64,000 nucleotides of DNA, from assembly GCF_963921235.1 (NCBI RefSeq), contig NC_086097.1:95668001-95732000 (forward strand). Direction: 5' to 3'. Position numbers and translations under genes: made by a program. This document shows, one piece after another, positions 1-64,000 of the stretch. The notes below the pieces were generated by a model. The model saw nothing but the letters and a program-made list of their open reading frames with translations. It was not told the origin of the DNA and made no database searches. The number at the start of each line of letters is the position of its first letter. Position 1 is the first letter of the stretch. The stretch comes from Mobula hypostoma. Its lineage: Eukaryota.

Positions 1-417
1 CTCTTGTATCTGGTGAATTTTTACATCACAGCTTCAAATTGGCATGAACTCCACTCAGTGACAACGTCTCCTCTCGGGGTTCTGTCCCCACCCCTTACTT
101 TGCTATGTGTGCACAGCATAGTGACACTTGAAAATGCAGACAAAAAAATAACCAGTAAACTTTAGTACCACAGCCAGTTTCAAGTTATTGATCACATTTG
201 TTACAGGATATTCCAAGGTTGCTATTGACTAGTCAGAGCTGGCCTTACAAGGAAGCTGTATGTTTGTCACCAAACAATGAGTTCTGTCTCTTACAAATTC
301 CAAAGGCTGTCTCCTGCAGATCCCCTGCACATTTTCACTTTTGTTAGAATTGGGACTCAATCCTCTCCGAACTTCCACTCCCACTTCACATCAACAGGCC
401 CTGGACCCCTAAACACT

Positions 418-575
418 TCAATCCTCAACACTTGCAAAACTTGGCTGGGCAGAAGTCATCTCCTACTCTGCACTGCCTACACCATCAATTCCAGGCTAAG
501 CCTGGATTTCAATGAGCCAAGGTGCGCAGCAGCAAGGCAAAGACGACTGAGAGAGCAGTCGTGTAGTTATACGTC
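418..575 (-). pseudogene. mta1: Probable degenerate last coding exon of MTA1 (RITTRLLSQSS...PW...QPSFASVED*)
   Basis: Acceptor ttttctttgcaag; RI..RLLS resembles KIRKLLS; ends VED-TGA like the MTA1 terminus IED*, at about the expected length. Frameshift near the start and two internal TAG stops. Similarity is weak. Confidence 0.55.
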
Positions 576-772
576 CTTGCAAAGAAAACTCAGGTGTGAC
601 GATACATCCATAGACCAGGTATTTACACATTTGCATTAGATTTTTAATCAATGAGCAGGCTCAGGCTTTTTTTTTTGAGGGGGGGAATGGAATAATGATG
701 TTGGGTTCTCAAGTGAGGCATCAAGAATCATTGTTGATCAGCTAAGGGGTTAGAAACCTTCAACAAACTTAC

Positions 773-909
773 CTGGTTTCATCGGTTGGCATGAAAAAGA
801 CATTACCGGGGCACTAGCACTGATCCTGTTCAGCTACCTACACTCTACTGCTCGTGGAGCTCTGATACTGGTTATATCTCCCACTGACCACAAAGTTTCA
901 AGCAGGTCC
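773..909 (-). pseudogene. mta1: Degenerate penultimate MTA1 exon (GPA*NFVVSGR...PGNVFFMPTDET/R); only GPA + TGA (898-909) could still be coding
   Basis: Acceptor cctcctgcag|GGA and donor AG|gtaagt intact, phase 0-2. Ends resemble MTA1 GPSRNLLLNGK and PDDVFYMATEETR. In-frame stops at codons 4 (TGA), 24 and 32 (TAG); LNRISA (cf. MNWIDA) lies in a shifted frame. Confidence 0.82.
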
Positions 910-1514
910 CTGCAGGAGGTCAGAGGACAATAATCTGGGTAACTGGGGGAAAAATAAGTAAGATGGCCTCTAATAGAGTTCCAGTCTGCTAGTCGGAAAC
1001 ACTGCACCCTCAAACGTTGTTAGGTGATAAGAACTGGTCAGACCATGGTTTCAAATCCAAGCCATGCACTGGGTTAACGTGTTGGAATAAGTACAGTATT
1101 CAGAAAGCCAGCCCTCCAGTAGGAAAGTCCAGGACAGACATTCTATAATTCCTTATACAACCCCTCTCTATCTCCCCTCCTCCCAACGCCACTCAGTGTG
1201 AAAAGAGATTTGTTGTTCAATTCTGTTTAGAAACCATAGAAACCATCGAAACTACAGCACAGAAACAGGCCTTTTGGCCCTTCTTGGCTGTGCCGAACCA
1301 TTTTCTGCCTAGTCCCACTGACCTGCACACGGACCATATCCCTCCATACACCTCCCATCCATGTATCTGTCCAATTTATTCTTAAATGTTAAAAAAGAAC
1401 CCGCATTTACCACCTCATCTGGCAGCTCATTCCATACTCCCACCACTCTCTGTGTGAAGAAGCCCCCCCCTAATGTTCCCTTTAATCTTTCACCCCTCAC
1501 CCTTAACCCATGTC

Positions 1515-2254
1515 AACAACAGGAATTCTGCAGATGCTGGAAATTCAAGCAACATACATCAAAGTTGCTGGTGAACGCAGCAGGCCAGGCGGCATCTCTA
1601 GGAAGAGGTGCAGTCGACGTTTCAGGCCGAGACCCTTCGTCAGGACTAACTGAAGGAAGAGTGAGTAAGGGATTTGAAAGCTGGAGGGGGAGGGGGAGGG
1701 GGAGATGCAAAATGATAGGAGAAGACAGGAGGGGGAGGGATAGAGCCGAGAGCTGGACAGGTGATAGGCAAAAGGGGATACGAGAGGATCATGGGACAGG
1801 AGGTCCGGGAAGAAAGACAAGGGGGGGGGTGACCCAGAGGATGGGCAAGAGCTATATTCAGAGGGACAGAGGGAGAAAAAGGAGAGTGAAAGAAAGAATG
1901 TGTGCATAAAAATGAGTAACAGCTGGGGTACGAGGGGGAGGTGGGGCCTAGCGGAAGTTAGAGAAGTCAATGTTCATGCCATCAGGTTGGAGGCTACCCA
2001 GACGGAATATAAGGTGTTGTTCCTCCAACCTGAGTGTGGCTTCATCTTTACAGTAGAGGAGGCCGTGGATAGACATGTCAGAATGGGAATGGGATGTGGA
2101 ATTAAAATGTGTGGCCACTGGGAGATCCTGCTTTCTCTGGCGGACAGAGCGTAGATGTTCAGCAAAGCGGTCTCCCAGTCTGCGTCGGGTCTCACCAATA
2201 TATAAAAGGCCACATCGGGAGCACCGGACGCAGTATATCACCCCAGTCGACTCA
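1515..2254 (-). mobile_element. Penelope-like element fragment (GIY-YIG endonuclease end plus terminal repeat region) inserted into CR1
   Basis: ORF 1948-2241 IYCVRCSRCGLLYIGETRRRLGDRFAEH...LGSLQPDGMN; flanked by CATGTC at 1509-1514 and 2255-2260; CR1 is contiguous if it is removed. Confidence 0.9.
1611..1648 (-). ncRNA. Minimal type I hammerhead ribozyme motif of the Penelope-like element
   Basis: Minus strand TAGTC-CTGACGA-AGGGTCTCGGCCT-GAAA-C-GTC-GACTG: CUGANGA and GAAA core, short stem II, AGTC/GACT stem I, ACGT palindrome in place of stem III. Confidence 0.75.
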
Positions 2255-4104
2255 CATGTCCTCTGGTTTTTTTCTCCCCTTGCCTCAGTGGAAAAAGTCT
2301 GCTTGCATTCACTCTATCTATACCCATCATAATTTTATATACCTCTATCAAATCTCCCTTCATTCTTCTACGCTCCAGGGAATAAAGTCCTAACCTATTC
2401 AACCTTTCTCTGTAACTGAGTTTCTCATGTCCCAGCAACATCCTTGTAAACCTTCTCTGCACTCTTTCAACCTTATTTATATCCTTCCTGTAATTTGGTG
2501 ACCAAAACTGAACACAATACTCCAGATTCGGCCTCACCAATGCCTTATACAACTTCATCATAACATTCCAGCTCTTATACTCAATACTTTGATTAATAAA
2601 GGCCAATGTACCAAAAGCTCTCTTTACGACCCTATCTACCTGTGACGCCACTTTTAGGGAATTTTGTATCTGTATTCCCATATTCCTCTGTTCCACTGCA
2701 CTCCTCAGTGCCTTACCATTAACCCTGGATGTTCTACCTTGGTTTGTCCTTCCAATGTGCAATACCTCACACTTGTCTGTATTAAACTCCATCTGCCATT
2801 TTTCAGCCCATTTTTCCAGCTGGTCCAATTCCCTCTGCAGGCTCTGAAAACCTTCCTCACTGTCTACTACACCGCCAATCTTTGTATCATCAGCAAATTT
2901 GCTGATCCAATTTACCACATTATCATCCAGATCATTGATATAGATGACAAATAACAATAGACCCAGCACTGATCCCTGTGGCACACCACTACTCACAGGC
3001 CTCCACTCAGAGAAGCAATCCTCCACTACCACTCTCTGGCTTCTTCCATTGAGCCAATCTCTAATCTAATTTACCACCTCTCCATGTATACCTAGCGACT
3101 AAATTTTCCTAACTAACCTCCCATGCGGGACCTTGTCAAAGGCCTTACTGAAGTCCATGTAGACAATATCCACTGCCTTCCCTTCATCCACTTTCCTGGT
3201 AACCTCCTCGAAAAACTCCAATAGATTGGTCAAACATGACCTACCACGCACAAAGCCATGTTGACTCTCCCTAATAAGTCCCTGTCTATCCAAATGCTTG
3301 TAGATCCTGTGTCTTAGTACTCCCTCCAATAACTTACCTACTACCGACGTTAAACTTACCGGCCTATAATTTCCCGGATTACTTTTCAATCCTTTTTTAA
3401 ACAATGGAACAACATGAGCCTCTCTCCAATCCTCCGGCACCTCACCCGTAGACAGCGTCATTTTAAATATTTCTGCCAGGGCCCCCGCAATTTCAACACT
3501 AGTCTCCTTCAAGGTCCGAGGGAATACCCTGTCAGGTCCCAGGGATTTATCCACTTTAATTTTCCTTTCTTTGGTTAAAGCAGACTCCGGTTACAATTTC
3601 AACTGTACCAGAGTCTCAAATTCCAAATGGATCTTTTTTCACCCTTTGGGGTGGTATTCAGAGCAGAAACAGAGCACGGTACATTCATCACATTCCACCT
3701 AGATTCGCTCAAATTTCCTGACCTTATCTAGATTCTGCTGACATCCACAGTTTTTCTGAATATCATGGAATCCCTCTGAAATTCATTGTCCTTTATATAA
3801 TTCATCAGATTCAACTACAGTTTACCAACACCATACCACAGGGTGAAACCAGATGCTGTCTTAGGAAACGTGGGATAATTGTCATCCTTTCCTGTTACAA
3901 TATCTTTTATTTCTCAGAGTTACTTACACCAGCTTAGTCTACTGACGTCCGAATATCAGTTTTTTAAATTCTCCAAACCCTAAGCTGCCCAGTTTTGCTT
4001 CCCCATATTTGTACTGTGCTGAGGAAGAATTCTTTCTATCCCAAATCCTCCTCTATCTCATCCCTTCCCTGGAAACTCAGACATGTAGGTCTTACTGGGA
4101 AGAT

Positions 4105-6365
4105 CAGGAACCTCTTACCTCTTTCAGACATAGGCCCTTCAGCTCATGATGTGCCAAACTAATTAAACTAACCCCTTCTGCCTGCATGTGGTCCCTAACC
4201 CTCCATTCTCTGCACATACACGTACCCATCTCGTAGCCTCTCTTCCATCGGCATCCACCACCACCCAGGCACTCAGCAATCTCTGTGTAAAAAAACCTGC
4301 TCTGCACTTCCCTTTCAATTCGCTCTCTGGCATCTTAAGTGAAAGCCCTCTCAAATTACAAAATTTCAACACTGGGATAAAGATACCAGCTGTCTACTCT
4401 ACCTATGCCTCTCACAGCTTGAAAGAACCTTCACATCTCCCCTCAGCCTCCACCACTTCAGAGGGAACAGCCCAAGTGTGCCCAACCTGTTCTTCCACCC
4501 CACGCCCTCTCCTTCCACCCCACGCCCTGCCCTTCCACCCCACGCCCTGCCCTTCCATCCCACGCCCTGCCCTTCCACCCCACGCCCTCTCCTTCCACCC
4601 CACGCCCTGTCCTTCCACCCCACGCCCTCTCCTTCCACCCCACGCCCTGCCCTTCCACCCCACGCTCTCTCCTTCCACCCCACGCCCTGCCCTTCCACCC
4701 CACACCCTGCCCTTCCACCCCACGCCCTGCCCTTCCACCCCACGCCCTCTCCTTCCACCCCACGCCCTCTCCTTCCACCCCACGCCCTGCCCTTCCACCC
4801 CACGCCCTCTCCTTCCACCCCACGCCCTGCCCTTCCACCCCACGCCCTGCCCTTCCACCCCACGCCCTCTCCTTCCACCCCACGCCCTGCCCTTCCACCC
4901 CACGCCCTGCCCTTCCACCCCACGCCCTCTCCTTCCACCCCACGCCCTGCCCTTCCACCCTACGCCCTGCCCTTCCACCCCACGCACTGCCCTTCCACCC
5001 CACGCCCTCCTTCCACCCCACGCCCTGCCCTTCCACCCCACGCCCTGACCTTCCACCCCACGCCCTGCCCTTCCACCCCACGCCCTCTCCTTCCACCCCA
5101 CGCCCTCTCCTTCCACCCCACACCCTGCCCTTCCACCCCACGCCCTCTCCTTCCACCCCACGCCCTGCCCTTCCACCCCACGCCCTCTCCTTCCACCCCA
5201 CGCCCTGCCCTTCCACCCCACGCCCTCTCCTTCCACCCCACGCCCTGCCCTTCCACCCCACGCCCTCTCCTTCCACCCCACGCCCTGCCCTTCCACCCCA
5301 CTCCCTGCCCTTCCACCCCACGCCCTGCCCTTCCACCCCACGCCCTCTCCTTCCACCCCACGCCCTGCCCTTCCACCCCACACCCTCTCCTTCCACCCCA
5401 CGCCCTGCCCTTCCACCACACGCCCTCTCCTTCCACCCCACGCCCTGTCCTTCCACCCCACGCCCTCTCCTTCCACCCCACGCCCTGCCCTTCCACCCCA
5501 CGCCCTCTCCTTCCACCCCACGCCCTGCCCTTCCACCCCACGCCCTCTCCTTCCACCCCACGCCCTGCCCTTCCACCCCACGCCCTCTCCTTCCACCCCA
5601 CGCCCTGTCCTTCCACCCCACGCCCTCTCCTTCCACCCCACGCCCTGCCCTTCCACCCCACGCCCTCTCCTTCCACCCCACGCCCTCTCCTTCCACCCCA
5701 CGCCCTGCCCTTCCACCCCACGCCCTGCCCTTCCACCCCATGCCCTCTCCTTCCACCCCACGCCATCTCCTTCCACCCCACGCCCTGCCCTTCCACCCCA
5801 AGCCCTCTCCTTCCACCCCACGCCCTCTCCTTCCACCCGACGCCCTCTCCTTCCACCCCACACCTTCTCCTTCCACCCCACGCCCTGTCCTTCCACCCCA
5901 CGCCCTGCCCTTCCACCCCACGCCCTCTCCTTCCACCCCACGCCCTGCCCTTCCACCCCACGCCCTCTCCTTCCACCCCACGCCCTGCCCTTCCACCCCA
6001 CGCCCTCTCCTTCCACCCCACGCCCTCTGATCCAGACAGCATCCTAGTGAGCCTTTTCTGCACTTCCTCCAGGCCTGCACATCCTCCCCACAGCAAGGCA
6101 ACCAGAACTGAATGCAATACTCCAGATGGGGCCCAACCAGAGTTTTAAAACGCTACAACCTAACTTCCTGACTCAAGTGCCTCGACTACAAGTATGCCAG
6201 CTACCTTCTTTACTGCCATTTCAGCTTTCAGGGAGCTATGGACTTGGACAGCAAAATCCCTCTGATTTTCAGTGCTGTTAAGGGTTTTGCCTTTAACAGC
6301 ACAGTGGCCTTTTGCATTTGATCTCCTGAAAGGCAACATGCCTCACTTGCTGTTTCTCTGCCCAT
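4105..6365 (-). mobile_element. Old degenerate CR1 LINE 3' remnant, split by a 20-bp minisatellite
   Basis: Minus-strand peptides LEEVQKRLTRML (to ~6030) and RLGTLGLFPLKWWRLRGD, FFTQR (below 4490) resemble the CR1 ORF2 C-terminus. Confidence 0.7.
4488..6028. repeat. 20-bp minisatellite CCTTCCACCCCACGCCCT(GC/CT), about 77 copies
   Basis: Direct reading; 20-bp period with a two-state GC/CT variant and one 2-bp deletion near 5008. Confidence 0.98.
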
Positions 6366-7539
6366 ATGTGCAGAGAATTTATGTGTAGAGAGATCTATAT
6401 CCCTCTATACATTGGCAATGTTACACAATATCTACACTGATATATATACTGTCGCATTCATATACAGATGCAGACACTGCGTGCACCTCAGACGTGGGCA
6501 CCGTGTGCACCTCAGTCGTCAGGGTAGGAGATTGAATTGAATGAGTTGAGTTCTTCCCAACTGCAGCAGATAGTACAAGTGCCAGTTTTTTGTAGGGAAG
6601 GCTACCTACAAATTCAAATGTGAGTCAGATAAGCATTTCAATGATGAAGAATACAGACCAAGGTGAAGGGCTAAAGTAATGCTGAGCAAACATCCAACAA
6701 CATTCAGAAACTGTTAACTTTCTATCAAAGCTGTTGACAGAATTTATGTGCCGCCCCTTAGCTCCATTTGCTAAAGCTTTCTGGAGGGCCGGCTTTACGC
6801 TGTGCTGCACTTGGCCGCGAGGCTTTGCTGCGCTGGCAAGGTCACCTGGATCAGGTAAAGTTGGACAGGTAAATACAGGTACAGAGACAGTGTGTCAAAT
6901 GACCCCTGAAAGCCAGATCCCCTCCAACACCCGCCCCACCACACCAAGCAGTCGACTCTGGTAGCCCCACTATTGGAAGGATGTTTTTGGAGGGGGTACA
7001 GAAGAGGTTTACCAAGATTATAAGGAGAAGGAGAAGTGAACCAGTGAGGTGTGTGTCAGTGCTCGAGGACGACTCCTCCGCTGAAGGGCAGTGTTACAAC
7101 AGGCTCTCACCCTCCGGGGTCTGCAGCGCACCCAATGCATGCTAATGAACACGTAGGACTGTAAGGCCGTCATTCTAGCAGAGTGATAATGGATCCAGTA
7201 ATCAAAACCTGCAGGACGCGGGTGGATCGACGCCAGGAATACCGCGTCCGCTGTGAGCATCGGCAACCGTGGCGGACTGCTGCAGCCCACTTGAGAGACG
7301 ATGCAGCTGCCCCGGCTGCCAAGGTCAGTTTGTCTTACCCACTGAAGGTCAGCAGTTCACCTTCATCTCAGCACTTGGATCAACAAAGACAACCGTGGTT
7401 AGGCTCTGCGACTAACTTGTTTAACTCCGTCTACATTACACAACGAGTACAGCAACAAAATTGGACTAGAGCGTAAGTTTTATTTTGTGTTGTCAGAAAG
7501 CACATGATATAATTCTATTTTTAAATTCTATTTATCCAT

Positions 7540-7772
7540 ACGGCATGGCGACAGTCTCTTCAGGCCTAACTAGCCTGCGCCGCCCATTTACACCCAGGTG
7601 ACCGATTAACCTACTCACCCGAACATCTTTTGAATGTGGGAGGAAACCGGAGCACCCGGAGGAAACCCACACGGTCACAGGGAGAATGCAGGAACACCTT
7701 ACAGGCAGCAGTGGGAATTGAACCCAGGTCGTTGGCGCTGTATTAGTGGTCATTAACCACCATGCTGCCACC
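7540..7772 (-). mobile_element. tRNA-derived SINE (HE1/V-SINE-like)
   Basis: GGGAGGAAACCGGAGCACCCGGAGGAAACCCAC core; B-box-like GGGTTCAATTCCC on the minus strand; related copies at 42570 and 45835. Confidence 0.8.
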
Positions 7773-8614
7773 AACACTTCACAACAGGAAAAAGGGAGGT
7801 GCTGTTGACCCTTTGTTGAACTGTAAGTTGCCATCCTGATACTATCCTCTAAGCATTTGAGAGCAGAAGGACAGGGCTGACTACGCTGTGAGTTCTTCTT
7901 CCTCCTCATACTTCTCTTAATCACCATTCAGATGAGTTTTTCAGGGCTTCAAAGCAATGCAGGGTCAGTTGGCTTGGATAAGGTTCCAGAGGAATGACGT
8001 GTAGTGTTCCATGTGGCAGGTAACTCCTATTGTTGTCTTGGAGTCTGGGTTTCTGAGTCATGTGATGAAATTATCCTCAGAGGGCAACGGCCAGTCTTTG
8101 ACTTGTCTTGGAGGCACAAGCCAATTCTACTGCAGAACGCAGGGGTCCTGACTCCCTGGTAGAATCGCAGATGCCTGCTGCTTGTACTGGACCCATGTGG
8201 CTGGTGAAATTCAGATTCGGAGCTCACAGGCACATGGTCGATAGAGGTCTGGGGAAGCTCGCAGTACGTGCAAGTCCGTATGCTTCTGGGCTCACCTCCT
8301 CGACTCTGGCAAATGTAGTTATACAATATTGTTTGGACACAACATCTGGCTCTCCAGCATGTGACTTCTGTGTGCTACAAATATCAAATTGCTTTCATTG
8401 TGGCATGAATTGTAGTAGCGACCACAAGCAATGCGTTAAATAAGTGCACTACACCTGTACCATCAGAAGCTTGTAGTCTAGTAGGTTTAGACGTTATTCA
8501 TTTCAGAGTTTCCTCATTAACCTATATTAGGCAAATTCGAATGATTATCACACAACGTTAACAGACGTAACACAGTGCCCACTCCAAAGCCCACCCGGTG
8601 TCAAACACAATGTT

Positions 8615-8747
8615 CATAAACATGAGAAAGTCTGCAGATGTTGGAAAACTGAGCAACACACACAAAATGCTGGAGGAACTCAGCAGGTCAGGCAGCGCCT
8701 ACAGAGATGAATAGGTAGTTGGCGTTTTGGGCCGAGACTCTTCATCA
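8615..8747 (-). mobile_element. Short Penelope-like terminal fragment with decayed hammerhead motif
   Basis: TCTGCAGATG..AAATGCTGGAGGAACTCAGCAGGTCAGGCAGC..GGGCCGAGACTCTTCATCA parallels 1525-1645. Confidence 0.7.
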
Positions 8748-9544
8748 CACCATTTGTCGTGCTCGTAGAACTCCCTCAATTTCATACCAGCGTGCAAATA
8801 CTCACCCCACCCTCCTCAATCTCAGAATACATCTTACAACCCACCAAAGGTTACACCAACATACCAAACTTGGGAAATGGCCAGGGATGCGCCTCCAAGG
8901 ATAACCTTGTTTCCTGACAGATTTATGAAACCAAAGTGAAAACAAGCTCTTGGTGGAATTCAGCAGGTCAGGCAGCACCTTCATTTTACAAAGATAAACA
9001 CAGATACACACGGAGAAGCAAGTACATTTACGGGCATTCGTAAACAGAATGCTTTCGCTTCCAGATTGCCTGGAACCTTCCAGATGAAAAGAGTAATTTC
9101 CGATTTCAGACAGCCCAGTCTGTGACACATGCATGCAAAAAATTAGTTGCTGGCTTCAAACTATAGATAATTATATAATCTCACTGCAAGATTTTAGACT
9201 TCACTTTGTTTTTATCGGATGCAGCTGTAAATCATGAGAATTAATGGAAGAAATCAGCCCTTTGTCATTCATATCTTTTTTAAATAAACAGGGTTTTAAA
9301 CAAAAAAAAAAGCCACCTTGTTATTTGTGTGACGGTGGCCCTTTGTGGCAAAGATCCATCTCTTCCACCGTTTGTGATTTAATAACGTCTTTCACCTGAT
9401 ACAGGTTAGTTATCTTAGCCGAATAATAACTTAAAAAGGTATTACCAGGTGAAAGTCTACAGTTGATACAATGCCTCTTGGATTTGTCCAAATTCTGGCC
9501 CAGAAGTGCTACATGATCTAATTCATAGTTGATTCTTATTTAAA

Positions 9545-10452
9545 TCAATGATCTGGATCACAATGTGGTAAACTAGAACAATAAATTTGCGAATGACACC
9601 AAGATTGGGGGTGCAATGGACGGCGAGGAAGACTATCGAAGCTTGCAGCTGGATCTAGACCAGCTGGAAAGGTGGCAGATGGAATTTAATGCAGGCAAGT
9701 GTGAGGTGCTGCACTTTGGATGGACCAGATAGGGTAGACCTTACACAGTGAGTGGTGGGGCACAGTGAAGTGTGGTAGAATGGAGGAATCTATGAAAACA
9801 GAAATTCCTTGAAAACAGTGTCACAGGTAGATAGGGTCGTAAAGAAAGCTTTTGGCACATTGCCCTTCATAAATCAATGTACTGAGTACAGGAGTTAGGA
9901 TATTATGTTGAAATTGCATAAGATATTGGTGAGGTCTAATTTGGAGTACTGTGTCCATTTTTGGTCACCTATCTATGGAAAGATGTAAGTAAGATTGAAA
10001 GAGTGCAGAGAAAATTTTTGAGGGTGTTGCCAGGACTTGAGGATCTGAGTTGTAGGGGAAGGCTGAATAGGTTAGGAGTTGATTCCCTAGAACCTATCAG
10101 ATTGAGGGGAGATTTGATAGAGGTTGACAAAATTATGAGGGGTATAGACAGGATAAATGCAAGCAGGCTTTTTCCACTGAGGTTGGGTGGGACTACAACT
10201 AGAGGTCGTGTGTTAAGGGTGAAAGGGCGAGGGGAAACTTCTTTACTCAGACAGTGTGTAATGAGCTGTCAACGGAAGTGGTAAATGTGGGCTCGAATTC
10301 AACATTTAAGGGAAGTTTGGAGAAGGATATGGATGGGAGGGGCATGGAGGGCTATGGTCCCAACGCAGGTCGATGGGACTAGACAGATTAATGGCTTGGC
10401 ATGGACTTGATGGGCTGAAGGGCCTGTAACTGTGCTGCAGTATTCTGTGACT
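9545..10452 (+). mobile_element. Degenerate 5'-truncated CR1 LINE
   Basis: KFANDTKIGG and IERVQRKF..LPGLE..RLRGDLIEV peptides; colinear with the copy at 1228-3000; multiple stops and indels. Confidence 0.9.
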
Positions 10453-10574
10453 CCAACAGTTTCACACTGAATAAAATACTTTCCAAATGTAGTTACTGTC
10501 GCAATGTGCATCAAGTTCTCAAAGCGATGAAGTAAGTGGTGAGGTAACAAATCAATGGAGGTGCACACTGTTCT

Positions 10575-10760
10575 TTAATAGGTCATGGCATCTTTTCGAG
10601 CAAAGGCTCCAAACTGGCATATTAACCTCATCTGAAAGACAGTGTCTTTGGTATTCCACACACTGCACTGATGTAACAGCCTAAATATTTTTAGCTGGAC
10701 TGAAACCTTTGTCTTTATGACTCACTGGGAGTTCTCTACTGGGTCAGGCCTGATACCTAA
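10575..10760 (-). mobile_element. Decayed Deu-domain SINE-like fragment
   Basis: AACCTCATCTGAAAGACAGTG...ACTGCACTGATGTAACAGCCTA resembles the recalled DeuSINE core; a similar stretch lies at ~49240-49380. Confidence 0.45.
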
Positions 10761-11169
10761 AAGGTAACTGGGTTAAGGGAACAGAATGAGGAAGCAGAAA
10801 CAAGTGACAACGCCCTAAAAATAGAAATTTCCCCTTTCACAGAGACCAAAGCAAAACCAAATGAATAAAAATCATAACACACAGCAAGAGGCGGACAAGA
10901 TCTCAAGCTGGGGCTGAGAATGCGATGTGGCATGTCAAGTGTGAGGCAGTGATCACGTCCAGCAGGGAAAATCTAACCATCTCCCACTGGCATTCAATAG
11001 GGCTGCCACCATCAACAAACTTCTTCGTTGGAGAGGGGAAGGCCACCATTAATCAGATATTTAACAGGATCAGCCTCATGGTTTTTAGTACGGATCATTG
11101 TCTTAGGTATTCTACATTCAATGGCTCATCTCCTGATTTCCCAAATCCATCCCATCATCTGCAAATCAG

Positions 11170-11945
11170 TTAAACAGATACAGTACGTGGACAACACCAC
11201 TGTCATAGGACAATCACGAGTGGCGACAACCAGGGAGCAAAGAAGCTGGCGTCCTGATGCAATCACAACAACTTGGAGCTGAATTCCCTCAAAACTCTGG
11301 AGATGCATATCAGCTTCAGGAGAGTGTGTCTCTTCTCCACCCACTCATCAGTTAGTTCAACATTCAGATTCATGCATATCACTATTTCACAGGACCTCAC
11401 GTAGGATAACTATATCTCCATCATTAACAAAAAAGCTCAGCAGAGACTCTACTTCTTGCAACAGTTGGCGAAATTCCATTTTATATATCTAGGTGCAATT
11501 TTACACTGCCATGACAGAGAGCATCCCCACATCAGCCATTTCTGTATGGTTTGGTACAACGTGCTGTCAGGGCAGCAGAGAACGTTATTGGCTTCAGTTG
11601 ACCATCACTGCAGGCCTTGGACTGTATGTGTCTGGGACAAACAAGCCGGCAGAAAAATCATTGCGGACATTACCCATTCAGCAAACTGCCTTTTCCAAAA
11701 GCTCCCCTCTGGAAAGGCACCATTGGGCTTTTAAAATAAAAGCTTCAGGGCATCTTAAAAATTTCTTCCCCCAGCAGTTAATCTGATCAACCATTGTTAG
11801 ACTCCCCCCACCCCTCTCCACCTGTTACCCCCATCACTGCATTGTAAACACTTTAAACCACTTTTTAAAATGCTGTTTACATTGTCAATACATGCAGATA
11901 TTTATGTATTTATGCACATTTTATTCAATATCCATACTTCTAACG
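11170..11945 (+). mobile_element. Decayed Rex1/Babar-type LINE 3' fragment
   Basis: YVDNTTVIG (cf. FADDTTVIG), KKAQQRLYFL, HSANCLFQKLPSG peptides; frameshifted. Confidence 0.7.
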
Positions 11946-13166
11946 TTAAATACATGAACGTTTATAAGGCAAATAATGTTGGTCTTTGAAGTCGTGACTG
12001 GGACAGGATATTCTCCATAGATGAGAATGTGCTCCTAAAAAACACTGAGTGAGTTTGATTCCTTTCGGGGCGAAGTGAATCACCAACCAGCATCTCACCA
12101 ATGCACGGAGCATCTGTGCAATGCACCTGTAGCAATTTGCCAAGACTTCAGCAACACCGCCAGCTAAATCTGCAGCTTTAACAAATTGTGAGGAAATATG
12201 CAGGGGAGTCATCGCTGCATACAGATCACTCCTGAGATGCACAGTACACCACGTAGACATGGAAACGGATCACCGTTTCATTACCATCACTAAGTCAAAA
12301 CACTGAACCTAGCAGTTCAGTGGGCATCCTTTAACCACAAAATTATTCAAAAAAATCAACTCATCGTCACTACTATAGGAACGAAAAACAAAGGCTCGTG
12401 TTCTCACAAGGTTCACATGCCGGGAATGAGTTAAAACATTGTTATTTGTGGGTATTCCAAGAACAGGACATGGCCAGCAAAGCTATCTCCTCTCCCCTGC
12501 AGCACCAGAGGGCCTCAAGCCCAACCTAAGATTGTGGCGGCTGTGTTGGAGATCCAGGCCAGGCTCCCCACCCACCACCCCCCGCCGCCGCCCGATGAAC
12601 GGGCACTGCTCCAATCCAATGCACAGGTTCCTCTTCCAGTACAGTACATTATGTCAGAGTCATTGAGCCTCACACCACATAAACAGCCCCATGTTAACCA
12701 CAAAGCACCCCATCACACTCACCCTATGCACCAGCACTTCGTCTGCAGTCCTTGGTGGCTTGCCATTTCGAGCGCTTATCTGGACAGTTCATAAACACAC
12801 CAGGATTACCCCTGTTCACCAGGCGCTCGGGCAGTGCATTCTACATTTCAGATACCTCTTGGGTGACTAAAATTCCTCTGAATGTCTGCCCCCTCATCTT
12901 AAGGTTAGGGTTAGGGTTAGCCTTTTGGTTACAGACAGCTCTGCAATAGGGAGAAGTCTCCTCACTGTCCATTCCTTATAAGCCCCTCCATATCTTTGTA
13001 TACTTCAATCAGGACTGGGCTGCCCACCCCAGTCGGGAGGACCACTTATGCAAGGCCTGAGTATCACTTCACTATCAGTGTGAAACTTTCTCATTTAAAT
13101 TGGCAGCAAATTAGAGGAAAATGCAACCCACCACATTTAACAGCTTTCAAAATTAAAGTCCCTTAC

Positions 13167-13198
13167 CATCTGTCTCCCTTGTGTGTGGTTCATCATAC
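13167..13198 (-). CDS. mta1: MTA1-like micro-exon (G/MMNHTQGRQM), 32 bp, phase 1-0
   Basis: Acceptor ttctgctttttgcag|GT, donor ATG|gtaagg; resembles MTA1 GLANHGQARHM. Confidence 0.88.
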
Positions 13199-13834
13199 CT
13201 GCAAAAAGCAGAAGAAACTATTAACATGAGACTGACAGTTATCTCCTCTACAGCACCAATAGAATATTCCCTCCATGTGAATCAAAACCTGTTGAAAGGA
13301 TGCTACGTCCACTCCAGCCAACAATGAAGGTACGACAACCTTTTGAGTGTGAAATTCCAACATTAAGGAACCCTAGATCAGCACTGCTACACGCCAAGGC
13401 CTATTCTCTCAGTACTGTTTGAATTACCTGTTGATAGATTGGAGAAGGTCATTCATCCCCTCAATTAGATTATGACTGATGTGTGCCAATGTTCCCTTAA
13501 CTTAGCTGACAGTGCCATTTACACTGTGGGCATTGACCACAACAGTTTTGGTCTTTCAGAGCAGAATTCCAGGTTTCCATCACTCACGTGAGGTAAACTT
13601 TCTTCCAAGCTTCATCAGGATAGAACCAATCTACTAAACTCAGAAGATCGCTAACAAGTTCAAGTTCATATAACCAGTCCCAGTAAACTTAATCCTATCA
13701 TCTCTTACTAATGCTGAGATTAATCTGTTGCTACACATAAAGCACTGGAAGTAAACTCAATTTAATCACAGCGGGAATAAGTATCAGTAATTGGACAGAC
13801 CTTTCACAGCCGCAGTTCAGCTAAATACATCAGA

Positions 13835-14070
13835 GGCGAGTTTTTCACACAAGAGTGGTGGGTGTATGGAATGCACTGCCAGCGATGGTGGTAGAGGTGA
13901 TACAATAGGGTCTTTTAAGAGACTCTTAGATAGGTACATAGAGCTTAGGAAAATAGAGGGCTGTGTGGTAGGGAAATTCTAGACAGTTTCTACAGTGGGT
14001 TACATGGCTAGCACAACGTTGTGGGCTGAAGGGCCTGTAATGTGCTGTAGATTTCTATGTTTTATGTTCT
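13835..14070 (+). mobile_element. CR1 LINE 3' end
   Basis: FFTQRVVG.WNALP and FKRLLDRY coding remnants, then GGGCTGAAGGGCCTGT and a (ttctatgt)-type tail. Confidence 0.8.
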
Positions 14071-14309
14071 GTTTACTCTGTATCACAATTTTTTGGGTAC
14101 TGATTTGTGAATTCTGTTAGGGTGAATTTCTATTACACACAGAGGCATCTGTATGTGGGAGCTGTACTGTGGGAGTGGTATGACTTGCAGATTGTTGGTT
14201 CACTTGCAGGAACCTGTATCCTGTATTGGGGTATGTGAAGTGGCATCCAGACATAAAGGGAAAGACAGACTTACTACTGCAGAAAGATGAAAGGAAAGTA
14301 GATCTGGAG

Positions 14310-14368
14310 CAGGGGCTTCCAACCTCTTTTTATGCCATGGACCAATGCCATTAAGCAAGGGGTCCATG
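14310..14368 (+). mobile_element. Internally deleted hAT (Charlie/Buster-type) MITE
   Basis: CAGGGGCTTCCAACC...TATGCCATGGA matches the MITE at 55608; flanks ATCTGGAG / ATCTAGAT resemble a decayed 8-bp TSD. Confidence 0.6.
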
Positions 14369-14590
14369 ATCTAGATAAATGGACAGGTTAGGAGATGCAC
14401 AAGTACAAGGTGACACTAACACAGGCACATTTATGCAAGATATAGTCAAATGAATTGATAAGAAGAAGAAAATGAGAAAGAAGGGGAATAAATGTAGTTA
14501 TAGGGAATGAAAATGACAGAAACACACACAGAAGCATAATAAAGATCTAAAAAATAAGAGCAAATTGACATCGTTTTACTGCAGTCTTAC

Positions 14591-14626
14591 CCTTATAAGG
14601 CATCAGGAAGCGTTTCTTCATATTCC
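14591..14626 (-). CDS. mta1: MTA1-like micro-exon (G/NMKKRFLMPYK/G), 36 bp, phase 1-1
   Basis: Acceptor gtcttttcccag|GG, donor G|gtaaga; matches MTA1 GNMKKRLLMPSRG. Confidence 0.93.
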
Positions 14627-15261
14627 CTGGGAAAAGACAGAAGAGAAATGATCAATGACTCAAATCATTAACAGAATGTTACCTACAAACTGAGGAACCT
14701 GAATCTTGCAATAGTTAATCTTGGTGTTGCAGCTTTGGAAGTTCACAAGATCTGAATTCCAATTCAGAATGAGCAGAATGAAACAGGTTCACAACATTGC
14801 CAAGGGCAGCTTGTGGCAATGTTAGAGACAAAGTCTCACGCACACACACACACACCATCAGTAAAGTAGCACAGGCTGGTGTCAAGTGTTGTACAGCAGC
14901 AAAATGTGAAGCTTCTCACAGTGAAAATTAATTTACTTGTTTGCATAGTTTCCCGTCCTGCCAAATATCACTGGATAGCCAAATGCAAAGATCAGGCTTG
15001 GTGAAGCAACTCAGCTGCCTCCTGGAAATTCTCATGTCTTTTTCCCAACCCAGGTTTCCTCGCTCCTCTTCTCCAGTAACACCCACCCTATCTCGTCTTT
15101 CTCCTGGCCTTTCACACGCCTCTGACTGGCAACTGCAGCTTCAACAATCTAGACCCCAAGTTCTGCACTTCCCTCCACTGATCCTCTGGGCAAGGGGTGG
15201 ATCCCCCTATATAGATTTACAAGTACTCTCCACCCGACTTACGTACTGTGCATCCCCTTAC

Positions 15262-15384
15262 ATATGAGCGACTGTGGGAGACGGCAGGGGACAGATTTGC
15301 CAGCTGCTGCGGGGCCGCAGGCCGCCTCTGCCAGGCGCCACACTTCCAAATTGCAAACAGTTCCGGTTACGAACAGCTTGAAGC
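15262..15384 (-). CDS. mta1: Candidate alternative cassette exon (G/FKLFVTGTVCNLEVWRLAEAACGPAAAGKSVPCRLPQSLI/W), 123 bp, phase 1-1
   Basis: Acceptor tgtgttccccag|GC, donor T|gtaagg; length divisible by 3, open in the MTA frame, GC-rich non-repetitive sequence. No counterpart in the canonical human MTA1 protein as I recall it. Confidence 0.55.
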
Positions 15385-16603
15385 CTGGGGAACACAACTG
15401 TAGACAATGATATATCGTCAAGGCAGGATGGTAGGTGCTTTGCAAGGGAAACCTGCGAAAGGTGGCACTTCTATCCATCTATTAGCTATGTCCTTCGAGA
15501 CGGTTTGTTAAGTATATTTGAGAGTCTAAAGGAAATGCAGTGCATTCTGCAGATGGTGATTGACGCTGTGTAGTGGAGAGAATTGATGTCGTGGGTAGAG
15601 GGCTGAAGTTCCAGTCAGATGGATTGGGTTGCTTTGTCTTGGATGACGCTGAACCGTTTGAATGCAGTTGAAAACGCACTCATCCTGCCAGCTGGGAGCA
15701 TTCCTAATTATTACGAAGACAGAAGAAACCCTTTTGGCCCATTGAATCTATGCCAGCTCCCAGCAGAGTAATCCCATTTCCACTCTATTCCCCTGCTGTT
15801 CTCCATCTTATTCTCTCTCATACACAACCATCAACTCAAACAGACATTTCAGAACAAAAAGACTCATCACAAATGGATTTTAAAAGGCATCACACAGAGT
15901 TCGATTGCAGTGAAGTGCCATTCAATATAATATTGGAAGGAGCTTCTTGATTGGTTGCTGGGAAGGGAGAAGTGAAGCCACACGTAATTCTGCGCTGATA
16001 CTTGCGCAACAATATCATGAAAAACACAACCGAGTGCGAGAGAGGAATCAAGTCGTTCAGCCCATTGGGTCTGTGCTGACCATCCAGTCATCCACTTACA
16101 CTCATCCTTCATTCTTCCCACACGTCCATCACCTCCTCCCCCTATCACTCACCTGCACACCAGGGGCAGATTACAGTGGCCAGTTAGTCCACCGATCCAT
16201 ACAGCTTTGGGATGTGGGAAAAAGCAACTAGGCAGATGTCATAGGGAGGACATGCAAACTCCACACAGACAGCACCAGGGGCGAGGATTGAATCTGGTTC
16301 ACTGGAGCTGTAAGGAAGTTGCTCTGCTGACAATGCCACCCACCATTTACAGAACTGGCAACTCCAGCCCCTGAGTCTCCCAGGCCCATAGTTCCAGTTT
16401 ATCCAGTGGACCCAGTGAGGCTTTGTTCTGCACTGTTTTCAGTTGACAATGTGGAAACTCTATCCTGCAGGAGTCTGCACTTTGAGAAGAGGGGAGAAAC
16501 GTGTCCAGACTCTACTAGTAGCCCTGACCGAAATTAACAAATACATAGGCATGCATTTCGCAAAGTGATCCAGAAACCAGACTGCCAGCTCTGAGACACT
16601 GAC

Positions 16604-16750
16604 CATTGGTATCATTGTGCAGCTCGTAGCTACGCTTGCCCAGAATAGTGGGAGAGCTGTGGTTTAAGATGGGCATCATCTTGGCAGGCGTCACGTTGCT
16701 GATGTGCAGACTAGCCTGAGCACGCTCCTGTTTCGGGCATGGATGAGCTT
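16604..16750 (-). CDS. mta1: MTA1-like exon (E/AHPCPKQERAQASLHISNVTPAKMMPILNHSSPTILGKRSYELHNDTN), 147 bp, phase 1-1
   Basis: Acceptor ccttctttattcacag|AA, donor G|gtcagt; TPAK...SPTILGKRSYE.HN matches MTA1; read manually. Confidence 0.93.
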
Positions 16751-17228
16751 CTGTGAATAAAGAAGGAGATTAATGTCAGGATACAAAGAACAAAACCCAA
16801 TTCCTCCCCTTTGGAGCATTTGATATATCAATGTTTGCAAGAACCCTAGCAATTGTTTGGGGTACTTGCCCTCAATTTCAAAAGAAATTTCTGATTTCAG
16901 GAATAGTGTGTAACTCTCTGCATATTGACATATTCCTATGTTAACATTTTGTCCAGCCCTATCGATGCACAAAATGTTTACCCAGGAACACACCTTTTCA
17001 TATCTTCTGCAGTAGCTGTACATGACATGCATCATAACCTAAGGTTAATTAAAAGTGCTTCAGAACCAGCAAAACTCCAAGAGGACCACAACCTTATTGT
17101 GGTGTGGAGGCTTGCATGCCTCAGTGACCTGGAGAGCTACACTGGCTGGAGCCAGGGCTTCACGCTTTGGCTCTTGGCCGGGTCACTCATGTCAAACAGG
17201 TCAAAGGGTAGAGGTCAGACAAAGAGTG

Positions 17229-18211
17229 CAGACATCCCACCTCTCCCGGAACTTCCGGGAGTCTCCCGCATATTAGTAGTGGCTCCCTGATGCCCGCAAA
17301 TTATATACGATGTCCCGGAAATTGATTTTTTTTGAGAGCGAGTGTGAGAGAATGCGCGAGAAAGAGCGAGAGAGCAAGCGCGAGTGAGAGTGACCGCGAG
17401 AGAGCGACCGCGAGTGAGAGCGACCGCGAGAGAGAGCGAGAGCAAGAGCAGGAGAGCGAGAGAGAAAGCGACCGCGAGTGAGAGTGACCGTGAGAGAGAG
17501 AGCGAGAGTGAGAGCGACCGCGAGAGAGAGCGAGAGCAAGAGCAGGAGAGCGAGAGAGCGAGAGTAACCGCGAGAGAGCGACTGCGAGTGAGTGCAACCG
17601 CGAGAGAGTGCGAGCAAGAGCGAGAGCGAGCGCGAGAGAGCAAGCGCGAGTGAGAGTGACCGCGAGAGAGTGACCGCGAGTGAGAGTGACCGCGAGAGAG
17701 CGACCGCGAGTGAGTGCAACTGCGAGAGAGAGCGAGAGCAAGAGCAGGAGAGCGAGCGCGAGTGTGAGCGACCGCGAGAGAGAGCGAGAGCAAGAGCAGG
17801 AGAGCAAGAGAGCGAGCGCGAGTGAGAGAGAGAGCGAGGGAGTTCCAAAAAAAGTCAGAGTGGCAGAGTGTTCCAAAAAAAGAAAATATAAAACGTACGT
17901 CACCCCAGACTGCACTAAAGTGTACCCCTGCCTAATAGGGGTCAAAATAATGACAGTGTTGCTCGCTGCAGTGTTTGCAACAGTGACTTTTCTATTGTCC
18001 ATGGTGGGTTAAGACTGTAAAAGATATGTTGAGGTGAGTTTAACAGGTGTCATTTGTTCATTAGCATAGCTAACGTTATTTAAACTAGCTGGCCAGCTGC
18101 TAAGGAGCTACTCTATTGCAGACATCCCACCTCTCCCGGAAGTTCCAGGAGTCTCCTGCAAATTGATCATGCTACCTCCCTGAAATGCGTTTTTGCAGGG
18201 TGGGATGTCTG
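17229..18211. mobile_element. Non-autonomous DNA transposon (hAT Blackjack-like), 13-bp TIRs, 6-bp TSD
   Basis: CAGACATCCCACC (17229) / GGTGGGATGTCTG (ends 18211); AGAGTG duplicated at 17223-17228 and 18212-18217; TCCCG/CGGGA subterminal motifs. Confidence 0.85.
17334..17837. repeat. Compound GA/CpG-rich tandem repeat (GAGAGCGACCGCGAGT-type units) inside the DNA transposon
   Basis: Direct reading; source of the Ser/Arg/Leu-rich ORFs. Confidence 0.9.
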
Positions 18212-18636
18212 AGAGTGGTCCACCAGTCCTCCAGGTTCGGGGGTTCAGCTCAGGCCTGACAACACTGACACGTAAAACATAATTGTTATGGAAACAGCAA
18301 TGAAGAATCCTTCTACATCTGAGTGCGATGGTATTCCTGAGTCTCCACCTGGGACTTGCATGACTGACAGTGGTGAAAACTGAGGGGAAGCTGCTGACAT
18401 GATGAAGGAAGCTCTGACCACCGCCAGAGATGAAGGAGCTTCATTGCTCCGCTGCTGCCAGCAGCACACTGGGCAGTAAGCACAACCAACGAGGTATTTG
18501 GGAAGTATCATCATTGTTGAAACACAAGGAAAGGCCACAGTTTATAAAGATCTGGTGCAAATACAGCAGTATTTCCCAAAGCTCACTTTAATACAGTGCA
18601 CCATAACTAAAGGTATTGTTCATAGGTGAACAAAAC

Positions 18637-21600
18637 TGTGTGTGTGTGTGTGAGAGAGAGAGCATGAGTGCGTGTGTCTGTGCACGTGTTCTGTGTGTAG
18701 GTGAGCGTGTGTCTGTGTGTTTACATGAGCGTGTATGTGAACGTGTGTGTGTGTGTGTGTGTGTGTGTATGAGCATGAGCATGTGTGTGAGCACGTGTAT
18801 GAGGATGTGTGTGAGCGTGTATGTGAGCATGCGTGTGTGCATGAGAGTGTGTGCATATGCGTGCATGAGTGCGTGCCTGTGCATGGATGTGAGTGTGTGA
18901 GAGACAGTGTCTGCGTGTGAATGGATGTGTGTGTGTGAGAGACGATGTGTGCGTGTGCATGGATGTGTGTGTGTGTGAGAGACAGTGCGTGCGTGTGCAT
19001 GGATGTGTGTGTGTGAGAGACTATGTGTGCGTGTGCATGGATGTGTGGGTGTGAGAGAGTGCGTGCATGTGCATGGATGTGTGTGTGTGAGAGAGTGCGT
19101 GCGTGTGCATGAATGTGTGTGTGTGAGAGACAGTGTGTGCGTGTGCATGGATGTGTGTGTGAGAGACTATGTGTGCGTGTGCATGGATGTGTGGGTGTGA
19201 GAGAGTGCGTGCATGTGCATGGATGTGTGTGTGTGAGAGAGTGCGTGCGTGTGCATGAATGTGTGTGTGTGAGAGAGTGCGTGCGTGTGCATGGATGTGT
19301 GTGTGTGAGAGACAGTGTGTGCGTGTCCATGGATGTGTGTGTGTGAGAGACTATGTGTGCGTGTGCATGGATGTGTGTGTGTGAGAGACAGTGCGTGCGT
19401 GTGCATGGATGTGTGTGTGTGAGAGAGTGAGTGCGTGTGCATGGATGTGTGTGTGAGAGACAGTGTGTGCGTGTGCATGGATGTGTGTGTGTGAGAGACA
19501 GTGTGTGCGTGTGCATGGATGTATGTGTGTGAGAGACGATGTGTGAGAGACGATGTGTGCGTGTGCATGGATGTGTGTGTGTGAGAGACAGTGTGTGCGT
19601 GTGCATGGATGCGTGTGTGTGAGAGACAGTGCGTGCGTGTGCATGTATGTGTGTGTGTGAGAGACTATGTGTGCGTGTGCATGGATGTGTGTGTGTGAGA
19701 GACAGTGCGTGCGTGTGCATGGATGTGTGTGTGTGAGAGAGTGCGTGCGTGTGCATGGATATGTGTGTGAGAGACAGTGTGTGCGTGTGCATGGATGTGT
19801 GTGTGTGAGAGACAGTGCGTGCGTGTGCATGTATGTGTGTGTGTGAGAGACTATGAGTGCGTGTGCATGGATGTGTGTGTGAGAGACAGTGTGTGCGTGT
19901 GCATGGATGTGTGCGTGTGAGAGACAGTGTGTGCGTGTGCATGGATGTGTGTGTGTGAGAGACGATGTGTGCGTGTGCATGGATGTGTGTGTGTGAGAGA
20001 CAGTGTGTGCGTGTGCATGGATGTGTGTGTGTGAGAGACGATGTGTGCGTGTGCATGGATGTGTGTGTATGAGAGACAGTGTGTGCGTGTGCAGGGATGT
20101 GTGTGTGTGAGACAGTGTGTGCGTGTGCACGGATGTGTGTGTGAGAGACAGTGTGTACGTGTGCACGGATGTGTGTGTGTGAGAGACAGTATGTGCGTCT
20201 GCATGGATGTGTGTGTGAGAGACAGTGTGTGCGTGTGCATGCATGTGTGTGTGTGAGAGACTATGTGTGCGTGTGCAAGGATGTGTGTGCGTGAGAGACT
20301 ATGTGTGTGTGTACATCGATATGTGTGTGTGAGAGACTCTGTGTGCGTGTGCAAGGATGTGTGTGTGTGAGAGACTATGTGTGGGTGTGCATGGATGTGT
20401 GTGTGTGAGAGACTATGTGTGCGTGTGCATGGATGTGTGTGTGTGAGAGACTATGTGTGCGTGTGCATGGATGTGCGTTTGAGAGTCAGTGTGTGCGTGT
20501 GCATGGATGTGTGTGTGTGAGAGACTAGGTGTGCGTGTGCAAGGATGTGTGTGTGTGTGAGAGACTATGTGTGCGTGTGCATGGATGTGTGTGTGTGAGA
20601 GACTAGGTGTGCGTGTGCAAGGATGTGTGTGTGTGAGAGACTATGTGTGCATGTGCATGGATGTGTGTTTGAGAGTCAGTGTGTGCGTGTGCATGGATGT
20701 GTGTGTGTGAGAGACAGTGTGTGCGTGTGCATGGATGTGTGTGTGTGAGAGACAGAGTGTGCGTGTGCATGGATGTGTGTGTGTGAGAGAGTGCGTGTGC
20801 ATGTGCATGGATGTGTGTGTGTGAGAGACAGTGCGTGCGTGTGCATGGATGTGTGTGTGTGAGAGACTATGTGTGCGTGTGCATGGATGTGTGTGTGTGA
20901 GAGAGTGAGTGCGTGTGCATGGATGTGTGTGTGTGAGAGAGTGCGTGCGCGTGCATGGATGTGTGTGTGTGAGACAGTGCGTGCGTGTGCATGGATGTGT
21001 GTGTGTGAGAGAGTGCGTGCGTGTGCATGGATGTGTGTGTGTGAGAGACGATGTGTGCGTGTGCATGGATGTGTGTGTGTGAGAGACAGTGTGTGCGTGT
21101 GCAGGGATGTGTGTGTGTGAGACAGTGTGTGCGTGTGCACGGATGTGTGTGTGAGAGACAGTGTGTACGTGTGCACGGGTGTGTGTGTGAGAGACAATGT
21201 GTGCGTGTGCATGGATGTGTGTGTGAGAGACAGTGTGTGCGTGTGCAAGGATGTGTGATTGAGAGTCAGTGTGTGCGTGTGCATGGATGTGTGTGTGTGA
21301 GAGACAGTGTGTGCGTGTGCATGGATGTGTGTGTGTGAGAGACAGTGTGTGCGTGTGCATGGATGTGTGTGTGTGAGAGACGATGTGTGCGTGTGCATGG
21401 ATGTGTGTGTATGAGAGACAGTGTGTGCGTGTGCAGGGATGTGTGTGTGTGAGACAGTGTGGGCGTGTGCACGGATGTGTGTGTGAGAGACAGTGTGTAC
21501 GTGTGCACGGATGTGTGTGTGTGAGAGACAGTGTGTGCGTGTGCATGGATGTGTGTGTGAGAGACAGTGTGTGCGTGTGCATGCATGTGTGTGTGTGAGA

Positions 21601-24600
21601 GACTATGTGTGCGTGTGCAAGGATGTGTGTGTGTGAGAGACTATGTGTGTGCGTGCATCGATATGTGTGTGTGAGAGACTCTGTGTGCGTGTGCAAGGAT
21701 GTGTGTGTGTGTGAGAGACTATGTGTGCATGTGCATGGATGTGTGTGTGTGAGAGACTATGTGTGCGTGTGCATGGATGTGTGTGTGTGAGAGACTATGT
21801 GTGCGTGTGCATGGATGTGTGTTTGAGAGTCAGTGTGTGCGTGTGCATGGATGTGTGTGTGTGAGAGACTAGGTGTGCGTGTGCAAGGATATGTGTGTGT
21901 GAGAGACTATGTGTGCGTGTGCATGTATGTGTGTGTGTGAGAGACTATGTGTGCGTGTGCATGGATGTGTGTGTGTGAGAGTCAGTGTGTGCGTGTGCAT
22001 GGATGTGTGTGTGTGAGAGACAGTGTGTGCGTGTGCATGGATGTGTGTGTGTGAGAGACAGTGTGTGCGTGTGCAAGGATGTGTGTGTGTGAGAGAGTGC
22101 GTGTGCATGTGCATGGATGTGTGTGTGTGAGAGACAGTGCGTGCGTGTGCATGGATGTGTGTGTGTGAGAGACTATGTGTGCGTGTGCATGGATGTGTGT
22201 GTGAGAGACAGTGTGTGCGTGTGCATGGATGTGTGTGTGTGAGAGACAGTGTGTGCGTGTGCATGGATGTGTGTGTGAGAGACTATGTGTGCGTGTGCAT
22301 GGATGTGTTTGTGTGAGAGACTATGTGTGCGTGTGCATGTATGTGTGTGTGTGAGACAGTGTGTGCGTGTGCATGGATGTGTGTGTGAGAGACAGTGCGT
22401 GCGTGTGCATGGATGTGTGTGTGAGAGACAGTGTGTGCGTGTGCATGGATGTGTGTGTGCGAGAGAGTGCGTGCGTGTGTGAGAGAGTGCGTGCGTATGC
22501 ATGGATGTGTGTGTGAGAGACAGTGTGTGCGTGTGCATGGATGTGTGTGTGTGAGAGACAGTGTGTGCGTGTGCATGGATGTGTGTGTGTGAGAGACAGT
22601 GTGTGCGTGTGCATGGATGTGTGTGTGTGTGAGAGAATATGTCTGCGTGTGCATGGATGTGTGTGTGTGAGAGACTATGTGTGCGTGTGCATGGATGTGT
22701 GTGTGAGAGACAGTGCGTGCGTGTGCATGGATGTGTGTGTGAGAGACAGTGTGTGCGTGTGCATGGATGTGTGTGTGCGAGAGAGTGCGTGCGTGTGTGA
22801 GAGAGTGCGTGCGTGTGCATGGATGTGTGTGTGAGAGACAGTGTGTGCGTGTGCATGGATGTGTGTGTGAGAGACAGTGCGTGCGTATGCATGGATGTGT
22901 GTGTGTGAGAGACTATGCGTGCGTGTGCATGGATGTGTGTGTGAGAGACAGTGTGTGCATGTGCATGGATGTGTGTGTGTGAGAGACAGTGTGTGCGTGT
23001 GCAAGGATGTGTGTGTGTGAGAGACAGTGTGTGCGTGTGCATGGATGTGTGTGTGTGAGAGACAGTGTGTGCGTGTGCATGGATGTGTGTGTGTGAGAGA
23101 CGATGTGAGCGTGTGCATGGATGTGTGTGTGTGAGAGACAGTGTGTGCGTGTGCATGGATGTGTGTATGTGAGAGACAGTGCGTGCGTGTGCATGGATGT
23201 GTGTGTGTGAGAGACAGTGTGCGTGTGCACGGATGTGTGTGTGTGAGAGACAGTGCGTGCGTGTGCATGGATGTGTGTGTGTGAGAGACTGTGTGCGTGT
23301 GCATGGATGTGTGTGTGTGAGAGACTATGTGTGCGTGTGCATGGATGTGTGTGTGTGAGAGACAGTGCGGGCGTGTGCATGGATGTGTGTGTGAGAGACA
23401 GTGTGTGCGTGTGCATGGATGTGTGTGTGTGAGAGACAGTGTGTGCGTGTACATGGATGTGCATGTGTGAGACAGTGTGTGCGTGTGCATGGATGTGTGT
23501 GTGAGAGACAGTGTGTGCGTGTGCACGGATGTGTGTGTGTGAGAGACGGTGTGTGCGTGTGCATGGATGAGTGTTTGAGAGTCGGTGTGTGCGTGTGCAT
23601 GGGTGTGTGTGTGTGAGAGACAGTGTGTGCGTGTGCATGGATGTGTGTGTGTGAGAGAGTGTGTACGTGTGCATGGATGTGTGTGTGTGTGTGAGACAGT
23701 GCGTGCGTGTGCATGGATGTGTGGGTGTAAGACAGTATGTGCGTATGCGTGCACGAGTGTGTGCGTGTGCATGGATGTGTGTGTGACAGTCACTGCGTGC
23801 GTGTGCATGGATGTGTGTGTGAGAATAACTGCGTGCGTGTGCATGGATGTGTGTGTGAGACAGTGCGTGCGTGTGCCTGGATGTGTGTGTGTGAGAGACA
23901 GTGTGTGCGTGTGCATGGATGTGTGTGTGAGAGACAGTGCGTGCGTATGCATGGATGTGAGTGTGTGAGAGACAGTGCGGGCGTGTGCATGGATGTGTGT
24001 GTGAGAGACAGTGTGTGCGTGTGCATGGATGTTTGTGCGTGAGAGACAGTGTGTGCGTCTGCATGGATGTGTGTGTGAGAGACTATGTGTGCGTGTGCAT
24101 GGATGTGTGTGTGTGAGAGACTATGCGTGCGTGTGCATGGATGTGTGTGTGTGAGAGACAGTGTGTGCGTGTGGATGGATGTGCGCGTGTGAGAGACAGT
24201 GTGTGCGTGTGCATGGATGTGTGTGTGTGTGAGAGACGATGTGTGCGTGTGCATGGATGTGTGAGTGTGAGAGAGTGCGTGCGTGTGCATGGATGTGTGT
24301 GTGAGACACAGTGTGTGCGTGTGCATGGATGTGTGTGTGAGAGAGTGATGCGTGTGGATGGATGTGTGTGCGTGAGATACAGTGTGTGCGTGTACATGGA
24401 TGTGTGTGTGTGAGATACAGTGTGTGTGTGTGCATGGATGTGTGTGTGTGAGAGACAGTGTGTGCGTGTGCATGGATGTGTGTGTGTGAGAGAGTGCGTG
24501 CGTGTGCATGGATGTGTGTGTGAGAGACAGTGTGTGCATGTGCATGGATGTGTGTGTGTGAGAGACAGTGTGTGCGTGTGCATGGATGTGTGTGTGTGAG

Positions 24601-27600
24601 AGACAGTGTGTGCGTGTGCATGGATGTGTGTGTGTGAGAGACAGTGTGTGCGTGTGCATGGATGTGTGTGTGTGAGAGACGATGTGTGCGTGTGCATGGA
24701 TGTGTGTGTGTGAGAGACAGTGTGTGCGTGTGCATGGATGTGTGTGTGTGAGAGACAGTGCGTGCGTGTGCATGGATGTGTGTGTGTGAGAGACTGTGTG
24801 CGTGTGCACGGATGTGTGTGTGTGAGAGACAGTGCGTGCGTGTGCATGGATGTGTGTGTGTGAGAGACTGTGTGCGTGTGCATGGATGTGTGTGTGTGAG
24901 AGACTATGTGTGCGTGTGCATGGATGTGTGTGTGTGAGAGACAGTGCGGGCGTGTGCATGGATGTGTGTGTGAGAGACAGTGTGTGCGTGTGCATGGATG
25001 TGTGTGTGTGAGAGACAGTGTGTGCGTGTACATGGATGTGCATGTGTGAGACAGTGTGTGCGTGTGCATGGATGTGTGTGTGAGAGACAGTGTGTGCGTG
25101 TGCACGGATGTGTGTGTGTGAGAGACGGTGTGTGCGTGTGCATGGATGAGTGTTTGAGAGTCAGTGTGTGCGTGTGCATGGATGTGTGTGTGTGAGAGAC
25201 AGTGTGTGCGTGTGCATGGATGTGTGTGTGTGAGAGACAGTGTGTACGTGTGCATGGATGTGTGTGTGTGTGTGAGACAGTGCGTGCGTGTGCATGGATG
25301 TGTGGGTGTAAGACAGTATGTGCGTATGCGTGCACGAGTGTGTGCTTGTGCATGGATGTGTGTGTGAGAGTCACTGCGTGCGTGTGCATGGATGTGTGTG
25401 TGAGAATAACTGCGTGCGTGTGCATGGATGTGTGTGTGAGAATAACTGCGTGCGTGTGCATGGATGTGTGTGTGAGACAGTGTGTGCGTGTGCACGGATG
25501 TGTGTGTGAGAGACAGTGTGTACGTGTGCACGGGTGTGTGTGTGAGAGACAATGTGTGCGTGTGCATGGATGTGTGTGTGAGAGACAGTGTGTGCGTGTG
25601 CATGGATGTGTGTTTGAGAGTCAGTGTGTGCGTGTGCATGGATGTGTGTGTGTGAGAGACAGTGTGTGCGTGTGCATGGATGTGTGTGTGTGAGAGACAG
25701 TGTGTGCGTGTGCATGGATGGGTGTGTGTGAGAGACGATGTGTGCGTGTGCATGGATGTGTGTGTATGAGAGACAGTGTGTGCGTGTGCAGGGATGTGTG
25801 TGTGTGAGACAGTGTGTGCGTGTGCACGGATGTGTGTGTGAGAGACAGTGTGTACGTGTGCACGGATGTGTGTGTGTGAGAGACAGTGTGTGCGTGTGCA
25901 TGGATGTGTGTGTGAGAGACAGTGTGTGCGTGTGCATGCATGTGTGTGTGTGAGAGACTATGTGTGCGTGTGCAAGGATGTGTGTGTGTGAGAGACTATG
26001 TGTGTGTGTGCATCGATATGTGTGTGTGAGAGACTCTGTGTGCGTGTGCAAGGATGTGTGTGTGAGAGACTATGTGTGCGTGTGCATGGATGTATGTGTG
26101 TGAGAGACTATGTGTGCGTGTGCATGGATGTGTGTGTGTGAGAGACTATGTGTGCGTGTGCATGGATGTGCGTTTGAGAGTCAGTGTGTGCGTGTGCATG
26201 GATGTGTGTGTGTGAGAGACTAGGTGTGCGTGTGCAAGGATGTGTGTGTGTGAGAGACAGTGTGTGCGTGTGCATGCATGTGTGTGTGAGAGAGTGCGTG
26301 TGCATGTGCATGGATGTGTGTGTGTGAGAGACAGTGCGTGCGTGTGCATGGATGTGTGTGTGTGAGAGACTATGTGTACGTGTGCATGGATGTGTGTGTG
26401 TGAGAGAGTGCGTGCGTGTGCATGGATGTGTGTGTGAGAGTGCGTGCGCGTGCATGGATGTGTGTGTGTGAGACAGTGCGTGCGTGTGCATGGATGTGTG
26501 TGTGTGAGAGAGTGCGTGCGTGTGCATGGATGTGTGTGTGTGAGATACGATGTGTGCGTGTGCATGGATGTGTGTGTGTGAGAGACAGTGTGTGCGTGTG
26601 CAGGGATGTGTGTGTGTGAGACAGTGTGTGCGTGTGCATGGATGTGTGTGTGAGAGACAGTGTGTACGTGTGCACGGGTGTGTGTGTGAGAGACAATGTG
26701 TGCGTGTGCATGGATGTGTGTGTGAGAGACAGTGTGTGCGTGTGCATGGATGTGTGTTTGAGGGTCAGTGTGTGCGTGTGCATGGATGTGTGTGTGTGAG
26801 AGACAGTGTGTGCGTGTGCATGGATGTGTGTGTGTGTGAGACAATGCGTGCATGTGCATGGATGTGTGTGCGTGAGAGAATGCGTGCGTGTGCATGGATG
26901 TGTGTGTGTGAGAGACGATGTGTGCGTGTGCATGGATGTGTGTGTGTGAGAGACAGTGTGTGCGTGTGCAGGGATGTGTGTGTGTGAGACAGTGTGTGCG
27001 TGTGCACGGATGTGTGTGAGAGACAGTGTGTACGTGTGCACGGGTGTGTGTGTGAGAGACAATGTGTGCGTTTGCATGGATGTGTGTGTGAGAGACAGTG
27101 TGTGCGTGTGCATGGATGTGTGTTTGAGAGTCAGTGTGTGCATGTGCATGGATGTGTGTGTGTGAGAGACAGTGTTTGCGTGTGCATGGATGTGTGTGTG
27201 TTAGAGACAGTGTGTGCGTGTGCATGGATGTGTGTGTGTGAGAGACGATGTGTGCGTGTGCATGGATGTGTGTGTGTGAGAGACGATGTGTGCGTGTGCA
27301 TGGATGTGTGTGTATGAGAGACAGTGTGTGCGTGTGCAGGGATGTGTGTGTGTGAGACAGTCTGTGAGTGTGCACGGATGTGTGTGTGAGAGACAGTGTG
27401 TACGTGTGCACGGATGTGTGTGTGTGAGAGACAGTGTGTGCGTCTGCCTGGATGTGTGTGTGAGAGACAGTGTGTGCGTGTGCATGCATGTGTGTGTGTG
27501 AGAGACTATGTGTGCGTGTGCAAGGATGTGTGTGTGTGAGAGACTATGTGTGTGTGTGCATCGATATGTGTGTGTGAGAGACTCTGTGTGCGTGTGCAAG

Positions 27601-30600
27601 GATGTGTGTGTGTGAGAGACAGTGTGTGCGTGTGCATGGATGTGTGTGTGTGAGAGACTATGTGTGCGTGTGCATGGATGTGTGTGTATGAGACACAGTG
27701 TGTGCGTCTGCATGGATATGTGTGTGAGAGACGATGTGTGCGTGTGCATGGATGTGTGTGTATGAGAGACAGTGTGTGCGTGTGCATGTATGTGTGTGTG
27801 TGAGACAGTGCGTGCCTGTGCATGGATGTGTGTGTGTGAGAGACTATGTGTGCGTGTGCATGGATGTCTGTGTGTGAGACAGTGCGGGCGTGTGCATGGA
27901 TGTGTGTGTGAGAGACAGTGTGTGCGTGTGCATGGATGCGTGTGTGTGAGAGACAGTGTGTGCATGTGCATGGATGTGTGTGTGTGAGAGACTATGTGTG
28001 CATGTGCATGGATGTGTGTTTTAGAGTCAGTGTGTGCGTGTGCATGGATGTGTGTGTGTGAGAGACTATGTGTGCATGTGCATGGATGTGTGTTTGAGAG
28101 TCAGTGTGTGCGTGTGCATGGATGTGTGTGTGTGAGAGACTAGGTGTGCGTGTGCAAGGATGTGTGTGTGTGAGAGACTATGTGTGCGTGTGCATGGATG
28201 TGTGTGTGTGAGAGACTATGTGTGCGTGTGCATGGATGTGTGTTTGAGAGTCAGTGTGTGCGTGTGCATGGATGTGTGTGTGTGAAAGACAGTGTGTGCG
28301 TGTGCATGGATGTGTGTGTGTGAGAGACAGTGTGTGCGTGTGCATGGATGTGTGTGTGTGAGAGAGTGCGTGTCCATGTGCATGGATGTGTGTGTGTGAG
28401 AGACAGTGCGTGCGTGTGCATGGATGTGTGTGTGAGAGACTATGTGTGCGTGTGCATGGATGTGTGTGTGAGAGACAGTGTGTGCGTGTGCATGGATGTG
28501 TGTGTGTGAGAGACAGTGTGTGCGTGTGCATGGATATGTATGTGAGAGACTATGTGTGCGTGTGCATGTATGTGTGTGTGTGAGACAGTGCGTGCGTGTG
28601 CATGGATGTGTGTGTGTGAGAGACTATGTGTGCGTGTGCATGGATGTCTGTGTGTGAGACAGTGCGGGCGTGTGCATGGATGTGTGTGTGAGAGACAGTG
28701 TGTGCGTGTGCATGGATGCGTGTGTGTGAGACACAGTGTGTGCGTGTGCATGGATGTGTGTGTGTGAGAGACAGTGTGTGCGTGTGCATGGATGTGTGTG
28801 TGAGAGACAGTGTGTGCGTGTGCATGGATGTGTGTGTGTGAGAGACAGTGTGTGCGTGTGCATGGATGTCTGTGTGTGAGAGACAGAGTGTGCGTGTGCA
28901 TGGATGTGTGTGTGTGAGAGAGTGCGTGTGCATGTGCATGGATGTGTGTGTGTGAGAGACAGTGCGTGCGTGTGCATGGATGTGTGTGTGTGAGAAACTG
29001 TGTGCGTGTGCATGGATGTGTGTGTGTGAGAGAGTGCGTGCGTGTGCATGGATGTGTTTGTGTGAGAGACTATGTGTGCGTGTGCATGTATGTGTGTGTG
29101 TGAGACAGTGCGTGCGTGTGCATGGATGTGTGTGTGAGAGATAGTGTGTGCGTGTGCATGGATGTGTGTGTGTGAGAGACTATGTGTGCGTGTGCATGGA
29201 TGTCTGTGTGTGAGACAGTGCGTGCGTGTGCATGGATGTGTGTGTGAGAGACAGAGTGTGCGTGTGCATGGATGTGTGTGTGCGAGGGACAGTGTGTGCC
29301 TGTGCATGGATGTGTGTGTGTGAGAGACTATGTGTGCGTGTGCATGGATGTGTGTGTGAGAGACAGTGCGTGCGTGTGCATGGATGTGTGTGTGAGAGAC
29401 AGTGTGTGCGTGTGCATGGATGTGTGTGTGCGAGAGAGTGCGTGCGTGTGCATGGATGTGTGTGTGTGAGAGAGTGCGTGCGTGTGCATGGATGTGTGTG
29501 TGAGTGACAGTGTGTGCGTGTGCATGGATGTGTGTGTGTGAGAGACAGTGTGTGCGTGTGCATGGATGTGTGTGTGTGAGAGACAGTGTGTGCGTGTGGA
29601 TGGATGTGTGTGTGTGAGAGACAGTGTGCGCGTGTGCATGGATGTGTGTGTGTGTGAGAGAATATGTCTGCGTGTGCATGGATGTGTGTGTGTGAGAGAG
29701 TGCGTGCGTGTGCATGGATGTGTGTGTGAGAGACAGTGTGTGCATGTGCATGGATGTGTGTGTGTGAGAGACAGTGTGTGCGTGTGCATGGATGTGTGTG
29801 TGTGAGAGACAGTGTGTGCGTGTGCATGGATGTGTGTGTGTGAGAGACAGTGTGTGCGTGTGCATGGATGTGTGTGTGTGAGAGACTATGTGTGCGTGTG
29901 CATGGATGTGTGTGTGTGAGAGACAGTGCGGGCGTGTGCATGGATGTGTGTGTGAGAGACAGTGTGTGCGTGTGCATGGATGTGTGTGTGTGAGAGACAG
30001 TGTGTGCGTGTACATGGATGTGCATGTGTGAGACAGTGTGTGCGTGTGCATGGATGTGTGTGTGAGAGACAGTGTGTGCGTGTGCACGGATGTGTGTGTG
30101 TGAGAGACGGTGTGTGCGTGTGCATGGATGAGTGTTTGAGAGTCAGTGTGTGCGTGTGCATGGATGTGTGTGTGTGAGAGACAGTGTGTGCGTGTGCATG
30201 GATGTGTGTGTGTGAGAGACAGTGTGTACGTGTGCATGGATGTGTGTGTGTGTGTGAGACAGTGCGTGCGTGTGCATGGATGTGTGTGTGTGAGACAGTA
30301 TGTGCGTATGCGTGCATGAGTGTGTGTGTGTGCATGGATGTGTATGTCAGAGTCAGTGCGTGCGTGTGCATGGATGTGTGTGTGAGAATAACTGCGTGCG
30401 TGTGCATGGATGTGTGTGTGAGAATAACTGCGTGCGTGTGCATGGATGTGTGTGTGAGACAGTGTGTGCGTGTGCACGGATGTGTGTGTGTGAGAGACAG
30501 TGTGTGCGTGTGCATGGATGTGTGTGTGAGAGACAATGTGTGCGTGTGCATGGATGTGTGTGTGAGAGACAGTGTGTGCGTGTGCATGGATGTGTGTTTG

Positions 30601-33600
30601 AGAGTCAGTGTGTGCGTGTGCATGGATGTGTGTGTGTGAGAGACAGTGTGTGCGTGTGCATGGATGTGTGTGTGTGAGAGACAGTGTGTGCGTGTGCATG
30701 GATGTGTGTGTGTGAGAGACAGTGTGTGCGTGTGCATGGATGTGTGTGTGTGAGAGACAGTGTGTGCGTGTGCATGGATGTGTGTGTGTGAGACAGTGTG
30801 TGCGTGTGCATGGATGTGTGTGTGAGAGACAGTGTGTGCGTGTGCACGGATGTGTGTGTGTGAGAGACAGTGTGTGCGTGTGCATGGATGTGTGTGTGAG
30901 AGACAGTGTGTGCGTGTGCATGGATGTGTGTGTGTGAGAGACTATGTGTGCGTGTGCAAGGATGTGTGTGTGTGAGAGACTATGTGTGTGTGTGCATCGA
31001 TATGTGTGTGTGAGAGACTCTGTGTGCGTGTGCAAGGATGTGTGTGTGTGAGAGACTATGTGTGCGTGTGCATGGATGTATGTGTGTGAGAGACTATGTG
31101 TGCGTGTGCATGGATGTGTGTGTGTGAGAGACTATGTGTGCGTGTGCATGGATGTGCGTTTGAGAGTCAGTGTGTGCGTGTGCATGGATGTGTGTGTGTG
31201 AGAGACTAGGTGTGCGTGTGCAAGGATGTGTGTGTGTGAGAGACAGTGTGTGCGTGTGCATGCATGTGTGTGTGAGAGAGTGCGTGTGCATGTGCATGGA
31301 TGTGTGTGTGTGAGAGACAGTGCGTGCGTGTGCATGGATGTGTGTGTGTGAGAGACTATGTGTACGTGTGCATGGATGTGTGTGTGAGAGTCAGTGCGTG
31401 CGTGTGCATGGATGTGTGTGTGAGACAGTGCGTGCGTGTGCATGGATGTGTGTGTGTGAGACAGTGCGTGCGTGTGCATGGATGTGTGTGTGTGAGAGAG
31501 TGCGTGCGTGTGCATGGATGTGTGTGTGTGAGATACGATGTGTGCGTGTGCATGGATGTGTGTGTGTGAGAGACAGTGTGTGCGTGTGCAGGGATGTGTG
31601 TGTGTGAGACAGTGTGTGCGTGTGCATGGATGTGTGTGTGAGAGACAGTGTGTACGTGTGCACGGGTGTGTGTGTGAGAGACAATGTGTGCGTGTGCATG
31701 GATGTGTGTGTGAGAGACAGTGTGTGCGTGTGCATGGATGTGTGTTTGAGAGACAGTGTGTGCGTGTGCATGGATGTGTGTGTGTGAGAGACAGTGTGTG
31801 CGTGTGCATGGATGTGTGTGTGTGTGAGACAGTGCGTGCGTGTGCATGGATGTGTGTGTGTGAGAGAAAGTGCGTGCGTGTGCATGGATGTGTGTGTGTG
31901 AGAGACGATGTGTGCGTGTGCATGGATGTGTGTGTGTGAGAGACAGTGTGTGCGTGTGCAGGGATGTGTGTGTGTGAGACAGTGTGTGCGTGTGCACGGA
32001 TGTGTGTGAGAGACAGTGTGTACGTGTGCACGGGTGTGTGTGTGAGAGACAATGTGTGCGTTTGCATGGATGTGTGTGTGTGAGAGACAGTGTGTGCGTG
32101 TGCATGGATGTGTGTTTGAGAGTCAGTGTGTGCATGTGCATGGATGTGTGTGTGTGAGAGACAGTGTGTGCGTGTGCATGGATGTGTGTGTGTTAGAGAC
32201 AGTGTGTGCGTGTGCATGGATGTGTGTGTGTGAGAGACGATGTGTGCGTGTGCATGGATGTGTGTGTGTGAGAGACGATGTGTGCGTGTGCATGGATGTG
32301 TGTGTATGAGAGACAGTGTGTGCGTGTGCAGGGATGTGTGTGTGTGAGACAGTCTGTGAGTGTGCACGGATGTGTGTGTGAGAGACAGTGTGTGCGTGTG
32401 CACGGATGTGTGTGTGTGAGAGACAGTGTGTGCGTGTGCATGGATGTGTGTGTGAGAGACAGTGTGTGCGTGTGCATGCATGTGTGTGTGTGAGAGACTA
32501 TGTGTGCGTGTGCAAGGATGTGTGTGTGTGAGAGACTATGTGTGTGTGTGCATCGATATGTGTGTGTGAGAGACTCTGTGTGCGTGTGCATGGATGTGTG
32601 TGTGTGAGAGACAGTGTGTGCGTGTGCATGGATGTGTGTGTGTGAGAGACAGTGTGTGCGTGTGCATGGATGTGTGTGTATGAGACACAGTGTGTGCGTC
32701 TGCATGGATATGTGTGTGAGAGACGATGTGTGCGTGTGCATGGATGTGTGTGTATGAGAGACAGTGTGTGCGTGTGCATGTATGTGTGTGTGTGAGACAG
32801 TGCGTGCGTGTGCATGGATGTGTGTGTGTGAGAGACTATGTGTGCGTGTGCATGGATGTGTGTGTGTGAGACAGTGCGTGCGTGTGCATGGATGTGTGTG
32901 TGAGAGACAGTGTGTGCGTGTGCATGGATGCGTGTGTGTGAGAGACAGTGTGTGCATGTGCATGGATGTGTGTGTGTGAGAGACTATGTGTGCATGTGCA
33001 TGGATGTGTGTTTTAGAGTCAGTGTGTGCGTGTGCATGGATGTGTGTGTGTGAGAGACTATGTGTGCATGTGCATGGATGTGTGTTTGAGAGTCAGTGTG
33101 TGCGTGTGCATGGATGTGTGTGTGTGAGAGACTAGGTGTGCGTGTGCAAGGATGTGTGTGTGTGAGAGACTATGTGTGCGTGTGCATGGATGTGTGTGTG
33201 TGAGAGACTATGTGTGCGTGTGCATGGATGTGTGTTTGAGAGTCAGTGTGTGCGTGTGCATGGATGTGTGTGTGTGAAAGACAGTGTGTGCGTGTGCATG
33301 GATGTGTGTGTGTGAGAGACAGTGTGTGCGTGTGCATGGATGTGTGTGTGTGAGAGACAGTGCGTGTCCATGTGCATGGATGTGTGTGTGTGAGAGACAG
33401 TGCGTGCGTGTGCATGGATGTGTGTGTGAGAGACTATGTGTGCGTGTGCATGGATGTGTGTGTGAGAGACAGTGTGTGCGTGTGCATGGATGTGTGTGTG
33501 TGAGAGACAGTGTGTGCGTGTGCATGGATATGTATGTGAGAGACTATGTGTGCGTGTGCATGTATGTGTGTGTGTGAGACAGTGCGTGCGTGTGCATGGA

Positions 33601-36600
33601 TGTGTGTGTGTGAGAGACTATGTGTGCGTGTGCATGGATGTCTGTGTGTGAGACAGTGCGGGCGTGTGCATGGATGTGTGTGTGAGAGACAGTGTGTGCG
33701 TGTGCATGGATGCGTGTGTGTGAGAGACAGTGTGTGCGTGTGCATGGATGTGTGTGTGTGAGAGACAGTGTGTGCGTGTGCATGGATGTGTGTGTGAGAG
33801 ACAGTGTGTGCGTGTGCATGGATGTGTGTGTGTGAGAGACAGTGTGTGCGTGTGCATGGATGTCTGTGTGTGAGAGACAGTGTGTGCGTGTGCATGGATG
33901 TGTGTGTGTGAGAGACAGTGCGTGTGCATGTGCATGGATGTGTGTGTGTGAGAGACAGTGCGTGCGTGTGCATGGATGTGTGTGTGTGAGAAACTGTGTG
34001 CGTGTGCATGGATGTGTGTGTGTGAGAGAGTGCGTGCGTGTGCATGGATGTGTTTGTGTGAGAGACTATGTGTGCGTGTGCATGTATGTGTGTGTGTGAG
34101 ACAGTGCGTGCGTGTGCATGGATGTGTGTGTGAGAGACAGTGTGTGCGTGTGCATGGATGTGTGTGTGTGAGAGACTATGTGTGCGTGTGCATGGATGTC
34201 TGTGTGTGAGACAGTGCGTGCGTGTGCATGGATGTGTGTGTGAGAGACAGTGTGTGCGTGTGCATGGATGTGTGTGTGCGAGGGACAGTGTGTGCGTGTG
34301 CATGGATGTGTGTGTGTGAGAGACAGTGTGTGCGTGTGCATGGATGTGTGTGTGAGAGACAGTGCGTGCGTGTGCATGGATGTGTGTGTGAGAGACAGTG
34401 TGTGCGTGTGCATGGATGTGTGTGTGAGACAGTGCGTGCGTGTGCATGGATGTGTGTGTGTGAGAGACAGTGCGTGCGTGTGCATGGATGTGTGTGTGAG
34501 AGACAGTGTGTGCGTGTGCATGGATGTGTGTGTGTGAGAGACAGTGTGTGTGCATGGATGTGTGTGTGTGAGAGACAGTGTGTGCGTGTGCATGTATGTG
34601 TGTGTGTGAGAGACAGTGTGCGCGTGTGCATGGATGTGTGTGTGTGTGAGAGAATATGTCTGCGTGTGCATGGATGTGTGTGTGTGAGAGAGTGCGTGCG
34701 TGTGCATGGATGTGTGTGTGAGAGACAGTGTGTGCATGTGCATGGATGTGTGTGTGTGAGAGACAGTGTGTGCGTGTGCATGGATGTGTGTGTGTGAGAG
34801 ACAGTGTGTGCGTGTGCATGGATGTGTGTGTGTGAGAGACAGTGTGTGCGTGTGCATGGATGTGTGTGTGTGAGAGACAGTGTGTGCGTGTGCATGGATG
34901 TGTGTGTGTGAGAGACAGTGTGTGCGTGTGCATGGATGTGTGTGTGTGAGAGACAGTGCGTGCGTGTGCATGGATGTGTGTGTGTGAGAGACTGTGTGCG
35001 TGTGCATGGATGTGTGTGTGTGAGAGACAGTGCGTGCGTGTGCATGGATGTGTGTGTGTGAGAGACTGTGTGCGTGTGCATGGATGTGTGTGTGTGAGAG
35101 ACAGTGCGTGCGTGTGCATGGATGTGTGTGTGTGAGAGACAGTGCGTGCGTGTGCATGGATGTGTGTGTGAGAGACAGTGTGTGCGTGTGCATGGATGTG
35201 TGTGTGTGAGAGACAGTGTGTGCGTGTGCATGGATGTGTGTGTGTGAGAGACGATGTGAGCATGTGCATGGATGTGTGTGTGTGAGAGACAGTGTGTGCG
35301 TGTGCATGGATGTGTGTGTGTGAGAGACAGTGCGTGCGTGTGCATGGATGTGTGTGTGTGGGAGACAGTGTGTGCGTGTGCATGGATGTGTGCCTGTGTG
35401 AGAGACTATGTGTGCGTGTGCATGGATGTGTGTGTGTGAGAGACAGTGCGGGCGTGTGCATGGATGTGTGTGTGAGAGACAGTGTGTGCGTGTGCATGGA
35501 TGTGTGAGTGTGAGAGACAGTGTGTGCGTGTACATGGATGTGCATGTGTGAGACAGTGTGTGCGTGTGCATGGATGTGTGTGTGAGAGACAGTGTGTGCG
35601 TGTGCACGGATGTGTGTGTGTGAGAGACAGTGTGTGCGTGTGCATGGATGTGTGTTTGAGAGTCAGTGTGTGCGTGTGCATGGATGTGTGTGTGTGAGAG
35701 ACAGTGTGTGCGTGTGCATGGATGTGTGTGTGTGAGACAGTGTGTACGTGTGCATGGATGTGTGTGTGTGTGTGTGTGTGAGACAGTGCGTGCGTGTGCA
35801 TGGATATGTGTGTGTGAGACAGTATGTGCGTATGCGTGCATGAGTGTGTACGTGTGCATGGATGTGTGTCAGAGTCAGTGCGTGCGTGTGCATGGATGTG
35901 TGTGTGAGAGTCAGTGCGTGCGTGTGCATGGATGTGTGTGTGAGACAGTGCGTGCGTGTGCATGAATGTGTGTGTGTGAGAGACAGTGCGTGCGTGTGCA
36001 TGGATGTGTGTGTGAGAGACAGTGCGTGCGTGTGCATGGATGTGTGTGTGAGAGACAGTGCGTGCGTGTGCATGGATGTGTGTGTGAGAGACAGTGTGTG
36101 CGTGTGCATGGATGTTTGTGTGTGAGAGACAGTGTGTGCGTCTGCATGGATGTGTGTGTGAGAGACAGAGTGTGCGTGTGCATGGATGTGTGTGTGCGAG
36201 GGACAGTGTGTGCCTGTGCATGGATGTGTGTGTGTGAGAGACTATGTGTGCGTGTGCATGGATGTGTGTGTGAGAGACAATGCGTGCGTGTGCATGGATG
36301 TGTGTGTGAGAGACAGTGTGTGCGTGTGCATGGATGTGTGTGTGCGAGAGAGTGCGTGCGTGTGCATGGATGTGTGTGTGTGAGAGAGTGCGTGCGTGTG
36401 CATGGATGTGTGTGTGAGAGACAGTGTGTGCGTGTGCATGGATGTGTGTGTGTGAGAGACAGTGTGTGCGTGTGCATGGATGTGTGTGTGTGAGAGACAG
36501 TGTGTGCGTGTGCATGGATGTGTGTGTGTGAGAGACAGTGTGTGCGTGTGCATGGATGTGTGTGTGTGTGAGAGAATATTTCTGCGTGTGCATGGATGTG

Positions 36601-39600
36601 TGTGTGTGAGAGTGTGCGTGCGTGTGCATGGATGTGTGTGTGTGAGAGACAGTGTGTGCGTGTGCATGGATGTGTGTGTGTGAGAGACAGTGTGTGCGTG
36701 TGCATGGATGTGTGTGTGTGAGAGACAGTGTGTGCGTGTGCATGGATGTGTGTGTGTGAGAGACAGTGTGTGCGTGTGCATGGATGTGTGTGTGTGAGAG
36801 ACAGTGTGAGCGTGTGCATGGATGTGTGTGTGTGAGAGACAGTGTGTGCGTGTGCATGGATGTGTGTGTGTGAGAGACAGTGCGTGCGTGTGCATGGATG
36901 TGTATGTGTGAGAGACTGTGTGCTTGTGCATGGATGTGTGTGTGTGAGAGACTGTGTGCGTGTGCATGGATGTGTGTGTGTGAGAGACTATGTGTGCGTG
37001 TGCATGTATGTGTGTGTGTGAGTGTGTGCGTGTGCATGGATGTGTGTGTGTGAGAGACAGTGTGTGCGTGTGCATGGATGTGTGAGAGAGATAGTGTGTG
37101 CTTGTGCATGGATGTGTGTGTGTGAGTGTGTGCGTGTGCATGGATGTGTGTGTGTGAGAGACAGTGTGTGCGTGTGCATGTATGTGTGTGTGTGAGTGTG
37201 TGTGTGTGCATGGATGTGTGTGTGTGAGAGACAGTGTGTGCGTGTGCATGGATGTGTGTGTGTGAGAGACAGTGTGTGCGTGTGCATGGATGTGTGTGTG
37301 TGAGAGACAGTGTGTGCGTGTGCATGGATGTGTGTGTGAGAGACTATGTGTGCGTGTGCATGGATGTGTGTGTGAGAGACAGTGTGTGCGTGTGCATGGC
37401 TGTGTGTCTGTGAGAGAGACAGTGCGTGCGTGTGCATGGATATGTGTGTGAGAGAAGTGTGTGCGTGTGCATGGATGTGTGTGTGTGAGAGACAGTGTGT
37501 GCATGTGCATGGATGTGTGTGTGAGAGACAGTGTGTGCGTGTGCATGGATGTTTGTGAGTGAGAGACAGTGTGTGCGTGTGCATGTATGTGTGTGTGTGT
37601 GTGTGTGTGTGTGCATGGATGTGTGTGTGAGAGACAGTGTGTGCGTGTGCATGGATGTTTGTGAGTGAGAGACAGTGTGTGCGTGTGCATGTATGTGTGT
37701 GTGAGTGAGTGTGTGCGTGTGCATGGATGTGTGTGTGTGAGAGACAGTGTGTGCGTGTGCATGGATGTGTGTGTGTGAGAGACAGTGTCTGCGTGTGCAT
37801 GGATGTGTGTGTGAGAGACAGAGTGAGCGTGTGCATGGATGTGTGAGAGAGACAGTGTGTGCGTGTGCATGGATGTGTGTGTGTGAGACAGTGCGTGCGT
37901 GTGCATGGATGTGTGTCTGTGAGAGAGACTATGTGTGCGTGTGCATGGATGTGTGTGTGAGAGACAGTGTGTGCGTGTGCATGGATGTGTGTGTGAGAGA
38001 CAGTGTGTGCGTGTGCATGGATGTGTGTGTGTGAGAGACAGTGTGTGCGTGTGCATGGATGTGTGTGTGTGAGAGACAGTGTGTGCGTGTGCATGGATGT
38101 GTGTGTGAGAGACAGTGTGTGCGTGTGCATGGATGTGTGTGTGTGAGAGACAGTGTGTGCGTGTGCATGGATGTGTGTGTGAGAGACAGTGTGTGCGTGT
38201 GCATGGATGTGTACCTGTGTGAGAGACTATGTGTGCGTGTGCATGGATGTGTGCGTGTGAGAGACAGTGTGTGCGTGTGCATGGATGTGTCTGTGTGAGA
38301 GACAGTGTGTGCGTGTGCATGGATGTGTGTGTGTGAGAGACAGTGTGTGCGTGTGCATGGATGTGTGTGTGAGAGACAGTGCGTGCGTGTGCATGGATGT
38401 GTGTGTGTGAGAGACAGTGCGTGCGTGTGCATGGATGTGTGTGTGTGAGAGACAGTGCGTGCGTGTGCATGGATGTGTGTGTGTGAGACAGTGCGTGCGT
38501 GTGCATGGATGTGTGTGTGAGAGACAGTGTGTGCGTGTGCATGGATGTGTGTGTGAGAGACAGTGCGTGCGTGTGCATGGATGTGTGTGTGAGAGACAGT
38601 GCGTGCGTGTGCATGGATGTGTGTGTGTGAGAGACAGTGTGTGTGCATGGATGTGTGTGTGTGAGAGACAGTGTGTGCGTGTGCATGGATGTGTGTGTGT
38701 GAGAGACAGTGTGTGCGTGTGCATGGATGTGTGTGTGAGAGACAGTGTGTGCGTGTGCACGGATGTGTGTGTGTGAGAGACAGTGTGTGCGTGTGCATGG
38801 ATGTGTGTGTGAGAGACAGTGTGTGCGTGTGCATGGATGTGTGTGTGAGAGACAGTGTGTGCGTGTGCATGGATGTGTGTGTGTGAGAGACAGTGTGTGC
38901 GTGTGCATGGATGTGTGTGTGTGTGAGACAGTGCGTGCATGTGCATGGATGTGTGTGCGTGAGAGAATGCGTGCGTGTGCATGGATGTGTGTGTGTGAGA
39001 GACAGTGTGTGCGTGTGCATGGATGTGTGTGTGTGAGAGACAGTGTGTGCGTGTGCATGGATGTGTGTGTGTGAGAGACAGTGTGTGAGTGTGCATGGAT
39101 GTGTGTGAGAGACAGTGTGTGCGTGTGCATGGATGTGTGTGTGTGAGAGAGTGTGTGCGTGTGCATGGATGTGTGTGTGAGAGACAGTGTGTGCGTGTGC
39201 ATGGATGTGTGTGTGAGACAGCGCGTGCGTGTGCATGGATGTGTGTGTGTGAGAGACAGTGTGTGCGTGTGCATGGATGTGTGTGTGTGAGAGACAGTGT
39301 GTGCGTGTGCATGGATGTGTGTGTGTGAGAGACAGTGTGTGCGTGTGCATGGATGTGTGTGTGTGAGAGACAGTGTGTGCGTGTGCATGTATGTGCGTGT
39401 GTGTGAGAGACAGTGTGTGCGTGTGTATGGATGTGTGTGTGTGAGACAGTGTGTGGTGTGCATGGATGTGTGTGTGAGAGACAGTGTGTGCGTGTGCATG
39501 GATGTGTGTGTGTGAGAGACAGTGTGTGCGTGTGCATGGATGTGTGTGTGAGAGACAGTGTGTGCGTGTGCATGGATGTGTGTGTGTGAGAGACAGTGTG

Positions 39601-39958
39601 TGCGTGTGCATGGATGTGTGTGTGTGGGAGACAGTGTGTGCGTGTGCATGGATGTGTGCCTGTGTGAGAGACTATGTGTGCGTGTGCATGGATGTGTGCG
39701 TGTGAGACAGAGTGTGTGCGTCTGCATGGATATGTGTGTGAGAGACGATGTGTGCGTGTGCATGGATGTGTGTGTGAGAGACAGTGTGTGCGTGTGCATG
39801 GATGTGTGTGTGTGAGAGACAGTGTGTGCGTGTGCATGGATGTGTGTGTGTGAGAGACAGTGTGTGCGTGTGCATGGATGTGTGTGTGTGAGAGACAGTG
39901 CGTGCATGTGCATGGATGTGTGTGTGTGAGAGACAGTGTGTGTGAGTACGTGCACACG
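18637..39958. repeat. ~21.3-kb satellite, unit GAGAGACAGTGTGTGCGTGTGCATGGATGTGTGTGT(GT), 38-40 bp, roughly 530 copies
   Basis: Direct reading; unit length varies in (GT) steps; recurrent diagnostic variants; lies in mta1 intron 16751-44819. Confidence 0.99.
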
Positions 39959-40214
39959 TGGGCTCCATCCTACTGAAGTAACAGCCAAGTCCGAACTCCC
40001 AGCCTCAATCCCCAAACACATGCACCTTCCAAATAGGTGCTGTTCTGGAACAGGAACCTCAGCTGATAAGGCAGAGGATTTCTAGTGTTCCCAACAGATC
40101 TTAGCCATCGAGAGCAGGAACTTCAGCATTTGAAAAAATAGGAAGTTGGTGCAAATAGTGTTTGCTCTATTTTTTTTTGTTATTTGCAGCAGCCTCTGTA
40201 TATACCCGAACAGG

Positions 40215-40855
40215 TAACTTTTATTTTCAGAATCATAATCAGGTTTATTATCACTGGAATATGTCATGAAATTTGTCATTATGTGGCATATATAAAATGT
40301 TAAATTAAATAAATAATGCAGAAAAGTAGTGAGATTGTGTTCACGGGTTCATTGTCCATTCAGAAATCTGATGCCAGAGGGGAAGAAACTGTTGAGTGTG
40401 TGCCTTCCGGCTTCTGTAGCTCCTTCCTGACAGTAACCACGAGAAGATGGCATGTCCTGGCTGATGGGGGTCCTAACGATGTGCGGCACCTTCTTGAAGC
40501 ACCGCTCCTTACAGATGTCCCGGATGCTGGGGAGACGAGTGCCCATGAGGGAGCTGACTGAGTTCATAACTCCCTGCAGCTTACTTCAATCCCGTGCAGT
40601 CCCCCCACACCACCCCTATACCAGACGGTGATGAGGCCAATTAGAATGCTCTCCATGGAACCTCTGTAGAAATTTGCAAGTGTCTGTGGTGACATACCAG
40701 CTCTCCTCAAACTCCTATTGAAATATAGCCGCAATCGTGCTTTTCTAACTGCTTCGATATGTTGGGCCCAGGATAGAACCTCAGAGATGCTGGAAATTGC
40801 TCATCCTTTCCACTTCTGATCCTTTGATGAGGACTCGTCTTAACCTCACTGAAGT
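40215..40855 (-). mobile_element. Rex1/Babar-type LINE 3' fragment
   Basis: Minus-strand LPSIRDICKERC..K peptide and NSFFPSGIRFLNG terminus; (tctga)-type tail near 40225-40245. Confidence 0.75.
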
Positions 40856-42561
40856 CTTTAATTTAATTTCTAAACACTTAATGCATATTTATAGAGTCAG
40901 GGTCATACAACAAGGAAACAGGCTCTTCGACCCATTGAGTTCATGCTGTCCATCAATCACCCACAATCCAATTCCATTTTCATCTCCTCACATTGTCATT
41001 AATGCCATACCAGGTTCAGGAATATCTACTGCCATCAGGTTCTTGCACAACCCTAATCCTACCTCAGCAGCAGAACACTACCGAGCACCTCTTGCTCTAC
41101 TATGGACCCATCTGTCTTGTCTTTTTACTGTACTGGTCTATAATAATTTATGTTCTATCTGCCCACGATGCTGATGAAAGCACATTTTTCCATTGTACCT
41201 GTACCTCAGTGTACTTTTGCACATCACAATAAACTTGACTCAAGATGCTACAACTGTTCTGCCTGTTAGGGGCAATTTACAGTGGGAAATTACCCGACCT
41301 GCCTGTTTGTCTTTGGGTAGTAGTAGATAACCAGACGAGGAAGGTCACATGGTAACAGGAGAACATGCAATGTGCAGACTGCACCAGGAATTGGGACTGA
41401 CTTGCACGTGGGTGACAGGAGTTGTGAGGAAGTAACAGCACGGTATACGGGAGTCAGAATTATCAAAAAAAAACACGTAAACTTGGAAATGTGTGAACGT
41501 CACGAACTGTGAGGTGGTCCTCAGGGTACACAGCTCCTACCCATAGATGACTCAACCTCAACACACTCAGAAGCAGAGGGAGGGAGGGGAAAGGGGGAAA
41601 GGCTATCAGAACATCTTGGTCTTGATCGCCACTGGCCAGTACAGGACTAGAAGTGCAGAGAGTAATGGGAATGCAAGTGAGGTGTATCCACGTGGGAAGA
41701 ACGAAAAGCTGTTGAAGAACAGCCAGAAGAGTGACAGGGCAGGAAGCTGCCCAAAAGGGGAAGGGGAATGCCTCATTTAGAGGAGTTGGAATGATTTAGC
41801 ACAGAAACAAACCATTCAGCCCACCACATCCGTGCTGACCCATTTATGTCGATTTTTCACTAATCCCATTTTAATCTGCCCTTCCAGGCTCTAGTGCTCG
41901 TCTAAGCCCGAGGGACAATTCACAATGGCCAATAACCCTGCCACGCCACTGGGAAGGCAGAGGCTGATATCTGCGAGTCCAGTGGAGGTCGGAAGCCTGG
42001 CCTGTCCTGGTGTCGGAGGACTGTCTCTAATTGTGGGTGGGTGGGTGGATGGCGGGGATGGGGGGACAGAGGGAAAGGGCTTGTTTTGTTATTTTGTTGC
42101 TGTTGCTCTGTTGAACATTGTGGATTGGCACCAGAATGTGTGGTGACACTTGCCAAGCCCTGCAAGTGCCAACAACCAGCACAGCCTTAGCTTCTGCTCA
42201 TTGTTGGCACAAAGGCCACACTTCACTCTATGTTTCAATGTACATATGATAAATAAATGAATCTGCATCTGTTGCAAACAGAACAAAAAGTGTAATGTGA
42301 AGGCTGCCTACTTGGTGCCAGTGAGGGGCATCCCAAACTAGCTCAAAAGGAGGCACAAATTGAGCTCAGAGGGCCAGGCAGCATCTGTAGAGGGAAATGG
42401 ACAGTTAACACTTTGGTTTGAGATCTCTGCCTGACATCTCAAATTTCTCCACCTCTGGCTTAAAAGGATAATGGGGAGGGAGGAAATGTGGAGACCAACA
42501 GTCCAGGAAAGAATAGAGGAGGGATTATTTTTAGAAAGCAAATCAGGAAAATTTATTTATT

Positions 42562-42828
42562 GTGATACAGCCACGGAGTAAGTCTTTCTGGCCCTTCGAG
42601 TTGCGCTGCCCAGCAATCCCCCAATTTAACCCTCGTCTAATTTACAATGACCAATTAGCCTACCAACCAGAATAGCTTTGGACTGTGGGAGGAAACCAGA
42701 GCACATGGAGGAAACCCACATGGTCACAGGGAGGACGTACAAACTCCTTATAGGCAGCAGTAGGAATCGAACCCGGGTCGCTGGTACTGTAAAGCGCTGT
42801 GCTAACCACTATGTTACCGTGCCACCCC
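42562..42828 (-). mobile_element. tRNA-derived SINE (HE1/V-SINE-like)
   Basis: GGGAGGAAACCAGAGCAC..GGAAACCCAC core; B box GGGTTCGATTCC on the minus strand. Confidence 0.8.
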
Positions 42829-43633
42829 TGGTAAAGAAGACCTCAGTGTTATAATCTCTGCATTATTATCTGAGTCACATACATATCGGCAGAGGGGGAG
42901 CAACTGCTGAGGTGACAGGGTTGGTGAGTGGTGCTCCTTTCTCTGGGAGACTTGCACCAGCACCTGGAATGCTGGAACCCACACCACCTGGAGAGGGAAA
43001 AGGTCAGGAATCTCAGGGAAAGGATAGAAAGGACAACACAAGGATTTGAAACCAGCCAATAGGGATGCTGGAAAGGCCTGGGCAGACACTACTTCGATAG
43101 ATTTTCATAAGGTATTTTATAAAGACTCCCATGAAGGGGAGGGAGGAGACATTTGCTAGATATGGTGCTGTAAGCAAATTATTGATCAACTGAGTAGATA
43201 AGAGTCAGAAAGATGGGCCTCAAATCAACATATGTCGACTAGTAGGGTTGCTCAGGGATTGAGTTGGGGACTCGTCTATTTACTGTATTTATCAATAACT
43301 TATGATAGGATGGACAGTCACGTTTACAAATTTGTGGATGATATACAGGATTATAAGCAGTGTGCAGAGGGACACCAAGTTACTGAAAGTATTAATAGAT
43401 TATTCAAGAGGATAAATCCGTCAGAGGATTTAAACATTGGGAAATCAGGTTATCTGCTCTGACCACAAGAAAACAGGAGCAGGAGTAGGCCATTCAGCCC
43501 CTCAAGCCAAGCCTGACCCAATCAATATGATCGTGGCTGATCTAATGCTAGTCTCAACTCCACTTCTGTGCCAATTCCACATACCCATCAGTCACTCAAA
43601 CTGTCAAATATTTATCTACTTCCATCTTAAGTA

Positions 43634-44110
43634 CAGTACTGTGCAGAAATCTCAGGTACATATATATAGCTAGTGTACCAAAGACTACTGCACAGTACTG
43701 TGTTTGTCAATGTGGAGTGGAGAGCAAGTTTGTAAATCTGGTGGGAGCAGAGGATGTTGGGATTGGCGAGGGTGGGGCACCATGGGACGGGTGTGGGACA
43801 GCTGGCAGAGAAGGAATGCCAGGAGCAGGGGGTGGCGTGGCAGCAGATTCACCCATCCCTGAGACACCAGACGAGGTCATTTGATTCCAAACAATTGGTT
43901 TATTGATCATTACACGATGTTTCCCTGGTGCTTCCTGCTCCCTCCTTTCTCCCTTCCCCTTATCCCAACCATGATTCCCCTCTCCCTGCCTCCTTCCCAT
44001 TCTCAGTCCACAATAGAGACCCAGATCAGAATCAGGATTATCATCACTCACATGTCATGAATTTTGGGGGCGGGTGGGATGGGGTTTTGCGGCAGCAGTA
44101 CAGTGCTGTA
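43634..44110. mobile_element. Tc1/mariner-like non-autonomous element; 43634-43700 is a 67-bp hairpin MITE
   Basis: TA-CAGTACTGTGCA ... TGCACAGTACTG 12-bp inverted repeat; the extension to ~44110 is inferred and less certain. Confidence 0.6.
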
Positions 44111-44134
44111 CAAAAGTCTGGAATTTGTTACCAC

Positions 44135-44338
44135 GGGCAACTGTGGAGGCCAGGTCATTGGGTTTATTTAAGGCAGAGCTTGATGGGTTCTTGATTGAAA
44201 ACAGCTTCATAGGTTACAGGGAGAAGGCCGAGGAATGGGGCTGAGGAGGGGAAAATACAATCAGCCATGATTGAATGGCGGAGTAGACTCGGTGGGCCGA
44301 ATGGCCTATTTCTCCTCCTATGTCTTATGGTCTTATGA
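44135..44338 (+). mobile_element. CR1 LINE 3' end
   Basis: GGCCAGGTCATTGGGT.TATTTAAGGCAGAG...TCAGCCATGATTGAATGGCGGAGTAGACTCG.TGGGCCGAATGGCCTA and (tcttatgg) tail. Confidence 0.75.
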
Positions 44339-44819
44339 TATAAAGAGTAGAGATAAAATCAAACAAGATCCCTTGGATGAAAGGTTTAAAAGGCTAACAG
44401 ACTCTGCTCTGTTATTATTTTTCCCGAGATGTTCCTGTCATCATCTGTCACCTGACAAGCATGTTCCCATCTGACAGTAGATGGGTCAACAGTCCTTTGG
44501 GATGGAACGTCTAGGCTGAATGAGTATGTGCAGTGTTTCTGTCCAATCACACACAATGATGGTCATTCATCGCCATGCCAACAGCGTTCATTTCACAAAT
44601 GGAAGACACTTGGTGGCCAAGGCAGAAGGCTTGCATTTAGCTAAATATTTTTGAAATATATTTACCTGCTGCAACTGTGGAAATCAGACCCACAGACAGC
44701 AATGTGGTAACGATTACATGACCAGGCTTTAAGATGTCGATGGAACACAGTACAGGGCGATTGCACTTCCCAAAGACGTATCATGATTTCCTGTAACAAT
44801 GCGTCGAGCTGACACTTAC

Positions 44820-44909
44820 CTAAGTATTGCACAATTGTTTCCAAGGGTTTTCTAACAGCACGCTTCAGCCCTGTGGCTCGATTTTCTGCTTCTGGTAATC
44901 GCAACGTAC
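44820..44909 (-). CDS. mta1: MTA1-like exon (C/TLRLPEAENRATGLKRAVRKPLETIVQYL), 90 bp, phase 1-1
   Basis: Acceptor tgcaccag|GT, donor G|gtaagt; resembles MTA1 CTARLPEA...LKQAVRKPLEAVLRYL. Confidence 0.94.
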
Positions 44910-45834
44910 CTGGTGCATGAAAATTAACAGGTTATTTTTGGAAACTTAAGTCCTCTGGCATAATCTGTAATTGTCTCCTTCCTATTTCTGAAGAGCAGGG
45001 AGAAATGAGATGCTGTCCAGGGATCAAACTTGGGCCAGGCCAACGGAATGGAAGTCACCTCCATTTGCTGTTTGTAAATCCTTTACAAATTCAAATAGAC
45101 TCCAGAGCTCCTATCACAGGGGGGCAACAGCATTCCTCGTTGAATGAGGAAGCACACTTAAAAGACTAAGGGCTGGTCACTTAAAGCTGAGGTGTGCAAT
45201 TGAATTGGTATCGTGGTCGACACAGACTTTGCGGCTGAAGGGCAGGTTGCTGTGTTGTACGGTTCCATGTTGTCACTGAAGTGAACCTCTGCAACTTCCT
45301 ACCCCAGAGGAATGGGGAGGGTGGATTATTGGGCATATTCAAAAACAAGTAGAGAATATTTTGAAAGGTGGGGAAATTGAAGGCTATGGGGAACCGACAG
45401 AGAAGAGATGATACTTTGGGCAAATCAACCATGATCATACTGAATAGGGGAGCAGGTTTAACAGCTCAGTGACCTACTCCTGCTCCTAACTTCTTATGTT
45501 GAGACATGGCACGGAACAAGTGTGGAGAAACATAGACTGGAAAAGTATGTCTCACCCTACACAGGTGAACGCATTTTCAGTGCTGAAGAATTACAAAGAG
45601 GTTACGGAAACCCGAGAGTTATAGAGTCACAGAGAACAGAAACAGACCTTTCAGCCCAACTACAAGGAGGCCATTCTTCCCATTGAGAAACTGCTGCCTC
45701 TCAGAATGATTTTATTTCTGCTACTACCTGCCCTCTCAAATGCCCATCAGCTCCTCCCTGATTCTCCAATCAACCATGGTACCTGCATTCGGATGGATTT
45801 ACAGTGGGCCTGGCCATTTTTAAAAAAATTCGAG

Positions 45835-46068
45835 ATATAGCACAGTAACAGGGTCTTCTGGCCCAATGACCCCCCCACGGTGCCCATGTGACCAATTAAC
45901 CGACTAACCAGTATATCTTTACAATGTGGGAGGAAACCAGAGCACCCAGAGGAAACCCACACGATCATGGGGAGAACATACAAACTCCTTACAGACACCA
46001 GCGGGAATTGAACCGGGGGTCGCTAGCACCGTAAAGATTTACACTAACTGCTACACTACTGTGTCACT
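45835..46068 (-). mobile_element. tRNA-derived SINE (HE1/V-SINE-like)
   Basis: Colinear with the copies at 7540 and 42562. Confidence 0.8.
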
Positions 46069-46210
46069 TTCACTGACCAACATGTCTTCAGGATGTAGGA
46101 GATAACCAGAGCATCAGGGGGAAGCCCAGGAGGGGAGAAACTCCAAACAAACAGCACCAGAGGTCAGAATCAAAGCCAAGTGAGGCAGCAGTGCTATGCT
46201 GCCTTCCTAA

Positions 46211-46882
46211 TGTAAGGGGTTTCTTCTTTTATGTTACTGTGTAGTCTAATTAAAATGGCTTCTTTGTTATGTTAACTGCTGAGAAAGTCCTCCCGCTAGC
46301 AGTTTGTTTGGATTATGTTATTGATAAGAGGGTGTTACAAACCAATTGGGATAGATGTTATTCTTTCTGTGTGTCTGTAAGTTAGTGTGATGCGCGGGTT
46401 TTGTGCAGAAGGCGGGAAACAGAGACATAGGGTGGACAAGGAGCTGTGAGTCCGTTAAAGGGGTCGGATCGCGAGCAGGAGTCAGAGGTCCAGGGTGTTC
46501 AGTGAGGAGAGGAGATGGAGATGGACTCGCACGGAGTGTCTGGTCAACCACCGTTGTTGGTCCCAGGTGGCAGGTCAAGGTGTCCGAGGGGAGACACAGG
46601 GTGAAGAGCTCCAACTGTTTGTGCACGAAGAGATTGAACTTTTGATAAGTGTGGCGCCTTTTATTTTCCTTTTATATTTCATTCTCTATTAATTATATAG
46701 TTCTAGTAATATCTATAAACTGTAAATCATTTAATCGTGTCTGGTGTATTGTCTGTTATTTGGGCGGGGTGGGGTACATCACACAGCATCCACACAAACT
46801 ATTACCCAGTTTGGCGGGGCCAAGGACTGTTTCCCTAGACGACAGCGAGCTAAGCGACCCTGAGGCTTGCCAGAGGGCTACA
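46211..46882 (+). mobile_element. Solo LTR (672 bp) with 4-bp TSD
   Basis: Begins TGTA, ends TACA; CTAA at 46207-46210 and 46883-46886; no internal coding region. Orientation and superfamily are uncertain. Confidence 0.8.
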
Positions 46883-47274
46883 CTAATTTCAGGATCTCTT
46901 CAGTTTTCGTGGTGCTGGGACTCAGGTGTGGCACTTGGCAGAAGACTCAAAACGTAGTAGACAGTCGTGTTCAGTTGGTCAGAGATGAGAGTGTATTGAC
47001 GGTAGACTGGAGCTGGTGTGAGGGGGGGTTCAAGAAGAGGGTTGGATGTGATTTGGTTTTTCCTTCACATCCCTAGGAGGCCATTCTCACAGAAATCTGC
47101 CAGTCACCAGCCTAAACTCTGGGACCTATTTTTAAAACGAGCCTACAAAATCTTGTTACTGCAAGATGCATGTCCAAGCACAGGGGACATGGAGAACAGG
47201 GAACTAACGCCTGGAGTGTGTGAAAATTAGCTGGTAAAGGTGGACAGAAAATAGAGGGCTGATCCGGGACTGTA

Positions 47275-48025
47275 AAGGCACTTCCGAGTGAGGCAGACAT
47301 TGACATGCAGCTCGGCCAAACTTACCTACTGCGGTCTGTGCTCTCAAAGTGGCCTCCTCTACATTGGTGAGATCAAAGGCAGACTAGGGAACTGCTTTGC
47401 CAAGCACCTATACACTGTAAACATGGCCTTCTGGACCTTCTGGTTGTCAGCTATTTTAATTACCCTCCCCATTCCCACAATGGCCTGTCTGCCCTCAGAC
47501 TCCTTCACTGTCAGATACAAACTAGAGAACCAGCACCTTATATTCTGTCTGGGTAGCCTGCAACCTAACAGCATGAGCATTAACTTCAAGCGATCTGCTC
47601 CCCCTCTACTCCTTTTCTCTCTCCTCCTGGTCCACCCAGTTCATCCTCCACATACACAGACAAACCCCCCCATCCCTTGCTCCGCCTTCACTTGCCCATC
47701 ACCCACACCGGGGGTCCCCTCCTCCAAGTGCTCATCCCACCTCCCTCATTTGATTCCATGTTCCGCATTAAATCTTCTATCATAGTCAATCCTCTGTATC
47801 CTTTTGTCAATACTCAGCCTCTCCCACTATATCCACTCTTCCCTCCTCCATCTGCTGGTCACCTCCTCACCTGGGTCCACCTACTGCTTGCCAGCATTTT
47901 CCCCACCCCTCCCTCTCACTTTTTCATTCTGGTCATCTCCCACCTACTCGCTCATCAGCCGTCCATTTCTCTCTACACACACTGCCTGAACCCACCTGAC
48001 TTCCTCCAGTAGCTTGTTTTTTGTG
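47275..48025 (+). mobile_element. Old Penelope-like element fragment (decayed GIY-YIG)
   Basis: GLLYIGEIKGRLGNCFAKHL and LENQHLIFCLGSLQPNSM peptides, followed by a CT-rich 3' region. Confidence 0.8.
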
Positions 48026-48407
48026 TCAAAAAGTAGAGCAAATGACCAGCATCACTCAAAGAAGGAAAGTGTTGAGATTTACAACAAATTCATTGCCTTC
48101 AAAGGGCGAACACAGTGGACAGTGAGGATGCAAAAAACTGAAGTGAGTTTAGCTCATTTCTGCTGTGGTATTGCCCAAGGACTGAATGTTTGCCAGGGCA
48201 CCGGGAAAATAAAGGGCAGAACAGCTCCGGAGAGTGACCCAGTGTGTGTACGCGTGTGAGACGAAGGCCAAGAACAAGTGGTACAAAGGGCTGGAGAACC
48301 AGCTCGTGTGGAAGACAGGCATGTCGTCCTCCACAGGGAAACAACGTCATGCCTGGAGAACTTCCTCACGAGGCTCAAAGCTGTCCAGGTCTCACTGGGG
48401 TACTCAC

Positions 48408-48591
48408 ACTCTGCCTTGATGGCGGCACTGTTAATTGGCACATACGGATGCCGGGCTGCCTGTTGCAGAATGTCTTGACACAAGCGCCGGGCTATTCTTG
48501 TCAGCTTGGTCGTGCACAGGTAAAAAGCCTGTCGTGTCTTCACAGCAAACTTGGGCCTGGTGCTATTCCTCATCGGCGTGCCGTGGGCACT
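48408..48591 (-). CDS. mta1: MTA1-like exon (SAHGTPMRNSTRPKFAVKTRQAFYLCTTKLTRIARRLCQDILQQAARHPYVPINSAAIKAE), R1 RBBP4-binding region, 184 bp, phase 0-1
   Basis: Acceptor gtctctccag|AGT, donor T|gtgagt; KTRQAFYL, TTKLTRIARRLC and AARHPY.PINSAAIKAE match MTA1. Confidence 0.96.
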
Positions 48592-49617
48592 CTGGAGAGA
48601 CAACACATCACAGTGACTGTCAAAATTCAGCCCAAAAAGAAGAAACCCAAACCCAGGGGCTGGAACAGGCAACCGAGCAGCAGAGGTGTGCCCAGGAAAG
48701 GCCTGTGCTGCAGACTGACACGTCTCCTGCTGGCTGTTCCTTCTCAGAAGTGGGTGGAGAGTATGTTTCACCACTGCTCCCCCCCCACCCATACAGGAGA
48801 AAAAACATCTTCAGTGCTTTGCAGACGGCTACCAATCCCCAGCAAAGAATGATGAATGCCTCTATTTGCTTGGTACATCTCTTTAGTCACACAGGCAAAT
48901 GGGCAGACATTTTGTCTATGGCCAGACCACAAACAGATCTGAGGTGGACCATAGTTTTGTTGTTTGGGTTATTATTGGACACAATGCTGAGAGACCTCTG
49001 CTGATTTTCTTTCATTATTGTTACGGGAACTTCCAACATCCACCCAGATACCTAAAAGTGCAGGCAAGGCTGGAAGGTGGGAAGCATGGCAGGTAATGAG
49101 TGCACAGTGCGATCCCACAACTGCCTTGAAGTGGACCGTGGCAACAATAAGTTTTGGTGGTGCTGTCAGAATGCAGAATGTAGGACTACCCTGTGCCTCA
49201 TTACAATGGTTCCCTGGGGTCTTCGATGCCCAGCTGGCAGCAGGTGGGGCCTCAGTTTAAAGCTGGCACCTTTGTCAGTGCTGCTTTGCCACAGCTGACA
49301 CCAGAGCACCAGCCCCTACTTTGTTCCCAAGCTTGTGGAGTGAGAAGTCAGGGATGTAGAGCCCTGCAAACTAAGCCAGAGCTGTTACCATCAACATAAC
49401 AGCAACAAAATGCACGTTCTGGGAAGTGGGAAAAATGGGTATTGCTTTGTGATGCAGATAGGATTGCATGTGTCCTGTGTAGCCTGGGACTATAAAGAGT
49501 GGTTTAACCACGAGGAAATTTGTCTATGATTGCTTGCACTACGTGCACGATAAATGGTGGATCACTTTCTACTTTGAAACTGCAGTTTCACTGACTTCAA
49601 TGTGGGTGTACCTGTAC

Positions 49618-50025
49618 CTCAGGGACTGCCGTGGTTCAAGAAGGCAGCTCATCACCACCTCCTCAAGGGCAACTAGGGATGGGCAATAAATGCCGGCTTA
49701 GCTGGTGACTCCCACATCCCGTAAATGGATAATTTTTTAAAACAAGCAACTAAATTCTGGAAGAGGCGACACAATCTTTTCCCAAGGATAGAGGACGTAG
49801 GTTTAAAGTGGGAGGGAAAGATTTAAAAGGAACCTGAGGGACAAGGTTTTCTCACAGAGTGTGGTGGGTAATATGAAAGAGCTGTCTGGGGAGGAGGTGG
49901 GTACAATCACAGTATTTAAAAGATATTTGGTACGTGTACACCTAAAGGAAAGATTTTGTGGGACGTGGGCCAAATGTAGTCAAATGGTACCGAAGAGCCT
50001 GTCTCCGTGGTGTAATACTCTTCGA
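49618..50025 (+). mobile_element. Two adjacent LINE/SINE 3'-end fragments (49618-49730 and CR1 49770-50025)
   Basis: GGTTCAAGAAGGCAGCTCA.CACCACCT.CTCAAGGGCAA.TAGGGATGGGCAATAAATGC tail, then CR1-type FKVGGERFKRNLR and F.QSVVG remnants. Confidence 0.65.
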
Positions 50026-51675
50026 CACTGATACTGATCATTTAGTATATGGGACTCTGATACTGACCATTTAGTATATGGGACCTAGTATATGGGATTC
50101 TGATACTGAACATTTAGTATATGGGACCAAGTATATGGGACTCTGCTACTGACCATTTAGTATATGGGACTATGATACTGACCATTTAGTATATGGGACT
50201 CTCCGACTCTGATACTGACCATTTAGTATATGGGACTCTCCGACTCTGATACTGACCATTTAGTATATGGGACTCTCCGACTCTGATACTGACCATTTAG
50301 TATATGGGACACTGATACTTACCATTTAGTATATGGGACTCTCCGACTCTGATACTGACTATTTAGTATATGGGACTCTGCAACTCTGATACTGACCATT
50401 TAGTATATGGGACTCTCCGACTCTGATACTGACCATTTAGTATATGGGACTATGATACTGACCATTTAGTATATGGGACTCTCTGACTCTGATACTGACC
50501 ATTTAGTATATGGGACACTGATACTGACCATTTAGTACATGGGACTCTCCGACTCTGATACTGACTATTTAGTATATGGGACTCTGCAACTCTGATACTG
50601 ACCATTTAGTATATGGGACTCTCCGACTCTGATACTGACCATTTAGTATATAGGACTCTGTTACTGACCATTTAGTATATAGGACTCTGTTACTGACCAT
50701 TTAGTATATGGGACTCTGATACTGACCATTTAGTATATGGACACTGATATTGACCATTTAGTATATGGGACTCTGATACTGACCATTTAGTATATGGGGC
50801 TCTGTTACTGACCATTTAGTATATGGACACTGATACTGACCATTTAGTATATGGGACTCGGATACTGACCATTTAGTATTTGGGACCTTGATACTGACCA
50901 TTTAGTATATGGGACTCTCTGACTCTGATACTGACCACTTAGTATATGGACACTGATACTGACCATTTAGTATATGGGACTCGGATACTGACCATTTAGT
51001 ATTTGGGACCTTGATACTGACCATTTAGTATATGGGACTCTCTGACTCTGATACTGACCATTTAGTATATGGGGCTCTGTTACTGACCATTTAGTATATG
51101 GGACTCTGATACTGACCATTTAGTATATGGACACTGTTACTGACCATTTAGTATATGGGACTCTGATACTGACCATTTAGTATATGGACACTGATATTGA
51201 CCATTTAGTATATGGGACTCTGATACTGACCATTTAGTATATGGGGCTCTGTTACTGACCATTTAGTATATGGACACTGATACTGACCATTTAGTATATG
51301 GGACTCGGATACTGACCATTTAGTATTTGGGACCTTGATACTGACCATTTAGTATATGGGACTCTCTGACTCTGATACTGACCACTTAGTATATGGACAC
51401 TGATACTGACCATTTAGTATATGGGACTCGGATACTGACCATTTAGTATTTGGGACCTTGATACTGACCATTTAGTATATGGGACTCTCTGACTCTGATA
51501 CTGACCATTTAGTATATGGGACTCTCTGACTCTGATACTGACCATTTAGTATATGGGGCTCTGTTACTGACCATTTAGTATATGGGACTCTGATACTGAC
51601 CATTTAGTATATGGACACTGATACTGACCATTTAGTATATGGGACTCTGATACTGACCATTTAGTATTTGGGACC
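50024..51675. repeat. Minisatellite, 29-bp core ACTCTGATACTGACCATTTAGTATATGGG with 28- and 37-bp variants, ~1.65 kb
   Basis: Direct reading; no unique spacers. Confidence 0.98.
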
Positions 51676-52151
51676 TCTCAGGAATTACTACGTTGCTACA
51701 CGATGTCTTGTCTGATGTCTGGACCCTACAGCAGTGCCCCTGTACTACAGTGGTCGTCTCCACAAGTGGACATTGAGCTCACCAGCTTCACCCTTGGAGA
51801 CAGAGCTGCTCTGCAGTGCGGCAAATGGAAATCGTGAGTTCTGTTTGTTACTGACTTGTTTGATGTCAAAGTGGATGAGGAAGCACCGTGTCACGGGATG
51901 GTTAGTCTCTCTTTCTGATGCTGGCAAGGGCTCAGCAGAAGGTACTGGGTGAGCACCAGATTCCATGTGTCTGTGGCCATCACCTGGCCTCAGGTACCAG
52001 TACACCTAGTTCGAGGAACCCGAGACCGCCCGTGGTTCTGAGGAGTCAGCCTCCTTGGGGAACGAGAGGGACAGCAGGCAAGGGAAGCAAGGGAAGCAAA
52101 GGGGGGCAAACTGGTGCGGTGTCACCATCCCCTGCCCCATCTGGCAGTTAC

Positions 52152-52303
52152 CAGATTATTCCGGTGGGGTCCCGGCCTTTCTCCGTCCAGTCGGGTGGGT
52201 GTTTTCAGTCCACCGTACTTTTTCCAATAGCTCCAGCAGGCTACGCAGAGACGGCACTGCATGTTGGGGGGTCCCCAGGAATACCACTGGTGTGACTGTG
52301 TGG
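52152..52303 (-). CDS. mta1: MTA1-like exon ([50 protein letters not shown]), GATA zinc finger, 152 bp, phase 1-0
   Basis: Acceptor tttccccag|CC, donor CTG|gtaact; [10 protein letters not shown] is MTA1-type rather than MTA2/3-type. Confidence 0.96.
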
Positions 52304-52791
52304 CTGGGGAAACAATAACAAAGAGATTCAAGTTAATTCCGGCTCCCCTCCCCTCCCGGGCTCACGTTGCTACAACAGTGGCTGATCGATCAACATGGCC
52401 CTGGCACATTCAGCAGCGATCACTTCTGCTGCTCTCTCTCCACAGATGCTTCCTTTTCTGCTGAGTACTGGCAGCATCTTCCATTTCTATGAGCAAAATA
52501 GGCAGGTATATGGTGGTTTTCACTCACTGCAAGGTTTGCTGTGCTAAAGGAGACGGTGAGGTATCATGTCTCTTGTCAGCATGGTTTACTTTGATTGCTA
52601 CCAGCCGACTGGTTTGAGCAATCATTGTCATGCAAGTCCCTTGTGGAGCTGTGTTGTTAACTGAAGGGTGAGGACACCAACTTCAAGGAAAATGCCCTCA
52701 ACACACAGGACCAAGTGCGTTTCAAGACCACTATGTGGCTGAGGAGCTGGTGCAGGGGGCAGGAATTCATGCTCTTGGATTATTGGGACCT

Positions 52792-53895
52792 CACATGAAA
52801 TGCTGGAGGAACTCAGCAGGTCAGGCAGCATCAATGGAAAAGAGTAGACAGTTGACGTTTCAGGCTGAGACCCTTCATCAGGATGTAAATGGAAGGGGGA
52901 AGCTGCCAGAGTAAAAGTCTGGGGGGGGGGGGAGGAGAAAGAGACCAGCTGGAAGGTGATGGGTGGAAAAGGTCAAAGGCAGGAGAAAGAATCTGATAGG
53001 AGAGGAGAGTGGACAACAGGAGAAAAGGAAGGAGTTGGGAGAGTCATAGACAAGTGAGAAGAAGTAAAAGGTCAGAGTGAGGGCAATAAAGTTTTAAGGG
53101 GATTCTCAGATTCCTGTAAATAATGGTTAAGGTTGAGTCTGTGTATTCTGGTTTGAGAATAGCTGCAGCATGTCTGAGCAGCTGCTCTTTAGGGTGAGAT
53201 GAGGATTAAAAGCTCACACAGACCCACAAGAGGGTGTCTCCTGACTTCTCACACCTTTTTGGTTTCGACAAGGCAGGGCATTCCTTACATTCCTTTCCTA
53301 ATTTCGGTAGAGTTTCTTATCTAAATTATTAAATTCTGCTCTATCTGAGTAGCTGGAATATCCATTGATCTGACTGTTCTTCTGTATTGAGATGGTAAAG
53401 GATCAATCTGTCCTGCTAACATGCTGAGTGTCCAGACAAGGACATGCAGGATGTGAGAATTAATTATACCCTGTTCTCTGTTTACCTCTGCCTGATGTGA
53501 TTAAGTATTCTTTGTCAAGTACGTTTACCTCTGTTTTAGGTGATTAAGTGGCCTCTGTGTCGGACTATCACTGTTGCTAGGCTTTCGTGACAAGGATGAT
53601 ATAAAAAACTGTATCTCTGTGTTTAGAGAGAGAGACTTCTGTGGCTGACTCTCTGTGAGTGCAGAAGAAAGGTTCCCTCTCACCGCTTGCTACTAATAAA
53701 AGTGGTAAAGAATCAACTGTGGTACTTGTTTCATTACATCGGACTGATCACCGTTAACGGGGGTGGGGGGGGTTAATTCTGTTCACTGGAAGTAGAAATC
53801 GATATTCATACCATCAGGTTGGAGTAGAAATCGATATTCATACCATCAGGTTGGAGTAGAAATCGATATGCATACCATCAGGTTGGAGAGTACCC
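52792..53895 (-). mobile_element. Penelope-like terminal fragment with hammerhead-like core (~52848-52885), interrupted by an LTR-like insert; 32-bp triplication at ~53788-53888
   Basis: Minus strand CTGATGA-AGGGTCTCAGCCT-GAAA-CGTC; ATGCTGGAGGAACTCAGCAGGTCAGGCAGCATC; (GGAGTAGAAATCGATATTCATACCATCAGGTT)x3 parallels 1962-1992. Confidence 0.7.
53092..53759 (+). mobile_element. Probable solo LTR (~670 bp)
   Basis: Splits a Penelope-like fragment; TATA-like GATATATAAAAA ~53598 followed by AATAAA ~53695; decayed inverted termini TTTTAAGG / CCGTTAACG; no clean TSD. Confidence 0.5.
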
Positions 53896-53903
53896 AAAAG
53901 AAG

Positions 53904-54087
53904 CTCATTGCTCCATCAGACCTGATCCAAGGAATACTCATTGCTCCATCAGCCTATGATGACCTGTTCCCTGATCCAAGGAATACTCATTGCTCCATCA
54001 GCCTATGATGACCTGTTCCCTGATCCAAGGAATACTCATTGCTCCATCAGCCTATGATGACCTGTTCCCTGATCCAAGGAATACTCA
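53904..54087. repeat. 49-bp tandem repeat, 3 perfect copies (53941-54087) plus one deleted copy, abutting an mta1 splice donor
   Basis: Unit TTGCTCCATCAGCCTATGATGACCTGTTCCCTGATCCAAGGAATACTCA. Confidence 0.95.
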
Positions 54088-54088
54088 C

Positions 54089-54219
54089 TGAAGCAGCTCT
54101 CGCATGCTCGCCCAGGTCCCAGCACTGCTACTGTCCCATTTGGCGCCAGCACACCGCCTCCATTCATCGCTCCCGCCTTTGCATTCGTCCCATTGATCTG
54201 GTTTGGGTTTGGCTTATTA
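54089..54219 (-). CDS. mta1: MTA1-like exon (NKPNPNQINGTNAKAG...GPGRACESCF), first CxxC of the GATA-type zinc finger, 131 bp, phase 2-1
   Basis: Acceptor ctctttag|T, donor A|gtgagt; NKPNPNQI and GRACESC motifs. Confidence 0.95.
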
Positions 54220-55250
54220 CTAAAGAGTGAGATGGGGGAGAGGAAGATAAAAGACATTAGGGTGATAATTTCCCCCATTAATCACACTTTCAGTAAACAA
54301 CCACAGTTGGTTTTATGGTCAGCATTTCTATAATTCAATTATCCTCCATTCACCACATTTTGCTAATGAAATATCCCTGTAGTTATCATGGATTCTTGCT
54401 GCAGATTTATTTCAAGTCCCATTTGCTTGTTATTCTTGGAGATCTTGTTTAATTAGGATTAAACCTCCAATCCTGACATTGGATCGTAGACCTCCACCAT
54501 TAACTTTCCCACTTTCCATAGATGGTGCCCAACTTGCTGAGTTTTTCCAGTATTTTCTATATGTGTTTTCAGGTTTCCAGCATCTGTAGATTGATTTCAT
54601 TAGATGTTACAATGAAGTCTTACACATTATCAGTTCCGTTGGAGCTGCGAACTATTCATGACAATTGTAAACTAGAGAGTACAGAAGTAAAAGGATGAAC
54701 AGTGAACCTGTTTGACATGGTAAAATATCCATATCATGTTATGAAAGGCAAACAAAATGTATTCATCTTGTTGATACAGTCTTCCCATAACCTGCCTCAC
54801 TATGCAAACAGTGAATAGGGATAGCACAGTGGAGAAGCTAATTGTGCTGCTGCCTCACAGACCCAGTGACCTGTGGAAATGTACGTGTGGTGTTGGCACA
54901 TTTTCCCTGTGAAGGGTAGGCTTCCTTTGGGTACACTGATTTCCTCCCACATCCCAAGAACAATCAGTTTAGTTATTTGATCAGCCGCTTTAATCTGGTG
55001 AGTGGTGGAATCTGGTGGGGAGTTGATGAGATGATGGGTCAGGGTAGAATTAGTATAAGTGGGTGCTGGGGGGTTGGCTGCTGGGCCAAAAGGCCTCAAT
55101 GACGATACACATGCCAGTGGGTTGGGCAGTGAAACAAAGGGTCGGTTTCTGTGCTTTACAACTCGATGACCTTTTTGGTATTCCACAAGACACTCAGCTG
55201 AATACCCAGGCAGGAAGTGATGTTATTTGGTCCAGAAAACAAATGCTTAC

Positions 55251-55309
55251 TAGTTGGGGATGTAGACTTGCTTCAGTTTACTCTCTGCTTCAGCCGCTTT
55301 CAGCCGTTT
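55251..55309 (-). CDS. mta1: MTA1-like exon (KRLKAAEAESKLKQVYIPN/Y), 59 bp, phase 0-2
   Basis: Acceptor ctttatcttag|AAA, donor TA|gtaagc; highly conserved MTA peptide; not in the ORF track, read manually. Confidence 0.96.
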
Positions 55310-55607
55310 CTAAGATAAAGATAACAAAATATCAGAGGTAACCTCCACAAACACACAAACCGCTTAGAACTTATGACACTCATGCCAATGAAAATCCTAC
55401 ATTATTAATCGTCCATATGCTTGAAACCATTTAGAAAATGTTTCAGCACCCCAGCATATTCTCTAACTAATCCTGGGAACAGGGAACAAATCCAAGTAGG
55501 AATGATGAACTACCTTGGCCGTGCATCTCCATCCATGATGAGCAAGTGTGGATTCAATCCAATTTAAGTGTAATCTTTGATGTCTTTGAAAAAAACATAG
55601 TTTAGAT

Positions 55608-55688
55608 CAGGGGTTCCCAAACTTTTTTTATGCCATGGATCCCTACAATTAACCAAGGGGTCTGTGACCTCCAGGTTGGGAACCCCTG
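55608..55688. mobile_element. 81-bp hAT (Charlie/Buster-type) MITE
   Basis: Perfect 13-bp TIR CAGGGGTTCCCAA / TTGGGAACCCCTG; TSD not preserved. Confidence 0.85.
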
Positions 55689-56852
55689 TTCTTCTCAATC
55701 TCATCTACTTTTTGGCAGAATTGGATAGTTCCACAGTCATGGGGCAAAGGTAACGTTACACCAGCTCCCATTCCATTTTTAGCCTGTGCCGGATTTTAAA
55801 AAGGAGATAAGGAATCACAATAAATCATTGTTTCCACAACCAAAGGTGTAAGAGCACTGGTCATAAATGATGTTCACTTGGCACTGTCTTCTTGCTTTGC
55901 TAAAGCTACCAGCTGCCATCTAAAGATATGGAGACCCCAAAATGAGCCAACAATCTGTCGAAATCAGCCGTCTTGGGTTTGATGCTAATCCTGCCTTTTT
56001 ATGATCCAAGCTATATCCAGTAGGAACTTCCCACTGTTGCACAGAACACTGCCACCAAAAATAGGTTTTGATAAATTCGGCTCTGTTGGCAGTTGGAGAG
56101 ACTGCTCAGATGGACCATCTATAATAGGGTGGGATGATGTGACCAGACAAGGATGCATCTAGCAACACAATTCAAACAAAAGAAACTGTGTTGAAACAAT
56201 TACATTTCCAATGTACAAAAATCTCCTTAGGAGTATATGATACAAAGCTTGCAGCCTTTTAACTCATCTTAACAATAGACTGACAACTTGATGAACTATT
56301 AAATGCAAATACCTTTCTCTAGGAGGTAGCACTAGCGAATACGTACTTTTGGCTTTAATTACACATCATTATCCTAAAAGCAGAATGCTATTGCCTGGTT
56401 TAACACTGCTGTTCTTGCAGTACAGGGCATCACATAACTGTGAGCTCATTTCACAAGGGAGATTTGAAATAGGTTACATCACCATTACATCTTTTATCTC
56501 AAAATTGGAAAGCCATGACAGTTTGCCCAATTTTTGTGATAGATGTGTTCACCTCTTGCATTTCCCAATGTTGCCTTTGATAATAAGTACACAAACCAAT
56601 GACTAGGCACATGGTAGTTCAGAACAACAGCCTATTTAGATAATCAAACATATAATAAAACAACTGACGTCTAGTGAACATGCAAATAAGGTGAGGCCAA
56701 GGAATATAGTCTAACATTTGTAATAGCAGAGTGTGGAAATCTACAACTCTCTTCCACTAATAGTTCCACATGCCAGATCACACCCCAGCTTAACAAATCA
56801 ACAACATCAACTGAAAAGCCAATGAAAGAATCGATAATTATGTGCACATTAC

Positions 56853-56927
56853 CTGCTGGACATATCGGTCCGTGGTCTTCCACATATAGTAATACTCGAC
56901 AATGCTCGTTAATGACTTCCAGGGTAA
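56853..56927 (-). CDS. mta1: MTA1-like exon, end of SANT domain ([25 protein letters not shown]), 75 bp, phase 0-0
   Basis: Acceptor ttattcaaag|TTA, donor CAG|gtaatg; peptide nearly identical to vertebrate MTA1/2/3. Confidence 0.96.
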
Positions 56928-58555
56928 CTTTGAATAAGTAAACATAGATAATGTTAGACAAAGTTTATCTAAACCAGTGGTTCCTAAAGTGGGAGACATC
57001 ATCCCTCTGGGGACAATGGGAATCTCTAAGGGACGATACAGCAGGCAGTAAGGGGGTGGGCATGGTAGCAAGGGAAGCAGCTGAGGGATCAGGTTTAATT
57101 TAAAAATGAATTACTTATTATAAGCATTTGATTCCAGTGCCTCATAATTGATTACAATGATAACATAATCACCTCATCTCTTGCTAACCCAATGTTCTCT
57201 TAGGCTTTGGCTTTATGCAAAGCAATGTGACACTTCTGTATTTGGCATATCATGAGAAATCTGAACTGAAGAGATCGTGTTATTTCCGGGCCCAGCCCAC
57301 GCATTATCGCTGTTCTCTACTGCAGCACGGTGTTAGCTAATACAATTCCCATACTCTAATCACTCTAAATCTGCCCTTTAGAATTGCCTTGACCACATTT
57401 GTCTTCACATGGCTCAACCGATTTATCACTACCTCACTTCATGTACCTTCAGGTAGAGTCAGATTTTGCATGCACTACGATGACCTCACAACTTTCCCCA
57501 TTATTGATTACAGCACTTCAGGCTGGACTTGAGTAGAGGCAATTGACCATGTTGTAAATCCGTAACAAAAATGGCAGAAACGGACCAAATGAAAAAGAAG
57601 TATAGAGAGTACAGTGTGGAGTATCTGAAATATGGATTTATATCAGCACCAGGCAACCAACAGCAGCTAATGTGACTGCTGTGTAAAAAAAGTTATTTCA
57701 AAAGAGGCAATGAAACCATTCGGGATTCTTGAATATTTGAAGGGAATACACTCTGATAAAACAAACAAGAAAATTGCTTATTTTCAGTTACTTCATGAAG
57801 GCTTTCAGAAATGGAACACTTCAAAACAGGCTTGCAAGCACATCACAACAAAATGGTGATGGTTTGTGTGCTTCATACAATGCTTCATTGCTCATTGTTA
57901 AATTGGAAAGCCCCATAAAATTGGAGAGGAACTGATTTTGTCAGCAGTAAGGGAGATTCTGAGTATTGTTTTGCATAAGTCACCAGACCAAATAATTAAA
58001 TTAAATCCGCTCAGTGACAACTCTGCTCAAAGATGAACAGATGAAATGTCTGAGGATGTGGAAGACACATTGTGCAACACACTTAGGGCAACAGAATTGG
58101 TTCCGCAGTGGGATGAGTCAACTATGCCAGGCAACGAATCTTTGCTTCTTGGTTATGTTCACTTCATAAAAGCTGAAAGCATGGTTCAAGAATTGTTATT
58201 TGCAAGGCAACTAGAAACAGATATGAAGAGGGAGTCAATATTTTGGGTTGTTGCATAATCAATGGGAGGTCACTGCCACGGGGTTATTACTTTCTTGAAA
58301 AAAGTAGCTAACACACAGCATTTACCATTTACTTTGTAATTCACAAGCAACATCTTGACACTAAGTGATCATTACACAAATCAGTAAACACTGTTATCAC
58401 AACAATAAATAAAATTAAGTTCCATACTCTCAATTCTTCACTATTTCGAGAGCTTTGTATTGAGAATGATGAACAGTTTGAATACTTGCTGTTGCGCACA
58501 GAACTCAGATGGCCCTCAAAAGGAAACTGCCTGAGATGTTTTTAAAAACGTAAAT

Positions 58556-59960
58556 GTGAGGAATTCTGCAGATGATGGAAATTCAAGCAACACACATCAA
58601 AGTTGCTGGTGAACGCAGCAGGCCAGGCAGCATCTCTAGGAAGAGGTACAGTCGACGTTTCGGGCCAAGACCCTTCGTCAGGACTAACTAAAGGAAGAGC
58701 TAGTAAGAGATTTATAAGTGGGAGGGGGAGGGGGAGATCCAAAATGATAGGAGAAGACAGGAGGGGGAGGGATGGAGCCAAGAGCTGGACAAGTGATTGG
58801 CAAAGGGGATATGAGAGGATCATGGGACAGGAGGCCCAGGGAGAAGGAAAAGGGGGAGGGGGGAAAAAAACCCAGAGGATGGGCAAGGGGCATAGTCAGA
58901 GGGGCAGAGGGAGAAAAAGGAGAGAGAGAGAGAAAGAATGTGTGTATATAAATAAATAACGGATGGGGTACGAGGGGGAGGTGGGGCATTAGCGGAAGTT
59001 AGAGAAGTCAATGTTCATACCATCAGGTTGGAGGCTACCCAGACGGAATATAAGGTGTTGTTCCTCCAACCTGAGTGTGGCTTCATCTTTACAGTAGAGG
59101 AGGCCGTGGATAGACATATCAGAATGGGAATGGGATGTGGAATTAAAATGTGTGGCCACTAGGAGATCCTGCTTTCTCTGGAGGACAGCTAAACGATCTC
59201 CCAGTCTGCGTCGGGTCTCGCCAATATATAGAAGGCCACATCGTGAGCACCGGACGCAGATTGCTACACATGCCCTTACACTTCCTCCCTTACCACCATT
59301 CAGGGCCCCAGACAGTCCTTCCAGGTGAGGCGACACTTCATGTGTGAGTCGGCTGGGGTGATATACTGTGTCCGGTGCTCCCGATGTGGCCTTCTATATA
59401 CTGGCGAGACCCGATGCAGACTGGGAGATCGTTTAGCTGAATACCTACGCTCTGTCCGCCAGAGAAAGCAGGATCTCCCAGTGGCCACACATTTTAATTC
59501 CACATCCCATTCCCGTTCTGATATGTCTATCCATGGCCTCCTCTACTGTAAAGATGAAGCCACACTCAGGTTGGAGGAACAACACCTTATATTCCGTCTG
59601 GGTAGCCTCCAACCTGATGGCGTGAACATCGACTTCTCTAACTTCCACTAATGCCCCACCTCCCCCTCGTGCCCCATCCGTTATTTATTTATATACACAC
59701 ATTCTTTCTCTCCCTCTGTCCCTCTGACTATACCCCTTGCCCATCCTCTGGGCTTCTCCCCCCCCCTTTTCTTTCTCCCTGGGCCTCCTGTCCCATGATC
59801 TTCCCATATCCCTTTTGCCAATCACCCGTCTAGCTCCTGGCTCCATCCCTCCCCCTCCTGTCTTCTCCTATCATTTTGGATCTCCCCCTCCCCCTCCCAC
59901 TTTCAAATCTCTTACTAGCTCTTCCTTCAGTTAGTCCTGACGAAGGGTCTCGGCCCCAAA
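58556..59960. mobile_element. Young Penelope-like insertion with inverted structure: minus arm 58556-59258, plus arm 59259-59960, inside the hAT transposase
   Basis: GIY-YIG ORFs on both strands (58989-59258 minus; 59325-59651 plus); highly similar to 1515-2254. Confidence 0.92.
58649..58686 (-). ncRNA. Minimal hammerhead ribozyme motif
   Basis: Minus strand TAGTC-CTGACGA-AGGGTCTTGGCCC-GAAA-C-GTC-GACTG. Confidence 0.75.
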
Positions 59961-60809
59961 CAAGTTAACACTATTTAAGTGAAACACTGGTCGTCATGAC
60001 CTTTTCCAATTTTTGAGCCTCTGAGTTGGAAGAGAAAGCAAGAGCATTAGATGATGATCTACAAGTATACTGTGCCCACCTGGGTGAGCTGCATTGTAGG
60101 ATCTTCTCTTAATGCAAATTCCAGACTGGGGGTAAATCCATTCCTGAACACTTGTAATGAGGAATTAACAAGGAGGATGGAGGAAGATCTGATCTCACCA
60201 CAAAATGACTTTGAGCTGAAGCCGAAGTTCAAAAAAATCAAATCAAGACTTTTGGTCATAGAAAGAAATCTCTGAACACTAACTGTCCTGCACTTTGGGA
60301 AAAAAGTCAAGATGTTCTTTATTGCCTTTCCAACATCATATTCAGTCAGCCAAATTCTTTCAAACCAACGAATAGGCTGCAAACTACTGAACGTGGGGAT
60401 CTGAGACTCCTTCTGAGTGACATTCAGCCTGATGTTGAGAAGCTGATGTCACTGCACCAAACCCATCCATCTCATTGAAAGGTGAAAAAGCAATGAATCA
60501 GTGAACAGTTGGACTACTAAGGTACTCTCTAAAGTTGTTGATGAAAACTATTTTGCTGTAACTAAATAAAGAAATAATTTTACTTGCAGCTTCAAATAGA
60601 TTTGAATGATTTTTGCAATTAATTGTCATCGTAAATCAAAATTCTTCATAGTTTTTTATGTAATGGCTGGAAAGAGAGGGGGTGCGTGCTGGGGGTGTGG
60701 TCTGGGAGCCAAGAGGGTGGTAACCAAAAAAAGTTTGGGAACTACTGTTGTAGCATTTCTCCAAGTCACTTGTTCACTATTACTGCATAAGAAATTTCGA
60801 AGTACAAAC

Positions 60810-61625
60810 TGTAAGTTTATTATCAAAGTACGTATATACAACCCTGAGATTCGTTGTCTTATGGGCATACTCAATAAGTCCATAATGGAATCCGTGAAAG
60901 ACTGCACTAACTTGGGAATTCAACCAAGACAACGAACTATGCAAATACAAAAAGAAAGAAATAATAATAATAAATCAGTAAGCAATAAATATCGAGAACA
61001 TGAGATGAAAAGTTGTTGAAAATGAGTCCATAGGTTGTGGGAACATTTCAATAATTGGCGGGGGGGTGGGCTCTGACGATGGATGCTACTTTCTTGCAAC
61101 AACACTCCATGTAAATGTGCTCAATGGTGGGAAGGGCTTTACTGTGATGGACTGGGCTATGTCCACTACTTGTTTGAGGATTTTCTGTTCAAGGGCACTG
61201 GTGTTTCCATTCCAGGAGAGACGCAGCCAATCAATATAGTCTCCACTACACATCAACAGAAGTTTGTCACGACACGCTGAATCTTCACAAACTCCTAACG
61301 AAGTAGAGGCACTGCTGTGCTTTCTCCGTAATTGCACTTTTGTGCTGGTCCTTCTAAATACCAGCATCGAGGAATTTAAAGTTGCTTACTTAATTTAAAT
61401 TTAAATTTAAATTTAAAGATCCTCTGATGAGTACTGGCTCGTTGACCTCTGGTTTTCCTCTCTTTACATTATTGATCAGCCCACAGTCATAAGTGTAAAG
61501 CAAGTAGAGCAAGGGGCTAACCTTGTGGTTCACCAGTACTGATGGATATTATGGAGGAGATGTTGTTGCCATTCCAAACCGACTGGGGTTTTCAAGTGAG
61601 CAAATTGAGGCTCCAATTGTACAAG
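60810..61625 (-). mobile_element. Decayed Rex1/Babar-type LINE 3' fragment
   Basis: Minus-strand W.GNTSALEQKILKQVVDIAQSIT...P peptide. Confidence 0.65.
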
Positions 61626-62219
61626 GATCTTACATGACACTTACATGATCTAATTTCCTTCACTCTCTTTTAATGGCAATGTGGAAGCAAAATGTGTGTG
61701 TGCTTCTACCGGAGACGAGACATTCTGAGCAGTCTGATTGCACTTGCTGACAAACATGCAAGTAAGTGTTTTTATATTATGTAAAATTTTGATACCACAT
61801 TGCTTACAAAGCCTATCCCACCACTCTGAAAAGTTGGTGGAGAGATGCGGTCCCCATTTTTTTCTTGGTGGTATTATTCCTCCTTGATGCCACACTTCTT
61901 CAAGTGTTGCTTTGGTCCCAAAGACACTGCTGGTAGAATTTTGTTGTTTTGTTCATGTTTGGAGTGAAGTTTTAAATAAGGTCAGGAGCTAAGCTGAGCA
62001 CCAGTGAGGTAATCTCATAGTCAATTCTGCTTGACGCCATTTCAGTAATAACATTCATCATTTTGTTAATCAAGTGCAGTTACAATTTTTGTTTTTTGCT
62101 GGCACATATAACTGGAAAATGTTCCATAGAAACTTGTAGTTTATTGATTTATTTATTTTGACACACAGAGTGTTACAGGCCCTTCCCAGCCCAGCAACAC
62201 ACCTGTTGATCACTAGCTA

Positions 62220-62960
62220 ATCAGAATCAGGTTTAATATCACCGCATGTGGTGTGAAATTTGTTAAGCAGTAGCAGTACATTGCCAAACATAGTAATGAA
62301 AACTGTGAATTACAGTAAGTATATATATTGACTTTGAGTTAACTTCTAGCAAAAATATATAATATATATTTGAAAAGTTAAATTAAATTAGTAATGCAAA
62401 AAAACGTAGTGAGGTGGTGTTCATGGGTTCAATGTCCATTCAGAAATCAGACGGCAGAGGGGAAGAAGCTGTTCCTGAATCATTGAGTGTGCACCTTCAG
62501 GCTTCTGTACCTTCTCCCCGATGGTAGCAATGAGAAGAGGGCATGACCTGGGTGATGGGGATCATTAATGATGGATGCAGCCTTTTTGATGCATTGCTCT
62601 TTGAAGATGTCCTAAATGCTGGGGAGGCTAACATCCATGATGGAGCTGACTGAGTTTACAACTTTCTGTCACCCCAACCACAAAGTGTTCCAGCTGTTAC
62701 CATTTGGGAAATGGTACCGCAGCATAAAAGCCAGGACCAACAGGTTCCAGGACAGCTTCCTCCGCCAGGCCATCAGACTGATTAACTCATGCGGATACAA
62801 TTGTATGCTATTCTCTATGCTATATTGACTGTCCTGTTGTACATACTACTCATTGCAAATTACTATAAGTTGCACATTGCACATTTAGATGGAGACATGA
62901 CATAAAGATTTTTACTTCTCATGTATGCGAAAGATGTAAGAAATACAGTCAATTCAATTC
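62220..62960. mobile_element. Two Rex1/Babar-type 3' ends: minus 62220-62668 and plus 62669-62960
   Basis: Plus: HPNHKVFQLLPFGKWYRSIKARTNRFQDSF..QAIRLIN and an (aattc) tail; minus part is colinear with 40225-40580. Confidence 0.7.
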
Positions 62961-64000
62961 AGTTCAATAAACAGCAGCCTGACACAAGTATTAGTATTGT
63001 CCTGGTGATCCAAGGCCACATGAAGAACCATTGAGATCACATTCGCCATAGAGTGATCATGACGATTTGCAAATTGCAGTGGATCCAGGTTCTTGCTGAG
63101 ACAGGAGCTAATTCTAGCCATAACCAACCTCTCAAAACACTCCATCACTGTAGATGTGAGCGCTACTGGACGATGGTCATTAAGGCAGCCTTCCCTGCCC
63201 TTCTTGGGCACTGGTATGATTGGTGCTCTTTGGAAGTAGGTGGGAACTTCCGACTGTAGCAATGAGAGATTGAAAATGGCTTTGAGCACACCCACCAGTT
63301 GGTTGACACAGGTTTTCTGAGCTCTACCATGTACCCCATCAGGGCTTGTCGCTTTGGCAGGGTTTACCCTCTTGAAAGACGATCTGACGTCGGCTTCCAA
63401 TTTACAAATCACAGTGTCACCGGCTACTGCAAAGATCGTCATAGCTGTAGTTTTATTCTCCCCTTCAAAGCAAGCATAAAAGGCATTGAGCTCATTTGTG
63501 AGTGAAGCATCACTGCCGTTCCTGATGTTAGGTGTCGCTTTATAGGAAGTGATGGTCTATAAACTCACCCCCACCCCCCCACAGAGTTGACGTGCATCTA
63601 ATTCCGCCTTTAACCTCATTTGGAATTGTTCTTTTGCTCTTCAGATAGTCCTCTGCAGTCACACCTGGCCTTCTTATATTGTCCTAGATCACAGGACTTA
63701 AATGCCACAGATCTTACACTCAGCAGACTACGAGTCACCTGGTTCATCCATGGCTTTTGACTTGGGTATGTACAGCAAGTCCTTGTAGGCACATACTCAT
63801 CCATATAGGTCAGTGACAGCTGTGCCGTACTCATTCAGACTCGAAGGTGAATCCCTGAATACTATCCAGTCCACCGATTCAAAGCAGTCCTATAAGTGCT
63901 CCTGTGCCTCCCTGGTCCAAACCTTCTTGGTCCTCACAACTGGTGCTGCAGTCTTCAGTCTCTGCCTATACTCAGGGAGTGGCAGTACGGCCAGGGGATC
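62960..64000 (-). mobile_element. Rex1/Babar-type LINE RT N-terminal fragment, continuing past the window end
   Basis: KATSPDGV, IFNLSL, IIPVPKK, LNDHRPVALTSTVMECFERLV, LDPLQFA, VRLLFI; QKPWMN upstream; frameshifted. Confidence 0.88.

Follow-up and report, generated by a model that had tools for sequence, protein, structure and literature searches.

Does the MTA1 gene of the devil ray Mobula hypostoma, which encodes a scaffold of gene silencing, still specify R2, the second RBBP4/7-binding repeat of the protein and a putative dock for the histone chaperone RBBP4, and, if it does not, how did this region come to be lost? The question is raised by a stretch of 64,000 nt (hereafter the window; NC_086097.1, here C1, positions 95,668,001 to 95,732,000). 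A preliminary description of the window, made from its letters, held that the two terminal exons of an MTA1-like gene have decayed while the exons upstream are intact, leaving a naturally truncated MTA1 convergent on MTA3.

The attribution to MTA1 agrees with the phylogeny. In a quick IQ-TREE search of 46 proteins with their tails removed (midpoint root, without bony-vertebrate MTA2 and MTA3), the locus groups with bony-vertebrate MTA1 with 95% SH-aLRT support, and by this placement the gene is the MTA1 orthologue. It is not MTA3, that gene being the copy on C22 beside HAAO, which we take to be the neighbour of human MTA3. As for the genes that we assume to lie near human MTA1 in 14q32, PACS2 and BRF1, a PACS gene is found 4 Mb away on the MTA1 contig and BRF1 64 Mb away, that is, on the same chromosome and not adjacent. 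The genome contains three PACS-family genes (C1:91.6 Mb, C2:115.2 Mb and C82:5.8 Mb).

Nine ancestral exons of MTA1 lie in the window (Table 1). All have AG/GT ends, as first described, and their joined frame is open and equals the last 311 residues of P0031 (M. hypostoma MTA1 X2); together with a 57-nt exon that had been overlooked, they give a sequence identical to the last 330 residues of P0024 (M. hypostoma MTA1 X1). The 5′ exons of the gene are located upstream of these, on the same strand. Pfam recognizes BAH, ELM2, SANT, GATA and R1 in this order in P0031, all five above cut-off, and the protein matches sawfish MTA1 at 581 of 608 residues. With its upstream exons open and spliced transcript contigs present, the locus as a whole is not a pseudogene, and the upstream lesions that the preliminary description had named as a sign of this are absent. 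Among the gene-model records listed, the 57-nt exon is confined to Mobula; as to its origin, sensitive blastn and nhmmer searches returned no genome match beyond the exon itself and none among the examined loci. The introns of the gene are rich in repeats: a 21-kb tandem array of about 565 copies of a 38-nt unit (18868–39942) fills most of one of them, and further arrays are found at 4486–6026 (20-nt unit) and 50024–51674 (29-nt unit).

Table 1. Features of the MTA1 locus of M. hypostoma and of two MTA paralogues (window positions unless a contig is given)
Feature	Position	Strand	Remark
Start of last MTA1 intron	1..772	-	continues 21.4 kb past window base 1
Region 418–575	418..575	-	similarity at chance level; intron
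Dead penultimate exon, 137 nt	773..909	-	pseudoexon
57-nt in-frame exon, +19 aa	12723..12779	-	spliced in X5 and X13, absent in X17 and X19; records P0015/P0024
32-nt exon	13167..13198	-	final ancestral exon ahead of the skip; spliced contigs
36-nt coding exon	14591..14626	-	
147-nt coding exon	16604..16750	-	
90-nt coding exon	44820..44909	-	second part of R1
184-nt exon	48408..48591	-	R1, first RBBP4/7-binding repeat (PF17226), intact
152-nt exon	52152..52303	-	GATA zinc finger
131-nt coding exon	54089..54219	-	
59-nt coding exon	55251..55309	-	
75-nt exon	56853..56927	-	second half of SANT domain
True last MTA1 exon	G000:C1:95646617-95646470 (L005:8617-8470)	-	outside window
Front part of young same-strand LINE, last MTA1 intron	G000:C1:~95658600-95657550	-	outside window
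MTA3 R2 exons	C22:38201538-38201675 (L013:6538-6675); C22:38171127-38171276 (L019:6127-6276)	-	open
Fourth MTA paralogue ('MTA1-like')	C40:39569799-39701481	+	best-kept R2

The segment at 773–909 is a dead copy of the penultimate MTA1 exon, which measures 152 nt in relatives. It is flanked by an AG acceptor and a GTAAGT donor, both canonical, and a tblastn search with shark and ray MTA1 proteins maps it to residues 600–650 of sawfish MTA1. The similarity to MTA1 suspected from the start is significant, since the frameshift-aware score against these residues is 110, whereas 60 shuffles reach at most 37. Read in its ancestral frame, the exon shows two nonsense mutations (CGA>TGA at codon 4 and CAG>TAG), deletions of 5 nt and of 15 nt (the latter in frame) and an insertion of 5 nt, with two resulting frameshifts, and many substitutions besides these five lesions. 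Its translation had been given with three stops; these are indeed present in the first reading frame of the exon, but two of them are by-products of the shifted frame, and the true nonsense codons number two overall. A DNA search of the genome with the dead exon returned a single match, the exon itself, and this DNA search thus revealed no further penultimate exon in intact form elsewhere, the protein search, which was stricter at its first pass, giving a floor. Inclusion of the dead exon would end MTA1 three residues into it, 125 nt upstream of the last joint. By its homology, its lesions and its skipping in contigs (see below), in a host gene that is open and transcribed, 773–909 is a pseudoexon.

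The fate of the last exon is different. The preliminary description placed a weaker remnant of it at 418–575, which we rejected: the sawfish last-exon peptide scores 18 against 401–600, a value reached by 90 of 100 shuffles, and with the squirrel peptide 88 of 100 shuffles score as high. The real last exon sits outside the window and is open in its old frame for 48 codons, with no stop and no indel (80% identity to sawfish, score 199), so that one exon has decayed rather than two. At equal rates, the chance that all five lesions land in the dead exon is 0.057. The skipped exon does not contain a whole number of codons, and the last exon is consequently decoded in a different frame after the skip, yielding the nine residues EDPQVTYFF and then a stop. 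Thus, R2 is lost because exon skipping puts an intact last exon out of frame. An intact downstream copy that is spliced in, which had been named as an observation that would speak against terminal decay, exists for the last exon, but in a shifted reading frame, and the penultimate exon stays dead. Messenger RNAs whose stop codon lies in the last exon generally escape nonsense-mediated decay, and the skip mRNA is accordingly predicted to be stable.

Splicing was checked in four of 24 listed runs, one for each of four coded organisms; the RNA nature of X5, X13 and X19 is a software guess, and X17 carries no label. The three exons at 16750–13167 are spliced in all four. Contigs of X17 and X19 join the 32-nt exon (13167) directly to the last exon, and those of X5 and X13 join the 57-nt exon (12723) to it. 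The dead exon is skipped in every one of these runs and occurs in no contig that reaches the last exon; in contigs of 4490, 5064 and 5070 nt, the record coordinates leave no space for its 137 nt. Spliced contigs could miss a rare inclusion, as contigs drop rare isoforms. The resulting proteins, of 608 or 627 residues, lack R2. In the observed forms of MTA1, R2 is not encoded in frame, the penultimate exon being dead and skipped and the last exon out of frame. The proposal of a naturally truncated MTA1 is thereby borne out in part: the gene is spliced, the forms in the four runs are without R2, and the exons of the window are the tails of the records.

The truncation as such is not a novelty of this lineage, for the skip form is already an alternative isoform in gene models across the cartilaginous fishes. 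Full and skip forms of MTA1 are both found in models of at least nine species from chimaera to skates, namely, among the records listed (the best 15 of 18, 15 of 34 and 15 of 22 cluster members), Callorhinchus, Heptranchias, Heterodontus, Carcharodon, Hemiscyllium, Pristis, Narcine, Rhinoraja and Leucoraja. By contrast, the penultimate exon is absent from seven of seven records of Hypanus, Hemitrygon and two Mobula species among the matches listed. The X1 records tell the same story, with 608–627 residues in Hypanus, Hemitrygon and Mobula against 694–702 in sawfish, electric ray and skate. If, as we assume, the ray phylogeny places stingrays and devil rays together, the simplest reading of the gene models and RNA contigs would be a single loss of the exon in their common ancestor. 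The R2-less MTA1 models of birds, frogs, coelacanth and bowfin arise differently, through another last exon; this conserved alternative last exon is seen in P0226, P0276, P0285 and P0301 (bird, coelacanth and frogs) and in P0110/P0111 (bowfin). A model of Hemitrygon MTA2 shows the same kind of skip as MTA1. Unique changes are more numerous in the stingray lineage than in sawfish with each of three outgroups (21:4, 22:3 and 16:4, significant). An acceleration on the stingray stem was nevertheless rejected as not specific: the electric-ray and skate branches (0.042 and 0.054) are as long as or longer than that of stingrays (0.042), and hence the sawfish is merely slow.

What had R2 become before the exon was lost? 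Structures of RBBP4 with MTA R2 have been solved. Seven R1 residues that contact RBBP4 are given as identical in human R2 (PMC4841774), KRAARR at 678–683 is described as essential, and residues 670–695 are both the stretch that binds best and the structurally resolved part of human R2 (PMC4139204). This stretch is encoded entirely by the last exon and not by the dead one. Scored on the seven key residues of PMC4841774, human MTA1 R2 keeps seven, chimaera five, Heptranchias four, and sawfish, electric ray and skate three. The old frame of M. hypostoma MTA1 keeps three and has R>W and R>Q changes in addition; sawfish R2 keeps the four basic contact positions, so that its binding of RBBP4 may be weakened rather than gone. 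The assumption that the site taken away could still bind RBBP is doubtful, because shark and ray MTA1 R2 keeps only three to four of the seven key residues.

The genome holds four MTA genes, and the three paralogues, on C40, C82 and C22, keep both R2 exons open, with six, four and four of the seven key residues, respectively. The gene on C82 corresponds to MTA2 records, and a PACS gene is found 1.5 Mb away from it. The C22 gene matches MTA3 records and lies ~92 kb from HAAO, exons of which match two to three times at C22:37993298-38078693 (+), suggesting a tandem or assembly duplication. In the tree, both R2 exons end six of the ten cartilaginous-fish MTA3 rows. The fourth gene, on C40, is kept by sharks, rays, chimaera, sturgeons and basal teleosts, its clade (97%) including chimaera, sturgeon, paddlefish and, among basal teleosts, bonefish and tarpon; vertebrate MTA paralogues are described as three in PMC6576150. 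MTA3 is stated to be without R2 in any species in PMC4841774, a statement echoed in PMC8908386 and PMC6576150. The open R2 exons of ray MTA3, and those in the cartilaginous-fish MTA3 rows, contradict this statement of PMC4841774. Convergence on MTA3, as put forward in the preliminary description, would accordingly hold for the MTA3 of mammals and not for that of the ray itself, which keeps both R2 exons in the same genome. Our literature search, outside which most subscription papers lay, found no paper on loss of R2 from MTA1, R2 in fish MTA3, a fourth MTA gene or MTA1 in Mobula.

Taken together, we consider it probable that, in the ancestor shared by stingrays and devil rays, selection on a penultimate exon that was already optional relaxed and the exon decayed, leaving the exon dead and skipped and R2 lost. 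According to the gene models, cartilaginous fishes would make two MTA1 ends, one with the exon in (~698 aa, with R2) and one with the exon out (~608 aa), the skip shifting the reading of the last exon so that a stop follows nine codons, with a predicted escape from nonsense-mediated decay. The R2 of elasmobranch MTA1 had already drifted from the RBBP4-binding consensus in sequence and, presumably, in function. This drift, together with three R2-bearing paralogues, would make the long MTA1 form likely dispensable. The exon would then have gathered its five lesions until the short form was the only one left, as observed in this genome and presumably also in other myliobatoids. The truncated MTA1 should still bind HDAC1/2 through ELM2–SANT and one RBBP4/7 per chain through R1, and a NuRD core assembled around it would contain fewer RBBP subunits than a core around a paralogue with R2. 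Counting against decay under relaxed selection are the open old frame of the last exon, the value of 0.057 given above for the distribution of the lesions, and the splice sites of the dead exon, which are still canonical.

The open old frame would be accounted for if part of R2 were still made, that is, if another joint restored the old frame and hence the C-terminal half of R2, as an isoform of ~646 residues or a peptide of 49. Four nt into the last exon there is indeed an AG from which the frame stays open as far as the old C-terminus, and the chimaera models P0083/P0086 use the equivalent joint; in our material, however, the +4 joint was found in none of the four runs. A second route is offered by the LINE in the last MTA1 intron, whose reverse transcriptase is confirmed by Pfam, whose first ORF matched no Pfam family, and which we take by eye to be L1-like. 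A GT donor behind this first ORF (C1:95657550, L006:9550) is joined to the last exon (L005:8617) in X5, with a word depth of 84.8, about nine times that of the gene's own joint (9.4). The joint creates an ATG in the old frame, from which the 49-residue peptide could be read, and its frame would cover the resolved stretch 670–695 of human R2, wholly encoded by the last exon (PMC4139204). Yet the joint was seen in one run of four and is preceded by three short upstream ORFs, and the LINE is young, 40 scored copies being 98–100% alike over 111 nt; as the cause of the last exon staying open it was rejected as too young. The peptide itself would have three of the seven key residues with the R>W and R>Q changes. 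In other runs the old frame shows three changes, two in X13 and one in X19, all of them replacements (A>V, P>H and I>F), which speaks for decay under relaxed selection, and two fall within the C-terminal EPIVIED, a motif with a putative SUMO-binding role. As compared with the 3′ UTR, the old frame differs at 1/118 against 26/570 positions in X19 (one-sided p 0.038), 0/118 against 11/570 in X17 (p 0.12) and 2/118 against 5/570 in X13 (p 0.90); the greater conservation in one of these three comparisons may reflect residual use. On balance, we regard a surviving partial R2 as quite unlikely. The canonical splice sites of the dead exon could alternatively hint at a poison exon, included at a low level so that the stop at codon 4, upstream of the last joint, triggers mRNA decay and tunes the amount of MTA1. 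Inclusion was observed in none of the four runs, and the five lesions and many substitutions resemble free decay, which makes this very improbable. A further observation in the window, at ~60500–62200 on the plus strand, is a second copy of an early MTA1 exon and its flanking intron, inverted and decayed, which lies inside a later MTA1 intron (87% over 343 nt, 61670–62012) and is frameshifted by a 2-nt insertion in a TG run. This copy could point to an assembly error or a pseudogene of the whole gene. The intact early exon, however, is at C1:95797008-95797109, the upstream exons are open and match sawfish as noted above, the five lesions are of different kinds, and the exon is skipped in contigs of four organisms, so that we attach next to no probability to this explanation.

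A selective alternative is that jawed vertebrates require an MTA scaffold carrying just one RBBP site, a role which mammals would assign to MTA3 and these rays, with R2 kept in MTA3, to MTA1. The pattern is indeed reciprocal, ray MTA3 having both R2 exons and MTA3 being reported as R2-less in PMC4841774, PMC8908386 and PMC6576150, and R2-less isoforms of MTA1 also occur in birds, frogs, coelacanth and bowfin. Since R2-less isoforms existed beforehand, however, their fixation needs no selection, and the rate comparison shows no acceleration confined to the stingray stem. Such a swap therefore seems unlikely to us. It is tempting to speculate, with some reluctance, that R2 was already present in the ancestor of the four jawed-vertebrate MTA genes and that the part of a one-RBBP scaffold has passed from one paralogue to another, being taken by MTA3 in mammals and by MTA1 in stingrays and devil rays. 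If this were true, single-site NuRD would be a maintained function and the rays a natural reciprocal experiment on R2.

Decay of an optional exon, the reading we prefer, has precedents for its product. RefSeq models of MTA1 from M. hypostoma (P0024/P0031), M. birostris, Hypanus sabinus and Hemitrygon akajei give the same R2-less proteins of 608 or 627 residues; these are listed as products only, to which the present analysis adds the dead exon and the disappearance of the long form. The skip isoforms of other cartilaginous fishes (Pristis X6, Leucoraja X3 and Callorhinchus X7) have the same joint and the same nine-residue out-of-frame tail, but there they are optional beside the full form, which is no longer possible in M. 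hypostoma. Human MTA1 (715 aa, R1 and R2) is the orthologue with the same domain order. Its variant MTA1s lacks R1 and R2, and ZG29p consists of the C-terminal part only, neither being a fixed loss of one exon (PMC4244562). Mammalian MTA3 likewise comprises BAH, ELM2, SANT, GATA and R1 without R2 and is predicted to bind one RBBP4/7 per chain (Millard 2016, PMC4841774); it differs in being another paralogue with an independent loss, as ray MTA3 keeps both R2 exons.

The NuRD core of 2:2:4 MTA:HDAC:RBBP is described as evolutionarily conserved in PMC4841774. As the protein models are already in RefSeq, the value of the present findings is comparative and corrective rather than that of a new mechanism. 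Their effect on the animal is probably small, since mouse MTA paralogues are largely redundant (PMC6576150). The locus offers a plausible ordered path to the loss of a domain, from an optional exon through drift of the binding motif to the death of the exon. Its most useful by-product is the reversed MTA1/MTA3 pattern: at the sequence level, this genome shows the reverse arrangement, with MTA1 lacking R2, MTA3 carrying both R2 exons and a fourth MTA gene whose R2 is the best preserved.
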